IMG/VR virus record: IMGVR_UViG_3300037486_000366
Coordinates: 1 to 61,175 of that record
Direction: 5' to 3' (one strand)
Length of the DNA stretch: 61,175 nucleotides
DNA from: a virus
Taxonomy: Duplodnaviria; Caudoviricetes
Shown piece after piece: positions 1-61,175 of this stretch (positions are counted from its first letter, which is position 1; every line of letters starts with the position of its first letter). The translations under genes and the position numbers were made by a program. Below the pieces are notes generated by a model. The model was not told the origin of the DNA. It ran no database searches and saw nothing but the letters and a program-made list of their open reading frames with translations.

Positions 1-151
1 TCTATAGGTTTTTCTTCTATAGGGGTAAGATCAATTATTTCTTTGAATGCAACATCATAAGCCGCTTGATCTTGCTCATGGTTAACTATTCCTTGTCCTG
101 TTTGCATATTTCCTCCATTTGTGGGCGGACGCCACCGTCTCCACCTTATAT
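1..151. repeat. Terminal direct repeat (copy 1), circular assembly overlap
   Basis: Identical to 61025-61175 except g81 vs a61105, a synonymous AAC/AAT change in the scaffold gene. Confidence 0.95.
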
Positions 152-164
152 TTCATAAGTGTAT

Positions 165-446
165 CTAACTTTCGTTAGGCACTTTCTGATCAACTCCTGC
201 TTCGGCATTATATGCCCCTGTTTTAAATTCATTTCTCTCTTTTGTGGGGCGAGCAATATCAGCTAGAATATCGTCTCGCAGACCTCTTATTAACCCTTGA
301 AGTTCATCACGTCTTTCTCCCTTGGCTAATATGAGAGACTCTTTATACTCTTCTATATAACATTTCAATAGAGAAGTAAACAAAATTTTAACAGACCCGT
401 CAAGTAATTTAAACTGCTTTAATTTTTCTACCTTGTCGCTTCCCAT
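165..446 (-). CDS. Hypothetical head-region protein
   Basis: 93-aa ORF between the portal-adjacent gene and the scaffold, same strand. Confidence 0.7.
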   Translation of the reverse strand: MGSDKVEKLKQFKLLDGSVKILFTSLLKCYIEEYKESLILAKGERRDELQGLIRGLRDDILADIARPTKERNEFKTGAYNAEAGVDQKVPNES

Positions 447-850
447 AAACCTTTACGAAACCCTCCAGCCGTAGGAGCCTCTGCTCCAAATAAAGCTTTA
501 TCTTTTTCAGCTTCTATTTCACTGAAAACTCTATTAAAAATTCCTTCGTCTCCACCAATATCGACACCCAAATCAGTAATTTGAATATCTAAGTTCTGAC
601 GAATTTGTTTATCATACTGGTCTTCTGAGACACTAACTCGAACAACTTCACCCTCAGCTTCTATATGAACCTTATCTCCAACTCGTAGTTGTGAAATATC
701 AATGTTGAGTTTTTTAATTATTTCTGTAGAAAAATCTAGCCTTAACCCATACGGATAACTAGGACCTTTATCTTCACTGGATTTTTCAGCAACTAGAGCA
801 GTAGGTTCACTATCACTTTTAGGTATTTCCATATTAACTAACTTAATCAT
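428..850 (-). CDS. Putative capsid-associated (staple/cement-like) protein
   Basis: GGAGG RBS; YPYGLRL...VGD...V.RVS...IQITDL pattern resembles small beta-barrel head proteins found next to podophage portals. Confidence 0.5.
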   Translation of the reverse strand: MIKLVNMEIPKSDSEPTALVAEKSSEDKGPSYPYGLRLDFSTEIIKKLNIDISQLRVGDKVHIEAEGEVVRVSVSEDQYDKQIRQNLDIQITDLGVDIGGDEGIFNRVFSEIEAEKDKALFGAEAPTAGGFRKGLWEATR

Positions 851-860
851 TAGTACCTCC

Positions 861-2966
861 TTATTGAGTCATTGGACTAGAGATAGGCTCCTTTTCTGTA
901 GACCCAACTGTTTGTTCTAACCGTTTCAATCTCCCTGTTAAATTACGAACAGCAGATTCTATAGTATCTAAAGCTTGTTCTCTAGCATTTACTTCCATTT
1001 CAAGTTTTGCTTTCATGGTCTCTTCTTGCATGCGCATATTAAATTCTTCAGCTTGCTGAGCTTTTGCTGCTTCTTGTTGTGATTGAACTATTTGAGCATG
1101 TTCTTCAGGTGTACGTACAGCATCAACTTCAGCAATATCCGTTGACTTAGCCCATTCTTTAAGAAGATTTTCACGTTTAACCCAAGGAGCATCAAACTGA
1201 TTAAGAGTCATTTGTAAGAATAATTGAATCTGTTGTGCACGTAACTCTTTTGCCATAAGGGCTGTAGAACCACGTGCTTCAATTTCCATATCACCTTTAA
1301 TACTAGTATCAGGATTAAATTGCATATTCCAGTGATACATGTTAGAAATAAACGGTTTTGTGATACACTCATCAAACATTCTTACGATGTCAGTTAACCC
1401 TACATTAGCTTGCCCCATCAACATTGAAAGACCAGAGGCTGTTCTACCTGCACCAGAAACTCTGGCATCACCTTGCAAGTATCTTGGTATTAAGGTAACT
1501 TCATCTCCTGCTCTACTGAATGCTCCCCATAACTGCATAAATTCAGGAGTATAGGATGAAATTTGTTTTATACGAACAACTTCTTTTCCTGCAACATCAG
1601 CATCTCTACCTGTACGTAACCAGACTTTAAATGCCCCAGTCTCGGTAGGATCTTCGTTTGCATCTAACAGGTCAACATTAACTTCATATTGTGGTCCAGC
1701 ACAATGGGCAGCATTATCAATCATCCCACGTACAGAGGCATTAACAAGGCGTTGTGGGTCACGCATAACAGTAGGAATACCTTCAGCATAAATGCTTGTT
1801 TCATCTTTATCAAAGTAATAAGGATAATAGATAAACTCTACCCCTTCAATTGGCTGCTGTGCAATCTTAATGATACTATCACCGAGGACCCAAGCATTGA
1901 CAAAAATATCTATAATATCCTCATCAAGTTGTAGCATAATTATTTCTGGTTTCTGTTTATCTTCGTCATTTAAACTATTGACAAGGTCTACGACTGGAAT
2001 ATACCCCCAGAATTCTAGGACTTGATATTTACCTGTAGAAGAAGCTGGTACTTGATCAAAGGCTTTTAAGTTAAAAAGCTCCTGTTCAAAAAGTTCAAAG
2101 TTACAGTCACCAGCAGGATGGTCAGTTAAATAATTAGTAATTTCTTCCCCGTTAAAATCAGGTCGTTTAGCTAACTCCATAACTTTGTGACGTTGCAAAG
2201 TATGGCGTTCAATCATATAGCGACAATTTTCTATTTCCGTAACAGACATATCTAGATAAAGATTCCAGATATGCTTAAACTCGATATATGGTTTTAATAT
2301 AGGAACATTTTTTATGTTCCATTGACCCTCAGTATTCTGGGTCCATTTCTTTCTATATGTTTGATCAACTAAGGGTCCTTTCAGAAAACCAGTACCATAT
2401 AAGTGGCCTGAGTGCGCTACATCACGCATAAGTTTTCTATATTTCAGTTCAGTCAACTGGTCATTTATTGTGTTCTCCATTTTAGAAGCAATCACTTTAG
2501 AGGCTTCTAATCTAGCTATCTCTAACTCTTCTTCTGTTGGACTACGTGGAGTAGGTTTAGGTACAGTATTAGGGTCACCACCTTGTTGCTGTACCTGCTG
2601 TACTTGCTGTTGATACTGTGCTATTGAACTTTGTGCTATAGCTTGGGTTAGTCCTTGAATTAACTCTTGCTCAACATCTGGCGGGAACTCTGGCTCTGGC
2701 GTCGGTCTAATACCCCAGTTCTTTTCTCCGTTTGCCGGGAAGAGAAGATCCATGACTCTGGCGTCGACAGTCCTAACTTTTGTTCTTGTTTCTCTGATAA
2801 AGGCTTGTGACCGCTTTGGGTCCATGTTTTGCTTAATTTCCGGATCGTAGATGCCTTTATACTGCCTGAGGTCTTTGAGCCATAGATCTTCATAGCCTTT
2901 CCTCTTCCCCTTAGCTTCAGTAAAATATCCTTTAATCGTTTGTGATAAATCATAGCCTACAGTCAT
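861..2966 (-). CDS. Portal protein
   Basis: ~700 aa directly after TerL; HLYGTGFLKGP, GRTASGLSMLM and helical C-terminal barrel typical of P22/T7-like podophage portals; ATG at 2966 preferred over the TTG at 3002. Confidence 0.88.
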   Translation of the reverse strand: MTVGYDLSQTIKGYFTEAKGKRKGYEDLWLKDLRQYKGIYDPEIKQNMDPKRSQAFIRETRTKVRTVDARVMDLLFPANGEKNWGIRPTPEPEFPPDVEQELIQGLTQAIAQSSIAQYQQQVQQVQQQGGDPNTVPKPTPRSPTEEELEIARLEASKVIASKMENTINDQLTELKYRKLMRDVAHSGHLYGTGFLKGPLVDQTYRKKWTQNTEGQWNIKNVPILKPYIEFKHIWNLYLDMSVTEIENCRYMIERHTLQRHKVMELAKRPDFNGEEITNYLTDHPAGDCNFELFEQELFNLKAFDQVPASSTGKYQVLEFWGYIPVVDLVNSLNDEDKQKPEIIMLQLDEDIIDIFVNAWVLGDSIIKIAQQPIEGVEFIYYPYYFDKDETSIYAEGIPTVMRDPQRLVNASVRGMIDNAAHCAGPQYEVNVDLLDANEDPTETGAFKVWLRTGRDADVAGKEVVRIKQISSYTPEFMQLWGAFSRAGDEVTLIPRYLQGDARVSGAGRTASGLSMLMGQANVGLTDIVRMFDECITKPFISNMYHWNMQFNPDTSIKGDMEIEARGSTALMAKELRAQQIQLFLQMTLNQFDAPWVKRENLLKEWAKSTDIAEVDAVRTPEEHAQIVQSQQEAAKAQQAEEFNMRMQEETMKAKLEMEVNAREQALDTIESAVRNLTGRLKRLEQTVGSTEKEPISSPMTQ

Positions 2967-2967
2967 A

Positions 2968-4314
2968 TTAATACCCCGCAACTCTATCAATTGCCCCAAC
3001 ACGTATACTACGTCGTCCAGGCTGTTGTGTTGTATTCGGATACCATTTCCGCATACCTAAGAACTCATGCTTTTGTGCAAGTGTTTGAAAAGCATCAGCC
3101 CCATGACGAGACCAGTCTTTTACTGGATGCTCTTTAAATGTCCCCGTCGCTTCATCAAATTCCTTACGATAATTTTCAAGACAGTCAACTAATCTAGAAC
3201 AGCGAACAGCATCTATCCAAACATGTGGAAAGAATGTTCTTGCCATTTCAATGGAGTCTTCCTTATATTTCACTTTCTTCGCTATATCAAACTTAATGCC
3301 TACACGACGGGCAGATTCTAACCGGGAAATTCCTGGTCCTTGTTCTTTAACTTTAATATCGTGAGGAGCAACGTGGCGACCATAGATGTAAGGTTTCTCA
3401 CGTAATACTTTAGCGTAGTGAGCGAACCCCTCTCCAGAATTTTCATAGTAATCCATGATATGGACTTCACGACCAATGTCCTGTGTAAACACAATCGACA
3501 TCGAATCATCCATTCCAAGGTCCCACCATGTGTCTACTGGGACTCCTGTGTGTATAGGTACCCCAGAAATCCTCCCCTCTTTTCTAGCATTCACTAACTG
3601 AAGCGAGAAGTAAGCACCAGGAATACCTGCTTCCCAGGAACAATAATATTCCTGTTGAATCATTTCCTCAGAAATAATACCTTCCTGTCTTATCTGATCT
3701 ATCTGACTCTCTTTAAATACTCCAGTATCAGTGATTGTAAGTAACTGAGCAAACCAGGAACCATTCGCCTTACTCATACGTTGAGCCATGTTATAGAGTC
3801 TGTAACCATGGTTTTTACCGCGGGGAGTATATACAAAGATCGCCCAGCCCCCGTTCTCTAACAGAATTGGGGAAATGAGTTCCCAGGCTTTAGGGTCTTG
3901 TAGAGAGTATTCTGAAAAGATACAACCGACTGGATTTGGCCCGACCAGTCTATTAATGTAGTCAGTACCAACTATCTGATAAATAGAGCCATTCACAAAC
4001 TCTACTTGCATATCGGTCTTATTTTTGTTTTTGATTATTTCAGGTGGAAAGTGGTCAACGAAGGGTCTTCCAGTTTTGGTCATACCTTGCCAGGCAATTT
4101 TCCTACCTTGATTATATGTAGGAAATAAGTGCCAGTATAACCCTACGCGTTCCATAGCTGCTGTGGCGCAAAAGTTAATGGCAGTAAGATCTTTTCCTGT
4201 ACGTCTGTGCCATACCCATACTGCACGTAGACATCCAGCTTCTAATGCACGCCATCCTGGAAATTGATAATGGCGAGGGGTGAAATCGTATGGAAGAGTT
4301 ATTTCAGCAATCAT
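2968..4314 (-). CDS. terL: Terminase large subunit
   Basis: Walker A HRRTGKD, Walker B CIFSEYS, YTPRG coupling motif, RNase H-like nuclease motifs WDLGMDDS and HGADAF. Confidence 0.95.
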   Translation of the reverse strand: MIAEITLPYDFTPRHYQFPGWRALEAGCLRAVWVWHRRTGKDLTAINFCATAAMERVGLYWHLFPTYNQGRKIAWQGMTKTGRPFVDHFPPEIIKNKNKTDMQVEFVNGSIYQIVGTDYINRLVGPNPVGCIFSEYSLQDPKAWELISPILLENGGWAIFVYTPRGKNHGYRLYNMAQRMSKANGSWFAQLLTITDTGVFKESQIDQIRQEGIISEEMIQQEYYCSWEAGIPGAYFSLQLVNARKEGRISGVPIHTGVPVDTWWDLGMDDSMSIVFTQDIGREVHIMDYYENSGEGFAHYAKVLREKPYIYGRHVAPHDIKVKEQGPGISRLESARRVGIKFDIAKKVKYKEDSIEMARTFFPHVWIDAVRCSRLVDCLENYRKEFDEATGTFKEHPVKDWSRHGADAFQTLAQKHEFLGMRKWYPNTTQQPGRRSIRVGAIDRVAGY

Positions 4315-4317
4315 ATT

Positions 4318-4656
4318 TTATGTCTTGGTTTCTTCGTCAGGGTCTCCTAGTAATGCTTTACGCCCCTCATCTGTAAGCTTACTTTCTGCTGAATCATTCT
4401 CTGAGAACTTTTTAATCCGTATGACAAGGCCTTCATCGTCAGCATTACCAATTTCAACTGCTCGACGTTTAGGATGAAGATACTGGGCAAGGTCACGGAG
4501 AATTTTGATTCGTTCGGCAAGAGGGGTGTTAACATTTTTTGCTAGTTTGGCCATCTCGATAATCGGGTCAAGGTCCTCGGCATCTAGCTTGAATTGAAGA
4601 TCATATAAGGCTGCTTGGCCACGACGCTTCTTTAACTCTTTGTTCATCTCGGACAT
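4318..4656 (-). CDS. terS: Probable terminase small subunit
   Basis: 112 aa immediately upstream of TerL; helical, with LAQYLHPKRRAVEI motif typical of this position. Confidence 0.65.
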   Translation of the reverse strand: MSEMNKELKKRRGQAALYDLQFKLDAEDLDPIIEMAKLAKNVNTPLAERIKILRDLAQYLHPKRRAVEIGNADDEGLVIRIKKFSENDSAESKLTDEGRKALLGDPDEETKT

Positions 4657-4699
4657 AGGGCCTCTTTTCAGATAAAGATCTTTATAGACTATATAACAT

Positions 4700-4728
4700 A
4701 TTGTACACTGTTTTAGATAGTTTGTAAA
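4700..4728 (-). promoter_or_regulatory. sigma70-type promoter for the packaging/structural arm
   Basis: Minus strand TTTACA-N17-TACAAT, ~45 nt upstream of terS. Confidence 0.6.
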
Positions 4729-4915
4729 TATATTTGTTACACTAGGATAAAAATATATTTGTGTGGAGTACTAGGGACTAGAATAAAAGGGGCTTTCACC
4801 GCGCCCCTCGGATTTTTCTAGCTCGTAAGCGGGCAAAGGGGAATGGCAGTTGGTCCATGTGGGCCGAAAATCATTTTAATATTTTCATAATTAATTAATC
4901 ATTTATATTTTTTTA

Positions 4916-4944
4916 TTGTACAAAATCATATTTTATTATATAAT
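4916..4944 (+). promoter_or_regulatory. sigma70-type early promoter
   Basis: TTGTAC-N17-TATAAT preceded by an AT-rich UP-like tract. Confidence 0.6.
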
Positions 4945-5036
4945 GATATTAAATGAAATTGAATATCGCGTGTGTATAACATCACACAATAATAAAAATG
5001 TTGTTCTAGTACCGTTCTTTGATAATTGAATATTGT

Positions 5037-5466
5037 GTGTGTTTCTCGTACATAACAATCATCTTAAAGGAGGATTTGTAATGGACGAGAAATTGGCGAA
5101 GAGGTTCGAGGGATTTTGTGAAATGTTGGTGGAATGTGACGACACCCAAAAGGCAAAGATCCGTGAATTGCTGGGAGTGAAGGAAATTCCTATCGGCACA
5201 GTGGCAAAATCACGCATGACCGGTAAATTCATGCGTACCGACAAGGTGTATGAGGGAAATCTCAATAAGCAAATGACCGTGTTGATTAAATCTCTACCCT
5301 CTGACCGTGGTATCACCGTTGATGAATGGGCGACACTTGCAATTGAGAATAAGTTGGAAACACAACAGTCACCGGTTAGGATTGTTGCGTACTACAGAAA
5401 ACAGATCATCGAAATGGGATTCGCGAAACAGGTATAATGATCATAAACCTCGTACGAGAAACACAC
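5037..5466. repeat. 15-bp perfect inverted repeat enclosing the first early gene
   Basis: GTGTGTTTCTCGTAC (5037-5051) and GTACGAGAAACACAC (5452-5466). Confidence 0.9.
5081..5437 (+). CDS. Putative winged-helix-like DNA-binding protein (paralog 1)
   Basis: AAGGAGG RBS before ATG 5081; C-terminal LETQQSPVRIVAYYRKQIIEMGF resembles two other ORFs in this genome. Confidence 0.65.
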   Translation: MDEKLAKRFEGFCEMLVECDDTQKAKIRELLGVKEIPIGTVAKSRMTGKFMRTDKVYEGNLNKQMTVLIKSLPSDRGITVDEWATLAIENKLETQQSPVRIVAYYRKQIIEMGFAKQV

Positions 5467-5472
5467 CAAATG

Positions 5473-5499
5473 AAAGAGACGCTTAATTGCGTCTTTTTT
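5473..5499 (+). terminator. Rho-independent terminator
   Basis: AAAGAGACGC-TTAATT-GCGTCTTTTT hairpin running into a T tract. Confidence 0.75.
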
Positions 5500-5596
5500 A
5501 TTATATTAAATAAGAGAATAAGGGGTCGCAAGAAAGTAACGCTTTTCAGTTGGATTTGTTTTTGGTGCTTATACATCGGTGATCGTAGATATTAAT

Positions 5597-5643
5597 CTTC
5601 GGTAATCTTCGGGGTTTACTTTTAATTAAATGCATGATATAAT
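5597..5643 (+). promoter_or_regulatory. Phage promoter family member with upstream CTTCG direct repeats
   Basis: CTTCG at 5597 and 5607, TTTACT 5615-5620, N17, TGn-TATAAT 5638-5643. Confidence 0.8.
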
Positions 5644-5671
5644 AAAAATAAAGAAAGGAGAATGGAACTAA

Positions 5672-5806
5672 ATGAAAGTATTGTTTAAATGTAACTTTTG
5701 TGGAAAGACTTGGAAAAAGAAGTTTGGACCTAAAAGCTCAATTGAACAAAGGTGCCCAAAATGTAAAGAGTATGATGTAGAACTTATTCAAACCAATGTT
5801 AAATAA
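5672..5806 (+). CDS. Small zinc-ribbon protein (44 aa; not in ORF track)
   Basis: MKVLFKCNFCGK...RCPKCKEYDV; two CxxC pairs; AAAGGAG RBS. Confidence 0.7.
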   Translation: MKVLFKCNFCGKTWKKKFGPKSSIEQRCPKCKEYDVELIQTNVK

Positions 5807-5820
5807 GAAAGGAGAATGAA

Positions 5821-6243
5821 ATGAAGCACATCGATTCTTTAAGAGTTATTGGCGAACGAGGTTGCGCAACCAAGGATAAAGCAAGGCTTAGTCTTATCAA
5901 CCATCCAATGTCGTATTTAGACATGATTAAATTCTACGACCACGTTAAAACACTCTTCCCTAATATGCCTGAAATCTATATTAGAAATATGAACAAGGGA
6001 AATGCTAGATTGCACGGCACCTTCTTTTTTGAAAGAAAAGAGATCCGAATAAATCGCTCTTGTGTACTAGTTCTACTTCATGAGCTCTCCCATGTGATAC
6101 AACGCTACCATTATAAAGATTGCGGCACATCTCACTCAAGCGTTTTCTGTAATGTACTTGATCATCTTATTTACGATTGGGTAAAACTTAATAAGGAAGA
6201 AGCATTGAGTATCGGTCTTATACTGAAAGGAGAACAATCATGA
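5821..6243 (+). CDS. SprT-like zincin metallopeptidase-domain protein
   Basis: LLHELSH (HExxH) plus downstream SHSSVF third-ligand motif. Confidence 0.65.
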   Translation: MKHIDSLRVIGERGCATKDKARLSLINHPMSYLDMIKFYDHVKTLFPNMPEIYIRNMNKGNARLHGTFFFERKEIRINRSCVLVLLHELSHVIQRYHYKDCGTSHSSVFCNVLDHLIYDWVKLNKEEALSIGLILKGEQS

Positions 6244-6488
6244 GGTTAAAAAGTGTAGAAACATATGTTCAATATACTTACTTCGATGCTCCTGATGCCT
6301 TCGTTAACCTTTACATTGGTTGGAAACACTCAACTAACCCAGCACTCAGAAGTATTGCTTTTCAGCTTGCTGACTACATTCTCGAACTTGCTGCCTTCTG
6401 TGAGGACAAAGAATTTGTTTCTCCTCTTGACTGGGTTGAAACAAGGGTTCAGACTTTGGACGGAGTTGAGTTGATCGAAGATTGTTAA
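6240..6488 (+). CDS. Hypothetical protein
   Basis: AGGAG RBS, ATGA overlap with upstream gene. Confidence 0.7.
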   Translation: MRLKSVETYVQYTYFDAPDAFVNLYIGWKHSTNPALRSIAFQLADYILELAAFCEDKEFVSPLDWVETRVQTLDGVELIEDC

Positions 6489-6499
6489 TCGTGATAAAA

Positions 6500-6960
6500 A
6501 TATATTCTATCTGAAATATATTGGCTCTGAAGAATATCATATTCTACCATGTTATTAACATGATTAAACAATGTTAATCATATCAGAGATATTATTGACA
6601 CGGTAAAAAATTGACTTTTTTCTTCTCAATAATATTCAGATATATTTAAGTTATTAATATGATTAAACAATGTTCTTTGATAAAGAGACATAATGACAAA
6701 GGGGATTAATTCGCCAATAAATTTACTCATCACCCTTGTTATTAATATTATTCAACATATGGTTTATATATTAGACTGTTATTGGCAAAGGAGGTCAAAA
6801 TTTTAGATTTAGAAAATTTTATTTTTTTTTTTTTAAACCTCTATATATAGTCAGTATATATCTTTTATAGAATAAAATGTTGTACAAAGTTAATAACTTA
6901 TGTTAAAATAATTATATCTGAATATTATTGGTGATATAAAACGCCAATATAAATTAAACT
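6500..6960. repeat. AT-rich non-coding region with direct and inverted repeats (candidate replication origin)
   Basis: 25-bp direct repeat at 6551-6575 and 6650-6674 (1 mismatch) with a degenerate third copy at 6738; 18-bp perfect inverted repeat 6627-6644/6913-6930; T13 run at 6822-6834. Confidence 0.55.
6880..6909 (+). promoter_or_regulatory. Putative sigma70-type promoter
   Basis: TTGTAC-N18-TAAAAT with extended -10 TG. Confidence 0.45.
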
Positions 6961-6984
6961 TTTTCCACATAGAAAGGAGCACCG

Positions 6985-7410
6985 ATGTCCAAGAAACTCA
7001 TTAAGCAACTCATCGAAATAGGTACTCGTATCATTCCCGATGATTATGACACCCCTCAACAAAAATCTTTCTGCTTAAAACTAACCTACCCATGCTGTGG
7101 TAAACGTTCATGGAAATACATCCGTCCTCTCTACACAAGCCCCTGTTCTGCCCTTCCACTCACACTTGTAATTCACCACAGAAACTGTATTTATAGTATC
7201 TTGTGTTTTCGAATCACGGTTTCTTTTCAACCAAACCACAATAATACTGATGTTATTGCGATGATTGATGATTGGTTTGAATTAAAGAAAGAAAACAGTT
7301 ACATTCTCGACTATAAACAAAAGCGCCTTTGTAAACGCCGTTGCAACCATTACAAATATTGTAAATACTGTGAACCATGCGAATGCTTAAAACGAGGAAC
7401 AAACAATTAA
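6985..7410 (+). CDS. Cys-rich hypothetical protein
   Basis: AAAGGAG RBS; C-terminal CKRRCNHYKYCKYCEPCEC. Confidence 0.7.
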   Translation: MSKKLIKQLIEIGTRIIPDDYDTPQQKSFCLKLTYPCCGKRSWKYIRPLYTSPCSALPLTLVIHHRNCIYSILCFRITVSFQPNHNNTDVIAMIDDWFELKKENSYILDYKQKRLCKRRCNHYKYCKYCEPCECLKRGTNN

Positions 7411-7420
7411 CACCGATAAT

Positions 7421-7457
7421 CTTCGTTATTTACTTTTAAATTTACCCGTGATATAAT
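7421..7457 (+). promoter_or_regulatory. Phage promoter family member
   Basis: CTTCG 7421, TTTACT 7429-7434, N17, TGn-TATAAT 7452-7457. Confidence 0.8.
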
Positions 7458-7502
7458 AATTATAATGTAAAGATTTTCAATAGTATCTGTAAGGAGAAAA
7501 TT

Positions 7503-7715
7503 ATGAGCGGACCTGAAAGAACTCCAATGGCCGAGGACATGGCAACGATACTCAAAGGGACAATTAAAGTCCTTGAAATCTATGAAGCTATTGTTAAACA
7601 TGTAGCTTACAGCCCACAAATGATCATTAATCAAATGGACCTGGAAGATTTCGAGGAGAAGATAAGCTCTCGCGATGTCCAATTCAAAGAACCTATTTTT
7701 AAGAAAGGAGAATGA
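7503..7715 (+). CDS. Hypothetical protein
   Basis: AAGGAG RBS downstream of promoter. Confidence 0.7.
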   Translation: MSGPERTPMAEDMATILKGTIKVLEIYEAIVKHVAYSPQMIINQMDLEDFEEKISSRDVQFKEPIFKKGE

Positions 7716-7718
7716 AAG

Positions 7719-7922
7719 ATGGGAGAAAAAATGAGTAAAGAGGAAATGATGCAGGCAATGGACCAGGCAGCTATACAAGCTGAACAGTTTCTTCGCTCAA
7801 TTCTTGGGGCTGATTGTTCAGCGGAAGACGTGTTGCGATGGTTTAAAAACTGGTACCTTCAGGCCGGTCACAAGCGGTTAGGACGCATCATGGTAAAACT
7901 TTCAAAGGAGTACCAACTGTAA
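7719..7922 (+). CDS. Hypothetical protein
   Basis: AGAAAGGAG RBS; WFKNWYLQAGHKRLGRI motif. Confidence 0.7.
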   Translation: MGEKMSKEEMMQAMDQAAIQAEQFLRSILGADCSAEDVLRWFKNWYLQAGHKRLGRIMVKLSKEYQL

Positions 7923-8044
7923 TGGACATTTTAATTGCAGCAATAGCAGGTAAGGTAGTCGCGATAGCTGGGTGTCTTCTGATACTGTCTGGCATCTGTC
8001 ATTTGATCCGGAAGATACGCCATAAGATTGCAAGGGTGAAATAA
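7922..8044 (+). CDS. Small membrane peptide (40 aa; not in ORF track)
   Basis: AAGGAG RBS, TAATG coupling; hydrophobic stretch followed by basic tail. Confidence 0.55.
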   Translation: MDILIAAIAGKVVAIAGCLLILSGICHLIRKIRHKIARVK

Positions 8045-8139
8045 TGAGTAACGATGATCTGACATGGCCAGAGGTCGTGGTTATTTTAATCATTACTGTG
8101 TTTGTTGCTTTTATGGTATTAATCTTAAAGGCACCTTGA
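8044..8139 (+). CDS. Small membrane peptide (31 aa; not in ORF track)
   Basis: TAATG coupling; MSNDDLTWPEVVVILIITVFVAFMVLILKAP, one TM helix. Confidence 0.55.
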   Translation: MSNDDLTWPEVVVILIITVFVAFMVLILKAP

Positions 8140-8233
8140 CTATGTAAGAACTATTCTTTTAGTTATGCGCTGGGGTAGCGCGACGGTGAAGTGTAGCAGG
8201 GTGCCTCTTAACAACAGAAAGGAGAATGCAGTT

Positions 8234-8698
8234 ATGGCAAAGCGAAAGATTTTAATTCAGACTGTCGAGACCATTTGGTCATCAGCCGAAGTAGATTTAC
8301 CTGATGAAGCCTTTGAAACTGACCTTCATGAATGGATTCAGTTACACCCCAATGAATGTATGAAAACCACCCTTCATATCCAGAACGTTATTAATTCCAC
8401 AACGAATGCCTTCTATCTCGCGCTTGAAGATGTACAGGCAATAATTTATTCTGAAGATTGCCGCACTCTCGGTCGCATTGAAGACCAAATAATGGAGGAT
8501 TCACGCGATTTGACAATTGACTTGATGGAGAAACTGGAACTAATTCCAACTACTATAGTTACATTCATTGAGGACGTAGATGAGGACCTATTTGCAAAGT
8601 GGAACACTAAGGCAGTTGATGCACTTAACTTTCACTTAGGTCGCCATCAAATACCACCGATAGTTAGGGCATTTGTCCGGGAGAAGGGGGTACTTTAA
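8234..8698 (+). CDS. Hypothetical protein
   Basis: AGAAAGGAG RBS before ATG 8234. Confidence 0.7.
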   Translation: MAKRKILIQTVETIWSSAEVDLPDEAFETDLHEWIQLHPNECMKTTLHIQNVINSTTNAFYLALEDVQAIIYSEDCRTLGRIEDQIMEDSRDLTIDLMEKLELIPTTIVTFIEDVDEDLFAKWNTKAVDALNFHLGRHQIPPIVRAFVREKGVL

Positions 8699-8875
8699 AT
8701 GGCATTAACATCACATGATGAGGAAGAGAGGGGCGGGGTATCTTGTTTCACTTGCAGTGACGCCCAGTGTAGGGAAACTCAAATCAATATCTACAACATT
8801 TCTCGTGGTATAAGTACGAACATCCCTGTTGATACTTATTTAAAAACTACCGGTTGTGATGAGTGGAGGGAATGA
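8699..8875 (+). CDS. Small Cys-containing hypothetical protein (58 aa; not in ORF track)
   Basis: Abuts previous stop; CFTCSDAQC...GCDEW. Confidence 0.5.
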   Translation: MALTSHDEEERGGVSCFTCSDAQCRETQINIYNISRGISTNIPVDTYLKTTGCDEWRE

Positions 8876-9003
8876 TGACTATGTTTCTTAATCTCCTTGA
8901 AGGATATATTATGTGCTTTGTATACGCCTTCTTTGTGTTTGGCGCGGTGGCAGTGATTGCTCTAGTGACGTGGCTTTATATGCTTATCTTTGAGGCTGAT
9001 TAA
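8872..9003 (+). CDS. Small membrane peptide (43 aa; not in ORF track)
   Basis: GGAGG RBS, ATGA overlap; long hydrophobic segment. Confidence 0.55.
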   Translation: MMTMFLNLLEGYIMCFVYAFFVFGAVAVIALVTWLYMLIFEAD

Positions 9004-9707
9004 TGGACCGCTGTCTTCAATGCAATTGCACACGAACTGAAGTTACTACTGCTTGTGTTCACATGTCTATTTGTAATAGAGAGGGTGTTCCTCTTGATGG
9101 GTTTAACTGTCCATTTCGCTGGTCAAAAGATAGGTGGGGCAGGCGGGCTCAATGTAGTTTATATAGCAACTGTAATAGAGAAACAGGTAACTTTTTTATA
9201 GGAGGACACAGTTTTATGAGTGAGGAAGAGATTGAACGCACTAGTTCACCGTTCGAATTACCGGGAATAAAAATTCCAACTCCATGGATTATGGCAGTTG
9301 CTGACCTATTAAATCATGGGGCTAACCTTTGTCATGCCATGGGTTTACCGAACAGTACTGCACAGTTAGAGACTATGGCGAAGGTTGTCATGGAAACTAT
9401 TGAATTGGAGGTCGAGCAGACGGGACAGGATCCATTGCTCATCTTAATGCAAAGACTACTAGATACGGGGAACGAGCGGAAAGATACACGTACCTTGATG
9501 GAGGTTTCACCTATTCGTTCTGTAATGTCTGACCGCATTTGGCGGACTACCATGTTACTACATTCACAGATACTTAAGGCAAACCAGTATGGTTGGACAT
9601 TTTATGAGAACATTCACTTGATGCTAGAACAGCGTGAAGCATGGTCACAAGGAGATGTGCTTTGGTTAATTGCTGTAGCCGTAGACTACATTGAAGGAAG
9701 GGTATGA
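9003..9707 (+). CDS. Hypothetical protein (possible internal start at 9216)
   Basis: TAATG coupling; Cys-rich N-terminal ~70 aa, then AGGAGG RBS before in-frame ATG 9216. Confidence 0.65.
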   Translation: MDRCLQCNCTRTEVTTACVHMSICNREGVPLDGFNCPFRWSKDRWGRRAQCSLYSNCNRETGNFFIGGHSFMSEEEIERTSSPFELPGIKIPTPWIMAVADLLNHGANLCHAMGLPNSTAQLETMAKVVMETIELEVEQTGQDPLLILMQRLLDTGNERKDTRTLMEVSPIRSVMSDRIWRTTMLLHSQILKANQYGWTFYENIHLMLEQREAWSQGDVLWLIAVAVDYIEGRV

Positions 9708-9710
9708 TAT

Positions 9711-9827
9711 ATGAAGATACCTAAAGAAGAGTTTAATGAAGAAGAAAAGAGGGAAGAAGAAGAGTGGGAGGAGACAGAGCGGGATGATTCATTCCAACTT
9801 CTTGAGGACAGGGATAGAGAGAATTAG
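9711..9827 (+). CDS. Highly acidic 38-aa peptide (not in ORF track)
   Basis: 18 of 38 residues D/E; fills the gap between two genes. Confidence 0.55.
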   Translation: MKIPKEEFNEEEKREEEEWEETERDDSFQLLEDRDREN

Positions 9828-9836
9828 GGAGGAGAA

Positions 9837-10130
9837 GTGATGATAAAGACTGCGCAGTTTATAAAACCATGTGTGTGTCGTTCGGTTGGTGAGTGTTGGC
9901 ATAATACCTTCGCAGAACTGACAGCTCTTGATAAAATGGTTGATTCTTTTGCAGAAGAAGTAAAAAGCAAGCTCCGTTCAAAGTGTCTAATGGGATATAC
10001 GGGATGGGACAACCCAGAGCTACAACCACTACTTTTGCAAAAGCTAAAAGAACACATTGAAAGAGAAGGGCAGGAAATAGACGTGGGGGCATTGGCTGCA
10101 ATGTTGTGGAACATGAAGGAGGAGAAGTAA
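9837..10130 (+). CDS. Conserved phage hypothetical protein (possibly MazG-like helical fold)
   Basis: F..E.K.KL......GY.GW...L..H......DV...AAMLW pattern seen in many phage proteins. Confidence 0.55.
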   Translation: MMIKTAQFIKPCVCRSVGECWHNTFAELTALDKMVDSFAEEVKSKLRSKCLMGYTGWDNPELQPLLLQKLKEHIEREGQEIDVGALAAMLWNMKEEK

Positions 10131-10333
10131 TGCCGAAATTCATGATAACCTTCGGACAAAGGCATCCACTAAGAGATAACTGGATAGAGATTGAAGCTCC
10201 TGATGAAGCCTTAGCACGTTTAGAAATTATTTCTGTTATTGGTAAGTATTGGGCGTTTAGTTATGAGGAAGCTTTATTTGAACCAAAATATTTTCCAGGT
10301 GGACGTGTAGGAAAAGTTATTGAGGTAAAATAA
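10130..10333 (+). CDS. Hypothetical protein
   Basis: GGAGGAG RBS, TAATG coupling. Confidence 0.7.
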   Translation: MPKFMITFGQRHPLRDNWIEIEAPDEALARLEIISVIGKYWAFSYEEALFEPKYFPGGRVGKVIEVK

Positions 10334-10605
10334 TGACTAGAGTAAATGACCGACGCATAGGAAAAAAGAAGATCTTCAAATTTACCTTTAACTATAAAGG
10401 TGAGATACACGATGTTTATACTCATGGCCTTAATGAGGACGTGGGCTTTGGACAGGCAACATTTAAACTCGCTCAAAAGTTAGGTATTACTGGTTATGCA
10501 TTGCGCTGTTATTTTTTAGGGAAACAGAATTCATACTCGAGTGTTGAGGTTAAGCAAGACGATACTAGAGACAAAAGTAAAGGAACAGGTAATAGAGCTT
10601 GTTAG
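10333..10605 (+). CDS. Hypothetical protein
   Basis: GAGG RBS, TAATG coupling. Confidence 0.65.
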   Translation: MTRVNDRRIGKKKIFKFTFNYKGEIHDVYTHGLNEDVGFGQATFKLAQKLGITGYALRCYFLGKQNSYSSVEVKQDDTRDKSKGTGNRAC

Positions 10606-10625
10606 CAAAGGAGGTGAAAACGAGA

Positions 10626-10766
10626 ATGAAAGATTGGGTGTGCACTAAATGTGGGCACGAGGTCATGGCTACAGAAAGACCGTCACCTATAAAGTGGTCA
10701 GATGGCCATGTATGTTCATTTGTTGAAGATAAAAAATACACGTTTATTAAACAGGAGGGTAGATGA
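10626..10766 (+). CDS. Small zinc-binding protein (46 aa; not in ORF track)
   Basis: AGGAGGTG RBS; WVCTKCGHE...DGHVC. Confidence 0.6.
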   Translation: MKDWVCTKCGHEVMATERPSPIKWSDGHVCSFVEDKKYTFIKQEGR

Positions 10767-11407
10767 CTAGTTATATTACACAAGAAGTTATCTCAATAAC
10801 TCCAGATAGGCAAGTTCTTGCATTTAAAAATTTACGTAGTGCCCATGCTTCTCTTCTTCAGGAGTACCATAGCTACATTATTGAAAATGAAATTGATTTA
10901 GCAAACAAGTTTTCTAATGATGAATTATGTTCATGGTATCTAAGCCTGAAAGTGAGTCAACGTGAATTCAGTACAACAGAAGACCCACGTAGACTTCCAC
11001 TTGAAATGAGAACAAGTCATGTTCATACTGCACGATATATGTGGCCTATCTTAATAATGCAAGGAAGAAAAACAGTGGAAAAGATACGTCGTGGGGAAAA
11101 GGTTACATCAATAACTGATACAAGTAGACGAAAAAAAGCTGGTCCATGTGTCTATTTCTGTAACTATGAACCTGGTGTAGACAAGGTACTCGACACCATT
11201 TATGTTAAAATGAACCCACAAATAAAGGCTCTCATAAACTTAGCAATAGATAATATTCCCAGCTCTGGATTAGTAGACTTTAAGTTTTATGAGATGATAA
11301 TGAAGTCAGCAGATAAACTAAAAACGCGGCAAAGGCCATGGCTTATATGGCTATACTATAGAACCAAAATATTAAAGTTAGGCTTTATCGAAGAAAGGAG
11401 AGTGTAA
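10763..11407 (+). CDS. Protein with C-terminal winged-helix-like domain (paralog 2)
   Basis: GGAGG RBS; C-terminal LKTRQRPWLIWLYYRTKILKLGFI. Confidence 0.7.
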   Translation: MTSYITQEVISITPDRQVLAFKNLRSAHASLLQEYHSYIIENEIDLANKFSNDELCSWYLSLKVSQREFSTTEDPRRLPLEMRTSHVHTARYMWPILIMQGRKTVEKIRRGEKVTSITDTSRRKKAGPCVYFCNYEPGVDKVLDTIYVKMNPQIKALINLAIDNIPSSGLVDFKFYEMIMKSADKLKTRQRPWLIWLYYRTKILKLGFIEERRV

Positions 11408-11751
11408 TGCCTGAACAGATGTTAGGTGATAAAAAAGTAGAGGTCTCATATCTAAGGTTGCTTGGAATTTATGAAGGTGATGTTCTCGTTGACCCGGAAA
11501 AGAAAAAATATGTTCATGCATTCCTTATTCATTGTGAAACTGTAGAGAAACAAAGGTATATTTGCCCAGTTTATACACAACCAAATCATTATGAGTCAAC
11601 TAAGAAAGCAATAGGCAGGTTAATTCCTTTATTATTTGCAGCATTTGACAAGACTATCGGCCTTGTTAAGGATGAGCATCAGGAAGGGGGAGCAGAAGTT
11701 TCTCCTGTTGTTGAACATGTCTATCAAGAAGAAAATGAGAAGACACATTAA
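11407..11751 (+). CDS. Hypothetical protein
   Basis: AAAGGAG RBS, TAATG coupling. Confidence 0.7.
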   Translation: MPEQMLGDKKVEVSYLRLLGIYEGDVLVDPEKKKYVHAFLIHCETVEKQRYICPVYTQPNHYESTKKAIGRLIPLLFAAFDKTIGLVKDEHQEGGAEVSPVVEHVYQEENEKTH

Positions 11752-11772
11752 GTTCATGCAAAAAAGATTGAC

Positions 11773-11819
11773 CTTCGTTAAACTTCGAGGTTTACTTTTT
11801 AAATTATCCGTGATATAAA
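11773..11819 (+). promoter_or_regulatory. Phage promoter family member with CTTCG direct repeats
   Basis: CTTCG 11773 and 11783, TTTACT 11791-11796, N17, TGn-TATAAA 11814-11819. Confidence 0.75.
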
Positions 11820-11875
11820 GGAATTAAATGATAATTTTGATCTATCAACTAAAATGAGAAAGGAGAATGAAGAAG

Positions 11876-12844
11876 ATGGCAGCAAATGTTGAAAGTATGG
11901 CGTACAATGGAGCAGTTCCTTGGCATGGTTTAGGTGTGCCTGTTAAGGAAAACTTAACCCCTGCTGAAATTCTTGTGGCAGCTTCTCTTAACTGGTCGGT
12001 ACGGCGTGAAGGTATAGTTACTTCCGTATCAGGGCAGACGATGCTTGATCATTACGCATTAGTAAGAGATGTAGACAACCAGATTCTTGGTATCTGTGGC
12101 AAAGAATATCAGCCCTTCCAAAACAGTGAGGTGTTTGATTTCTTCACTAAATTCGTTGAGGCCGGTAAAATGGAAATGCATATTGCCGGTTCACTTCTTA
12201 ATGGCAAGTACATTTGGGCACTTGCTAAAATCAAAGATGGACAGTTTAATCTGATGGGCGATGATCCTAATTACTCTTACTTACTTATGGTTTCTCCTCA
12301 CGTATGGGGTAAAGCCATGACGCTTCTATTTACCTCAGTACGAGTGGTATGCTGGAACACTATGAACATGGCATTAAGTAGGATAATTGCTGAACGTTTC
12401 AGGATCCTTCACAATCGTACCTTTCCGGAATTAAAAGCAGCCGCTCAAGATACCATTGAACAGGTGTTAGTTGTGAAAGAGAAATACGCGCAGCAAGCAT
12501 TACTACTTGCACAAGCTAAAGCCGAGAAAGACCAAGCACTTGAATACTTCGCTCGCCTTGTAAGCCCAAAAGCACTTGACAGTTTCAGTAAGATTAGTGA
12601 CCTTAATGAGCTCAATGATAATGCTCGCAGAATTATTTACAACTTTGAAAAAGGTCCGGGGGCAGAGCTTGTATCAGCAAAGGGAACATGGTGGGGCGCA
12701 TTCAATGCAGTCACACGATTTGTCGATCATCAGCAAGGACGATCAGGTCAAGACAAACGTTTGTATGATTCTTGGTTGGGTATAAAGAGCAAGTTGAAAC
12801 ATCAGGCTCTTGATCTTGCAATTGAGTATGCCGAAGCAGCTTAA
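11876..12844 (+). CDS. DUF932/DUF945-family (LGT_TIGR03299-like) phage/plasmid protein
   Basis: MAANVESMAY..VPWHGLG, YQPFQN, AGSL.NGK.IW.LA, VRVVCWNT, GTWWGAFNAVT..DH. Confidence 0.9.
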   Translation: MAANVESMAYNGAVPWHGLGVPVKENLTPAEILVAASLNWSVRREGIVTSVSGQTMLDHYALVRDVDNQILGICGKEYQPFQNSEVFDFFTKFVEAGKMEMHIAGSLLNGKYIWALAKIKDGQFNLMGDDPNYSYLLMVSPHVWGKAMTLLFTSVRVVCWNTMNMALSRIIAERFRILHNRTFPELKAAAQDTIEQVLVVKEKYAQQALLLAQAKAEKDQALEYFARLVSPKALDSFSKISDLNELNDNARRIIYNFEKGPGAELVSAKGTWWGAFNAVTRFVDHQQGRSGQDKRLYDSWLGIKSKLKHQALDLAIEYAEAA

Positions 12845-12950
12845 AGAAAAGGAGGGAAATGACGTAAGTAAAAGATTCGTCATCTTAGCGGCGCGAGGAT
12901 ATGGACTAATAACGCAACATAACAATCTAAAAAAATGGAGGATGTTTAAT

Positions 12951-13340
12951 ATGACAGAAGCAAAGAGCGAGGCAAAGAAGGTTCCTGAGATTCCTAAGAA
13001 AACCAAGGCAGCACCTGATGTTCCTAAAAAGGAAGTGGCAGAAAAACCTAAAAAGGAAAAGGTAGTTAAACCCGTTAAGACAGGCACGAAGTACACCCTG
13101 CTTAAGAATTTTGACCCTGCCGGCGCCGAGAAAATGCCTTTGCAGTGTCGTCAGATTCTTACAATAATTGACGAGGCACCTGGAAAAGCTATCACTAAGG
13201 TTGATTTGCTCGAAAAAATGAAAACCGCCGTAATCACGAGACAGCCGATTGAAAGAATCTTGGCCTTCTATCAGCCAAGAATTATCAGTGGAAAATATGT
13301 TGCAATGGAAGCTATTACCTCTGTTGTAGCACCTGCCTAA
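12951..13340 (+). CDS. Lys/Pro-rich tail plus winged-helix-like domain (paralog 3); possible nucleoid-associated protein
   Basis: GGAGG RBS; KKVPEIPKKTKAAPDVPKKE N-terminus; VITRQPIERILAFYQPRIISGKYV C-terminus. Confidence 0.7.
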   Translation: MTEAKSEAKKVPEIPKKTKAAPDVPKKEVAEKPKKEKVVKPVKTGTKYTLLKNFDPAGAEKMPLQCRQILTIIDEAPGKAITKVDLLEKMKTAVITRQPIERILAFYQPRIISGKYVAMEAITSVVAPA

Positions 13341-13369
13341 TTAACTTAATAAAATGTTTGTTATATCAA

Positions 13370-13401
13370 TGGCAGGGGGAAAATAAAAATTCTCCCTGCC
13401 A
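13370..13401 (+). terminator. GC-rich intergenic hairpin (terminator or processing site)
   Basis: TGGCAGGGGGA...TCTCCCTGCCA stem; weak U tract. Confidence 0.45.
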
Positions 13402-13423
13402 CTTGCTTAGAAAGGAGAATGAA

Positions 13424-13876
13424 ATGCAACAATTCCTTCAAAAAGAAATTGACTCCCACCTTGGATATATTGAAAAATTAACCGCCATGGATGATACTGC
13501 AAGGGTAATAGCACAAATAAAAGAAGAAATTGATCCTTCATTAAGCGTCTCATTACACGCTGGTGTTACCCTTACACAAATTCAAGGAATTATGGTAATG
13601 ATTTACCCAAAACATTTTGATGAAGTTAAATCAGTTCTCAAACTATTTGCTTTAAATGGTTTTTATATTAATGGTAAACCAGAGGATTATGCAGAAATAA
13701 GTAGACGTACATGGAGATTAAAATCAAAAGAACATTCTACTCCAGTTAGTATATGTGCTTTTTTCTCTGACTATAAAGAGGGGCAGGGTTGTAAATTTGT
13801 TAAGGTTGGAGTTAAAGAAGCGCCAGTCTATAAGCTCATGTGTGATACAGAGGAGGTGAAAGAAGATGCCGAATAA
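13424..13876 (+). CDS. Hypothetical protein
   Basis: AGAAAGGAG RBS before ATG 13424. Confidence 0.7.
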   Translation: MQQFLQKEIDSHLGYIEKLTAMDDTARVIAQIKEEIDPSLSVSLHAGVTLTQIQGIMVMIYPKHFDEVKSVLKLFALNGFYINGKPEDYAEISRRTWRLKSKEHSTPVSICAFFSDYKEGQGCKFVKVGVKEAPVYKLMCDTEEVKEDAE

Positions 13877-14666
13877 GTTTGGCAAATCAACAGATAAAAC
13901 ATATCTGTCTTTAGATAATGCCGAGGAGCGAGGTTTTATACACCGTGATTATATTGCTCATTGCTTACGCTGGACTCATATTGTTAAATTTCTCCAGGAA
14001 AAACAACGATATAAGACTGCATATGTAATGGACATAGGTTGTGGACAAGAAGCTCCGTTACTTAAAACACTTTACACCTCTCGTCTTTTACCTTATGTCT
14101 ATTGTGGTGTAGATGTTGGACCTATTAAGATTTTCAATACAATGCCGGCGTTACGGAAATTTGCTTTTAGTGAAGATCATATGGAAGGTATCTTATTAAT
14201 TCCTGAATGTAATATTCTAGAATTAGAACCTCCACCAACATACCAACATGCTCCTGATGTAATTGTAATGTTTGAGGTACTAGAACACAATGAAAAGGAA
14301 ACAGGGGTCAAGATTCTAGAAACCCTGAAAAAATTTGGTGGCCCACAAACAACCTTATTTATATCTACTCCATGTTATGATGGTAAAAACCTTGCTGCAA
14401 ACCATGTATATGAGTGGAGCTATAATGAGTTAGCAGCAGAACTTACAAAACACTTTATTATTGAAAATGTCTGGGGAACGTTTGCATCTATAAGAGATTA
14501 TGATCATAGGTTAGACCAAATATCTATCGACGGTTTATCTGAAATTTTCAGAAGAATGCGAGAATACTATGATGTTAACTACCTTGCGACGATTTTTGCT
14601 CCTCTGTTTCCTGAGCTTAGTCGTAATTGTCTTTGGCAATTGCATTACAAGCACCAGCTTGCTTGA
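13866..14666 (+). CDS. Class I SAM-dependent methyltransferase
   Basis: VMDIGCG motif I, DVIVMFEVLEH motif, LFISTP; GGAGGTG RBS. Confidence 0.85.
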   Translation: MPNKFGKSTDKTYLSLDNAEERGFIHRDYIAHCLRWTHIVKFLQEKQRYKTAYVMDIGCGQEAPLLKTLYTSRLLPYVYCGVDVGPIKIFNTMPALRKFAFSEDHMEGILLIPECNILELEPPPTYQHAPDVIVMFEVLEHNEKETGVKILETLKKFGGPQTTLFISTPCYDGKNLAANHVYEWSYNELAAELTKHFIIENVWGTFASIRDYDHRLDQISIDGLSEIFRRMREYYDVNYLATIFAPLFPELSRNCLWQLHYKHQLA

Positions 14667-15018
14667 TTTTAAACAGCATAAGTCGCCTACACTTGTAGCT
14701 TCGTGGTATGATTATAGTATCAACAACAGGATGATTAGTAAAACAAGGGCTACCTGTGCTAGTCGTGATTTCCCACGTTATTCTTATTTAATAGTAACTA
14801 ACCTAGATAATGGTAAAAGTGTTAGGTGCTTTGTAAACGATTATATAGAGCATCCTGATCGACACGTTGATCTATCAAGTCATGCCTTTAAACAAATAGC
14901 AAATTTAAAATTAGGATTAATTCAAGTAAAAATAACTGGAGGTAGTGATGCGGGAACTAACACCAATTCAAGAAGTAAAAATAAAACTATTGTATCAGGA
15001 CTCAATAATTCCAACTAA
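14569..15018 (+). CDS. RlpA-like double-psi beta-barrel (lytic transglycosylase-like) protein with N-terminal TM/signal
   Basis: ASWY, TCASRDFP, VTNLDNGKSV...VND, R.VDLS..AF.QIA. Confidence 0.75.
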   Translation: MMLTTLRRFLLLCFLSLVVIVFGNCITSTSLLDFKQHKSPTLVASWYDYSINNRMISKTRATCASRDFPRYSYLIVTNLDNGKSVRCFVNDYIEHPDRHVDLSSHAFKQIANLKLGLIQVKITGGSDAGTNTNSRSKNKTIVSGLNNSN

Positions 15019-15409
15019 GTCACGGGAAGGGGATGCGGGGTTTGATGTGTATGCTCTCAAATCAGTGTTGATTTGGCCACAACGATGGTATAAGTTTCCA
15101 TTAGGTTTTGCTATGGAAATTCCACAAGGATGGGTAGCAATGGTAAGTGAACGTTCAGGAATGGCAGCTAATAAAGCATTATTTACTATAGGCAACATCA
15201 TCGACTCAACTTATCGTGGAGAAGTACACGCAATAGTTTATAATGGGGATGAAGCGAATAGATGGCAAATAAATGTAGGAGATAAGATAGCTCAAATCCT
15301 AGTAATCCCCTGTTATACTGGAATTAATTTACGCGTAATGAAACGTTTATCTGAGACAGATCGTGGGGATAAAGGTTTCGGTTCAAGTGATGTGGAGGAT
15401 AAACGATGA
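14948..15409 (+). CDS. dut: Trimeric dUTPase
   Basis: AGFDV, RSG, IDSTYRGE, GDKIAQ and RGDKGFGSS: all five motifs. Confidence 0.93.
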   Translation: MRELTPIQEVKIKLLYQDSIIPTKSREGDAGFDVYALKSVLIWPQRWYKFPLGFAMEIPQGWVAMVSERSGMAANKALFTIGNIIDSTYRGEVHAIVYNGDEANRWQINVGDKIAQILVIPCYTGINLRVMKRLSETDRGDKGFGSSDVEDKR

Positions 15410-16407
15410 AAGATCAAACTGGAATTATTGTTCTTGATGGCCCTGATGCATGTGGCAAAACAACTTTACAACAAGCCTTTGTTGAACAAGCTGGTGCTAT
15501 ACCAATTCATTTAACTTACCCAGCTCCAAATGGTCTTAGTATGTTTGAGTATCAGACAAGAGAAATGGTTAATGCTATTAAGTTATCAGATGCTAACCTT
15601 GTTATAGTTGACCGTCATTGGATTAGTGAAAAATTATATGCTAAAGTTTTTCGTGATGGTAGTCCATGGCCTTTAATGGGACAGATGATGCATTATATCT
15701 TGTTAAAACAAGCAGCCCTGTATATCCTTTGTTTACCACATACAATTCCTTTGACATTAAAACGTCACAATGAAAACATTGACCAGAAGCATCCTTATCC
15801 AGATGATAAATTTACAGAGTTACTCAATGAATATCTTGATTTCTGGGAAGAACGAGCATATAACTTCTTTTTTATGCGGTATAGAATAGAGTTTGAAGGG
15901 GCTGATATGCGGTTTTTTATTTCCCAAGCACTGGAAAGATTACGAACAAATATTAGATCGCAGTATTCTCCAGCTCTTAATGTCAATGAACGTAATATTT
16001 CAGGTCACTTACTCAAAGCAAAATGTTTACTTGTTGGTTTGCAATTAAACCCTAAATATTTTCATGAACAGTTTGATGCGAACTATCCATTTTATGAGTA
16101 CGGAAACTCAAGTTTGTTTTTACATCAAACATTAAATAAGGTAATGAAGCGAGGGAAAATAGATCCAGAGTATTTTATGTGGACGAATGTCTATCAACTG
16201 GATTTTTTAACATCAGCACACTTATCACCATTACATGAAAAAGGATTAAAGATAATTACCCTTGGTAAAGAAGCTGAGAAGGTTGTTAAGCGAATTAATT
16301 TACCTTATAATGCTATACCTCACCCACAATATATCAAAAGATTTGGTGAAGGTGTGACAGATTATGAGAAACTATTATGGGAGGCAACGGAGCATGTTTT
16401 CTACTAA
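15406..16407 (+). CDS. dNMP (thymidylate-kinase-like) kinase fused to a UDG-superfamily-like domain
   Basis: P-loop DGPDACGKTT, VDRHW.SE; C-terminal LLVG...PF...SS.FL...WTN...IITLGK.A...PHPQY. Confidence 0.75.
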   Translation: MKDQTGIIVLDGPDACGKTTLQQAFVEQAGAIPIHLTYPAPNGLSMFEYQTREMVNAIKLSDANLVIVDRHWISEKLYAKVFRDGSPWPLMGQMMHYILLKQAALYILCLPHTIPLTLKRHNENIDQKHPYPDDKFTELLNEYLDFWEERAYNFFFMRYRIEFEGADMRFFISQALERLRTNIRSQYSPALNVNERNISGHLLKAKCLLVGLQLNPKYFHEQFDANYPFYEYGNSSLFLHQTLNKVMKRGKIDPEYFMWTNVYQLDFLTSAHLSPLHEKGLKIITLGKEAEKVVKRINLPYNAIPHPQYIKRFGEGVTDYEKLLWEATEHVFY

Positions 16408-17233
16408 TCCTATTTTTGCTCCAACAGCAAATATTGCTTGGGTAACTTTACTGGAGCATGTTTTAAGTAGTGGGGGGACAACTTCTCCTCGTGGTCTTAA
16501 GTCTCAAGAACTAATAAATATGACTACCTGTTGTGCTATGCATAAACCTATAGTCACTATTAAAGATAGGAAGTTAGGGTATAGGTTTCTATTTGCAGAG
16601 GCATACTGGATTTTATCTGGTGATAATCGTGTGCAGACAATTGCTCCTTATTCAAAACATATTCAGAAATTTTCAGATGATGGGCATACCTTTTTTGGGG
16701 CATATGGGCCCAAGATTGTTGAACAAATACCTTATGTTATTAGCAGTTTAATGCGTGATAAAGATACGAGGCAAGCTGTGTTAACTATATGGCGAGAGAA
16801 TCCACCACAAAGTAAAGACATTCCTTGTACTATATCAGTTCAATGGTTAATCCGAAACAATAACCTTCATTGTATTGATAATATGCGTAGTTCTGACATC
16901 TGGCTTGGTTGGCCTTATGATGTGTTTAATTTTTCAATGATAAGTTCTTATGTTCTTTTAATGCTTAAAGACCATTATCCTACATTGGAATTAGGTAATA
17001 TCAGTATGAACCTTGGGAGTGCTCATTTATACGAAAAGAATTTCAATGATGCTCAGTTATGTATAACTAATTTGAATGATTATAAGTTTCGTTATGGTAT
17101 ACTTGAGCCAAAAAAAGAATTCATTTATCCATCTGATTTATTGTATCATCTTAAGTGTGTTGCTGAGAATAGGCATTCAGAACTTAAATCACAATGGTGT
17201 TGCTGTATTGCAAGAGGCGACCATAATAAATAA
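16394..17233 (+). CDS. Thymidylate synthase homolog, probable dCMP (hydroxy)methyltransferase
   Basis: DIPC catalytic Cys; MRSSDIWLGWPYD has Asp where dUMP-specific ThyA has Asn (RSCDVFLGLPFN); SAHLY. Confidence 0.8.
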   Translation: MFSTNPIFAPTANIAWVTLLEHVLSSGGTTSPRGLKSQELINMTTCCAMHKPIVTIKDRKLGYRFLFAEAYWILSGDNRVQTIAPYSKHIQKFSDDGHTFFGAYGPKIVEQIPYVISSLMRDKDTRQAVLTIWRENPPQSKDIPCTISVQWLIRNNNLHCIDNMRSSDIWLGWPYDVFNFSMISSYVLLMLKDHYPTLELGNISMNLGSAHLYEKNFNDAQLCITNLNDYKFRYGILEPKKEFIYPSDLLYHLKCVAENRHSELKSQWCCCIARGDHNK

Positions 17234-17247
17234 ACAAGGAGAAAGAT

Positions 17248-17973
17248 ATGTTAAAGCCAAAGGAACTAGACATTGAAGGACTAAAGACACTAATCATTAC
17301 TGAATTAGCTTCTATCGAACGTGTGGGTATTGATAAGTTACTTGTTTATCTTACTAAAGACACAGATTATTTTACAGCTCCATCATCAGCTTCGTTTCAT
17401 TATGCTTTTCCTGGTGGTCTTGCTGCCCATTCATGGAATGTTTTTAATTTACTAACAGCTAAAATAGAAATGTTTAATATCCCTGTTCAGACTGATAGCA
17501 TTTCTATTGTAGCTTTACTTCATGACCTCTGTAAAGTAAACTTTTATGAGGTAGATAATGATCCACCGAGTGATGCTCAAATAAAATATCTACGTGATCT
17601 AGCGAAACGAGAATATTATCAGATTCCCCCTGATCATATGACAAAGGGGTATGTTAGTTCCTTAATAAATTTCTATAAGAATGGAGGAGAGAAACCTGAA
17701 TTCAAAACTACGTATAAGTTTAATGATCAGTTTCCTATGGGACATGGAGAAAAAAGTGTTATCCTTGCACAAAACTATATCCAATTACGTGATGAAGAAG
17801 CCATTGCTATACGTTGGCATATGGTTGCTTTTGACGCTGGTATTCATTTTAATTACCCAAGTGGTTTTCCATTCAGACAAGCTGTTGAAAAATATGCACT
17901 GGTTACTCTCCTCGCCACTGCAGACATGGAAGCTTCTAATATCTTAGAAAGTGAGAGAGAATATAAGGAATAA
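17248..17973 (+). CDS. HD-domain phosphohydrolase
   Basis: APSS..FH....GGLAAHS, LLHDLCK, GHGEKS, AIRWHM, AD. Confidence 0.88.
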   Translation: MLKPKELDIEGLKTLIITELASIERVGIDKLLVYLTKDTDYFTAPSSASFHYAFPGGLAAHSWNVFNLLTAKIEMFNIPVQTDSISIVALLHDLCKVNFYEVDNDPPSDAQIKYLRDLAKREYYQIPPDHMTKGYVSSLINFYKNGGEKPEFKTTYKFNDQFPMGHGEKSVILAQNYIQLRDEEAIAIRWHMVAFDAGIHFNYPSGFPFRQAVEKYALVTLLATADMEASNILESEREYKE

Positions 17974-18078
17974 TTTTTAGCGGTCTATCAAGGCCTGGGG
18001 CATGGGAGCCGGTGATCTAAGTTCGTCCTCGCACTGTGGTAGAAAGCGAAACAGGAGTCAGGAGCCGGTGCTAAAAAT
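17973..18078. other. GC-rich intergenic element, possible structured RNA
   Basis: Closed by ATTTTTAGC/GCTAAAAAT inverted ends; internal GGAGCCGGTG direct repeat at 18005 and 18061. Confidence 0.3.
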
Positions 18079-18117
18079 AAATAGTTAAGTAATATATCAT
18101 AATTTATTTTTGTGTAA

Positions 18118-18154
18118 CTTCTAGGTTTACTTATGGTAAAACATATGATATATT
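18118..18154 (+). promoter_or_regulatory. Phage promoter family member upstream of DNA polymerase
   Basis: CTTCT-AGG-TTTACT 18126-18131, N17, TGn-TATATT 18149-18154. Confidence 0.7.
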
Positions 18155-18187
18155 ATTTATATTAGAAAGAAGAATGAAAGGCATATT

Positions 18188-20035
18188 ATGTGGTTACCAC
18201 CAACTGAATTACCTAGTCTTGAGTCAGCTAAAAAAATATCTATTGATATAGAAACCCGTGACCCTCATCTTAAAGAAAAGGGACCTGGTACCTTTCGCAA
18301 AGATGGCTATATCGTTGGTATTGCTGTTAATACAGGTGATGGGTATAAACAGTACTTTCCTGTTGGCCATGATAATGGGGGAAACTTAGATAAGCAGGTT
18401 GTTTATTCCTGGTTAAATGATGAGTTATCACGTGATTGGCAACCAAAAGTAGGGGCTCGTATATCTTATGATATGGAATGGTTATGGCAAGCAGGGGTAC
18501 AAATTAAAGGTCCTAAGTATGATGTAACAATTGCCGAAGCCCTATTAAATGAAAATAAGTTTAGGTATAACTTAGATAGTATTGCTGCAGAGCGTTTAGG
18601 TAAGCATAAATTTAATCAAGAATTAATTCAAGTCGCTTCTCGATACAAAATAAAACCAGACAAAGTTAAACAGCACATGAATATCTATACCCCACAGGAG
18701 GTTGCTCCTTATGCAATTGAAGACACAGAATTACCTCTTGAAATTTTTGCACAGCAGGAAATTGAACTTAAAGATCAGGAATTATGGCCTTTATTTATTC
18801 TGGAAACTAATCTCCTTGACTGTCTTCTTGCAATGCGTCTTCGTGGAGTTCCTATTGACGTCAGAAGAGCTGAGCAATTACAAGAAGAATTTATTCTTCG
18901 TGAAAAAACGATGCAAGAATATCTCAATTCTTTTGCCGGTTGCTCTATCCAAATCTGGGCTGCTGACTCGATTTCAAGAGCGTTTGATATTGCAAATATT
19001 CCATACCCTAGAACACCAAAGACTAATAAACCGTCTTTTACAAAGGACTGGCTTGAAAACCATCAATCAGAACTTGCCAGATTAATACTAGAACTTCGTC
19101 AAGTTCATAGATTACGAAACTCGTTTATTGAAAAAATGATTCTTGAACATAGTATCAATGGTCGTATTCATCCAGAGTTTCATCCTGTTAAACATGATGA
19201 AGGTGGAACTGTAAGTGGTAGGTTTAGCTCAAGTAATCCTAACCTTCAACAAGTTCCTATACGTCACCCAGTTTATGGGCCATTGATTCGTAGTTTATTT
19301 ATTCCTGAACATGGGGGTGAGTGGAACAAGAATGACTATAGTCAGCAAGAACCAAGGTTAACAGTTCACTATGCTTATTTAAGAGGTTATCCTGGTGCTC
19401 AAGAAGCTAGAGATCGTTATATCGCTGATCCAAATACCGATTATCATACGTTCACAGCAGAGCTTTGTAATTGTGAAAGACGTCTTGCAAAAGATATTAA
19501 CCTTGGTCTAGCATATGGTATGGGTATCGAGAAAATGGCAGCAAAATTAAATTTGCCTATTGATACTACAAAAACCTTGTACCAAATGTATCATAAAAAA
19601 ATTAGGTATATGAAACCACTTGCTATTGATTTAATGAATCTTGCTGCTACTAGAGGATACATTAAAACAATTTTAAATAGACGTAGACGCTTTGATTCAT
19701 GGGTTCCACCTGGGAAGCATGAAGAAAAAATAATTCCTTTGCCTTATGAAGAAGCAAAAGAAAAATGGGGACTTCCACTTAAACGTGCATTTACACATAA
19801 AGCACTAAATGGTTTGATACAAGGGTCTGCTGCTGATATGATTAAAAAAGCAATGTTAGATTGTTATCATGCAGGATACGTCCCACATTTAACTGTACAT
19901 GATGAGCTTGATCTTACAACTAATAGTCCAAAAGAAAGACTTATGATAAAAGATATTATGCTTAATGCATTAAAATTAGAAGTTCCTTTGAAAGTAGATT
20001 CCTTTGTTGCTAAGAATTGGGGGGAATGTAAATGA
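18188..20035 (+). CDS. polA: Family A DNA polymerase with 3'-5' exonuclease domain
   Basis: ExoI DIET, TVSGRFSSSNPNLQQ, motif A DYSQQEPR, motif B KDINLGLAYGMG, motif C VHDE; no 5' nuclease domain. Confidence 0.96.
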   Translation: MWLPPTELPSLESAKKISIDIETRDPHLKEKGPGTFRKDGYIVGIAVNTGDGYKQYFPVGHDNGGNLDKQVVYSWLNDELSRDWQPKVGARISYDMEWLWQAGVQIKGPKYDVTIAEALLNENKFRYNLDSIAAERLGKHKFNQELIQVASRYKIKPDKVKQHMNIYTPQEVAPYAIEDTELPLEIFAQQEIELKDQELWPLFILETNLLDCLLAMRLRGVPIDVRRAEQLQEEFILREKTMQEYLNSFAGCSIQIWAADSISRAFDIANIPYPRTPKTNKPSFTKDWLENHQSELARLILELRQVHRLRNSFIEKMILEHSINGRIHPEFHPVKHDEGGTVSGRFSSSNPNLQQVPIRHPVYGPLIRSLFIPEHGGEWNKNDYSQQEPRLTVHYAYLRGYPGAQEARDRYIADPNTDYHTFTAELCNCERRLAKDINLGLAYGMGIEKMAAKLNLPIDTTKTLYQMYHKKIRYMKPLAIDLMNLAATRGYIKTILNRRRRFDSWVPPGKHEEKIIPLPYEEAKEKWGLPLKRAFTHKALNGLIQGSAADMIKKAMLDCYHAGYVPHLTVHDELDLTTNSPKERLMIKDIMLNALKLEVPLKVDSFVAKNWGECK

Positions 20036-20181
20036 AATACTATAGGACAGAAGGTAACTATTGTCTTGCTTGTGGTAGATTATTTATAGGTACACAACAA
20101 GGTTATATATATGATTTCTATTGTTTAAGGCCGTGTTTGCCAGTAATAGATGACTGTTTCGTTTTAACAAGTGGAATATAA
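20032..20181 (+). CDS. Small Cys-rich hypothetical protein (49 aa; not in ORF track)
   Basis: Overlaps the polA stop; CLACG...CLRPC. Confidence 0.45.
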   Translation: MKYYRTEGNYCLACGRLFIGTQQGYIYDFYCLRPCLPVIDDCFVLTSGI

Positions 20182-20184
20182 ATA

Positions 20185-20439
20185 ATGGAAAATATAACAA
20201 AACAAATAGAAGTTCCTGAATACGAAGTTATTAGTAATGGAAACTATATTTTAAGCTATGAAACTGCTTACCTTTTAGCCCTTGATAAACTAAAAACTAT
20301 GCTTGAAGAAGAAGGATACATACTTATAAAAGCAAAAAATTCTGCCGTACAATATGAAATTTTTGCTAAAAATTTTATTGTTAAGTTTGAATGTTTAGTT
20401 GACAGCATACCTTATTTTAATGTATGGGGGGTTATATGA
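20185..20439 (+). CDS. Hypothetical protein
   Basis: ORF within the operon. Confidence 0.6.
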   Translation: MENITKQIEVPEYEVISNGNYILSYETAYLLALDKLKTMLEEEGYILIKAKNSAVQYEIFAKNFIVKFECLVDSIPYFNVWGVI

Positions 20440-20879
20440 CAGAAAAAGAAATGTGGGCAACACTATATACTCAATTAAAAAAAGATTGTTCAATGACAAG
20501 ATTAGAAAATGCTGTATCTTTTGGTATACCTGATTTAATTATTGGTTATATGAACAGATCTTTTTGGGTAGAAACTAAAATTGATAAAGGTGGTTTCTTT
20601 CTAATTCGTCCGAGTCAGATAGCATGGCACATAAAACATATACAGTGCAATTGTCTGGATGCTTATTTTCTAGTCTATATGAAAAACGAAGCATATAGAC
20701 TTTACTTAGCAAAAGATTTATTGCAATTTGAAAATTTAGAATCTTATGGAAATGTAACGCGAGTTTTACTACGTGATTATATTACATGGTTTCAAACATT
20801 AGACCCGCGTGGGTTAAAAGGAATATTAAATTATATGTTTATTTGTACAAAAGAATTTGATGGGAAAGGAAGTGATTAA
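20436..20879 (+). CDS. VRR-NUC / Holliday-junction-resolvase-like PD-(D/E)XK nuclease
   Basis: RLEN...GIPDL...WVETK...RPSQIAWH. Confidence 0.8.
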   Translation: MTEKEMWATLYTQLKKDCSMTRLENAVSFGIPDLIIGYMNRSFWVETKIDKGGFFLIRPSQIAWHIKHIQCNCLDAYFLVYMKNEAYRLYLAKDLLQFENLESYGNVTRVLLRDYITWFQTLDPRGLKGILNYMFICTKEFDGKGSD

Positions 20880-21207
20880 TTTGGTTTTTGTCATCCAGGA
20901 AAATGCAACAAAGAATATCTCACCAGCACTAGAATATGGTGAACTAAAAATTCTTTTACCACCAGGTCAGGTGACCTTTTCTCCCGGTCCTAGTATCGCT
21001 AGGTTACGACGTGGGTTAAAGAATTTTAGTGATAATGATTATTTACTCTGTATTGGAGACCCAATAGCGATAGGTATGGCTTCAATTATTGCGGCAGAAA
21101 ATAATGCTGGTAGAGTAAAATATCTGAAGTGGGATAATCAGGAACACCGTTACTTACCTATTACAGTTGATGTAAATTTCGCTAGAAAGGAGATTGATAA
21201 TGACTGA
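20860..21207 (+). CDS. Conserved phage replication-module protein of unknown function
   Basis: VFVIQE...A.EYGEL...DYLL.IGDP...LKWD...Y pattern common in PolA/UvrD phage modules. Confidence 0.7.
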   Translation: MGKEVINLVFVIQENATKNISPALEYGELKILLPPGQVTFSPGPSIARLRRGLKNFSDNDYLLCIGDPIAIGMASIIAAENNAGRVKYLKWDNQEHRYLPITVDVNFARKEIDND

Positions 21208-21778
21208 TTTTATAGATGAGCTTGCAGCTGATTCATTAAATATACCAGAAGTAGATGATCTTTCACTTTTAACTGAATTAGTTAAAAAGCATCTTACAAT
21301 AGAAAATGAAATTGAAATGATGGTATATGAACTAGCAATAAAGCAAGGGGAACTTCGAAACTTATCTGAAAAAATAATTCCTGAAATTTTTGAACGGTTA
21401 AATCTTGAAGAAATCAAACTTAATAATGGCGTAAAAGTTAATGTAAAACCATTTTATGCTGGGACTATTACCGCAGAAAATCAACCTGCTGCGTTTACTT
21501 GGTTAAAGGAAAATGAGCATGATGATTTAATTAAGAACGAATTAAAGTTAACGTTCGGAAAGGGGGAAGAGGAAACTTGTTTAGGTCTAATGGAATCATT
21601 AGAAGTAGCAGGGTATAACTTTGTTAATAAGAAATCAGTCCACCCACAAACATTAAAAGCATTTATTAAAGAACAAATTGAAGCGGGTAATAAGGAATTT
21701 TCAAGCGCAATGGACCTTTTTAGTGTTCATATTGGGAAACAAACAAAGATTAAAATTCCAAAAGGAGGAATAGTTTAA
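21200..21778 (+). CDS. Conserved phage protein upstream of SSB
   Basis: AF.WL.EN.H.DLIKN, VHPQTLKAFIKEQ. Confidence 0.75.
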   Translation: MTDFIDELAADSLNIPEVDDLSLLTELVKKHLTIENEIEMMVYELAIKQGELRNLSEKIIPEIFERLNLEEIKLNNGVKVNVKPFYAGTITAENQPAAFTWLKENEHDDLIKNELKLTFGKGEEETCLGLMESLEVAGYNFVNKKSVHPQTLKAFIKEQIEAGNKEFSSAMDLFSVHIGKQTKIKIPKGGIV

Positions 21779-22569
21779 TGGCCAAAGTAAAAGATAAAGA
21801 AGTATTGGTAAAAGAAACTTATAGTAGTCAAGCGTTAGTAATTGAAGATATGGTTACTGATGCAGAATTAGGACTAGAGGACATTGGTGCTGGTGATGTA
21901 GCTCTTCCTTTTCTATCTATTTTACAATCAGGAAGTCCACAAGTAAAACGTGGTGAACAACAAGTTGAAGGAGCAGTTGAAGGTGACGTCTTTAACACTG
22001 TTACTCTTGATGTTTACAATGGTGAAGAAGGTATTTTCGTTGTCCCTTGTATGTATAAGAAAGCATATGTTGAATGGAAACCAAGAGAAGCAGGTGGTGG
22101 TTTTGTAATGCAACATGAAAGTGAACATGTAATGCAGCAAACAAGAAAAGATGCAAAGGGCAGAGACATGCTTGAAAATGGAAACATTATAGTTCCTACT
22201 GCTTATCACTATGTTTTACTTATTAATCCAGTTTCAGGAGATTCAACTCGTACAGTAATAGGTATGAGTAGTACACAGTTAAAGAAATCTAGACGCTGGA
22301 ATGCAGTAATGACAACCTTAAAACTTCAACGTAATGATGGGACCAAGTTTACACCAGCAATGTTTTCTCACATGTATAAATTAACAACTGAAGCTGAGTC
22401 AAATGAACTTGGTGCTTGGTCAGGGTGGAAAATAGAAATTGCTGGTTTAGTTCCTTCTAAAGAAATATATGCTTCTGCTAAAAAATATTCAGCAGATCTA
22501 AAATCAGGAGCTATCAGAGAAGCTGCTCCCCCGCGAACTGACTTTCAGGACAGCGATGCGCCGTACTAA
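21778..22569 (+). CDS. Putative single-stranded DNA-binding/annealing protein
   Basis: LPFL.ILQ..SPQ, YVEW.PR..GGG, M.STQLKKSRRWN; acidic tail ending in an aromatic residue (DSDAPY). Confidence 0.7.
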   Translation: MAKVKDKEVLVKETYSSQALVIEDMVTDAELGLEDIGAGDVALPFLSILQSGSPQVKRGEQQVEGAVEGDVFNTVTLDVYNGEEGIFVVPCMYKKAYVEWKPREAGGGFVMQHESEHVMQQTRKDAKGRDMLENGNIIVPTAYHYVLLINPVSGDSTRTVIGMSSTQLKKSRRWNAVMTTLKLQRNDGTKFTPAMFSHMYKLTTEAESNELGAWSGWKIEIAGLVPSKEIYASAKKYSADLKSGAIREAAPPRTDFQDSDAPY

Positions 22570-22583
22570 AGTCAGTGTATATA

Positions 22584-22610
22584 GGGCTCCAGTAATAAAA
22601 GCTGGAGCCC
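22584..22610 (+). terminator. Intergenic hairpin after SSB gene
   Basis: GGGCTCCAG-N9-CTGGAGCCC perfect 9-bp stem. Confidence 0.55.
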
Positions 22611-22635
22611 ATTTGCTTATCATAAGGGGAGAACA

Positions 22636-24150
22636 ATGTACGAGATTGCGACTGGATTTCTTGAGCTATTTAACGGTTATGATAAAGCTTATGGTATATA
22701 TAAAGTTGAACAAACAACTTCTTCTGGTAAAGCAAAGGGACAAGCTTCCACAATTGTTGCGGACGTAACACCTGAATTATGGGTTAAACATTTAACAGGT
22801 AAACAAGGTATAGGAATAATTCCTATCAAGAATGATAATACCTGTTACTTTGGGGCCATTGATATAGACATAATCGGTGTTAATTTCGTAGAAATAATAA
22901 AAAAGCTTAAGCGCCATAACTTTCCATTTGTCCCCTGTCGTTCTAAGTCAGGTGGATGTCACCTATTTATCTTTTTAGCTTCACCTGTATCTGCTAAAAT
23001 AATGCAAACAAAGCTTCGTGAAATGGCAGCTACCCTTGGTTATGGTAACTCTGAAATATTCCCAAAGCAAATAGAAGTTTTAACTGAACGTGGTGATCTG
23101 GGTCAGTGGATTAACATGCCTTATTTTAATGATCTACGTGGGTTACGATATGCAGTCAATGAAATAGGTGAAGCATTATCAATCGCGGATTTTCTTTCTT
23201 TAGCGTATAAATCAAGAATAACAGTAGATGAATTTGCCGCGATACAAGTAGAAATTATAAGTGATGAAATTACAGATGGTCCACCTTGTCTTCAATATCT
23301 TATAACACAAGGTTTTCAAGAAGGTATGCGTAACAACGGACTATTTAATATAGGTGTGTATGCAAGAAAAGCTTTTCCAGATGAATGGGAAAAGAAAACA
23401 GAGGAATATAACCAGATGTTTATGATTCCTGCCTTACTTTCCTCTGAAGTTCAGCAAGTATTAAAATCAGTAAAAAAGAAAACTTACATCTATACATGTA
23501 ACCAAGCACCAATAAATGCTTTTTGTAATAAGGCTTTATGCATCACTAGAAAATATGGTATTGGCCCTGATATGTCTTTACCTAATCTAAGCAACTTAAC
23601 AAAGTTTAATTCAAATCCACCTATTTGGTTTATTGACGTTGAAGGTGCTGGAAGAATGGAATTAACAACAGAAGATTTACAGACACAAGAAAGATTTCAA
23701 CGACGCTGTATAGAAGCCTTGAACATGATGCCCCCAATAATCAATAAAATGACGTGGCAACAAATTGTTCAGAGGTTATTAGATACAGTAGTATTAATTA
23801 TTGCTCCAGCTGATGCTTCACCTTCAGGACAATTAATAGAACACTTAGAAAGATTTTGTACTTCACGTGTACATGCAAGAGATAAGAATGAAATTTTACT
23901 AGGTAAACCATATTCAGAAAACACTCATCATTATTTTAGAATGTCTGATTTTATTTCTTATTTAGATCGTCATCATTTTAAAGAATTTAAGGTGCATAAA
24001 ATTTCTTCAATCATAAAAGAACAACTTAAAGCAGAGCATACTTTTTTAGTTCTTAAAGGGAAGGGGGTGAACGTTTGGAAGGTTCCTGAATTTCAGTTAC
24101 AAGATAGCGACCATGATGTTCCTGATATTAATGATAAGATACCCTTTTAA
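22636..24150 (+). CDS. Archaeo-eukaryotic-type primase with PriCT-like and Cys-rich domains
   Basis: GAIDID, SKSGGCH, EIFPKQ, INMPY; GPPC...GMRNN.LF; YTC...FCNKALC. Confidence 0.82.
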   Translation: MYEIATGFLELFNGYDKAYGIYKVEQTTSSGKAKGQASTIVADVTPELWVKHLTGKQGIGIIPIKNDNTCYFGAIDIDIIGVNFVEIIKKLKRHNFPFVPCRSKSGGCHLFIFLASPVSAKIMQTKLREMAATLGYGNSEIFPKQIEVLTERGDLGQWINMPYFNDLRGLRYAVNEIGEALSIADFLSLAYKSRITVDEFAAIQVEIISDEITDGPPCLQYLITQGFQEGMRNNGLFNIGVYARKAFPDEWEKKTEEYNQMFMIPALLSSEVQQVLKSVKKKTYIYTCNQAPINAFCNKALCITRKYGIGPDMSLPNLSNLTKFNSNPPIWFIDVEGAGRMELTTEDLQTQERFQRRCIEALNMMPPIINKMTWQQIVQRLLDTVVLIIAPADASPSGQLIEHLERFCTSRVHARDKNEILLGKPYSENTHHYFRMSDFISYLDRHHFKEFKVHKISSIIKEQLKAEHTFLVLKGKGVNVWKVPEFQLQDSDHDVPDINDKIPF

Positions 24151-24161
24151 GGAGATGATTA

Positions 24162-24359
24162 ATGTTAACTACTCGTGATATACAATGGCTAGATAAATTC
24201 CGAGGTGCAGCTGACGAGGCTTGGAGCTCCTTAACTACCTGGGAAAAAAGATTTTGTGAAGACGTGCTTGAAAAATATAGGGTACATAAGGAACTTCTTA
24301 CATTGTCTAAGAAACAATGGGAAGTAATTTCTAACATTAGTGAAAAACTAGGTTTATAG
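24162..24359 (+). CDS. Hypothetical protein
   Basis: AAGGAG RBS; LT.WE..F...LS.KQ motif. Confidence 0.7.
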   Translation: MLTTRDIQWLDKFRGAADEAWSSLTTWEKRFCEDVLEKYRVHKELLTLSKKQWEVISNISEKLGL

Positions 24360-24365
24360 GAGGAA

Positions 24366-24635
24366 ATGATGTCATCATTAGATAAAGGCTTCAATCCACT
24401 AGACAATATTAATGTAGAAGCATTAAAACCGATTATATGTGATTGTGGAAACGATTTATTTATACAAAGTTCTATCTTAAGAGATATACCAGTAATACAA
24501 TCACCAACAGGACAACGTACATTAGCTAATATTATAATGGGCTATATGTGTATAGCATGTCACAATGTAGTTACATTTACTGTGGATGCTAAAACAGATC
24601 AATATGTGTGGAAGAAAAAGAAAGAAGCCTCATGA
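24366..24635 (+). CDS. Small zinc-ribbon protein
   Basis: CDCGN...SPTGQ...CIACH. Confidence 0.7.
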   Translation: MMSSLDKGFNPLDNINVEALKPIICDCGNDLFIQSSILRDIPVIQSPTGQRTLANIIMGYMCIACHNVVTFTVDAKTDQYVWKKKKEAS

Positions 24636-26047
24636 ATATAATCTTAGGTCCACCAGGTACAGGAAAAACTACAAGGTTACTAAACCTAGTAGAAGATTAT
24701 CTTGCTAAAGGAGTTCTACCGAAACAAATAGGTTTCTTAGCGTTTACTCGTAAAGCTGCTGATGAAGCAAAAACAAGGGCTAAAGAAAAATTTGGGGTAA
24801 GTGACTCTGGTTTTATGTTCTTTCGTACTATTCATTCTCTAGTTTTTCGTCAACTTGGATTATCTAAGACGCAGATAATGCAGAAGGAACATTATAGAGA
24901 AATTGGAGAATTACTTGGACTAGAAATTAATTGTTATATTGATTTGGAAGAAGGAAACTTAGGTACTGGTACAGCAGAAGGAGACCAGTTAATATTTATT
25001 GATAATCTCGCAAGAGTAAAGATGATACCGTTACGTGATCTATATGATCAAACTACTTATGATGTTGATTGGCAACGTTTACTTCAGTTATCACAAACAA
25101 TTAAAAAATATAAGGAGGCGAAAGGATTAATTGATTTTACGGACATGTTAGAGCTGTTTCTTAAACATGGGGAAATTCCAAAGTTTGATGTTCTGTTTAT
25201 TGATGAAGCCCAAGACTTGAGTATACTACAATGGAAGGTAATCGAGGCAATCATGAAAAATACACCGGAGGTTTACATTTGTGGAGATGATGATCAATCT
25301 ATTTTTCGTTGGGCTGGGGCTGCTACTGACTATTTCATTACTCTTTTGGGGGATATTACGGTGCTTGAGCACTCATGGAGAGTACCACGGAATATACAGC
25401 AAGTTGCTCATGAAATCATTAATCAGGTTAAGTTTCGTCGACCTAAGACGTGGCGACCTCGTTCCGATGGCGGGGAGGTTTTTTATTGGAATGATTTGGA
25501 TTCTATACCTATTGACAGTGGGCATTGGTTATTACTTGGTAGGAACGCTTATTTACTTAAAAGATTGGAAGAGCATTGTATGCGCAATGGTTATTCTTTT
25601 GAAGGTGCTAGGTTTTCCCCCCTCAAGTCTCCTGCATTAAAAGCCATTAAATCGTGGGAAACACTACGTGCTAGTGGAAGTATAACTACTGAAGAAGAAA
25701 AGAGAATGTTTCAATATCGTACTTCTAAAGTTATTCCGAAACATATGGACATATGGCATGTTGAACTAGATAAAATATCTCCTTATGAACGTGAGTATTT
25801 TATTGCAGCAAGACGACGTGGAGAAACCTTGTTAAAGATTCCTCGTATAAAAATTAGTACGATACATGGGGCAAAGGGTGGAGAAGCTCAGAACGTATTA
25901 CTCTTAACAGACATGGCATATAGAACCTACCAGGAAATGCAGCAAAATTATGATGACGAAGCAAGGGTCTTTTATGTAGGAGTAACAAGGGCTAAAGAGA
26001 CTTTACACATTATGGAACCGAGTACGAATTTATATTTCCAATTATAG
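24632..26047 (+). CDS. UvrD/Rep-like superfamily 1 helicase
   Basis: GPPGTGKT, AFTRKAA, IDEAQD, GDDDQSIF, STIHGAKGGE, YVGVTRA. Confidence 0.94.
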   Translation: MNIILGPPGTGKTTRLLNLVEDYLAKGVLPKQIGFLAFTRKAADEAKTRAKEKFGVSDSGFMFFRTIHSLVFRQLGLSKTQIMQKEHYREIGELLGLEINCYIDLEEGNLGTGTAEGDQLIFIDNLARVKMIPLRDLYDQTTYDVDWQRLLQLSQTIKKYKEAKGLIDFTDMLELFLKHGEIPKFDVLFIDEAQDLSILQWKVIEAIMKNTPEVYICGDDDQSIFRWAGAATDYFITLLGDITVLEHSWRVPRNIQQVAHEIINQVKFRRPKTWRPRSDGGEVFYWNDLDSIPIDSGHWLLLGRNAYLLKRLEEHCMRNGYSFEGARFSPLKSPALKAIKSWETLRASGSITTEEEKRMFQYRTSKVIPKHMDIWHVELDKISPYEREYFIAARRRGETLLKIPRIKISTIHGAKGGEAQNVLLLTDMAYRTYQEMQQNYDDEARVFYVGVTRAKETLHIMEPSTNLYFQL

Positions 26048-26147
26048 ATTAGTATAAGGTGGTAAAAACGGATGAAAAAATGAGTCCACAGGACTCCACA
26101 AGTGGTACTTAAAATAAATAATTGATATAGTATATGGGTGAAATTTT

Positions 26148-27629
26148 ATGGGGACATTACAATATCCTTTCAAGTTAAAGCCATTTGAACACCAGTTAAA
26201 AGTGTGGAATATTAGTTGTGATTTACAAAGTTATGCTTTATTTATGGACATGGGAACTGGTAAAAGTAAAGTTATAATTGATAGCGCCGCCTTTTTATAC
26301 GACAAAGGAAAGATAGATGGTTTACTTGTTCTAGCTCCAAAGGGAGTATATCGAACTTGGTATGATATAGATCCTGATACCAATGACCCTATCGGTGAGA
26401 TACCTACTCACTTACCTACACATATCAAGTATTATGCTACATGGTGGTCAGCTTATAAAACGAAAGAAAAACTTCTTTCCTATAAACCATTTTGGGAAGT
26501 GTCTGAGGACTTACATATTCTTTTAATGAACATAGAAGCCTTGTCAAATAAAGGTGAAGCAAATGTACTTGCCCGTAGGTTCTTATCAAGTCATCGTTGC
26601 ATGATGGTTATTGATGAATCGACTACAATAAAAAATTTAAAAGCACAACGTACTATTTCAAGTATTAATCTTGGTAGATTTGCTATTGCAAAACGTATAG
26701 CTACAGGTATGCCAACAACAAGGTCACCAATGGATTTATATGCTCAATGCTATTTTTTAGACCCACACCTACTTGGTTTCTCAAGTTATTATGCATTTAG
26801 AGCACGGTATGCTATCATGCAAAAAATGCACCTTGGAAAAAGATCATTTGATAAGGTTGTAGGTTATCAAAGACTTGATGAGTTAACTGAAAAACTTAAG
26901 GAGTTTAGTTTCAGAATAACAAAAGAAGAGTGCCTTGATTTACCTCCCAAGCTTTATCAATATCGAGAAGTGGAACTTTCACATGAGCAAAGCCTTGTCT
27001 ATAAGCAAATGAAACAATTAGCGATGGCTCAATTAGATGCTGCAACAGTGGTAACAGCTACTATGGTAATGGTTAAGATACAGAAACTCCATGAAATTAC
27101 TTGTGGGTTTTTAAAAGATCCTGTAACAGGAAAAATACGCCCATTAAAAAATGATAGACTAGAAAACTTAATGGAAATACTCGATGAAACATCTGGTAAA
27201 ATTATTATCTGGGCAACATATACTTATAATATAGAAGAGATATATACTGCAATTGCTAAGGAATATGGTACTGAAACAGTAATGCATTTTTATGGTAGTA
27301 CAAGTGATGATGATAGAGAACTAGCAAAACGTAGATTTCAGAATCCAACTGATTCGTTAAGATTTCTTGTAGCAAACCCATCAACAGGTCGGTTCGGGAT
27401 GACTCTTACTGAAGCAAAAACATTTATTTATTATAGTAATAATCATGATTTAGAGCATCGCGTTCAGTCAGAGGACAGAGCACATAGAATCGGGCAAACT
27501 AAAAATCTATTAATTATTGACCTTATAACTCGTGGTACGGTTGATGAAAAAATTATCAAGAACCTACGGGAAAAGAAAACCATTGCGGATAAGATAATGG
27601 GTGATGGGTATAGGGAGTGGTTAAAATGA
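26148..27629 (+). CDS. SNF2-family (SF2) helicase
   Basis: MDMGTGKS, IDES, TG.P, QSEDRAHRIGQ. Confidence 0.94.
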   Translation: MGTLQYPFKLKPFEHQLKVWNISCDLQSYALFMDMGTGKSKVIIDSAAFLYDKGKIDGLLVLAPKGVYRTWYDIDPDTNDPIGEIPTHLPTHIKYYATWWSAYKTKEKLLSYKPFWEVSEDLHILLMNIEALSNKGEANVLARRFLSSHRCMMVIDESTTIKNLKAQRTISSINLGRFAIAKRIATGMPTTRSPMDLYAQCYFLDPHLLGFSSYYAFRARYAIMQKMHLGKRSFDKVVGYQRLDELTEKLKEFSFRITKEECLDLPPKLYQYREVELSHEQSLVYKQMKQLAMAQLDAATVVTATMVMVKIQKLHEITCGFLKDPVTGKIRPLKNDRLENLMEILDETSGKIIIWATYTYNIEEIYTAIAKEYGTETVMHFYGSTSDDDRELAKRRFQNPTDSLRFLVANPSTGRFGMTLTEAKTFIYYSNNHDLEHRVQSEDRAHRIGQTKNLLIIDLITRGTVDEKIIKNLREKKTIADKIMGDGYREWLK

Positions 27630-27889
27630 TACTAGATCAATTTGGTAGACCTGTAAGAAATAAGTGGGATGACTGGGGATCTATTGCCCTGGAGAGAGCT
27701 GCAATTGCAATAACTAATATTTGTAAGGAAAAAACTTTTCCAGGTCAAAGTCTTATTTTAGATCAGCATGGGAAACCAATCACATCTAAGAAAGGTGAAA
27801 TGATTAAGTTTAGAAGATACACTCCTTTTAAAATTGACCAAGATACTTTTAGGCGAGAGTATATGGGTGATTGGAACGTTGACGAATAA
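27626..27889 (+). CDS. 87-aa protein with capsid-like and terminase-like peptide segments
   Basis: GGGAG RBS, ATGA overlap with SNF2 stop; see findings. Confidence 0.65.
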   Translation: MILDQFGRPVRNKWDDWGSIALERAAIAITNICKEKTFPGQSLILDQHGKPITSKKGEMIKFRRYTPFKIDQDTFRREYMGDWNVDE

Positions 27890-28046
27890 TTATCTTTAGC
27901 CTTTTTCTTCTAAATAAACATCGAAAAATATTATGATACCGGCTCCCACAGTAATCACATTTTAAATTTATGCTAAGCTTTGACAACTTTACCGGTCTCG
28001 GCCGTGTACCCCTCAACTTTGCCATCCGAACCAGCTCCAAGACCAT
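27849..28046 (-). CDS. Possible small basic protein with CCHC zinc knuckle
   Basis: CDYCGSRYHNIFRC matches C-x2-C-x4-H-x4-C; RBS unclear; 3' end overlaps an opposite-strand gene. Confidence 0.3.
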   Translation of the reverse strand: MVLELVRMAKLRGTRPRPVKLSKLSINLKCDYCGSRYHNIFRCLFRRKRLKIIIRQRSNHPYTLA

Positions 28047-28050
28047 AAGT

Positions 28051-28082
28051 GTGGGGCAAGGAACCGAAGTCCCTTACCCCAC
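28051..28082 (-). terminator. UUCG-tetraloop hairpin at the end of the late arm
   Basis: Minus strand GUGGGGUAAGGGAC-UUCG-GUUCCUUGCCCCAC, 14-bp stem whose two wobble pairs form only on the minus strand. Confidence 0.75.
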
Positions 28083-28122
28083 CGCACCAAGACAAGGAGC
28101 CAAGGCACGAGGCACGTATGTA

Positions 28123-28404
28123 CTACATGTTAGGTTTCCATTTAGGAGCAGGAGGTTTTTTAATAAATACCGGCTTAACTGTTAAATCTTTTGCTGGCAT
28201 TATAAATGTACAAGTTTTACTTGTATTCCCTTCCTGACATATAACACCTTCCCAACGAATAAACCTACTGTCTGGGCACGCTTTCACAGTAAGAACTTCT
28301 TTAGTCCCTTCAAGTAATTTCGCTGAACATTGTGCATATGCTAACGTGGTAAGGGACAGGGCCCAAATAACTGCAACCACCAGCATAATAACTTTCTTAA
28401 CCAT
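28123..28404 (-). CDS. Secreted small protein, InlB B-repeat-like domain
   Basis: Signal peptide MVKKVIMLVVAVIWALSLTTLAYA; LTV.A...SRF..WEG..C......C.F.M...TV...F. Confidence 0.6.
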   Translation of the reverse strand: MVKKVIMLVVAVIWALSLTTLAYAQCSAKLLEGTKEVLTVKACPDSRFIRWEGVICQEGNTSKTCTFIMPAKDLTVKPVFIKKPPAPKWKPNM

Positions 28405-28405
28405 T

Positions 28406-28744
28406 CTATTTTTTCCATTTTGGCGCAGGTGGAGCAGTGAAATCGAAAAAATTTGTGAGTACATCCACGTCACTAGTATTTCCTTCTTTGTCGATAGATG
28501 CAACACCAAGTACCCAGTCCCCTTCAACAGTAATAGGCACTTGAGCAGGAATATTTACTCCATACAAAAGTACTCCCTGCTCATACACAATATCAACAGA
28601 CGGTACTTCTGGTAGAGCATTTAAGTCCGCATCAATTATAGGTCCTGGAGCAGGAGCATAATACACTCTGATATTTTCAACATCTGCTAATGCGGGAACA
28701 TCTGGAAGAACGAAAAACCTTGTCTTGCTTACTATTTTAGCCAT
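28406..28744 (-). CDS. Small fibronectin-III-like beta-sandwich protein
   Basis: RVYY...GDW.LGV.SID.EGN.SD...FDFTAP.AP pattern; GGAGG RBS. Confidence 0.6.
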   Translation of the reverse strand: MAKIVSKTRFFVLPDVPALADVENIRVYYAPAPGPIIDADLNALPEVPSVDIVYEQGVLLYGVNIPAQVPITVEGDWVLGVASIDKEGNTSDVDVLTNFFDFTAPPAPKWKK

Positions 28745-28746
28745 TT

Positions 28747-29142
28747 TTAACCTCCAATTAATTGAATATGACCTGCGTCATAAGTAAATTTATATTTGCC
28801 ACCCCACTCTAAACCTAGTTTTTCTGCAAGTAAACCAAGTTCTTTATAGTCTGCCATTTCATCATGATCAAAATCAACTGTAGTGTCCCAACAAATTTTA
28901 CCGTCATGTAATAAAACAAAATCACAGGCTTTAGAAGCTGGTTTACCATTAACAACAAAGTTATGTGGCCCGACGCGTCGTTTAGATTTCTTAGCCAAAT
29001 AAAGAGCTTCTTGTTCTATAGAATTTCGCCATGTACAAATAAGCAAAATATCATGACCAAGTATTTTAGCTTCTTTTTCAAATGCAAACCACAAAGCTCG
29101 CATCTCAGGGCAAAGATGTTTTATATCTCTACTAGCCACCAC
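28747..29142 (-). CDS. Endolysin, M15 family (L-Ala-D-Glu peptidase-like)
   Basis: TWRN..EQ.ALY, H(NF)...ACD, GLEWGG...DAGHIQL. Confidence 0.85.
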   Translation of the reverse strand: MVASRDIKHLCPEMRALWFAFEKEAKILGHDILLICTWRNSIEQEALYLAKKSKRRVGPHNFVVNGKPASKACDFVLLHDGKICWDTTVDFDHDEMADYKELGLLAEKLGLEWGGKYKFTYDAGHIQLIGG

Positions 29143-29151
29143 AAGACCTCC

Positions 29152-29568
29152 TTACATAATATAAGGAGTAAAATCAACGTTACCCCCACCTGCACCGGGG
29201 TCACCTGAACAAGTTAATGTTACTGTAACCTCTCCACCAGCAAGGGGTAAACCTGGAGCCATATTAGTGGACTGAGGATATAGTGGATAGGTTGCATTGC
29301 GTGCTTTAGCACCACTATTATAAATCTCAAGTCCATCTGGATCCGTAATTTTAATTGTAATAGTAACGGCATTTGTAAAGTTAGGAACCTTTAAGACACA
29401 GAACGGCATAAAGAAGCCATCAGCACAGTCCATTGTAAATGATGGTGTTAACTGGGCCCCTGCTGCACCATTCGGAACGTTCTCTGTTTGTTTCGGACAT
29501 TTGAAAATTACATGAGGGGATTTCGGGTTTCCTAAAAGTCTTGCTCTGTTTAAATTAATATCTGCCAT
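29152..29568 (-). CDS. Putative virion beta-sandwich protein
   Basis: GGAGG RBS; G/T/P-rich beta-strand composition in the structural arm. Confidence 0.6.
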   Translation of the reverse strand: MADINLNRARLLGNPKSPHVIFKCPKQTENVPNGAAGAQLTPSFTMDCADGFFMPFCVLKVPNFTNAVTITIKITDPDGLEIYNSGAKARNATYPLYPQSTNMAPGLPLAGGEVTVTLTCSGDPGAGGGNVDFTPYIM

Positions 29569-29580
29569 AAGTATCCTCCA

Positions 29581-30081
29581 TTATTTAAGTCCTAAAAATT
29601 TTGCCACTGTTAATGTCTTCATTAGTTGAGCTGCTTGTTCAGTAGTTAAACTACCTGTTAAAGGTATCTCCATTAGCTGGTCATGTTCTTCTGTGGTTAA
29701 TCCACCACTACCACCTGAATCAAAACTGATTGCTTGTACTGGTTGCTGATAATTAATTCGCACAACATAACTACCTGTAGTATTATTAAATGGGTCACCA
29801 CCGCCATTTACCAATAGAATGCCATCTCCTATTGTAAGCGTATGATGTGCTTCTTGCGGCTTTATCCTCCAACCATTCATAAGAAAGGCATAGATGGGTA
29901 TCTTAGTTCCTGTGGAGATATCTATATCGTCACCACCTACCTGCATAAATGCAGGTAAATATTTTGAATTATCTCCTGTAAGAAACCAATCTACCCATCT
30001 ACTCCATATATCACGCACCGACAGGGCAACCGTCCCTGCCGATAACGTCATCACTTTTGTTGCTCCATCGAAAGAAATCAT
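29581..30081 (-). CDS. Putative tail-associated protein
   Basis: Structural arm; IWSRWVDW...KY segment resembles the N-terminus of the upstream gene. Confidence 0.6.
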   Translation of the reverse strand: MISFDGATKVMTLSAGTVALSVRDIWSRWVDWFLTGDNSKYLPAFMQVGGDDIDISTGTKIPIYAFLMNGWRIKPQEAHHTLTIGDGILLVNGGGDPFNNTTGSYVVRINYQQPVQAISFDSGGSGGLTTEEHDQLMEIPLTGSLTTEQAAQLMKTLTVAKFLGLK

Positions 30082-31730
30082 TATGCAATATAACCTCTAT
30101 CTTGTTCAGCTGTAAGCGTAATAGAAATAGATTTGCTTTCAGTAATAAGACCTGTTGCAACAACTGGTTTCGCTGAGCCTGCATTTCCTGCAACAACTGT
30201 TACGGCTGCATCTGTGTCAGGGGTTCGACCTCCCTGATTATTACCAGTATAATCAAAACTAAACGAGATTGCCCCAGCAGTAATTGTTCCTTGTATTGGG
30301 TTGCCATCTTTATCATTTACTGTTACAGCAGTCGCAGTACCATAGTTACCTGTCGGGTTTGTAGTGAAATACATTCGATAGTAACCAGTACTTCCAGCAG
30401 TTAAGAATGAGTTAAAGTTTAAATTACCAGCTGATGAATACGGGTATTCTCTCGTAACATAACTATTATCATAAAATACTATACTGTTAAGATCTGCATC
30501 CTGAAGACCCTGTACAAGGACTCCTGTACCACCCCCTGCTGGATTTGTTGGTGTATAAAAACCACACTTCAAGGATGCGCCAACAAAATTAAGCAACATA
30601 GAAGCTGTTTTACCATTAACACTTGTTACTGCAGCATTTATATTACTGTCTTGCCGTAACTGGTACTGAATTTTTGTATATATCTCTGCTAATGTTGCAA
30701 CGGTTGGAGAAGCGAGTTTTGCTGTGAAAGAAAGATTTGAGCCAGCAGCAATTGTTCCTGTAACTGTAATTGTTGTAGCAGTATTACCGGTAATTGGGAA
30801 AGAAACATTTTTATCTGTGCCTTCATAAATTGTAAGTGTTCCTCCAACAAAGGCAGCAGCTGTCATTCCCCCTTCAGCACTTGTAAGTACTGAAGCACCA
30901 CCAGGAGCTGAACCATCAATACCTGAATGAGTACCAACATCAACTACTATCCCAAAGTTTCGTAATGTAGTATCATTAATGTCTCTTGAAAATGCGCCAG
31001 TAAAATATCTTATTTTAATTGCTGTGTATGGGGAAATAGTTCCGACATTAGTGTCATTATCTGTAATATTTAAGTCTGCCCCAACCGCAATTGGCAATGC
31101 GACTTTATACGCACCAGTTCCAGATTCACCAACATCGCCAAGAGCAGCATCATCATAAGTATAATTATATTCTCGGCAAAACAATTTAAAATAGGCATTC
31201 TCAGCAGGGTCTGGTGTTCCACCATCTTCGAAAATTTTAATTGCTTCATTTGGGGCATCATCGTAGGTAAAGTCTGCTGCTATCCCAGTTGTTGTGGTCT
31301 GATAATAGAACTGTGCACCAGTAGGATACCCAGAGGCAAGAGCAACCATACCAACGTATGTGCGGTCAAGTGTACCATTGGCAAGATATTCTTGCCATCC
31401 AGCATCACGTATCATTTGCCTACTTGTGTCATCAAGTGGAACCCAGCCATTATAAGTACCACCAGGATCCTGTCCAAAGATATACTGACCAGAACGAGCA
31501 TCAATAATATTCATCGGAAATGGGTACTTATTATATGCTGATGTCGTCCATAGATCGACCATTTTCGCCCAGATAGCATTACCCGATACTCCATCCTTAG
31601 CAACAAGTGAACCATAAGGTTCAAGGGCAATAGTTTTATTAGTAGTGTTCAACCATATGTTTCCATCAATACCTAAATTACCTTCAGTTGAAGATACTAC
31701 CAAATCATCAGGATCAATTATTTTTGCCAT
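30081..31730 (-). CDS. Putative tail/baseplate-like structural protein
   Basis: 549 aa, G/T/N/A-rich; GGAGG RBS. Confidence 0.65.
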   Translation of the reverse strand: MAKIIDPDDLVVSSTEGNLGIDGNIWLNTTNKTIALEPYGSLVAKDGVSGNAIWAKMVDLWTTSAYNKYPFPMNIIDARSGQYIFGQDPGGTYNGWVPLDDTSRQMIRDAGWQEYLANGTLDRTYVGMVALASGYPTGAQFYYQTTTTGIAADFTYDDAPNEAIKIFEDGGTPDPAENAYFKLFCREYNYTYDDAALGDVGESGTGAYKVALPIAVGADLNITDNDTNVGTISPYTAIKIRYFTGAFSRDINDTTLRNFGIVVDVGTHSGIDGSAPGGASVLTSAEGGMTAAAFVGGTLTIYEGTDKNVSFPITGNTATTITVTGTIAAGSNLSFTAKLASPTVATLAEIYTKIQYQLRQDSNINAAVTSVNGKTASMLLNFVGASLKCGFYTPTNPAGGGTGVLVQGLQDADLNSIVFYDNSYVTREYPYSSAGNLNFNSFLTAGSTGYYRMYFTTNPTGNYGTATAVTVNDKDGNPIQGTITAGAISFSFDYTGNNQGGRTPDTDAAVTVVAGNAGSAKPVVATGLITESKSISITLTAEQDRGYIA

Positions 31731-31848
31731 CGTAAACCTCCCTTAATATTTGAGACTTTAATTACACGTACTGTTATTTCTAATTCTTTTTTATTTTCTT
31801 CTTCAGAGGGTTCCTTTTTTTCTTCTTCTTTTTCACTCATTTTTACCC

Positions 31849-33441
31849 CTATGCTAAATAATATCTATCAATCTCTTGTGCAATTGGTAGACTCACTGCA
31901 TCAGCAGAAAGTTCATATGAACGAGAATAATATGGAACATACCCAGCTTTAAATACTCCTATATCTACAAGTTCTCCAGCATCAGCACCATCATACCCAT
32001 ACACATATGTTGTTCCAGGGTTTGCATCTACATTAACTCTTTCAGTTGATGTTCCTGCATCAAGAATAACTATATCAGAACCAGTAATAAGACCTGTTAG
32101 TGTCAGATTGACTGTATTAACTACAGAAACAGTTGCTCCATCTGTCCTATAACTTATTGTTCCAGTACATCCACTAACATTAATAGTTACTGTTCCAGTT
32201 GTCCTTTTAATATGTAACGCACTACTATTAACATTATTTGACGCACTAAATCCAGAAAACGTTATGCCACTTAAGTTTAACGTTGTTGGTGAGGATGTGC
32301 CAAACTCTATTGCATGATGATCATTAGTCCCCTTTACAAAGGTCATATCATCTAAAAGTCCAGATGGGTCTGTAGCTACATTCCATACTACTGCGGAAGC
32401 ATTAGCAGCTACAGTAGAAGCATCTACAGTACTTCCTGTTAAATTGCTACCAGGAGCAGTAATTGCAGCGCACCTTCTAAAGGTACAATCAAGAGCAGCA
32501 GTTCCTGCCAATAGGGTAAAGGTAGACATGTCGGTAAACACACATGTTTGAAGATTAACATCCGCATTATCTGTTACTACAAATGTTCCTTTAGATACTG
32601 TACCTAATGCCGTAACATTTATATTTGTCCAGTCTACTCGAGTTGATACGTTGCGTATTTCAAAACCATTAAATGAAGCTGCTACTTTTCTTGTATTTTG
32701 GATAACTATGTTTCTATTAGAATCACGGAAGTCACATACAGCTCCGTACCCAATGATAAATAATCCTTTCATTAAATACCCAGCTGTAACCGCTTGAAAC
32801 TGCCCCCACCTATTATACCCAGCCGTTGCATCATTTGCATCGTTTTTAGCAGCAGCCCCAACAAAGGTTGCATAATTAGCTGTTTCTCCACCAGATACTC
32901 GGAACTCTCTACCATATCTAAAGGCATCAACAAGACATGGGCTGCCTTTAGTAATAGCATCTGAATTATAAAATGCCGCTCCAAACCATTGTTTAGTCGT
33001 TGAAGGACTTCCTACAGTATCATCTGGTGTAACAACAGTATTGTCAACATCCACCGCTTCATTTATCCAACCTCCATATGTATAAAGGTCTTTTCCACCC
33101 ACATCCCAGCTATAAAACACGTTCTGAGCACTGCCACGCATAAGGCGGATACCACCATCTACATAGTCATATAACGTTTTCGGTGATGCCCAATAGAACC
33201 ATGCAAATACTGCTGCCGGAGAAGTAATAGTAAGACCACCAGCAGCATCAAATATCATACCACCAATGCCAGTAGCATTAAATGCTTTAGAAACTGCCCC
33301 TGTACCCTGAACAAAGTTTTCAGTGTCTGCTCCAGGTGTGGCTCCATATGTCCAGCCCGTAGCGGTAGGTTCGACCCATGTACCTATTGCATCACAAAGA
33401 CTTATTGTTTGTAAATCTGTTGCATATGTCGGTGCTGCCAT
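31849..33441 (-). CDS. Putative tail spike / beta-helix receptor-binding protein
   Basis: 530 aa, beta-helix-like central part (CVFTDM, CTFRRC, ITFSG) and Ig-like C-terminus. Confidence 0.6.
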   Translation of the reverse strand: MAAPTYATDLQTISLCDAIGTWVEPTATGWTYGATPGADTENFVQGTGAVSKAFNATGIGGMIFDAAGGLTITSPAAVFAWFYWASPKTLYDYVDGGIRLMRGSAQNVFYSWDVGGKDLYTYGGWINEAVDVDNTVVTPDDTVGSPSTTKQWFGAAFYNSDAITKGSPCLVDAFRYGREFRVSGGETANYATFVGAAAKNDANDATAGYNRWGQFQAVTAGYLMKGLFIIGYGAVCDFRDSNRNIVIQNTRKVAASFNGFEIRNVSTRVDWTNINVTALGTVSKGTFVVTDNADVNLQTCVFTDMSTFTLLAGTAALDCTFRRCAAITAPGSNLTGSTVDASTVAANASAVVWNVATDPSGLLDDMTFVKGTNDHHAIEFGTSSPTTLNLSGITFSGFSASNNVNSSALHIKRTTGTVTINVSGCTGTISYRTDGATVSVVNTVNLTLTGLITGSDIVILDAGTSTERVNVDANPGTTYVYGYDGADAGELVDIGVFKAGYVPYYSRSYELSADAVSLPIAQEIDRYYLA

Positions 33442-33460
33442 ACATCTTCCCTATTAAAAA

Positions 33461-33700
33461 TTATATATAAGACAACGTTAAGTAATCAGACCAACGCTGA
33501 TTAAACCTATCATCACCATCAGGATATTTTATAATTAAGCTTGATGTTTCATCGAGACGTTTAATTTGCCAAACATATTCAGAATCAAGTGCTCCTGGTT
33601 TAGCTTTACCAATATATGTAATTGGGGCAACTTCAACCATTCTTAATGTATATTCTTGACTTATTATCCTAACTACTTCATGTCCAGCAAAAATTTCCAT
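33461..33700 (-). CDS. Small conserved phage protein
   Basis: TYIGKA.PG....VWQIKR...Y.DG...F...W. Confidence 0.65.
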   Translation of the reverse strand: MEIFAGHEVVRIISQEYTLRMVEVAPITYIGKAKPGALDSEYVWQIKRLDETSSLIIKYPDGDDRFNQRWSDYLTLSYI

Positions 33701-36700
33701 TATTCAAGTAACCTTACACGTTCTGCTTTATTAGGAACATATAGTGCTTTAGCTTGACGTTTAAGTGATTCTTTAGTAATCACTGGAACTTGTCCACCCA
33801 GATTATATCTTACCACAAGATTATTATATTGTACAACTTTATCCATCGTCTTCTGTAACATTTTAGAATCATTTGACATTAATGAATTACGATACTGCTC
33901 ATAAATGTCATCACGCATTTGAGTAAAGTTTTCCCGTTCCATGAGGGCTTCTGATCGTCTCTCTACCATAGTAGCTTGCTGAGCAGATCTAAATCCTAGA
34001 ACCCGTGCCCCAGTCTCAAATGCACTTGCTTTATAAGGCATTCCTTGATTATTAAATACTGGTGTACCTTTGGTTGTAGTTACACCAGAAAGTTCTCTAT
34101 ATGCCTTAAATAAATTACCAATACCAGTTGGTAAAGTCTTTTCCGCAGCTCTACCATATTCTCCTAACTTAGTATAATGTAAAGCATCGCCCACATCTTT
34201 CACTAGTCCACCACCTACACCAAGTAACTCATACATATTTCGTGGTAGTCCAGCATTAATGTTTAATGATCCAGACACATCTAATCCAAGGGCTCCAATG
34301 AGTCCGTGTCTCAAGATAGTTTCTGATGATTTCCCCATGGATTTACGTGTCTTGTCCCAGAACCATTTTTCAGCATCAACCTTTATTCCTAGCAATCTTA
34401 ACAGGGCATTAAAGATACCTACCCAAATATCTTTAAGTGGGGCTACAGCCATACCTGCTAAGAAAATAGGAGACATTAAACCATATAAGAAGCCTTTAAC
34501 ATTCTTCTTTTTGAAACCAACATCATAAAGCATCTGTAAATAATTATGGGGAAACTTCTGGAATGTATACAGCATCTGAAATAATTTAGCTGCTGGATTT
34601 TTCCCTAACGCATACGAAGGTAATGTTGCCTTACCATACACAGCATGTGCTTTATTAGAAGCATCATATGCTTTTGCTACAGCTTCATCATGAGTAAGGT
34701 CAGGATTATTTTTCTTTGCTAATCTATATGCTGCAAGTATTGTTGAACCTCTAATCCATTGTTCTGATTTCTTAAACCCAAACAAGGCTAAACCAAGGGA
34801 CTGGTTCCAAATACGGCCATGGGTTCTTTGTAACGTGCCCATAGCGTCTTGCATATATTGAGGCATATCATAGCCTTTTTCATGTATCTCATCAACAAGT
34901 TTCTGTTCATTAGCATTAGGTAATTCTTGTCCACGCATAACACCGATGTAGTCTTTACTTGAACGAGTAATTTCTGCTCCAATACTTGCTAAACTACCTT
35001 TACCGCCCATAACATATTGATGAATAGCAGTAGGAACAGTGGTTCCAAGGGCAAGCACATTGACAAATAATGTTCGGGGGTTAAACCCGAGATATTTAAA
35101 AGAAGCTACAGATTTAGCATAACCAATTAATCTATCAGTATTATCTGCATTACGTAATTGTTCTTCAACATATTTAGTAGCTACTTCATAAGCACGTCTT
35201 TCTTTTTGTTCGTCAATTCCACCGACTTTCTTTTTACTACCCTCTTCGTCAGTAACATACTTACCAGTAATTGTGCTGAACATATTTTTAGCTGCTTCAG
35301 CTTTAGCTAGTCCAGCAGAAATATTTCCCACATACCTAACAAACCGTTCGCCTGGATCTACGATATAACCTCGGACTATTTTATCCTTACGTCGACGAAT
35401 CATCGACCCTCTAAATCCTCGAGCTTTAATTATATCTGCAATATTATCAAGCAGTTCATTTTCAAACTTCATCCTTAGTTCAGGAGCTTCAAGTTTAGTT
35501 CCTTTCATTGCTAGATTAATTGCTTGATGTATACTAACAAGGCGTAAGTTACCATAAACATCTTCATGAAGTCGTTCACGTTCTTTTATCGGTTCAATAG
35601 TAAAACCTTGACGGGTAAGTGATGCAGCTAAACGTTCTGCAGCTAACCTATTCGATTTATGATAACGAACTTCTTCTTCTTCACCACGTTTACCTACTAC
35701 TTCCCATTCACCTACTTCACGTAAACGAGGAGCATAGGAACCTTTTAATTGTCCCATTGTGTGAAGAACTTCTTTAAGATTAACAGTAGTTATTTTTCCT
35801 TCTTCATCGTATGTTTGAAACTGAGGATATTGTGGTTTTTTATTTTTTGCTTTAGCTTCATCTTCTACCTCAGTTACTGTTTTAACTAAGGGCTCCATAA
35901 GTAAATCTAAAGCCTTGTCATATGCTACTCTATGTGCCTTATATAACTCAAGTACATCTTGTGGAATATTTTGATTCTCAAGATATTGCAAATATGACAT
36001 ATCAGGATTATCTACTTTCTCTCTCCATTCACCTGTATCACCTTCATCAACTATACGAGAAAATAGCTTATAATCATCTGATGTTTCCCCTCTAACTATT
36101 TGCCACCGTGTAAGACCTTTATTTCTAAGAGCAGTTGTTCGCTGAGAAACAGTCTCATCAGAATTTTCAATTTCATCAAGGGTATGAAATAATTCATAGT
36201 AACGATCATGCCGTTTAATGGCAAGGTCAACAAGTTTACGTAGTACTGGATGACTGTACCATTCAGGAGAACGTAAAAGTCTTTCCATAAATGTCAAGGC
36301 TGGAAGATTTCGTGGACGCTGAGCTGAAATTGTTTTTAATAAAGCTTTCGCCTCTTCTCCCCAGAAGTTTTTAAGAACTGCTGGATCAAGCTCATTGAGA
36401 TTTGGGTCTAGCGTACCTTGCTTAGAAACCTTAGCATACTTAATTGGTTGTTTTGCTTTCTCTACTTGAACATTTTGCTTACGATACATTTCCTGAAATT
36501 CTGTGTTTGAGAAAGATCTCGAAGACCCGTCTGTAAACTCAATAACGAAAGTGTTAGTTGCCTCATTCTTGAAAACTTTATCTACTTTACGTAAACCTAT
36601 GATCTTATCAACACGTAACCTATTAGGTTGGATGAAGCCTTTCTTTTCGTTATATTCTCCAGCTCTAGGATTAGGTATCATTACTTTACCATAATCTTTT

Positions 36701-39700
36701 ACTATATAACCTTTCATCTTTTTAGAAGTAGATTCTAGTTCACGCAAACCTTCTTTAGAAACTCTAGAAAATTTCCCAGGTTTATCATATCTAGCCGCAG
36801 TAAAACGTTTACTAAAGTTACCTGTATAAAATGAAGGGGGTACTTTTTCTCCTTCATTAAGTCTAACTACGTCATCAATATAATTAGCTAAGTTTACCTG
36901 ATCTTCTGAAGATATTGTTGCTTTATCTTTTCCAAGAACTGGGACATTTTCAAGTTTAAATGATGGAACCAGCTCTAATAGTTCTGCTTTATCTGCCTCA
37001 TTACTAAACACATCATCAAAGAATTTTTGTTCAGTTGGCGTAAGATATGTTCTAATTTCCTTTTTAGTTGGCTCTAATTCTTCTAACATAGACTTTATTT
37101 CATTCTTATACAAATTAATTGTTTCTATGTCAGGAATATCTTTACTCTTCTCAACCACAATCTTTTTTTCAAGAAGGTCAATTACACTATTGGTTCTTAA
37201 TAAATGATTTTCTTCTGCAGATCTTTTTCCTGGGATAATGTTTGCTACTCTATCTTTAAAATTATCATAAAGAACCTTATCTTCTTTAGAGATAAAATCT
37301 ATTACATTAGTTTTTTCAGTATAAAGATTTTGTAAATCTTTAAAAGATAAAATTTCTTCCTGCCCATCAATAATAAATTTAAGGTCAGTTACTTTTGTAG
37401 CAGGGTCTATCTTAACTTCATTATCTTGAACCCCTTCACTTTCAATGGCTTTAGTGGGAAAAATGATAGCCACAGAAATTTTATCATTAGCCCCATAAGC
37501 AACTATCGGGGAAATATTACTGATTAATTGTGCAGATATTCCAGGGTAGCCTTCAAAATCTTCCCCAACAAATAACTCATTATTCTCTACAATTGAACGA
37601 AGTTCATCGATCGTAGTTATCCTTGTAGCTGTATTAGGTTTAATTGTTCCTACATAAAGTTTATTTTTTAAATTGTCTTTTAAAGCAATCTTCGTACCAA
37701 CTGATTTTTCTATTGAAATAGGAGTTGCTTTATTAAAAGCTTCCTTAATTTCTTCCATTGTAACTATTACTTTAGGATATGTAACGATTGCCTTACGCCC
37801 TACTAAATTATCGAGAGCTTCAAATTCATGACTAGGTTTTTCTGCAAGAAAACGTTGGCTTCGAGCTAACAAGGCTTTGATGTCACCATCCGTATAAGTT
37901 TTTACTATTCCCCAATCACGAAACTTATTGCGAACAAAGGCTATAATCTTTTCCCATAATGTTTCAGATAATTGATTTTTAGGGTCTTGTGCTTGAAATG
38001 CTAAAAATTCTTCAGCAGCTAATAATTGACCACGATTACCACTAGTGCCTGATGAATCACCTTCAATAGACTCATCTATTTCGTATTCTTTCACAACTGT
38101 CTTCATTAAAGGTGTATCTTTATAACTACTATATATTTGGCGCAAAATAGGTTTAAATTCTTCTACACCTAGCATTTCCCACATGCCATGATGAACTAAT
38201 GCTTCATGTAAAAGAGTGCCAAGTGCTTCATCTAAATCTGCAATCTGATCTGCAAAAAGATGAATAGCAATATACCCATCATTATTTGGCCAATATACTC
38301 CAGGAATAAATTGCGTCTCAAGGTCAGCGTTTAAAAGAATATCAACAGGGACGTCTGGATGATAAATAGAATCATAGATCGTGACTATAGGTAAACCTGG
38401 ATGTTCTTCAACAAACTTGTCAATATGGGTCGCAATATCTTTTGCTTTTAAGTTCCCTGCTTTTTCATGTGTTCTTGGTTGTTTGACCTTAGCAAATTTT
38501 TTAGGAATAGCAGTTAATTTATCTTTTTGAAGAATTTCAATATTATTTTCATCAAAATCTATTCCTGTACCATGTTTACCAACTTTAGCTGCCTTAACTC
38601 CAACAAGAGTAGTTGCTACCTTATTAAAGTAATCTATTAAACCATCAATTTGTCGATCAAACTGACTCTTTTCTTCTGAAGTTGCAAAATGAGTGTTTAA
38701 TAAGCCATCATCAAATGATGCTGATAATTGGCCTAGGTAATCAGACAAATGAACCAGGTTGACTTTACTTTCGTCACCAAGATGCCATCGATTATTAATC
38801 ATAGTAGACAATGCGTTTAATAAAGAGGGTAAATCTCCCGTTGTCTTGGGGACTAACGTATTTGTCTTTTTATTAAGGGTTAATACTCGAGTTGAAAGGT
38901 CTTTGTTTTCTTGAGCCGTTTGAAACAAGGGATTTAAGGCTATAAGCTTATGCTTCTTTGCAACAGGTTTCTCTTTTGCAATCTCAGCACGAAGAGCCAT
39001 TTCTTCACGTTTCTCTTCTTCAATTCTATCATCAACCATTTCCTGAATTTCTTTTTCACTTAATTCAGAAAAGTCAGTAGAGAACATATCATATAAATCA
39101 GCTCGACGTTCTTTTTCTTCTTGTTCAGTCATTAAAGGAACTTCAAGCGGGGCAATTTCTTCTTCAGGTTCTTCGACTTTTTCTTCTGTTATTTTTGCCA
39201 TTGCACGTTGATCTGCTGCTTCCTCACGTTCCTCTTCAGTCATCGTGCCTTTTTCTTTCCAAGTACCTTCAGTAGTCTGTTTCCATTGTTTAACAAGGGT
39301 TTTATGCTCAGCAACTTCTTCAGTTGGAACAGCTTCACCTTGCTGTAGTCTTGCTAGAACGTTACGATAACGGGCTTTCTTTTTTAGTGTCTTCTTTACT
39401 TCTGGTAAAGTTTTAATAGAAGGTTCACCTACATAAACATAAGATAAAGTAACCCCACCTTTAATATCTTTTTCAATTTGAGATATATTAGAAAAATCAG
39501 GTTTATTTTTTTCACCAACAAACTCAAATGTATGTTGTGAATATGTTTTATTTTTTAAGACACTTGAAATAGCTTCAGGTAAAGTGTTATAGGTTTCTTG
39601 CCTAATTAACTCTTGATTAGGTTCTATACTTTCTTGTTTATGTTCAACTATATACTTTCCATCCTCCTCTGAAATATCTGCATAAGCTTTATCAAAGGTA

Positions 39701-42354
39701 GTAGAACGTTCAGAAAAATCACTTGCATTGACAAGTTGAGTTTTAAGGTTTTTAATCTCAGTCATTACTTCTGGTAAAGTTTTGCCAGTCTCTGTGGTAC
39801 TAGTACCTGTATCGACTTTACCTTGCTCGATAACCCCTGTAACCACTGCTCCAGTGACTGGCTTGGGAGGACGTCCAGGTTTTCGCTTAGGTCCTGGTTC
39901 AACTGCAGGTCTTTCTTTCTTAGGTCTTCCAACCTTTTTCTTAATCGCTTCTTCAAGGATTGCATCTCCTTTCGCTTCAACCTTTGTGCCATTTTCAAGT
40001 TCAACTTTTACAGTAACATCTTTTAAATCTTCTTTTGCTATTCTATCAAGAATACGTTTAGAAGAAACTATATCTGAAGCAATAATTATTGTGGACGTTT
40101 TTTCTTGAGCTTGCTTAGCTTTTCTTTTAAGCTCTCCTTTTTTGGTTGCTCGTTTTTCTTCTTTAGAAAGGGGTGTTTCGCGTTGTTCTTGAACATTTCC
40201 ACTTGCTGTAATCTTTCCTTCGCCTGTTCCTGTGACAGGTCCGGTTTTGACAGGTTTTTCCCCTTGCTGGACTTTACTTGATAGCCTTGCGATGTTTGTA
40301 CGATCACTTGTAATCTCCTTTCGTTTCGCAATCCACTGTTCCTTGCCTTCTTCTGTATGACCTATTTTTGTAGGTTCATACATATTAAAAATACCAGGCA
40401 TCTTCTGCTCAAGTTTACGTAAAGTAAGTAAAACACTCCCTTTTGAAGTAAAAGCATTTCCCTTAGCTGTCCTAATTTCCGCAGGCACTTCACCAGTAGC
40501 AGTTGGGGTAATTTTCTTTAGCCGTTGTGTTTCTAATCCTCGCTGAATAAGATCAGAAAAAACTTTAGGAACAGCAATCCAGGCTTTAGTATTTAATCTG
40601 AAAGGTACTAGTTCTTTTTCTTTATTAGCTTCTTTTATTGCTTTCTTTGTAACTGCTTCTGAAACAAAGGGTATTTCTTCTCCAGCTTTGTTTTGACTTG
40701 TTAATGATACTTTACGAATTAATTCTGGTAAAGACATTAACGTTCCAATATTCTTTTCATGAGTAAAAGAGTCGGGAGTATGCGCTTCAGAAATAGGCCG
40801 CATGACTGGGTTGCCCTGCTCATCTACGATATGAGAAGATTGAACCATCATAGGAGAAGGAACAATAGGTCCCCGCGCCCCCATAATGGTCTGAGCTAAT
40901 TGAGTCGCACGATTTTCATCAAAACCACGTTTAATGAAATCATCTTTGAAAAAATTAAACAGTTCATACCCAATAATTCGTCTACCAGTTTTTTCATTTT
41001 CTGGGTGAAGTTCTTCTTGCTGAGTAACTTCTTTTGGTGTTTCAATTCCACGTTCCTCAAACTTTTTGACATCTTCAGAAAGTTGTTGTTCAAGGAAACG
41101 TTCCTTAGTCATCTCTTGAAATGTTCTTAATGACTCAAGGTTCTTGTTTAACTCCATTGGTTCTTGATTAACTATCTTATATGCCGCATACTCTTGCCAT
41201 TTAGAAGCAAGATCAGTATCATTAGTTCCATCTAGTTTCTTAAGTTCATTAAAGACTATTTCTGCAGCACGATGTCTATCAGATACATCAGCCTCAGCAT
41301 CTTCTAAAACCTTTGTTACTTGCCCCCGCATCTTTGCCCCACGACCATGACCTACTCCAGCAAATAATAGTGAGGCAAAAAATGTAGGACCTATTGCTTG
41401 TAAAGCCTGTTCTTCAGGAGAAGTCTCTTGAGGTAAACCTGCTTCTTCACGAAACCTTCCTTCAAGATAGCTCTGAGCCATTTCAGTTGGAATTTCAACA
41501 GCTGATAATTTTCCGACTGTAGCCGCATAATCTTTTACACCAGCCGTAGTTCCACGTTCAAGTAACTGTTTAACTGTTTTTGTTGCTGCACGACCGACAC
41601 CTAACCTATCAAGAAACGACCCAATAACAAGGTCACCTGTAAATTCAAGGCCAGCTTCCTGAATAGCAGAAGCAGCTGCCCATGGTTTCCATTCATTATC
41701 TGTTATTGCAAATTGAGGATTTTTCTGATTAAACTTATAGACGTCTTCTGCGAATTGATCATATTCTTGAAGACCAAATGCAATACCACCACCAAGTGCT
41801 CCGGTAGCAATACCTCCTACTCGTCTACCTAATTCAGCTGCTTGTGGAGTTTTACCTATTGCCATACCTAGTGCAGCACCTAACGCTTGACCTGGTTCTG
41901 AGGCAATCAGAATAGGCATAATAGACTGCACAAAACTACGAGAACCCTCAAATACAGAGGTACGAAAAACATTTCCTGCTGACCATGGATCACCTGTTAA
42001 TGTTGGTTGTTTAAAAACACTTGGGAGAGCATTTTCTATCTCTGGTTTTTTCTCAATAAACCAAGTAGCAACAACATCTTTCAGTCCCTGATCTTCATCT
42101 TTAACATTACCGAGACGAATATCGCGTGCTAACATTTCAATTGAACTCAATAAACCAGCAGCAAGACCAGCTGGTAAATCACCGATGACCCCCATCCAAC
42201 TGCTTCGTACAGGAGTAGGTGGTTCTGGTGGATTTATGCTAGCAAGATCTTGTTGTACTTCAGTTAAGCCTTGGTAAATATTTGTAGGTTCAGCACCAGG
42301 AGTACCTACAGAACCAGCCATGTCACGAGCAAATTGTTCAAGGTCAAACGCCAT
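33700..42354 (-). CDS. Giant internal virion / polyvalent protein (2884 aa)
   Basis: Last of the ejected-protein genes; Gly/Ala-rich TM-like N-terminus, GRP AT-hook-like motifs, LLHEALVHHG...AEEFLA metallopeptidase-like motif, helical C-terminus. Confidence 0.8.
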   Translation of the reverse strand: MAFDLEQFARDMAGSVGTPGAEPTNIYQGLTEVQQDLASINPPEPPTPVRSSWMGVIGDLPAGLAAGLLSSIEMLARDIRLGNVKDEDQGLKDVVATWFIEKKPEIENALPSVFKQPTLTGDPWSAGNVFRTSVFEGSRSFVQSIMPILIASEPGQALGAALGMAIGKTPQAAELGRRVGGIATGALGGGIAFGLQEYDQFAEDVYKFNQKNPQFAITDNEWKPWAAASAIQEAGLEFTGDLVIGSFLDRLGVGRAATKTVKQLLERGTTAGVKDYAATVGKLSAVEIPTEMAQSYLEGRFREEAGLPQETSPEEQALQAIGPTFFASLLFAGVGHGRGAKMRGQVTKVLEDAEADVSDRHRAAEIVFNELKKLDGTNDTDLASKWQEYAAYKIVNQEPMELNKNLESLRTFQEMTKERFLEQQLSEDVKKFEERGIETPKEVTQQEELHPENEKTGRRIIGYELFNFFKDDFIKRGFDENRATQLAQTIMGARGPIVPSPMMVQSSHIVDEQGNPVMRPISEAHTPDSFTHEKNIGTLMSLPELIRKVSLTSQNKAGEEIPFVSEAVTKKAIKEANKEKELVPFRLNTKAWIAVPKVFSDLIQRGLETQRLKKITPTATGEVPAEIRTAKGNAFTSKGSVLLTLRKLEQKMPGIFNMYEPTKIGHTEEGKEQWIAKRKEITSDRTNIARLSSKVQQGEKPVKTGPVTGTGEGKITASGNVQEQRETPLSKEEKRATKKGELKRKAKQAQEKTSTIIIASDIVSSKRILDRIAKEDLKDVTVKVELENGTKVEAKGDAILEEAIKKKVGRPKKERPAVEPGPKRKPGRPPKPVTGAVVTGVIEQGKVDTGTSTTETGKTLPEVMTEIKNLKTQLVNASDFSERSTTFDKAYADISEEDGKYIVEHKQESIEPNQELIRQETYNTLPEAISSVLKNKTYSQHTFEFVGEKNKPDFSNISQIEKDIKGGVTLSYVYVGEPSIKTLPEVKKTLKKKARYRNVLARLQQGEAVPTEEVAEHKTLVKQWKQTTEGTWKEKGTMTEEEREEAADQRAMAKITEEKVEEPEEEIAPLEVPLMTEQEEKERRADLYDMFSTDFSELSEKEIQEMVDDRIEEEKREEMALRAEIAKEKPVAKKHKLIALNPLFQTAQENKDLSTRVLTLNKKTNTLVPKTTGDLPSLLNALSTMINNRWHLGDESKVNLVHLSDYLGQLSASFDDGLLNTHFATSEEKSQFDRQIDGLIDYFNKVATTLVGVKAAKVGKHGTGIDFDENNIEILQKDKLTAIPKKFAKVKQPRTHEKAGNLKAKDIATHIDKFVEEHPGLPIVTIYDSIYHPDVPVDILLNADLETQFIPGVYWPNNDGYIAIHLFADQIADLDEALGTLLHEALVHHGMWEMLGVEEFKPILRQIYSSYKDTPLMKTVVKEYEIDESIEGDSSGTSGNRGQLLAAEEFLAFQAQDPKNQLSETLWEKIIAFVRNKFRDWGIVKTYTDGDIKALLARSQRFLAEKPSHEFEALDNLVGRKAIVTYPKVIVTMEEIKEAFNKATPISIEKSVGTKIALKDNLKNKLYVGTIKPNTATRITTIDELRSIVENNELFVGEDFEGYPGISAQLISNISPIVAYGANDKISVAIIFPTKAIESEGVQDNEVKIDPATKVTDLKFIIDGQEEILSFKDLQNLYTEKTNVIDFISKEDKVLYDNFKDRVANIIPGKRSAEENHLLRTNSVIDLLEKKIVVEKSKDIPDIETINLYKNEIKSMLEELEPTKKEIRTYLTPTEQKFFDDVFSNEADKAELLELVPSFKLENVPVLGKDKATISSEDQVNLANYIDDVVRLNEGEKVPPSFYTGNFSKRFTAARYDKPGKFSRVSKEGLRELESTSKKMKGYIVKDYGKVMIPNPRAGEYNEKKGFIQPNRLRVDKIIGLRKVDKVFKNEATNTFVIEFTDGSSRSFSNTEFQEMYRKQNVQVEKAKQPIKYAKVSKQGTLDPNLNELDPAVLKNFWGEEAKALLKTISAQRPRNLPALTFMERLLRSPEWYSHPVLRKLVDLAIKRHDRYYELFHTLDEIENSDETVSQRTTALRNKGLTRWQIVRGETSDDYKLFSRIVDEGDTGEWREKVDNPDMSYLQYLENQNIPQDVLELYKAHRVAYDKALDLLMEPLVKTVTEVEDEAKAKNKKPQYPQFQTYDEEGKITTVNLKEVLHTMGQLKGSYAPRLREVGEWEVVGKRGEEEEVRYHKSNRLAAERLAASLTRQGFTIEPIKERERLHEDVYGNLRLVSIHQAINLAMKGTKLEAPELRMKFENELLDNIADIIKARGFRGSMIRRRKDKIVRGYIVDPGERFVRYVGNISAGLAKAEAAKNMFSTITGKYVTDEEGSKKKVGGIDEQKERRAYEVATKYVEEQLRNADNTDRLIGYAKSVASFKYLGFNPRTLFVNVLALGTTVPTAIHQYVMGGKGSLASIGAEITRSSKDYIGVMRGQELPNANEQKLVDEIHEKGYDMPQYMQDAMGTLQRTHGRIWNQSLGLALFGFKKSEQWIRGSTILAAYRLAKKNNPDLTHDEAVAKAYDASNKAHAVYGKATLPSYALGKNPAAKLFQMLYTFQKFPHNYLQMLYDVGFKKKNVKGFLYGLMSPIFLAGMAVAPLKDIWVGIFNALLRLLGIKVDAEKWFWDKTRKSMGKSSETILRHGLIGALGLDVSGSLNINAGLPRNMYELLGVGGGLVKDVGDALHYTKLGEYGRAAEKTLPTGIGNLFKAYRELSGVTTTKGTPVFNNQGMPYKASAFETGARVLGFRSAQQATMVERRSEALMERENFTQMRDDIYEQYRNSLMSNDSKMLQKTMDKVVQYNNLVVRYNLGGQVPVITKESLKRQAKALYVPNKAERVRLLE

Positions 42355-42362
42355 TTTAACAC

Positions 42363-43733
42363 CTAAAATGCTATTGCAGCAGAATCAGTTTCATCTTTCA
42401 TTCTAAGACCAGGACCTTTTGATGCTTTCTTTTCTTTTAATGCAGCAATAACCTGATTAATGGTACCAACTGCTGCTGCAGGATTAGTACTGAAACGCTG
42501 TTTAGCGGCAGAAAGTCTTCTACCAAGGTTCATACTTTCTTTCGGAGTTAATTTATCTCCAAGTTCTGCTACTAAATTTGCTACCTCAGTCGCCTTAGTT
42601 TGATATTCTTTATGAAATTCGGCCTTCATAGGAGACTTAGGTTGAGTTGGAGTAGTAGGAGTTCCACCACCTCCTCCACCAAGCATCTTTTTACCAGCAA
42701 CTGTACTTACTAGCTGCTGATTATAAGTTGCAAGAGCCTCATTAACTGCCGCTTGTTTTCCTGTATTAAATGCCTCTTCTGTAATTATCTTAGTATTTCC
42801 CTCAGCATCGTAAATGACTGGTTGCTGATTTGCATTACGATGAGATTTTTCATACTCTGACCCAACTTTCTCGATAATACCAGCCCATGCAGCAAACACC
42901 TGACCTTGACCCATAATCTCTTTTTGTTTTTCAGCGGTAATATTAGCTGCCCCTAAATGACCTTTCATATTTATAACAGCTTGTCCAAGGTGACCTAATG
43001 TATCTGCTGGTACCTTTGTTCCTTCTTTAAGACCAGAATACTTAGCTACTTCTTTAGTTATTGGTTGCCAATTCTCTTTAACAGCACGTTGCTCAAGAAA
43101 CTTATCAAGAGATTTGTGAGTATCGGTAATTAATGTATCAACAATACTTGTGTCACCACCAGCTGTCTTTACTATTCCTCGTAAAGAATTTAATGACTTA
43201 GTTCGCCCTAATAAAAACTCCTCTGGTCGTTCCTGATAGTACTTCATCCCCTGATCTAACTTTGCTATATCTGCTTTTTTCTTTTCAGGAGGATCATTTG
43301 ATGCTTCTATTTCAGCACGTTTCTCAGTCATATAAGACATTGGATTTGTTGCATTAATAGCAAAACCTATAAAAACAGGGGCAGCTTGACCAAAATCAAA
43401 TAAAGTTAACTGCTGTCCTTTACTATCAAGATAATGTTTACCATCATCACTTATTTTCCATCCAAGAGTTTTAAATGCTCCACCTGTTCCAGCAACAGCC
43501 TGTTGTTTAACACCAGGAGGCAAATGTTTAGTTTGTTCATCTACAACATTTGACACAAAATCTACAGTTAAAGGTTGATCATACATTGCTTGTTTTGCTC
43601 GTTCTCGTTTCAACCCCATTCCCTGTGCTTCAAGTTCCATCATTTGTTTTGGAACTCCAAGGGTTACATTAAGATAATCTTGTGTTTGTCCTCTAATCGT
43701 GTCAGATAAATTTTTCCAATCTTCAGTTGCCAT
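42363..43733 (-). CDS. Internal virion (ejection) protein
   Basis: AAGGAG RBS; helical; lies upstream of the giant protein. Confidence 0.6.
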   Translation of the reverse strand: MATEDWKNLSDTIRGQTQDYLNVTLGVPKQMMELEAQGMGLKRERAKQAMYDQPLTVDFVSNVVDEQTKHLPPGVKQQAVAGTGGAFKTLGWKISDDGKHYLDSKGQQLTLFDFGQAAPVFIGFAINATNPMSYMTEKRAEIEASNDPPEKKKADIAKLDQGMKYYQERPEEFLLGRTKSLNSLRGIVKTAGGDTSIVDTLITDTHKSLDKFLEQRAVKENWQPITKEVAKYSGLKEGTKVPADTLGHLGQAVINMKGHLGAANITAEKQKEIMGQGQVFAAWAGIIEKVGSEYEKSHRNANQQPVIYDAEGNTKIITEEAFNTGKQAAVNEALATYNQQLVSTVAGKKMLGGGGGGTPTTPTQPKSPMKAEFHKEYQTKATEVANLVAELGDKLTPKESMNLGRRLSAAKQRFSTNPAAAVGTINQVIAALKEKKASKGPGLRMKDETDSAAIAF

Positions 43734-45366
43734 AGCACTCTCCTTCTTTTGCAATATACGGAAGCTTTATTTCTGGAGCGTATTTTAAAAACAAATCAAG
43801 CGCTGTTAAAAAGTAATGATCAACAGCCTCATCAATTTTACCTTGTTTTACTAACTCAACACATGGAGTAATAAATTTAGGTTTTAGTTCAGAATAAAAT
43901 TCTTTTAGGTTTGGTTCAGCCTTCTTAATTTTTCTTAAAAGTTTCAGCCCATTTATTGCATACCAAGTAAAATATTTTGGAGACCTTTTTAAAGCATGCC
44001 CTTGAATCATAAAAGTATACTTCAATTCATCTGGAGTCATTCCAACATACATAATTATAGCTACACAAAGCCAACCTTTACCAATGGCTTTATTAACTGG
44101 TTCCGGTAACAATGATTCTCTAATATCTTGCGCACCACCTTCAAGGTCACCTGCAAAAATTTTCTCTGCCCCTGCAAATCCTTTTTCCTGGGCATAACCA
44201 AGATTAGTTGATTCTATACTTTGTATTAAAAAATTATCGTCAGACATACCCGAATGTTCAAGACCTGCAGTGGCTAACGAGGTAGTAATCTCAGACATTG
44301 GGCGTGACATTACATCTCCCATAGCATGAGTATGTGATCCTGGCTCATGTTCCTCAGCCATTTGTGAGCCATATTTATAAGATTGTTGAACTACAATGGC
44401 TGCGAGCGCTGCAATACCAGCGGCAGATGATGCTGCTGCTCCCCCTTCTGCTGCTACACCAGTTTCTGCTGAAGCATTAGCAAAGGCCCCAGCTTCTTCA
44501 CCAGTAGACATCATAGCAGATTCAACTGACTCAGCATTAACAAAAGCCCCAGCTCCCTCACCAGTAGCTAAATTACTTGTTTGACTTGCTTCAGTAAACA
44601 TAGCCTCTGATTCAGTAAGAGGAGATATTGTGTCTGTTGGAGGTTTACCCCACGTAGAAAAATCTGGTACTTGACCTTGTACTGCCCCCTCTATTGGAAC
44701 TTCGCCAGGCACATTTGGAGTAATTGAAGCTTCACTTAATGGTACTGAAGAAGTTATTCCATCTACTCCAGCTTCTCCAGGTATTCCAGTTAGTTCGGTT
44801 GGTGCGCTAGATATTTCAGACACAGGTGGTGCTCCAGGAGCTGGTGGTGCTCCAGGAGCTGGTGATATAGGAGCACTTGGTGCTCCAGGAGCTGGTGATA
44901 TAGGAGCACCTGGCCCCATGATCTGTTCTTTTACCCAAGTTGCCCCCTGTTTAGCATAATCTCCAGCTGTACTAAGTATACCAGGACCTGAATCAGTTGT
45001 AGTAGCTCCTGGATTTACCATTTTATCTATAGCTGAACCTGTCTTATACGCTCCATAAACATTAGCCGCTAGTCCAAGTCCTCCTATAACTTCAGAGGTT
45101 GTTTGCGCTCTTTTAGCAGCATCAATTTGATCTTGAGCAATAGTTTTTTGATCTGCTACACTTTGCCTCTCAATAGCTAACCGTTCTTTTTGAAGAGCCA
45201 GGTCTTGCTTTACTAATTCTGCTTCAGCAGCTGCAGCGTCATCCCTCTGTTTTTGTGCATATATGGCAGGTAAATTATCAGCTTGCTGTTTTACCATTGC
45301 TTCATAATTAAGCCCTGGAAAACGTTTTCTAGTTAATGCACCATATTGTGAAGATACTCCAGGCAT
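43723..45366 (-). CDS. Internal virion (ejection/pilot) protein
   Basis: Coiled coil, GLGLAA TM-like segment, Pro-rich repeats, CFI-box-CTERM-like C-terminus. Confidence 0.6.
   Translation of the reverse strand: MPGVSSQYGALTRKRFPGLNYEAMVKQQADNLPAIYAQKQRDDAAAAEAELVKQDLALQKERLAIERQSVADQKTIAQDQIDAAKRAQTTSEVIGGLGLAANVYGAYKTGSAIDKMVNPGATTTDSGPGILSTAGDYAKQGATWVKEQIMGPGAPISPAPGAPSAPISPAPGAPPAPGAPPVSEISSAPTELTGIPGEAGVDGITSSVPLSEASITPNVPGEVPIEGAVQGQVPDFSTWGKPPTDTISPLTESEAMFTEASQTSNLATGEGAGAFVNAESVESAMMSTGEEAGAFANASAETGVAAEGGAAASSAAGIAALAAIVVQQSYKYGSQMAEEHEPGSHTHAMGDVMSRPMSEITTSLATAGLEHSGMSDDNFLIQSIESTNLGYAQEKGFAGAEKIFAGDLEGGAQDIRESLLPEPVNKAIGKGWLCVAIIMYVGMTPDELKYTFMIQGHALKRSPKYFTWYAINGLKLLRKIKKAEPNLKEFYSELKPKFITPCVELVKQGKIDEAVDHYFLTALDLFLKYAPEIKLPYIAKEGECYGN
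44825..44912 (-). repeat. Pro-rich tandem repeats (APISPAPGAP / PAPGAP)
   Basis: 33-bp unit repeated at 44846 and 44879 plus a partial 18-bp unit. Confidence 0.85.
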
Positions 45367-45369
45367 ATT

Positions 45370-45816
45370 TTACCTCCCTAAAAGATATTTTATACGCTCA
45401 TCTTTACTAAGTTTATCTGCCACTTTCATTTTTTGATACCCACTATATGCAGATACCCCAAGACCAACTGCTCCTAAAATATCAGATGTGTTCTGTTGAC
45501 GCTCTACTAAATTCAGCTTTTCTCTGTCTTTCCAATTACGTAAACCAGCGCTTTCTCGTAATAAAGCATTATAACCAGAACCTATTTCTTTATTAGCCAC
45601 TACTTTTTCTTTAGCAAGGTCAACTTTTTGCTTATCAAGGGCAAGATTGCTAAGCACAAGCGACTTATCAATACCAGCTTGTTCTGCTTTCTTTAAAACT
45701 TCATCACCAAAAATTCTACCAGCTAAAGCAGAAACTTCTGGTTGTGTTGACATGACCTTTCGCATTGCAGAAAAATAATCAGGTGCTGACGGATCAGAAT
45801 GATACCATGAAGACAT
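45370..45816 (-). CDS. Small internal virion (ejection) protein
   Basis: AAGGAGG RBS; ILGAVGLGVSAY TM-like segment similar to that of the downstream gene. Confidence 0.55.
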   Translation of the reverse strand: MSSWYHSDPSAPDYFSAMRKVMSTQPEVSALAGRIFGDEVLKKAEQAGIDKSLVLSNLALDKQKVDLAKEKVVANKEIGSGYNALLRESAGLRNWKDREKLNLVERQQNTSDILGAVGLGVSAYSGYQKMKVADKLSKDERIKYLLGR

Positions 45817-45818
45817 AG

Positions 45819-45998
45819 CTACCTCCTTAATGCTCTAGCTTGTTTATATGAAACCATTTCTGGATTTACTTTCTTAGGCTCATGTTTTACTGGAACCTGG
45901 TCTTGTAAAAAATATTTTAAGGCTTCATTTTCAGTGTTTAAAGCAAAAACTTCATCTTTCAATTCATCAGTAACTTTTACGAATTTACTTACTTCCAT
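45819..45998 (-). CDS. Hypothetical protein (lysis-adjacent)
   Basis: GAGG RBS before ATG 45998; coiled-coil-like. Confidence 0.5.
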   Translation of the reverse strand: MEVSKFVKVTDELKDEVFALNTENEALKYFLQDQVPVKHEPKKVNPEMVSYKQARALRR

Positions 45999-46000
45999 TT

Positions 46001-46204
46001 TTATAATTTTGGCCTCGATACAATTATAGCAATCATTGATCCTACTACTGAAAGTAAAGTTACAATAACCCACCCTAATATTTGATTAAACTTACTCGAT
46101 AAGCATGAGTGCAATAGTTCCTGTTTTTTAAATAAGTCAGCACACATCTTATCTATATTCTCATGTTTTTCGTCACAAAGTTCTTTGATATACTCCTTCG
46201 TCAT
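46001..46204 (-). CDS. Small membrane protein with C-terminal TM helix (lysis-adjacent)
   Basis: ATGA overlap with holin; ILGWVIVTLLSVVGSMIAIIV. Confidence 0.65.
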   Translation of the reverse strand: MTKEYIKELCDEKHENIDKMCADLFKKQELLHSCLSSKFNQILGWVIVTLLSVVGSMIAIIVSRPKL

Positions 46205-46698
46205 TTACCATTCCTCGTTTTTTCCCAGCTTCGTAAACCACCCATTCCAAGTAAAGCTGCCACCAAACCAAGAATCTCCTCTGCGTGAAAAGTATTTGGA
46301 TAAGGAGGCATCACTGCCGCTGCAACATTAGTTGTATTGTAAAGAATCATAAAGCACTGAGTTATCCAAACGAAGGACGCAATTAGTGCTTGTGGAATAT
46401 AATAAGCTCCAAGAGAAATACCACAAACCCAACCTATAAATGGTCGCCAACCAGCAACAAACACATTCGCACTTGCCGCCTCTATCTTGTTTATTTCAAC
46501 CTGTCCCTGATCAATAAGCGCCTGTAATTCAGCCCCTCGTTGTATAAGCCTAGCTTCTTCTTCTGGACTTACTTTACCTCTGATTGCAGAGGCAATATCT
46601 TGAATGAAGCCGCCAATACCCTCAAAAACTTTCTTTACCCCTTCGCCAGCTTCTCTCACAACATTACCATCTATCTTAACATCAGAAATAAGCCCCAT
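46201..46698 (-). CDS. Holin, GTA 3TM holin family
   Basis: Q.EINKIEA...FVAGWRPFIGWVCG...LLGMGGLRSWEK. Confidence 0.88.
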   Translation of the reverse strand: MGLISDVKIDGNVVREAGEGVKKVFEGIGGFIQDIASAIRGKVSPEEEARLIQRGAELQALIDQGQVEINKIEAASANVFVAGWRPFIGWVCGISLGAYYIPQALIASFVWITQCFMILYNTTNVAAAVMPPYPNTFHAEEILGLVAALLGMGGLRSWEKTRNGK

Positions 46699-46710
46699 AA
46701 ATCTTTCTCC

Positions 46711-47412
46711 TTACGCAAAAATATCAGTTCCAATAAATGGTTTATCAAAACCTGACAATATACAGGCATGATTTGCAAAGTCTAATGCAACATTTAAATT
46801 TAATACAGGAACTTTATAAGCTTCATTATTAGTACAACATTGTCTATATCGTAAAAAATGAAGAGCAATTTTATCTTCATCTTCAGAAGTAAGTTCATCT
46901 TTATATTGCATTGACCTAAACATTATATGTATCTTACCAAATGACTTCGGGCTATGACAAAATCTTGCCTTCACATCAAGATTAGGGTAATACTGAGAAA
47001 GATAAGTATTAATATACTGTATATCTAATGGGCAAAACCAACAACGCATTTCATATGGCAATTCATTATCAATACAAATTTGTGCTGCTTTTAAACAGGG
47101 CACACTCCCTTTAAGTGCTTTTGCTGGTTCGGTAAACTCTGCCCCTAACTTCCCATCATAGAAATATCCTTCAAGATATTGTTTCCAATTAATATTCCAC
47201 CCAGTTAATAAAGCAAATCCTGGCCAATCATACATATAAGCAGTTTTATTAGCAATCATCCAAGTAAGACAATCAAGATGAGACTGTTTAACGTCACTCA
47301 TAGTTATACTCTGGACTATATTAACTGGATATGCCCACATTGCTCGTCCTAAAAGATATTGTTTAAGCACTGATAATTGTACAGTATCTGTTATTGTATA
47401 TGTCCAATTCAT
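46711..47412 (-). CDS. Cys-containing protein of unknown function (radical SAM cassette)
   Basis: ATGA overlap with the glycosyltransferase; 9 Cys; no recognised family. Confidence 0.7.
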   Translation of the reverse strand: MNWTYTITDTVQLSVLKQYLLGRAMWAYPVNIVQSITMSDVKQSHLDCLTWMIANKTAYMYDWPGFALLTGWNINWKQYLEGYFYDGKLGAEFTEPAKALKGSVPCLKAAQICIDNELPYEMRCWFCPLDIQYINTYLSQYYPNLDVKARFCHSPKSFGKIHIMFRSMQYKDELTSEDEDKIALHFLRYRQCCTNNEAYKVPVLNLNVALDFANHACILSGFDKPFIGTDIFA

Positions 47413-48398
47413 AATAATGCTATAAACTCCTGTTTAAATTGTTCATAGTTAAATCTTTCTTTACCTGCCAATGCTATTATATGGGCTTCTTTTTCAAAAC
47501 TGGAAAGATCAGCATTTTTTATTTCCAAAAGATTTGCTATCATAGTATCAACATCATTTGTTTCATAATGAAGACCATCACACCAATTTACCCAATTTCC
47601 ATCAAACGTTCCAGAGTTCCTATCATTTACAATTAATGGAATTGTCCCAGTAAAAATAGCTTGCATAATAGTTGCATTAAAAGGTTCATACCCATCATGT
47701 GGTAAAATAAAGAATTTATAGTTATTAAGTTCTTTAGGCACCTCTGACTGTTTAATAAAGCTATTTAACTTTAAATTACCTGAGGATTGTGCACTAAACA
47801 ATAGATCATAGTAATCATTTTTAGATATAGGAAAAGACCAAGTCCAAGAAGGTTCTTCAGCATTCCACATTTTCCCAAAACACTCAATAAACAAGTCAGT
47901 TTGTTTTATCTTCTGAATAAACTCAACAGAAAATTTATGAGGAAGAACATGCCCAAAATAACAGAATAAGTTACGTTTGTTCCATGGAATCACGTAAGAA
48001 AAAATATCTGCTGTTGGGTAAAAACGATTCAATATTTTTGAATCATACAGAGTAGTAACAGCAGCAGGTTTCTTATTCAATATAACTATATATTCTGCCT
48101 TATTAAATAGTGGAACATACTCAGGTAAAAATAATTCTTTCCAAACATGTGCAATAACAATTAAACGTGTTGATGGATTATCAGTAATATAATTAAGAAT
48201 ATGTGTTATGACATTCGGGTAAAGCTCATTTAAAATAATTAAATCAGGAGTAAGTAAACTAAATGCATCATAGTAATTAATTCCTTGTTGCTTTATTACT
48301 GATATATCTGGATTTGCTTCTTTTACCCATTCACCAATAATTGAACCATAGTATTCAATGGCTGAACCAACATTAAGATTTACAAATACTATTTTCAT
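47409..48398 (-). CDS. GT-B fold glycosyltransferase (GT4-like)
   Basis: MKIVFVN, PDLIILNE, FCYFGH, FFILP...YEPFNATIMQAI.TG..P (E-x7-E/Q motif). Confidence 0.78.
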   Translation of the reverse strand: MKIVFVNLNVGSAIEYYGSIIGEWVKEANPDISVIKQQGINYYDAFSLLTPDLIILNELYPNVITHILNYITDNPSTRLIVIAHVWKELFLPEYVPLFNKAEYIVILNKKPAAVTTLYDSKILNRFYPTADIFSYVIPWNKRNLFCYFGHVLPHKFSVEFIQKIKQTDLFIECFGKMWNAEEPSWTWSFPISKNDYYDLLFSAQSSGNLKLNSFIKQSEVPKELNNYKFFILPHDGYEPFNATIMQAIFTGTIPLIVNDRNSGTFDGNWVNWCDGLHYETNDVDTMIANLLEIKNADLSSFEKEAHIIALAGKERFNYEQFKQEFIALL

Positions 48399-48874
48399 TC
48401 TTTACTCCTTAAGGAATCGAGATACATCTTTGTAAACTCAATTGTTGGAAGCATATAAATCTTTTCTAATGCTTCTATTCTATGAAACAGTCTTTTTGTC
48501 ATATAAAACAAATCTTCAAGTGAATGTCTCATTCGATAGATTGCCTCAACTCGGTTTATTGCGTCACTAATATATTTATCTTTAACGGAACTTTCATTCC
48601 AGCTTTTAATTAAAAAGCAATATTTTTCAATAAACATGGCAAATTCCTTGGTTATTGGAACCTCAAAAAACACCCCAAAAAATGTATCTAACCACTTTGA
48701 AACCATAGGAATTTGTTCTTGTGCTAACTTATCTTCCCCATCAACTAATTTAATACATGAAGTAGCAACATTATTAATCTGTGCTCTGATCTCATCAAGG
48801 TGAGGACCTTTAAATGGAGATAATTCTACTTCTTTTAAGAGCTCTAAACTAAGTTTTTCAATTTGATCTTTCAT
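48395..48874 (-). CDS. Helical protein of unknown function (radical SAM cassette)
   Basis: ATGA overlaps on both sides. Confidence 0.7.
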   Translation of the reverse strand: MKDQIEKLSLELLKEVELSPFKGPHLDEIRAQINNVATSCIKLVDGEDKLAQEQIPMVSKWLDTFFGVFFEVPITKEFAMFIEKYCFLIKSWNESSVKDKYISDAINRVEAIYRMRHSLEDLFYMTKRLFHRIEALEKIYMLPTIEFTKMYLDSLRSKE

Positions 48875-50043
48875 AAAGTATTCCTTAATGAGTCTATTAT
48901 TTCATGTTTATGGTGAATAAGTTGACACACAGAAGGAATTGGGGTAAACATATCCCCAGTTGATTCATACTGTGCCCCTAAACATTGCCCCATACACTTA
49001 TCTTTTATTCCACACATATTACAATATGGTTGATTCTTAAAATCACAATAATGAGTTGCTACATACAGAGTAAAATTCTTTTCATTTGTCCCAACAATCT
49101 TATTCTCTTCCACTTTCATATCAAATAATTCAAACTCTTTATACATTAACCTATGACAGGGAAAACTTTTTAAATCACCCAAACGAATATGATAATGAGG
49201 TTGAAGAGCACATGCCAAACCTTTATTTGTTTTAGCATAAATATTAGTTAAAATATTAAAACCTTTATGTTGGGCGAATAAATCATTAACATTTCCTTTG
49301 CTTGCTAAATACCCCATAAGATAAGTAATAAATTTTCCATATTGTTTTATTTGTTCTTCTGACCATTCTGCATTACGTACTTCTAATAAGTATAGAAAGA
49401 ACCATGGAAAATCATATAATTTAAGCATATCTTGGAACCAATTAAAGTTATCAATCCATCGTTCTATACCATTAGAATACACCATTGGGTGAAAACCAAC
49501 ATCTCCAGTTTTCTTAACAAATTCAAAGGCTGTATTATACCAGTATTGATCCCTATGACCATAAATACATGGGCGATTTTCATCATCCATGAACGGTCCA
49601 TCAAAAGAAGCGCTATTAAACAATATTGCTCCTTTATCTTTAAACTTTTTCTTATATGAAAATATCTTGTCCTCATTACCAGTAAAAATAAAATTAAAGT
49701 TTGTGGGAACAACACAACGCAACCCTGACCAGGCATAAGAAAGAATTAAATCAAGTAATTCAAACCCTATTTGTTGTGAGTAAAGTTCTCCTGAAAATAT
49801 CTCAAGATTAGGTTTCCAATTATTTTTTTTCAACCACTCAAATACTAATACTGCATTAGAAATAATTTTTTCTTCATCTTGTGTTCCTGAAGGAAATAAC
49901 TTATCTCTATGTCTATGAATATAACAGTAAGTGCACATATTATCACATTTACCATTAACAATAAGTTCAAGGGTAAAAAACGAATTTTCTTTCTCCCAAG
50001 CTTTATAGAATGTACGCGATAATAAATTATCAAGTAAAGTCAT
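48871..50043 (-). CDS. Radical SAM/SPASM-domain enzyme
   Basis: CDNMCTYC, FSGE, SFDGP; SPASM cysteines C..PCH and CNMCGIKDKCMGQC...C. Confidence 0.93.
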   Translation of the reverse strand: MTLLDNLLSRTFYKAWEKENSFFTLELIVNGKCDNMCTYCYIHRHRDKLFPSGTQDEEKIISNAVLVFEWLKKNNWKPNLEIFSGELYSQQIGFELLDLILSYAWSGLRCVVPTNFNFIFTGNEDKIFSYKKKFKDKGAILFNSASFDGPFMDDENRPCIYGHRDQYWYNTAFEFVKKTGDVGFHPMVYSNGIERWIDNFNWFQDMLKLYDFPWFFLYLLEVRNAEWSEEQIKQYGKFITYLMGYLASKGNVNDLFAQHKGFNILTNIYAKTNKGLACALQPHYHIRLGDLKSFPCHRLMYKEFELFDMKVEENKIVGTNEKNFTLYVATHYCDFKNQPYCNMCGIKDKCMGQCLGAQYESTGDMFTPIPSVCQLIHHKHEIIDSLRNTL

Positions 50044-51214
50044 TCATAACCTCAGCAATATATTTATCATATTCAGCATAACAAAAAAGTTGAATAAGGT
50101 TCAAATCAACTAAGTTGATAGATCCCATATTTATCAATTCAGCTTTACATGCTCCAGTAACCATGACCAATAATAAAGACATAAATGATCGACGTTGTGG
50201 ATCATTATAAACATCACTTATTTTATTTGCTAATAACAACTCAATCATTAACATATTAACTAATGCAAGACGAAAAGCATAATAACGATGAAAACCATTA
50301 ATAAGATATAAAAACCGTGAACTATCTTCCACAAATGAATATTCTTTCCTAAACTTTTGTTGTGGAAATAAGAAATATTGACACAGTGTTTTTTCCTTTA
50401 CTGTTGTAGCAATTGCAGATCTTCCAGCTGAACACTGGGCTCCATAATGATATGAAGAAAAATCAGACAAATTTAATATAGTATTTATAAACAAGGGCTC
50501 CATGGGATAAACTACATATGGAACAGTCTTTCTTAACTGCTTCATATGCTCAATAACTATTTTAAATGCTTGTATTTGCTCATCAGTATAGTTTCCAGGA
50601 TAACACGGTCCAGGAGCAAGACAAACATAATTATCTCTATATCCTGCTTTAATTAAAATATCAGTAACATTTTTCATATAACTATAGTATTCATATATCA
50701 TCTGAACGTTTTTAGCAAGATAAGTATAATGTTCTGGCCCCCATGTAACTTTATATCTCATAGTTAAATTTTTATACGTATGTTCTGTTACAAAATCAAG
50801 CAGCCCTTGTAATCCAGCATGTATTTGCTCATGTTTCTTTCTTCCTATTTTTGTGAGTTCTGGAGGGCCATCTATTGAAAACTGAACATCTAATTTAAAA
50901 TTATAAAGCTCTACTTTTTTAATAAATCTTTTTACTGGGGCAATATCTATAAGGTTTGTTGAGAACATAATCTTTTTTAAGTTTTTAAAACGATTAACAA
51001 TATAATCAAGATCATCAATTAAATAATCAAGATTAATAGTAGGTTCTCCTCCCCATAAACTTAGGTCTTCAATCTCTAATGGGACATTTTCCCATATTTT
51101 TCTACTTTTAATGCTATGTATAACTTCATCATTATTCATAGTTTTATCTAATAAACAATATGAACAATCGAGTTGACATTTAGATGATAATAATATTTGT
51201 GACCCTATAAACAT
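50030..51214 (-). CDS. Radical SAM enzyme with partial (twitch-like) auxiliary domain
   Basis: CQLDCSYC, WGGEPT, STN, FSIDGP; QCSAG...LC and GAC...FC. Confidence 0.92.
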   Translation of the reverse strand: MFIGSQILLSSKCQLDCSYCLLDKTMNNDEVIHSIKSRKIWENVPLEIEDLSLWGGEPTINLDYLIDDLDYIVNRFKNLKKIMFSTNLIDIAPVKRFIKKVELYNFKLDVQFSIDGPPELTKIGRKKHEQIHAGLQGLLDFVTEHTYKNLTMRYKVTWGPEHYTYLAKNVQMIYEYYSYMKNVTDILIKAGYRDNYVCLAPGPCYPGNYTDEQIQAFKIVIEHMKQLRKTVPYVVYPMEPLFINTILNLSDFSSYHYGAQCSAGRSAIATTVKEKTLCQYFLFPQQKFRKEYSFVEDSSRFLYLINGFHRYYAFRLALVNMLMIELLLANKISDVYNDPQRRSFMSLLLVMVTGACKAELINMGSINLVDLNLIQLFCYAEYDKYIAEVMNDFT

Positions 51215-51216
51215 AA

Positions 51217-51663
51217 TTAAGAAATACCTGCATTATTATAAGTACCATTATAACCGGTATTATGTGTACTATAATGTGTTGTATAATGTGTAGCCCTATA
51301 AGTAGTAAGATTAGAAGATAAATGCGTAGTATAATGAGTAGCACAATAACTTGCATTATGTGTTGCTAAGTAAGTAACAAGATTAGAGGCTAAATGTGTT
51401 GCTAAATAAGTTGCATAATAAGTATGACAGTAATTATTAGTATGAGCTTCATCAAGGGCAGTTCGTAATTGAAGATAATCCATTGTACCTGTACCAGAAT
51501 CCTGTCTTGTAGGATCATATTGTGCTGGTGTTCTACTCCATGAATAGGCTCCTAAACCTGTTAATGAACGTAAAGTATCTATATTCGTCTGTAGTTCAGT
51601 AACATGAGAGGCTTTAGGTTTTGTTACATATTGTGTAAGTGCTTCAGCCCATGAAAAAGACAT
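51217..51663 (-). CDS. Tetrapeptide-repeat protein B (candidate radical SAM substrate, tail-associated)
   Basis: AGAGGAG RBS before ATG 51663; C-terminal 17 repeats YCHT YYAT YLAT HLAS NLVT YLAT HNAS YCAT HYTT HLSS NLTT YRAT HYTT HYST HNTG YNGT YNNA. Confidence 0.8.
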   Translation of the reverse strand: MSFSWAEALTQYVTKPKASHVTELQTNIDTLRSLTGLGAYSWSRTPAQYDPTRQDSGTGTMDYLQLRTALDEAHTNNYCHTYYATYLATHLASNLVTYLATHNASYCATHYTTHLSSNLTTYRATHYTTHYSTHNTGYNGTYNNAGIS

Positions 51664-51692
51664 TTTGTTTTTCTCCTCTTGAGTAGCGACCG

Positions 51693-52040
51693 CTACCCGC
51701 CAATTGCCCCACCGCAATCACCAGAAAGAAAACCATTCCAATGAGTCCCATAGTGAGCTCCTCTATTAGTAGCATAATGGGGGACTAAATTAGTAACAAG
51801 ATAGGTACCACAATAACTTGCATCATGAGTAGCTAAATAAGTAGTAAGATTAGAAGATAAGTGTGTAGTATAATGAGTGGGGCAATAACTTGCATTATAT
51901 GCAGTTAAATGAGTGGTATGGTGAGTTGCACAATAAGCAAGATTATTATGAAGCCAATCAGAATTATCTCGTATTTCTTGAACATCTACACGTTCATCGT
52001 TTAATCTTTGTGCAATAGTTTGTGCCCATGTAAAAGCCAT
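51693..52040 (-). CDS. Tetrapeptide-repeat protein A (candidate radical SAM substrate, tail-associated)
   Basis: Starts 1 nt after the tail fibre stop; YCAT HHTT HLTA YNAS YCPT HYTT HLSS NLTT YLAT HDAS YCGT YLVT NLVP HYAT NRGA HYGT HWNG... Confidence 0.8.
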   Translation of the reverse strand: MAFTWAQTIAQRLNDERVDVQEIRDNSDWLHNNLAYCATHHTTHLTAYNASYCPTHYTTHLSSNLTTYLATHDASYCGTYLVTNLVPHYATNRGAHYGTHWNGFLSGDCGGAIGG

Positions 52041-52041
52041 C

Positions 52042-53265
52042 TTATTTCACCTTTACCCAATGTCGTTTTCGTACTTCTATACCATTCCAGATAGGGTTCA
52101 ATTCTTCCCTCAAAAAAGTAGCTATAATTCTTTCCGGGTAATTTTTACAAGATACTCTTGTCATTCTCGTAAGTTTACCATTTTTATCACTAGTTAAAGG
52201 TGTACCAGGAACATACACTCTATCAACACAGGCAAGAACATACCCAGCCACAGAAATAGGAATACTGTTCTTCTTAACCCCAACCCCGAAACCATAAGTA
52301 TCAGAAGCAATTCCAATTATTCCTACTTGACAGTATTGAGTTGATAAGGTAACTTCCCTGCCTTTCATTACGTATACTCTACCAAATTCAATTTTAAGTT
52401 TATGCTCTAACTCCAAGAAGTCAGCAATATCATTATAAACTGCATTATATATTTTTCCTGAAGAAAGTCTTCCATGTGTATCTGGAGTTTCTGATGGGGC
52501 TGATGCATCAGAATGCCAAATAATAGCGAGGTTTTGAGCACTTGCATTTTGAAAATAAAACTGTGCTGCTGCACCATCAGCTGCAGTATTTTTAAATGTT
52601 ATAGTAGTGCCACAAACTATGGTTGCACTATTTGCTGTAATTGTGCCCCCAGTACTAACTAAAGTAAGTCCAGAAATTGTACCAGAAGCAGCAGTAATAT
52701 TACCAGAACTTGTTAATGTAGCCCCAGATATTGTACCAGAAGAAGCAGTAATGTTGCCAGTACTAATAAGAGTAGCCCCAGAGATTGTACCAGCCGCTGC
52801 AGTAATATTACCAGTACTAACAAGAGTACCTGCAGAAATTGTACCAGAAGCAGCAGTAATATTGCCAGAGGCTGTTAGAGTAGTAACATCAAGTCTTTGT
52901 GCGCTACCCCACCAAGCTTGTTCTCTTGGAAGATTCGTAACTGTTGCGGTACCTGCACCTCCAAACACTTGATATGGTCCTGCTTCTACAGTACCATTAA
53001 TTGTCAGGGTTTTAAGAGCAGTAACAGTTAAAAGACAACCTTTAGGAAGTTTTAATGTTACATTTGCTGGAATAGTTAAATTATCAGTCACAGTCCATGT
53101 GCCTGGACGAAGAAGCAAAGTAACTGTATCACCACCAATTGCTGCTAATGCAGTATTTAATGTTGCTAAAGTAAAATTATTACTTGTCCCATATCTTACT
53201 AAAGCATCTACTTCATTAAGAACATGAAGACCACCAATTAAAGTTCCAGCAAGTAATTGTGCCAT
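52042..53265 (-). CDS. Tail fibre with C-terminal intramolecular chaperone / autocleavage domain
   Basis: 18-aa Thr/Gly repeats; YNAVYNDIADFLE...IGIASDTYGF..G...P....G.V...ERII...WVKVK resembles Peptidase_G2-type chaperone domains. Confidence 0.8.
   Translation of the reverse strand: MAQLLAGTLIGGLHVLNEVDALVRYGTSNNFTLATLNTALAAIGGDTVTLLLRPGTWTVTDNLTIPANVTLKLPKGCLLTVTALKTLTINGTVEAGPYQVFGGAGTATVTNLPREQAWWGSAQRLDVTTLTASGNITAASGTISAGTLVSTGNITAAAGTISGATLISTGNITASSGTISGATLTSSGNITAASGTISGLTLVSTGGTITANSATIVCGTTITFKNTAADGAAAQFYFQNASAQNLAIIWHSDASAPSETPDTHGRLSSGKIYNAVYNDIADFLELEHKLKIEFGRVYVMKGREVTLSTQYCQVGIIGIASDTYGFGVGVKKNSIPISVAGYVLACVDRVYVPGTPLTSDKNGKLTRMTRVSCKNYPERIIATFLREELNPIWNGIEVRKRHWVKVK
52648..52881 (-). 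repeat. Four-plus 54-bp (18-aa) tandem repeats in the tail fibre shaft
   Basis: TTGTACCAG...GCAGTAAT anchors at 52677, 52731, 52785, 52839; TLxSxGNITAxxGTISxx. Confidence 0.9.
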
Positions 53266-53266
53266 A

Positions 53267-56248
53267 TTATACCTCTATATCATCTCTTTCAATTAAGTAT
53301 TGATACCCCCATGCTAAGGGCCTTATTTTAGTAGTAGCATCTTTTGGTACAAAGGTAAATCTTACTTTATGTAAAAAAGCAGTAGAATTACATAATGAAA
53401 CAAATCGTTGGACTCGTTGAACTCCCTCTGCAAGAGCCACTGTAGTTAAAAGAGTATAAGAAGAATCCCCGTTTGCCGCATATTCTACTAAAACAGGAAT
53501 TGCAGTTAATGTACGATTAACTCCGGGGTTAACATACGCAGCACGAGTTGCTGGAAGAAAAGTTAACAAATCAGCTGTGACGGACTGAAGGATGTATTTT
53601 GAATTCCATAATGGTTCATCTGTTAAAATAACATACCCGGGTTGAAAACCGGCAACAACAAAATCACCCGCAGCAGTAGATATTGTTGTTTGTATACCTT
53701 CGAAAATTTCCCCATCTATTTGTAGAGCACCAGCTGTTTCTTTATAATGTGGTGGGTTAGGAACAAAGGTTGCTCCTTCTTCAATTGATTTACAATGTAA
53801 ATCATCACCAGAGAAATGAACTTCAGTAACTAATGGGTCTTCAATTACTTCATTATATACCCTACAATTACCATCTAAATAACCTGAACCAGTAAAAATA
53901 AAATCATTGCGGGTATACTTAAGGGCATCTAAAGGAGTTGTTTTAGTTAATAATTTAATGCGTCGCATTAATGTAGTATCAAATATATCCCCACTTGGTA
54001 AATGTTCTCCCATAGTTATAGAAGCTTGAATGTCTTCAGTATCATTCCACAACAACCCAGATTCTAACAAGGCCATATGACCATTATTAAATAAGGCGTA
54101 AATAAAGATATTGCCTTGAGTATCATTTACTTGAAACGTTGCTTGTGGTACAGGTTGTGTTCCTGGTTTTTTCTGTGACCATCGCTTAGAATTAAGATTA
54201 TACATTACCCAAACATTACATTCTGTTTGCCCAGTTCCTGATGGGAAGCATAAATTATACTCGTTATAGTTCGGATCAAACCAGGCATGTGCTCTATGAA
54301 TATAAGCAGAATTAATGCATTCTGTTTTTGTAGCATCAAAAAAATTATCTATTCCACGTAATGGGACAAGCACAGCAGCATCAAATAACATCGGCCCTCT
54401 GGCGCTTAACCATAAGGCAATATTACGAATATTCCCAGCTGATATTTCATAGGCAATTTCTGCTGTAACCATAGTACGAGGAGCAGGACAACCAATATGT
54501 GTAGACACAGTAAATAATTTAAATGTTGAAGGGCCATCACCATCAAGTAAAAATGTTGACCCTTTTTTTAATAGTAGTTCAGAATTATATAAATTTGAAC
54601 CAAATCTATTAAAAATGTTTACAGCCGTCATTAAATCATCACTGTCCCCAATATAAAGCTGTTTTTCCCCATCACTTGATTCATCGCCATTATAACAATC
54701 TATCGTGTCAATCGGCCCGTAATCAAGACGATTTGCTTCTTTACCTAATTTATAGTTCGCCAGAAAAACTCGATTTTTAAAAGAAAAACCAAAATCATAA
54801 ATAGGTAAAGGATCAGTAGCTGTAACACCAAACAAGGCATCGACTGATGTTCCATCATTAGATGTACCAGGAGTTAAAGTAGCATTTGGGACTAATTTAT
54901 AAGCATAACCAGTAGTATCAAACATTGTTACCGGAAATTCGAGCCCATCAGCTGGAGAGTCCCATGAGATATGACCACTTTGTCCAAGGGTTGCGCTACT
55001 AACCATAGTACCATCATATACTGTACCTGTAGTTACAAATGCAGAACCGTTCCAATAATAAACAGTAAAAGAGGCAGCAACAGCATTAACTTTTCCAGCA
55101 ATCATTATTACTTTTACTGCTGATGTTCTACGACTGAACATTAGAATTATCTGATCAGAACTTGTTAATCCACCCCATTTTGCAGCGATTGGATATGTAG
55201 AATTACTTATTTCTGCAAGTTCAGCAGTATAATTTTCCCAGTTTGCTCCTCGTTTATCTTGTGCTTGAATGCAATAACGATATTGACCATCCCAAAGGTT
55301 ACAAAGATTCTGTATTGGACAATCTACAGTAACATGATAAAGATCAGCAGTACCCGCAGAAATAGTAAAATAGTACCAGTATAGGGACATTCCCTCAATT
55401 AAAGCAGGCTTTACTGTACCAACCGTAGAAGTAAAAGAAACAGACCCCTGTCCACTTGGTATAGCTAATGTTTTTCCACCAGAAGATGTTCCATCAGTTA
55501 AAGTAAGAGCGCCCCAAGAAGTACCATTCCAAACATAACCAGACATACTTGAAGCTGAAGCATTTAAAGTTTTAATATAAGCTTTCCATGCTTTAATTGG
55601 ACGAGTAGTACCGAATAAGAAAACTTTACCAGTAGCAAAAGTAAAGATATTAAGAGAATCTTGTAAAACATTTCTAACACGGTCAGTTATATCTTTTCCA
55701 CCAGTTAAAGTTAAAGCAGAAATAGAGTCTGCAAGAAAAGCAGCTCCTATCGCTTGTTCTGCCCCAGCATATATCTTAGTTTCAACTCCATTACAATACA
55801 ACATATTGTTCAGAGGTAACTGGTTTATATTAGCTATACCAGCTCCAGCAGCATCAGTAAAAACTTCTGTTGCCTCAAAAGTTCCTGACCCTGGTGGCTC
55901 AACAATGTTCAAAAATACTTTTGATGCAGTTAAATCAGTATTAAAACATTGAGCAAAGATTAATGATTTAATAGTATAAGGGGTTCTTATTTGAAGACCA
56001 GTACGACCTTTAATATAGGTCGTAATAGCACTTGAAGTGACTTTTTCATAACCATCAACACTTTCTAGATCTTTATCAATGTATCTGAAATTTTCTATTT
56101 CTGAATAATTCTCTAGTGCAAGTTTTAATGGGTCAACATTTGGCTGCCACTCACCAGTAAAAGCAAATTGCTTCTGAAGAAACTTTTCAGTAGTTTCATC
56201 ACGTTTCTGGTAGTATGCTTGGTTATAATCAATTACTTGATTAGGCAT
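53267..56248 (-). CDS. Tail nozzle / tail tubular protein B-like (P22 gp10-like)
   Basis: ~990 aa beta-rich; IGCPAP.T, WLS.RG, Y.L.F...VW.MYN.....W; follows the adaptor genes. Confidence 0.7.
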   Translation of the reverse strand: MPNQVIDYNQAYYQKRDETTEKFLQKQFAFTGEWQPNVDPLKLALENYSEIENFRYIDKDLESVDGYEKVTSSAITTYIKGRTGLQIRTPYTIKSLIFAQCFNTDLTASKVFLNIVEPPGSGTFEATEVFTDAAGAGIANINQLPLNNMLYCNGVETKIYAGAEQAIGAAFLADSISALTLTGGKDITDRVRNVLQDSLNIFTFATGKVFLFGTTRPIKAWKAYIKTLNASASSMSGYVWNGTSWGALTLTDGTSSGGKTLAIPSGQGSVSFTSTVGTVKPALIEGMSLYWYYFTISAGTADLYHVTVDCPIQNLCNLWDGQYRYCIQAQDKRGANWENYTAELAEISNSTYPIAAKWGGLTSSDQIILMFSRRTSAVKVIMIAGKVNAVAASFTVYYWNGSAFVTTGTVYDGTMVSSATLGQSGHISWDSPADGLEFPVTMFDTTGYAYKLVPNATLTPGTSNDGTSVDALFGVTATDPLPIYDFGFSFKNRVFLANYKLGKEANRLDYGPIDTIDCYNGDESSDGEKQLYIGDSDDLMTAVNIFNRFGSNLYNSELLLKKGSTFLLDGDGPSTFKLFTVSTHIGCPAPRTMVTAEIAYEISAGNIRNIALWLSARGPMLFDAAVLVPLRGIDNFFDATKTECINSAYIHRAHAWFDPNYNEYNLCFPSGTGQTECNVWVMYNLNSKRWSQKKPGTQPVPQATFQVNDTQGNIFIYALFNNGHMALLESGLLWNDTEDIQASITMGEHLPSGDIFDTTLMRRIKLLTKTTPLDALKYTRNDFIFTGSGYLDGNCRVYNEVIEDPLVTEVHFSGDDLHCKSIEEGATFVPNPPHYKETAGALQIDGEIFEGIQTTISTAAGDFVVAGFQPGYVILTDEPLWNSKYILQSVTADLLTFLPATRAAYVNPGVNRTLTAIPVLVEYAANGDSSYTLLTTVALAEGVQRVQRFVSLCNSTAFLHKVRFTFVPKDATTKIRPLAWGYQYLIERDDIEV

Positions 56249-56876
56249 TTGTTGTTCCTGGTTGTACTTCTGTTTGTTTAAGGTTATATGAATCAAGTGC
56301 CGGAGCACCAAATTTTTGAGTTAAAAGATTACTTATGTCTGTTGATAATGAAGCTATATAAAGATTAAACATTTGCAAAGCTTTTGTTGTTTGTCTCTCT
56401 TTTATCAGCCCCATTGCCACGACAAAAATAACTGCAGACATATAAAATCTACCTGAAATTAATGTTATATCATTAGTTTCTTTGGCAAAAAAAGCTGTAA
56501 GAATTTGCCCATTCTCTGCTAATGTTGGAGTTGGGAACAACCATATTTTTGAAGCATAATCATAAAAATATTCAGGTGGGCCAGTAGGTATAGCAGTTTG
56601 AAAGCCTCTCATTAAAGGCGTGGTCTTACGTAGTGTTTTTCCTGCAGCAGCATAATAAATATTATCGACTCGTAAAAATGCAGTTGCTGGTGTATATGAA
56701 TCAATTCCAGTTAACAATGAAATATAATCAACTGTTTCTACAGAATAAGTACGAGTAGATATATCATATGCAGCTTGAGTAACCCAATCTTCTAAATCAG
56801 TATCAAGCCAAAATGAGGCATATTGCTCATTCAATAATCTTCGTGCCGCTGTTTTTACTAATAGAACTGATGGCAT
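56241..56876 (-). CDS. Head-tail adaptor / tail tubular protein A-like
   Basis: AR.LLNE...FW.D.DL..W...A, GPPEYF, IWLFPTP. Confidence 0.75.
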   Translation of the reverse strand: MPSVLLVKTAARRLLNEQYASFWLDTDLEDWVTQAAYDISTRTYSVETVDYISLLTGIDSYTPATAFLRVDNIYYAAAGKTLRKTTPLMRGFQTAIPTGPPEYFYDYASKIWLFPTPTLAENGQILTAFFAKETNDITLISGRFYMSAVIFVVAMGLIKERQTTKALQMFNLYIASLSTDISNLLTQKFGAPALDSYNLKQTEVQPGTTNA

Positions 56877-56884
56877 ATATTACC

Positions 56885-57538
56885 TCACCAATTTGAAAAT
56901 GGAGGTTGTTGAACTCTAAAAGATAAACGTGTTCTACCAGTCTTTTTTATCTTTTTAGCAGTTGACCTATCTGCCTGAAATAAATCTTCAAAATATTCTC
57001 CCTCACGAATATTTGTCCAGGCTTGTTTAGGTAACTTAAAAATACGCCCGAATACTCCATACTTAATACAATCAAACCAATCATCGTAGATATAATCAGG
57101 AATTACTGTTGCAGTCAACTTTGGTTTTAAAGAAGCCCAAATTTCAAGGCCACCAGCAACACTTTCAGTTGGGATATACCTGAAACGAAATATTTTCTCA
57201 ATATCTGCTAAATAAGTGATTTGACCAGAAGAGGTCTGTTGGCGCCAAGCATCTGCACTACTATCAAGGACTTCCATTGAATCTGGAGTAAGAAATCCTC
57301 CAGAGAATTCAGCTCGTTCTACATTAACAACTGATGCTTGTAAAGCTACTGGGGCAACTAAAGCATATTCTGCTACACCTATTGTTACATTAATTGCGTC
57401 TAGTTTTTCCTGCCATGTACCAGTCGTAGCACAGAAATCACGAATTGAATTCATTACTTCGCGATCAATTATGTCTTTTGGACAACCAGGAATACCCTCT
57501 GAAACATCAGCTAACCAATCATTAATAGAGTAAGGCAT
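56885..57538 (-). CDS. Head-tail connector protein
   Basis: PGCP.......IRDFC..T..W, LKP...A..IPD, W.N pattern of podophage adaptors. Confidence 0.7.
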   Translation of the reverse strand: MPYSINDWLADVSEGIPGCPKDIIDREVMNSIRDFCATTGTWQEKLDAINVTIGVAEYALVAPVALQASVVNVERAEFSGGFLTPDSMEVLDSSADAWRQQTSSGQITYLADIEKIFRFRYIPTESVAGGLEIWASLKPKLTATVIPDYIYDDWFDCIKYGVFGRIFKLPKQAWTNIREGEYFEDLFQADRSTAKKIKKTGRTRLSFRVQQPPFSNW

Positions 57539-57549
57539 AACAAACTCCT

Positions 57550-57588
57550 TAAAAAAGTGGGGGAGAAAGGAGGAGTAACTCCCCCACT
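57550..57588 (-). terminator. Rho-independent terminator after the capsid genes
   Basis: Minus strand AGTGGGGGAG...CTCCCCCACT followed by TTTTT. Confidence 0.8.
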
Positions 57589-57607
57589 AAGGTTAAAGGG
57601 TTAACAG

Positions 57608-58138
57608 TTATGCTAACACAGTTGAAGGTATTTCCCGCATATCTGAACACGTCCAAGTAACACCAGCAGCGTCACTATTAGTTGTTCCAAATGTGAACGG
57701 GTTAGTTGTATTCACCACCTTTATCTGCCCAAAGGCAATTTTTCCAGCCGGAGTTGGCGGTCTAACTGGAGTTGCAGATGAAATAACAGTTACACCTTCA
57801 TGCATTCCCCAAGTACCAGCATCAGTAATTGTTAACAAGAATATTCTGGCATACCCGGCTGCAAGAATTGTCGGGGTATAACCAGCAATTGTCGAAACAT
57901 CAATTGTTGCAGTAATTGCTACTGTACCTATAGTACCATCACTTTTGGCATAGTATGTAGCAGCCACTGTTTTAAGATCAGCATCCGCTGTAGCTTTAGC
58001 GACTAAACCTGGTGCCGGCCCAAGCATTTGACCCCTTACCATTTCAATCTGAATCTGGCTAAGGATCGCATAAAGTGCGCGTTTAGCTGCAGGGTCCTTA
58101 ATGTTCTGAAGAAACTGTTTAATTTTTACAACGGCCAT
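57608..58138 (-). CDS. Putative capsid decoration protein (paralog 2)
   Basis: Shares AKATADADLKT, ATIDVS and NTTNPF.FGTTNSDAAGVT.TCSD with the upstream gene. Confidence 0.7.
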   Translation of the reverse strand: MAVVKIKQFLQNIKDPAAKRALYAILSQIQIEMVRGQMLGPAPGLVAKATADADLKTVAATYYAKSDGTIGTVAITATIDVSTIAGYTPTILAAGYARIFLLTITDAGTWGMHEGVTVISSATPVRPPTPAGKIAFGQIKVVNTTNPFTFGTTNSDAAGVTWTCSDMREIPSTVLA

Positions 58139-58164
58139 ACGCAAAATCCTCCTATAAGGAATTG

Positions 58165-58704
58165 TTACTGAGTAATTGTGTCAAGATAACAGGACCCCAG
58201 ACCGTTAACTATGTCAGACAAATCTGAACAAGTAAAGGTCACACCAGCAGCGTCACTATTAGTCGTACCGAAAATAAACGGATTTGTAGTGTTCGTAACT
58301 ACAACCATTCCTACTGGACACACATTTGCCGGACAGGCAGGCAAAAGCATAAGAGCTGCTGCTGACGTTGCCGCATCAAGTCCTTTAAGCAAATTCCAGG
58401 TTCCAGAAGCTAAAGTCAAAAGATAAGCTGCATATTTAGCAGCTGCCTGAGTCCAGGTTCCTGCTGCCACACCAGCTACACAACCTGCAAGACCTGAAAC
58501 ATCAATCGTCGCTGCTGCTGCCTGAATAATACATTTTCCATTCAGGGCATAATTGATCGTAGTTGTGGTTTTAAGATCTGCATCAGCTGTGGCTTTAGCA
58601 GCAAGCGTCCCACCTGAAAATGCACGTGTATTTGTACGTGCAAGCAAAAGGTTAAATAGAGATGCAATATCTGCATCACGCACATAATCGTATATTCTGG
58701 GCAT
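58165..58704 (-). CDS. Putative capsid decoration protein (paralog 1)
   Basis: GAGGAGG RBS; Ala/Thr-rich; paralog of the downstream gene. Confidence 0.7.
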   Translation of the reverse strand: MPRIYDYVRDADIASLFNLLLARTNTRAFSGGTLAAKATADADLKTTTTINYALNGKCIIQAAAATIDVSGLAGCVAGVAAGTWTQAAAKYAAYLLTLASGTWNLLKGLDAATSAAALMLLPACPANVCPVGMVVVTNTTNPFIFGTTNSDAAGVTFTCSDLSDIVNGLGSCYLDTITQ

Positions 58705-58720
58705 AAGTTATGTCCTCCTC

Positions 58721-59122
58721 TTAGACAAGATAAAATGGGAACCGTCGTACCTGACGAGAAAGAATCGGTCCAAATTCCTTACCATCATCCATTTCACGAA
58801 AGTATCTCGTTTCAGTCGCATTTTCAAGAGCATGTATTACAGCTACTGGTACTGATACTTCTATTTCGCGAGGTATATTGTAACCGACACCATTAACAGC
58901 AACAAACACTGCATGATTACCACCAGGACCATCCTGATTATGAATAATAATCGACCGCCTTGTTTGTGCTACTACTTCTTCAGTTTTCTTTCCCTGCAAA
59001 TCTGTTTCGTGTTCCCTTAAATACTTAGTGATTTCTTCTTTACTAGACTCTTCATCCGCTTCAGGTTCCTGACCTTTAATAGGTTCAGGATCAACCACCT
59101 CGAGCTTTTTCTCCTTTACCAT
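58721..59122 (-). CDS. Conserved protein downstream of the major capsid gene
   Basis: VFVAVNG..Y.IPR..EV.VP.AV..AL.NA...RFP motif. Confidence 0.7.
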   Translation of the reverse strand: MVKEKKLEVVDPEPIKGQEPEADEESSKEEITKYLREHETDLQGKKTEEVVAQTRRSIIIHNQDGPGGNHAVFVAVNGVGYNIPREIEVSVPVAVIHALENATETRYFREMDDGKEFGPILSRQVRRFPFYLV

Positions 59123-59164
59123 AGTACGGTTCTCCTTTTAGATTATTTTTAGCTACACTTCATA

Positions 59165-60166
59165 TTACGGATTGAGTGTAACAGAAGTCTCAGCTCGCAG
59201 CATCCAAGCATCATTAAGGATAACTGCTTTCTGCATTGACTTCCATGATACGTGGCCTCTCTGTGCTAACGGGTCACTATCACTTGGGGTTGGATTAACG
59301 ACCATAGGAACAATAGCATTGGGTCCTTTCAGAGGAACAATACCATATGCGTTTGAACCAAGATAAATGATCGGATATATATCAGCGTTTGTCCCAGCAG
59401 TAGAAATCATTTCTGTACCAGAACCTGATTTTGCCGCCCCACCATCTGCCCAAGGAACAAAAATAGTGGAGTAAATATACCGGACATCTTCAACCTTACC
59501 GATTTCAGACTCATACGGTGTAAGCTGTCCATACTCTTCCACAGGCACGAAACCAGGAAGATTACGAATGTCTGCTTCACAATCAGAGTGACAAAGGGCA
59601 ATAAAGGCCGGCGCAACGTTAGCAGTACCGAAAGCTGCAGTTGATCGAACAACTTTACTGATCTTCTTGGCCATCTGGCGTTTAAGATAACGAGTGATTC
59701 TTCGTTGCAGAGAAAGAGTAATAGGGGTATTGACATCAGTACGCTGCGTACCATTTGCATAATACACATTTGTTCCAGCTTTAATAACCCCGAAACGTGC
59801 TACTTCAACCATCTGAGCAGCTTGTTCTCCAAGGACTTCCTGAGCTTCTTTGAAAACTGGATCTTCGTGAGTGTCCTGGATAACGTCAGTAATAGTAATT
59901 CTATCACCAAGCTGTTCGAGGGTGACTGATACATCCGTAGAGGTAAGCTGTTTTCCAGTAGGCGTCACCCCTTCAACAAGCACATTAGGAGTATTGTCCA
60001 AGGAATTGTATCGCCTGAAATTCATGGTCTTTGAATTGTTTGCAGGTAATGGTTTTGCCTGCCCAAATTTTTCTATTACAAGATAAGGAAGAGCTCTTTC
60101 AAGAAATTCCTTAGCTGCAAATGCTGCAGTACGAGGAGATATATCTCCATATTTAGTTATAGCCAT
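59165..60166 (-). CDS. Major capsid protein, N4-gp56 family
   Basis: YGDISPRTAA, KFGQ.KPLP.N.SKT..FRRY, EGVTP, EIGKVE.VR, DPLAQRG.VSWK. Confidence 0.92.
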   Translation of the reverse strand: MAITKYGDISPRTAAFAAKEFLERALPYLVIEKFGQAKPLPANNSKTMNFRRYNSLDNTPNVLVEGVTPTGKQLTSTDVSVTLEQLGDRITITDVIQDTHEDPVFKEAQEVLGEQAAQMVEVARFGVIKAGTNVYYANGTQRTDVNTPITLSLQRRITRYLKRQMAKKISKVVRSTAAFGTANVAPAFIALCHSDCEADIRNLPGFVPVEEYGQLTPYESEIGKVEDVRYIYSTIFVPWADGGAAKSGSGTEMISTAGTNADIYPIIYLGSNAYGIVPLKGPNAIVPMVVNPTPSDSDPLAQRGHVSWKSMQKAVILNDAWMLRAETSVTLNP

Positions 60167-60183
60167 ACGTTAGACCTCCTGAG

Positions 60184-61131
60184 TCATTTTTTTAGATTAT
60201 CTTTTGCAACTGCCTCATTAAAAGCGCCGACGAAATCATTCTTGTCAACTTCAGATTTTGGTAAAAGAACAGAACTACTTCCTGTCTTTACTGCAGCAGC
60301 TGCAATTATTTTTTCGTTAGGTTTTTCCTCTTTCTTTTCCTCTTTCTTTTCCTCTTTCTTTTCCTCTTTCTTTTCTTCTGCTTTAAGAGGAATGCCTCTT
60401 GCTACTTTGTATTCCTTAAGAAGTTTTAGAACTTGGGAAGTATTACCATGATCAATTATATTCAAGGTTGCTTTTGCTTGAGCGTAAGGTAATTCTTCAG
60501 CGTATTTAGTAAGATCACCTGAGGTAATTATCTTATTAATATCTGGATGTTGCTCTTCAATTGTCATAAAATGTTCGGCTGTTTTTTCTGCCTTAGCTTC
60601 TTCGAGAGTCTTTTTAACAGTAGTAGTTGCTTCAGTAGCAAAGGCTTTTGCTGCAGTAAGCTCTTTACCTACTACTTCTTTAATTAGTTTTCTAATTAAA
60701 ATATTGACGGGTTTTACAAACTCTTCTCCCATCTCCTCTTCGAAAGCTTTAAGAGAGATAGTTTCTGCTTCTGATAAACCTACTTGTAAGTCTGGGTCTT
60801 TTACTACTGGGGCTTTAGCTGACTGAAGTTCCTTAATAAGTTTATCTTGTGCAGCAAGTCTCCCATCCCAGGATTTCATTCGGTCTTCATTAGCTTTTGC
60901 TTTTTTCTCAGCCTCTTCCCATAAAACCCTATAGTCTGTAGACTTTTCTTCTATAGGTTTTTCTTCTATAGGTTTTGTCTCTATAGGTTTTTCTTCTATA
61001 GGTTTTTCTTCTATAGGTTTTTCTTCTATAGGTTTTTCTTCTATAGGGGTAAGATCAATTATTTCTTTGAATGCAACATCATAAGCCGCTTGATCTTGCT
61101 CATGATTAACTATTCCTTGTCCTGTTTGCAT
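60184..61131 (-). CDS. Capsid scaffolding protein
   Basis: Directly upstream of MCP; charged coiled coil, H..I...HPD motif, C-terminal DF..AF.EA; GGAGG RBS. Confidence 0.75.
   Translation of the reverse strand: MQTGQGIVNHEQDQAAYDVAFKEIIDLTPIEEKPIEEKPIEEKPIEEKPIETKPIEEKPIEEKSTDYRVLWEEAEKKAKANEDRMKSWDGRLAAQDKLIKELQSAKAPVVKDPDLQVGLSEAETISLKAFEEEMGEEFVKPVNILIRKLIKEVVGKELTAAKAFATEATTTVKKTLEEAKAEKTAEHFMTIEEQHPDINKIITSGDLTKYAEELPYAQAKATLNIIDHGNTSQVLKLLKEYKVARGIPLKAEEKKEEKKEEKKEEKKEEKPNEKIIAAAAVKTGSSSVLLPKSEVDKNDFVGAFNEAVAKDNLKK
60322..60378 (-). repeat. 12-bp tandem repeat (KKEE)x4 in the scaffold
   Basis: TTCCTCTTTCTT units. Confidence 0.85.
60943..61047 (-). repeat. 15-bp tandem repeat (PIEEK)x7 in the scaffold
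   Basis: TTCTTCTATAGGTTT units, one variant PIETK. Confidence 0.92.
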
Positions 61132-61175
61132 ATTTCCTCCATTTGTGGGCGGACGCCACCGTCTCCACCTTATAT
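61025..61175. repeat. Terminal direct repeat (copy 2), circular assembly overlap
   Basis: Matches 1-151 with one mismatch. Confidence 0.95.

What the first reader, a model, noticed from the sequence alone, without database searches (positions are those of the whole stretch)
51217..52040. Two proteins with a strict 4-residue register: [H/Y/N]-x-[A/T/S]-[T/S]
Seen: about 20 (protein A) and 17 (protein B) consecutive tetrapeptides with His/Tyr/Asn at position 1 and small residues at positions 3-4. There is also a 24-residue super-period (YCxT HYTT HLSS NLTT YLAT HxAS). The N-termini carry a [FY][ST]W...E[LI][RQ]...D motif, once in A and twice in B, resembling short helical anchor domains of phage tail proteins. 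Known: triceptide rSAM enzymes link an aromatic residue to C-beta of residue i+2. Inference: each tetrapeptide could be a three-residue cyclophane (His/Tyr to Ala/Thr/Ser) plus one spacer, making a rigid poly-cyclophane rod. Alternatives are Cys-based thioether links or regular epimerisation into a D/L beta-helix like polytheonamide. The N-terminal motif may serve as both leader and virion anchor.
Basis: partly seen in the sequence, partly recalled or inferred. Interest (0 to 1): 0.9.

Follow-up and report, generated by a model that had tools for sequence, protein, structure and literature searches.

The report
Radical-SAM cassette for phage repeat proteins
An uncultivated sediment phage encodes, between its tail-fibre-like gene and its lysis gene, two small proteins with a strict four-residue repeat next to two radical-SAM enzymes that most likely modify them, a gene set shared by many other uncultivated viruses and described in no paper I could find.

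Summary
Proteins A (115 aa, 51693-52040) and B (148 aa, 51217-51663), both on the minus strand, have His/Tyr/Asn at the first tetrad position in 17 of 20 and 17 of 17 tetrads. None of 20000 shuffles reaches this. The 24-residue super-period is not supported.

The genes form a tight late operon: a beta-helix tail-fibre-like gene, A, B, two paralogous radical-SAM enzymes (one full SPASM), a helper of about 160 aa, a glycosyltransferase, then the holin.

The core of this cassette recurs in 155 metagenomic stretches, 7 viral loci and 15 genome loci.

Period 4 is family-wide. It is the best period in 47 of 59 cores and is locked to an invariant junction Cys in 50 of 56. The aromatic position is not conserved: it reads Tyr, Val, His, Asp or Asn, and a sister subfamily has period 5. 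A poly-cyclophane rod is therefore possible for this phage but is not the general logic.

A relative's core models as a beta-solenoid. In two relatives the module sits at the C-terminal end of lectin-type proteins.

Best reading: radical-SAM-matured, tail-associated repeat proteins of unresolved chemistry. This scan flagged the same family earlier on other DNA (e1-6132874, e1-5966249, e1-817784).

The parts
52042..53265 (-). Tail-fibre-like protein, 407 aa. It has an internal beta-helix-type repeat and a C-terminal domain shared with tail proteins upstream of the cassette in other loci.
   Evidence: Weak FapA beta-solenoid hit. It belongs to a BLAST cluster found in 20 of 103 loci. One cluster member, L055 (968 aa), carries Prophage_tail (34.5 bits, above the cut-off) and a weak Peptidase_G2 hit. 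There is no PHROG and no PDB sequence match for the window's own protein, so the name rests on context.
51693..52040 (-). Repeat protein A, 115 aa. It has one leader module (residues 1-36), an invariant junction Cys37 (51930-51932), then about 20 tetrads.
   Evidence: W5, E22, D28 and C37 are invariant in 25 short-leader homologs. Its start codon lies 1 nt after the tail-fibre stop.
51217..51663 (-). Repeat protein B, 148 aa. It has two leader modules (residues 1-78), an invariant junction Cys79 (51427-51429), then 17 tetrads.
   Evidence: M1, W5 and C79 are invariant in 33 homologs. AF2 gives the leader pLDDT 89-94 (residues 1-40) and 84-89 (residues 61-80). The core falls from about 70 to below 50.
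50030..51214 (-). Radical SAM enzyme 1, 394 aa. It has CxxxCxxC at residues 13-20 and a C-terminal C...CHR half-motif, but no full SPASM Cys set.
   Evidence: Pfam Fer4_12 and Radical_SAM. phrog_1802 at 4.5e-17. Invariant C13, C17, C20, C261 and C278 in 8 homologs. Paralog of enzyme 2 (hhalign 98%, E 1.4e-13).
48871..50043 (-). Radical SAM/SPASM enzyme 2, 390 aa. It has CxxxCxxC at residues 33-40 and seven further invariant Cys.
   Evidence: C278, C296, C341, C344, C350, C354 and C373 are invariant in 6 homologs. SPASM domain model 24.1 bits against a cut-off of 27. The best PDB sequence matches of the family profile are 5wgg and 8vpo, E about 1e-8.
48395..48874 (-). Helper protein, 159 aa, of no known family. 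It follows enzyme 2 directly.
   Evidence: Homologs in 79 of 103 loci. No Pfam or NCBIfam hit. The Atlas model is helical with low confidence.
47409..48398 (-). GT-B-type glycosyltransferase-like protein, 329 aa.
   Evidence: Homologs in 27 of 103 loci. In L045 the homologous part is fused to enzyme 1 and hits Glycos_transf_1 at 50.6 bits. The window's own protein has only a weak Exostosin hit.
46711..47412 (-). 233-aa protein of unknown function. It lies in the operon but is not a conserved part of the cassette.
   Evidence: No family hit. It is absent from the common neighbour clusters.
46201..46698 (-). Holin, which marks the downstream border of the cassette.
   Evidence: PF11351 at 2.3e-9. 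phrog_3427 holin at 7.5e-18.

Best explanation
A and B are dedicated protein substrates of a phage-borne radical-SAM maturation cassette in the late, structural part of the genome.

Anatomy of the substrates. Each has an N-terminal recognition or assembly part built of one (A) or two (B) copies of a W...ELR module. This module also occurs in tandem copies in large extracellular proteins. An invariant Cys follows, and then a variable polar core whose four-residue register is counted from that Cys:
- phase 0: large or polar residue
- phases 1-2: small residues (Ser/Ala/Thr/Gly)
- phase 3: Tyr/Val/His/Asp/Asn

Proposed mechanism (inferred). The two paralogous radical-SAM enzymes, together with the helper of about 160 aa, install covalent modification(s) on this protein. 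One modification is probably centred on the junction Cys. In this phage a glycosyltransferase then decorates the Ser/Thr-rich repeat. The matured core forms an extended beta-solenoid-like rod or adhesin that works with the tail fibre on the virion, not as a small diffusible peptide.

Shown here: the repeat, the operon, the conserved gene set, the register lock, and the fusions.

Inferred: that the enzymes act on A and B, virion association, and the fold.

Unknown: the chemistry.
For: Operon. The genes abut or overlap from the tail-fibre-like gene to the holin. No terminator-like site lies on the minus strand inside the cassette. The major head protein and a virion structural protein lie upstream on the same strand.

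Recurrence. Enzyme-2 relatives were found in 155 of 261 metagenome stretches (80 kept), 7 viral loci and 15 genome loci. Over 103 loci, some of which are the same contig held in two collections, enzyme 1 is present in 93, the helper in 79 and the GT in 27. Leader ORFs at E<=0.01 number 77 in 51 loci. The repeat-protein BLAST cluster covers 58 loci.

Confinement to the cassette. Four of the five whole genomes searched had leader matches, and all 8 lie inside the cassette loci.

Register. The best period is 4 in 47 of 59 analysed cores, and z>=3 in 47. The register is locked to the junction Cys in 50 of 56. Cys is 100% conserved, with D at -8 (60%), D at -4 (58%) and N at -2 (61%), in 62 junctions.

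Fusions.
- L099: Laminin_G_3 (7.3e-25) + leader + period-4 core.
- P0138: 960 aa with DUF5000/galactose-binding-like domains + leader + core, z4 7.2.
- L045: Radical_SAM + Glycos_transf_1 in one protein.

Tail context. Homologs of the window's tail-fibre-like gene are in 20 loci.

Fold. The AF2 model of relative L056 (390 aa) has about 30 units of a 5-residue strand plus a 3-residue turn, with pLDDT 70-80 over residues 130-220. Its best structural neighbours are beta-helix adhesins and antifreeze proteins: 3pr7 (Z 15.2, rmsd 8.2, 216 aligned) and 3p4g (Z 13.7, rmsd 2.9, 171 aligned).

Enzymes. Both are peptide-maturase-like. PapB is matched by 6 of 6 enzyme-2 homologs and 8 of 8 enzyme-1 homologs.
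Against: - There are no protein-level data: no virion proteomics and no mass data. No RNA run was available.
- Most loci were fetched through enzyme 2, so co-occurrence with the enzymes is partly circular. The leader-first scans of viral contigs returned only two contigs, both already known.
- The site between tail fibre and lysis genes is also a classic place for accessory cargo genes.
- The window's tail-fibre-like protein has no family hit of its own.
- The window's own cores are not confidently modelled. AF2 draws a helix with pLDDT falling below 50.
- The beta-solenoid model comes from a relative with an 8-residue Val-rich repeat. Z values of 13-15 are near the range that repeats reach by arrangement alone (note).
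- All family hits of the enzymes lie far under the curated cut-offs, so they name no chemistry.
- Some loci lie in CPR and archaeal MAG contigs and may be cellular rather than viral.
Confidence: 0.55

Rival explanations
1. First reader's model. Each tetrad is a three-residue cyclophane (His/Tyr ring carbon linked to C-beta of the Ala/Thr/Ser two residues on) plus a spacer, made by a triceptide-type radical-SAM enzyme. The product is a rigid poly-cyclophane rod.
For: - In the window, 15 of 20 (A) and 15 of 17 (B) tetrads start with an aromatic or His residue. Position 3 is mostly Ala/Thr/Ser.
- His-x-Ala, His-x-Arg and His-x-Lys cyclophanes made by HaaB, YhhB and HtkB are documented, as are precursors with several His motifs (PMC11499958, first of three parts read).
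- After PapB, the families matched by the most enzyme-1 homologs are cyclophane formers: YhhB, GrrM/OscB and AmcB, 6 of 8 members each, best E 3.4e-10.
Against: - The aromatic position is not conserved. Across 56 cores it is Y 19%, V 17%, H 13%, D 12%, N 9%, with 4% aromatic in L056.
- Position 3 is Gly, which has no C-beta, in 10%.
- A sister subfamily with the same enzyme pair has period 5.
- The window's enzymes score 18.4 bits (AmcB, cut-off 425), 15.2 (YhhB, cut-off 445) and 12.1 (FxsB, cut-off 370).
- PapB-type hits are stronger than the cyclophane-former hits.
Confidence: 0.12
2. The main radical-SAM step is a single thioether (sactionine- or ranthionine-type) or another modification at the invariant junction Cys. 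It staples the leader-core boundary, and the repeats themselves stay unmodified by the radical-SAM enzymes.
For: - The Cys is invariant and sets the register.
- Enzyme 2 has the full SPASM Cys set.
- The families matched by all 6 enzyme-2 homologs are PapB, QhpD and the nif11-type maturase. The SCIFF maturase is matched by 5 of 6.
- The best PDB sequence match of the enzyme-2 profile is 5wgg. An earlier scan note, and my own recall, name it CteB, a thioether former. I did not check this name.
- 31 of 70 cores have no other Cys.
Against: - Scores lie far under the cut-offs (34.7 bits against 340).
- No conserved acceptor residue stands at a fixed distance after the Cys: position +3 is H 40%, D 19%, Y 18%, and position +4 is N 24%, Y 21%, D 13%.
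- This model does not explain why two enzymes are needed, or why a strict repeat is kept.
Confidence: 0.25
3. A and B are precursors of a diffusible product, such as a bacteriocin or a signal, that is cut from its leader and released at lysis. This would make the cassette cargo with no part in the virion.
For: - The layout is a conserved leader with a more variable core. In 21 pairs, leader identity averages 65% against 47% for the core.
- There are two precursor genes directly before the modifying enzymes.
- The cassette occupies a cargo-type position before the lysis genes.
Against: - No protease or exporter is a conserved part of the cassette (neighbour clusters).
- Cores reach 200-317 residues.
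- The module occurs at the C-terminal end of lectin-type proteins of 558 and 960 aa.
- The leader module is a common building block of large extracellular proteins.
Confidence: 0.1
4. The cassette is a phage-borne counterpart of the bacterial HXS defence. A radical-SAM-matured His-rich repeat protein blocks DNA entry of competing phages (superinfection exclusion).
For: - The architecture matches: two radical-SAM enzymes, a small partner and a repeat protein with His-x-Ser/Thr/Ala units.
- In HXS the enzymes are needed to mature HxsA, which stops phage DNA entry (PMC13128918, abstract and section 9 read).
- There are weak hits to HxsB (4.3e-5) and HxsC (5.2e-4).
Against: - Scores of 22.4 and 19 bits stand against cut-offs of 370 and 267.9.
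- The helper has no HxsD hit.
- No signal peptide or peptidoglycan-binding domain was seen in A or B (by eye on the sequences; no family hit).
- The genes sit in the late structural operon of a phage in which I noticed no integrase (not searched for systematically).
- His is not conserved across the family.
Confidence: 0.06
5. The repeats are an ordinary, unmodified structural beta-solenoid, possibly metal-binding, and the radical-SAM enzymes act on something else.
For: - A relative's core models as a beta-solenoid without any modification.
- His/Tyr/Asn/Asp/Ser/Thr-rich ladders suit metal or sugar binding (inference).
Against: - The repeat genes are tightly and repeatedly linked to the enzyme pair.
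- The genes are coupled in one operon.
- The invariant Cys is placed exactly at the start of the repeat.
Confidence: 0.07

Closest known systems
HXS antiphage system (HxsA matured by the radical-SAM enzymes HxsB and HxsC with the small protein HxsD; PMC13128918)
   Same: It also has two radical-SAM enzymes (one SPASM-type, one shorter), a small partner protein, and a whole protein with short His-containing repeats as substrate. There are weak sequence hits to HxsB and HxsC.
   Different: HXS is bacterial and defensive. HxsA has five period-3 HxS repeats and a peptidoglycan-binding domain. Here the system is viral and late-expressed, with period 4 (period 5 in a sister group), 17-80 repeats, a different N-terminal module and an invariant Cys. 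Scores lie far below the family cut-offs, and the helper shows no likeness to HxsD.
Triceptides (three-residue cyclophane RiPPs made by radical-SAM/SPASM enzymes such as HaaB, YhhB, HtkB and GrrM/OscB; PMC11499958)
   Same: The window's cores carry many aromatic-x-small motifs of the kind these enzymes cross-link. Enzyme-1 homologs hit YhhB, GrrM/OscB and AmcB weakly.
   Different: The aromatic residue is not conserved across the family. The curated cut-offs are not reached. Substrates are up to 390 aa and some are fused to lectin domains. The cassette has two enzymes plus a helper, in a virus.
Thioether-forming SPASM maturases (PapB ranthipeptide, QhpD, SCIFF/CteB)
   Same: These give the best family hits for enzyme 2: PapB 6 of 6, QhpD 6 of 6, SCIFF 5 of 6. 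They also give the best PDB sequence match, 5wgg. The full SPASM Cys set is present, as is an invariant Cys in the substrate.
   Different: Their substrates are short and Cys-rich. Here 31 of 70 cores have only the junction Cys. Scores are about one tenth of the cut-offs.
CXXX-repeat peptide system (NCBIfam TIGR04114 target, TIGR04115 maturase). Earlier notes of this scan report it in phage tail modules.
   Same: It pairs a period-4 repeat substrate with radical-SAM maturases. By those notes (unchecked here), it also lies beside tail-fibre genes.
   Different: The repeated residue there is Cys. Here Cys makes up 6% of one phase. TIGR04115 matches 1 of 6 enzyme-2 homologs and 2 of 8 enzyme-1 homologs, weakly, and neither enzyme of the window.
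Beta-solenoid fibres and adhesins (for example the trimeric autotransporter head 3pr7 and the Ca-dependent antifreeze beta-helix 3p4g)
   Same: The AF2 model of a family member is a regular strand-turn solenoid, and its best structural neighbours are these proteins.
   Different: This is a resemblance of a moderate-confidence model only. There is no sequence relation, and the window's own cores were not modelled confidently.

Membership tests
Triceptides / 3-residue cyclophane RiPPs | The precursor core carries aromatic-X-X motifs (aromatic = W/F/Y/H) whose third residue has a C-beta (definition as given in PMC11499958). | tested here: met
   In the window, 15 of 20 (A) and 15 of 17 (B) tetrads start with H/Y/F, and position 3 is mostly A/T/S. 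The feature is not conserved in relatives: about 35% of that position is Y/H/F/W across 56 cores.
Triceptides / 3-residue cyclophane RiPPs | The maturase belongs to a cyclophane-forming radical-SAM family (curated models YhhB, AmcB, GrrM/OscB, FxsB). | tested here: not met
   Window enzyme 1 scores AmcB 18.4 bits (cut-off 425) and YhhB 15.2 (cut-off 445). Enzyme 2 scores FxsB 12.1 (cut-off 370). Family-wide hits are weak, 6 of 8 members, best E 3.4e-10.
Triceptides / 3-residue cyclophane RiPPs | A loss of 2 Da per motif, with a ring-to-C-beta bond shown by MS/MS or NMR. | not testable with these tools
   This needs co-expression and mass spectrometry.
HXS system | Paired maturases HxsB and HxsC by the curated models TIGR03978 and TIGR03977. 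| tested here: not met
   Enzyme 2 scores 22.4 bits on HxsB (cut-off 370). Enzyme 1 scores 19 bits on HxsC (cut-off 267.9). Among homologs, 4 of 6 and 2 of 8 match weakly.
HXS system | An HxsA-type substrate (His-Xaa-Ser repeats of period 3, peptidoglycan-binding domain) and the small partner HxsD. | tested here: not met
   A, B and the helper have no NCBIfam hit at E<=1. The period is 4, with z3 below 3 in 58 of 59 cores.
HXS system | Gene-set architecture: two radical-SAM enzymes, a small protein and a repeat-bearing protein substrate. | tested here: met
   This is a likeness of architecture only.
Ranthipeptide / sactipeptide / SCIFF-type thioether systems | A maturase with a radical-SAM motif plus the full SPASM auxiliary-cluster Cys set. 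| tested here: met
   In enzyme 2, C33/C37/C40 and C278, C296, C341, C344, C350, C354 and C373 are invariant in 6 homologs. Enzyme 1 lacks the CX2CX5CX3C part.
Ranthipeptide / sactipeptide / SCIFF-type thioether systems | The maturase reaches the curated family score (PapB NF047865, SCIFF TIGR03974). | tested here: not met
   PapB 34.7 bits against 340. SCIFF 11.7 bits against 425.
Ranthipeptide / sactipeptide / SCIFF-type thioether systems | A Cys-rich core with several donor Cys. | tested here: not met
   31 of 70 cores have no Cys beyond the junction Cys. In the window, A has 4 and B has 2 Cys in the repeat register.
CXXX-repeat peptide system (TIGR04114 / TIGR04115) | A Cys at every fourth residue of the target, and a TIGR04115 maturase. 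| tested here: not met
   Cys is 6% of phase 0. The window's enzymes have no TIGR04115 hit at E<=1. Weak hits occur in 1 of 6 and 2 of 8 homologs.
Proteusin-type epimerised beta-helix (polytheonamide-like) | A PoyD-type radical-SAM epimerase and an NHLP/Nif11-type leader. | tested here: inconclusive
   No epimerase model appears among the listed hits, and the leader has no Pfam hit. The nif11-associated maturase model is matched weakly by 6 of 6 enzyme-2 homologs. Stereochemistry cannot be tested here.
Beta-solenoid fibre or adhesin fold | The repeat region folds as a regular beta-helix. | tested here: inconclusive
   Relative L056 models as a strand-turn solenoid with pLDDT 70-80 over residues 130-220, and its neighbours score Z 13-15. 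The window's B models as a low-confidence helix.

The most novel reading that the evidence does not exclude
The radical-SAM pair works processively along the repeat, counting in steps of four from the junction Cys. It cross-links or otherwise rewires every unit: His/Tyr-to-C-beta cyclophanes in this phage, other C-alpha or C-beta chemistry at Val/Asp/Asn units in relatives. A virus would then build a covalently rigidified, glycosylated host-recognition rod from a ribosomal protein, bringing peptide-antibiotic-type radical chemistry to a virion structural part.
Probability: 0.12. Interest if true: 0.95.

Novelty: new variant of a known kind. Interest (0 to 1): 0.7.

Why it matters
Radical-SAM maturation is known for small antibiotic-like peptides, for cofactors and, since 2026, for one bacterial anti-phage protein. 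Here a dedicated enzyme pair with helper sits in the structural gene block of viruses, next to proteins with a strict, Cys-anchored four-residue repeat.

The gene set is common in uncultivated viruses of anoxic habitats: 155 metagenomic stretches encode the enzyme. The leader profile matches 4512 protein clusters. Many of the best 150 are larger proteins that carry the module without the repeat core, while 72 have a period-4 core.

If the proteins are modified virion parts, this adds a new layer of post-translational chemistry to phage host recognition. It would also offer a natural scaffold of up to about 80 identical modification sites for enzymology and for engineered repeat materials.

The question is directly testable by co-expression and mass spectrometry.

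Tried and rejected
- Complex prediction: three copies of A with its alignment gave 'no answer' (score 0.08, mark 0.42; the partner's own fold was uncertain). This counts neither for nor against trimer formation.
- Fold searches with the B model: nothing specific. BFVD best E 1.0. PDB-wide best Z 5.2, with generic helices only.
- Foldseek of the L056 model against PDB: no match at E<=0.001.
- Phage-collection DNA search with the cassette: no match.
- Searches for longer, fused forms through the word-indexed protein search: none, which is weak evidence by the tool's own note. Fused forms were then found by other routes.
- Genome-collection scan with the leader pattern: none.
- Leader-first scans of viral contigs: only the contigs of L004 and L008.
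- Pfam and PHROGs on 34 leaders: no consistent family; the top family matches 2 of 34.
- Protein Atlas for the helper: no usable hit.
- PDB sequence search for the tail-fibre-like protein: nothing.
- Sequencing runs: no RNA holder listed. All four holders are DNA contigs, which show presence only.
- Promoter and terminator scan: counts equal the shuffled expectation, so it was used only to note that no terminator-like site lies on the minus strand inside the cassette.
- Literature: six searches found no description of a viral radical-SAM cassette with such repeat proteins. Only search listings were seen for most papers. Supplements are closed and were not seen; those of PMC13128918 and PMC11499958 may hold family lists that bear on membership.
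- Rejected idea: a 24-residue coil as the reason for a super-period.
- Rejected idea: recent DNA-level tandem duplication as the cause of the repeat.
Full report
**1. What is at the coordinates**

The window is a complete 61175-base virus record. Two adjacent ORFs fill 51217-52040 on the minus strand.
- Protein A: 51693-52040, 115 aa.
- Protein B: 148 aa from the ATG at 51663, which follows a GGAG. All homologs start at the same M-x-F-x-W. The mechanical ORF runs up to a TTG at 51717.

Read in fours, A has His/Tyr/Asn at the first position in 17 of 20 tetrads and B in 17 of 17. Positions 3 and 4 are mostly Ala/Thr/Ser. Counts are 11 and 15 of 20 in A, and 13 and 16 of 17 in B. None of 20000 shuffles of either core reaches the observed number of full matches (10 and 12; shuffle maxima 6 and 7).

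Tandem Repeats Finder sees only three weak 12-nt arrays, so the pattern is kept at the protein level.

The claimed 24-residue super-period is not there. Identity at lag 24 equals that of shuffles which keep the period-4 make-up (z 0.6 and 1.1). A and B merely share one 14-residue stretch.

The N-terminal W...E-[LI]-[RQ] motif occurs once in A and twice in B.

Contigs of four sediment-metagenome runs cover the region without a listed difference.

**2. Surroundings**

On the same strand, abutting or overlapping by a few bases, lie these genes in order:
- a major head protein (59165-60166; phrog_1357, 2.4e-53)
- a virion structural protein (56885-57538; phrog_437)
- a 1014-aa protein
- a 407-aa protein with beta-helix-type repeats (52042-53265)
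- A
- B
- radical SAM enzyme 1 (50030-51214)
- radical SAM/SPASM enzyme 2 (48871-50043)
- a 159-aa protein without family
- a GT-B-like protein (47409-48398)
- a 233-aa unknown
- a holin (46201-46698; PF11351, phrog_3427)

No terminator-like site lies on this strand inside the cassette.

Enzyme 1 and enzyme 2 are paralogs (hhalign 98%, E 1.4e-13, 324 columns). Enzyme 2 keeps seven invariant Cys after the CxxxCxxC motif, which is a full SPASM set. Enzyme 1 keeps only a C...CHR half-motif.

**3. The gene set elsewhere**

*Protein search.* A word-indexed search with B found 10 proteins at E<=0.01 among 42 candidates. Two of them are the window's own. All have a conserved N-terminal part, an invariant Cys and a variable core.

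*Locus scans.* Scans with an alignment of enzyme 2 gave:
- 7 viral loci
- 155 relatives among 261 metagenome stretches, 80 of them kept
- 15 loci in one-genome-per-species collections

The genome loci lie in CPR/Parcubacteria and archaeal MAG contigs and in Oscillospiraceae, Lachnospiraceae, Roseburia and Halanaerobium.

*Local HMMs over 103 loci.* Several loci are the same contig held in two collections, and many are cut short. Counts:
- enzyme 1 in 93 loci
- the helper in 79
- the glycosyltransferase in 27
- leader-bearing ORFs (E<=0.01): 77 in 51 loci, with two or more in 25 of these 51

*Neighbour clustering.* Unsupervised clustering of neighbours gave four common families only:
- the enzymes (103 loci)
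- the helper (74 loci, plus 5 in a second cluster)
- the repeat proteins (58 loci, 111 ORFs)
- homologs of the window's 407-aa protein (20 loci)

One of the last group (L055) carries a Prophage_tail domain and a weak Peptidase_G2 hit.

*Circularity check.* These loci were fetched through the enzyme, so I searched five whole genomes with the leader profile. Four had matches, and all 8 matches lie inside the cassette loci. Leader-first scans of viral contigs returned only two contigs, both with the enzymes.

**4. The repeat across the family**

*Period.* There are 68 distinct leader ORFs, and 59 could be analysed. The best period is 4 in 47 and 8 in 2. The period-4 z-score is 3 or more in 47. 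For period 3 this holds in 1, and for period 5 in none.

*Register.* It is counted from the invariant Cys. In 50 of 56 cores the two small positions start one residue after it.

| Phase (Cys = phase 0) | Main residues |
|---|---|
| 0 | D 22%, N 20%, Y 14% |
| 1 | S 28%, A 14%, T 13%, G 10% |
| 2 | T 27%, S 20%, G 14% |

*The aromatic position.* The period of four is a family trait, but the aromatic residue is not. The window is an extreme His/Tyr-rich member (74-82% aromatic at phase 3). L056 has 4% there, in a Val-x-small-Gly-x-Asp-x-Thr octad.

*Junction.* It reads E-L-R-x-A-L-D-x-A-x-D-x-N-x-C-x-[TSA]-[HDY], with Cys in 62 of 62. In 31 of 70 cores there is no further Cys.

*Sister subfamily.* The Oscillospiraceae-type loci encode 361-425-aa proteins with a period-5 repeat (z 41-51 in 5 of 5) next to the same enzyme pair and helper.

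*Conservation.* Leaders are better kept than cores. In 21 pairs, mean identity is 65% against 47%.

**5. The leader is a common building block**

A profile of 34 leaders, read against 1.84 billion representatives, matched 4512 proteins at E<=0.001 and 995 at E<=1e-10.

Among the best 150:
- 98 have the junction-Cys motif
- 96 of these have a core of 24 residues or more
- 72 of those show period 4 (z>=3)

The remainder are largely bigger proteins. They include a subtilase, Ig-like proteins and a protein with InlB B-repeat-type domains. These carry two or three tandem copies of the module, most often near the C-terminal end, without a repeat core. Pfam and PHROGs do not cover the module.

AF2 models the leader of B with confidence: pLDDT 89-94 for residues 1-40 and 84-89 for residues 61-80. 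It draws an extended start followed by a helix, twice.

Three natural fusions bear on function:
- L099: a 558-aa protein with Laminin_G_3 (7.3e-25), then a short leader, the Cys and a period-4 core.
- P0138: 960 aa with DUF5000/galactose-binding-like domains, then leader, Cys and core, z4 7.2.
- L045: enzyme 1 fused to a Glycos_transf_1 domain. By my local HMMs the same holds in L027 and L030.

In L016 and L021 the core is followed by a Hint-type self-cleaving domain. The hit is weak (30.3 bits against a cut-off of 32.1).

**6. Fold**

The window's own cores are not modelled with confidence. AF2 continues the leader helix into the core, with pLDDT falling from about 70 to below 50.

For relative L056 (390 aa) AF2 gives about 30 units of a five-residue strand and a three-residue turn. 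pLDDT is 70-80 over residues 130-220 and the mean is 61.6.

An exhaustive structure comparison ranks beta-helix adhesins, curli, antifreeze beta-helices and an S-layer protein first:
- 3pr7: Z 15.2, rmsd 8.2, 216 aligned
- 8c50: Z 13.7
- 3p4g: Z 13.7, rmsd 2.9, 171 aligned
- 3ult: Z 13.1, 25% identity over 114

By the tool's own note such Z values are near what repeats reach by arrangement alone, so this is a lead on fold class and not a proof.

**7. What the enzymes resemble**

All hits lie far under the curated cut-offs and assign no chemistry.

| Enzyme | Family matches among homologs |
|---|---|
| Enzyme 2 | PapB 6 of 6 (best 1.4e-18); QhpD 6 of 6; nif11-type maturase 6 of 6; SCIFF maturase 5 of 6; HxsB 4 of 6 |
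| Enzyme 1 | PapB 8 of 8 (best 1.7e-14); cyclophane formers YhhB, GrrM/OscB and AmcB 6 of 8 each; HxsC 2 of 8 |

The enzyme-2 profile's best PDB sequence matches are 5wgg and 8vpo. The window's own enzymes score 34.7 and 34.8 bits on PapB against a cut-off of 340.

**8. Reading**

*Substrates.* The repeat proteins are most simply the substrates of the enzyme pair. This rests on gene linkage, operon coupling, the Cys-anchored register and the enzyme-glycosyltransferase fusion.

*Virion-associated protein rather than a small free peptide.* Several points favour this:
- long cores
- fusion to lectin-type proteins
- a leader that is a common module of large extracellular proteins
- the tail-fibre neighbourhood
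- the beta-solenoid-like model

None of this is protein-level evidence. The site before the lysis genes also suits cargo genes.

*The poly-cyclophane proposal.* It fits the window's sequence and documented His cyclophanes (PMC11499958).

*A junction-Cys modification.* A modification centred on the invariant Cys (thioether or other) is the best-supported single guess at chemistry, but it is still weak.

*HXS.* It is the nearest described system in architecture (PMC13128918; abstract and section 9 read). It is not a family the window's proteins belong to.

**9. Novelty and earlier notes**

Six literature searches found no description of such a viral cassette.

Earlier notes of this scan describe what appears to be the same family on other DNA: e1-6132874, e1-5966249 and e1-817784. 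Other notes describe a Cys-every-fourth family in other phages. I used these as leads and tested them:
- The spike-like or solenoid idea is partly borne out.
- Membership in the CXXX-repeat system is not met.
- HXS is a likeness of architecture only.

Noticed in passing
L007:6001-7311, L070:4935-6314, L073:740-1624, L079:266-1060, L086:2116-3384, L090:4998-6173, L098:3916-5091: In seven related loci the enzyme-2 gene stays in one reading frame but is interrupted only by TAG codons (1 to 9 per gene; no TAA or TGA). These viruses probably read TAG as an amino acid.
   Followed up: partly
L016:69-929 and L021:2459-3307: A short leader plus period-4 core is followed in the same ORF by a Hint/intein-like domain. 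Several Hint models match the same 40 residues (best 30.3 bits, just under the cut-off). This suggests self-cleavage or transfer at the C-terminal end of the core.
   Followed up: partly
L045:2436-4958, L027:2461-4953, L030:2468-4960: Radical SAM enzyme 1 is fused to a group-1 glycosyltransferase domain in one protein of about 830 aa. This was checked by Pfam in L045 only. It ties the sugar transferase to the radical-SAM step.
   Followed up: partly
L009:3576-4661, L010:3531-4670, L011:3384-4661, L102:753-1892, L105:3576-4661: Oscillospiraceae-type loci carry 361-425-aa proteins with a very regular five-residue repeat (Gly, Thr/Ser, x, Ser/Thr, Asn/Asp/Tyr...). They sit next to the same enzyme pair and helper, between tail-fibre-like genes and lysis genes.
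   Followed up: partly
P0018, P0032, P0036, P0042, P0064, P0076, P0077, P0094, P0122, P0125, P0150: The W/Y-T-D...K-A-x-H-[IV]-T-E-L-R module of the leader occurs in two or three tandem copies, mostly near the C-terminal end, in large extracellular-looking proteins (a subtilase, Ig-like and other domains). No Pfam model covers it, so it is an undescribed and very common module (4512 representative clusters at E<=0.001).
   Followed up: partly
L012:3386-10795: One metagenomic contig carries the cassette twice in tandem (two enzyme-1 genes, two enzyme-2 genes, two helpers) with three leader-bearing ORFs.
   Followed up: no
L004:2-2200 and L004:3562-4011: The tail-fibre-like genes upstream of the cassette in this viral contig are built of long Gly-Tyr-Ser-Gly-Ser-Gly-Val-Ser-type repeats. 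This is another low-complexity fibre repeat in the same module.
   Followed up: no
window 46711-47412: A 233-aa gene lies inside the operon between the glycosyltransferase and the holin. It has no family hit and is not conserved in related cassettes.
   Followed up: no
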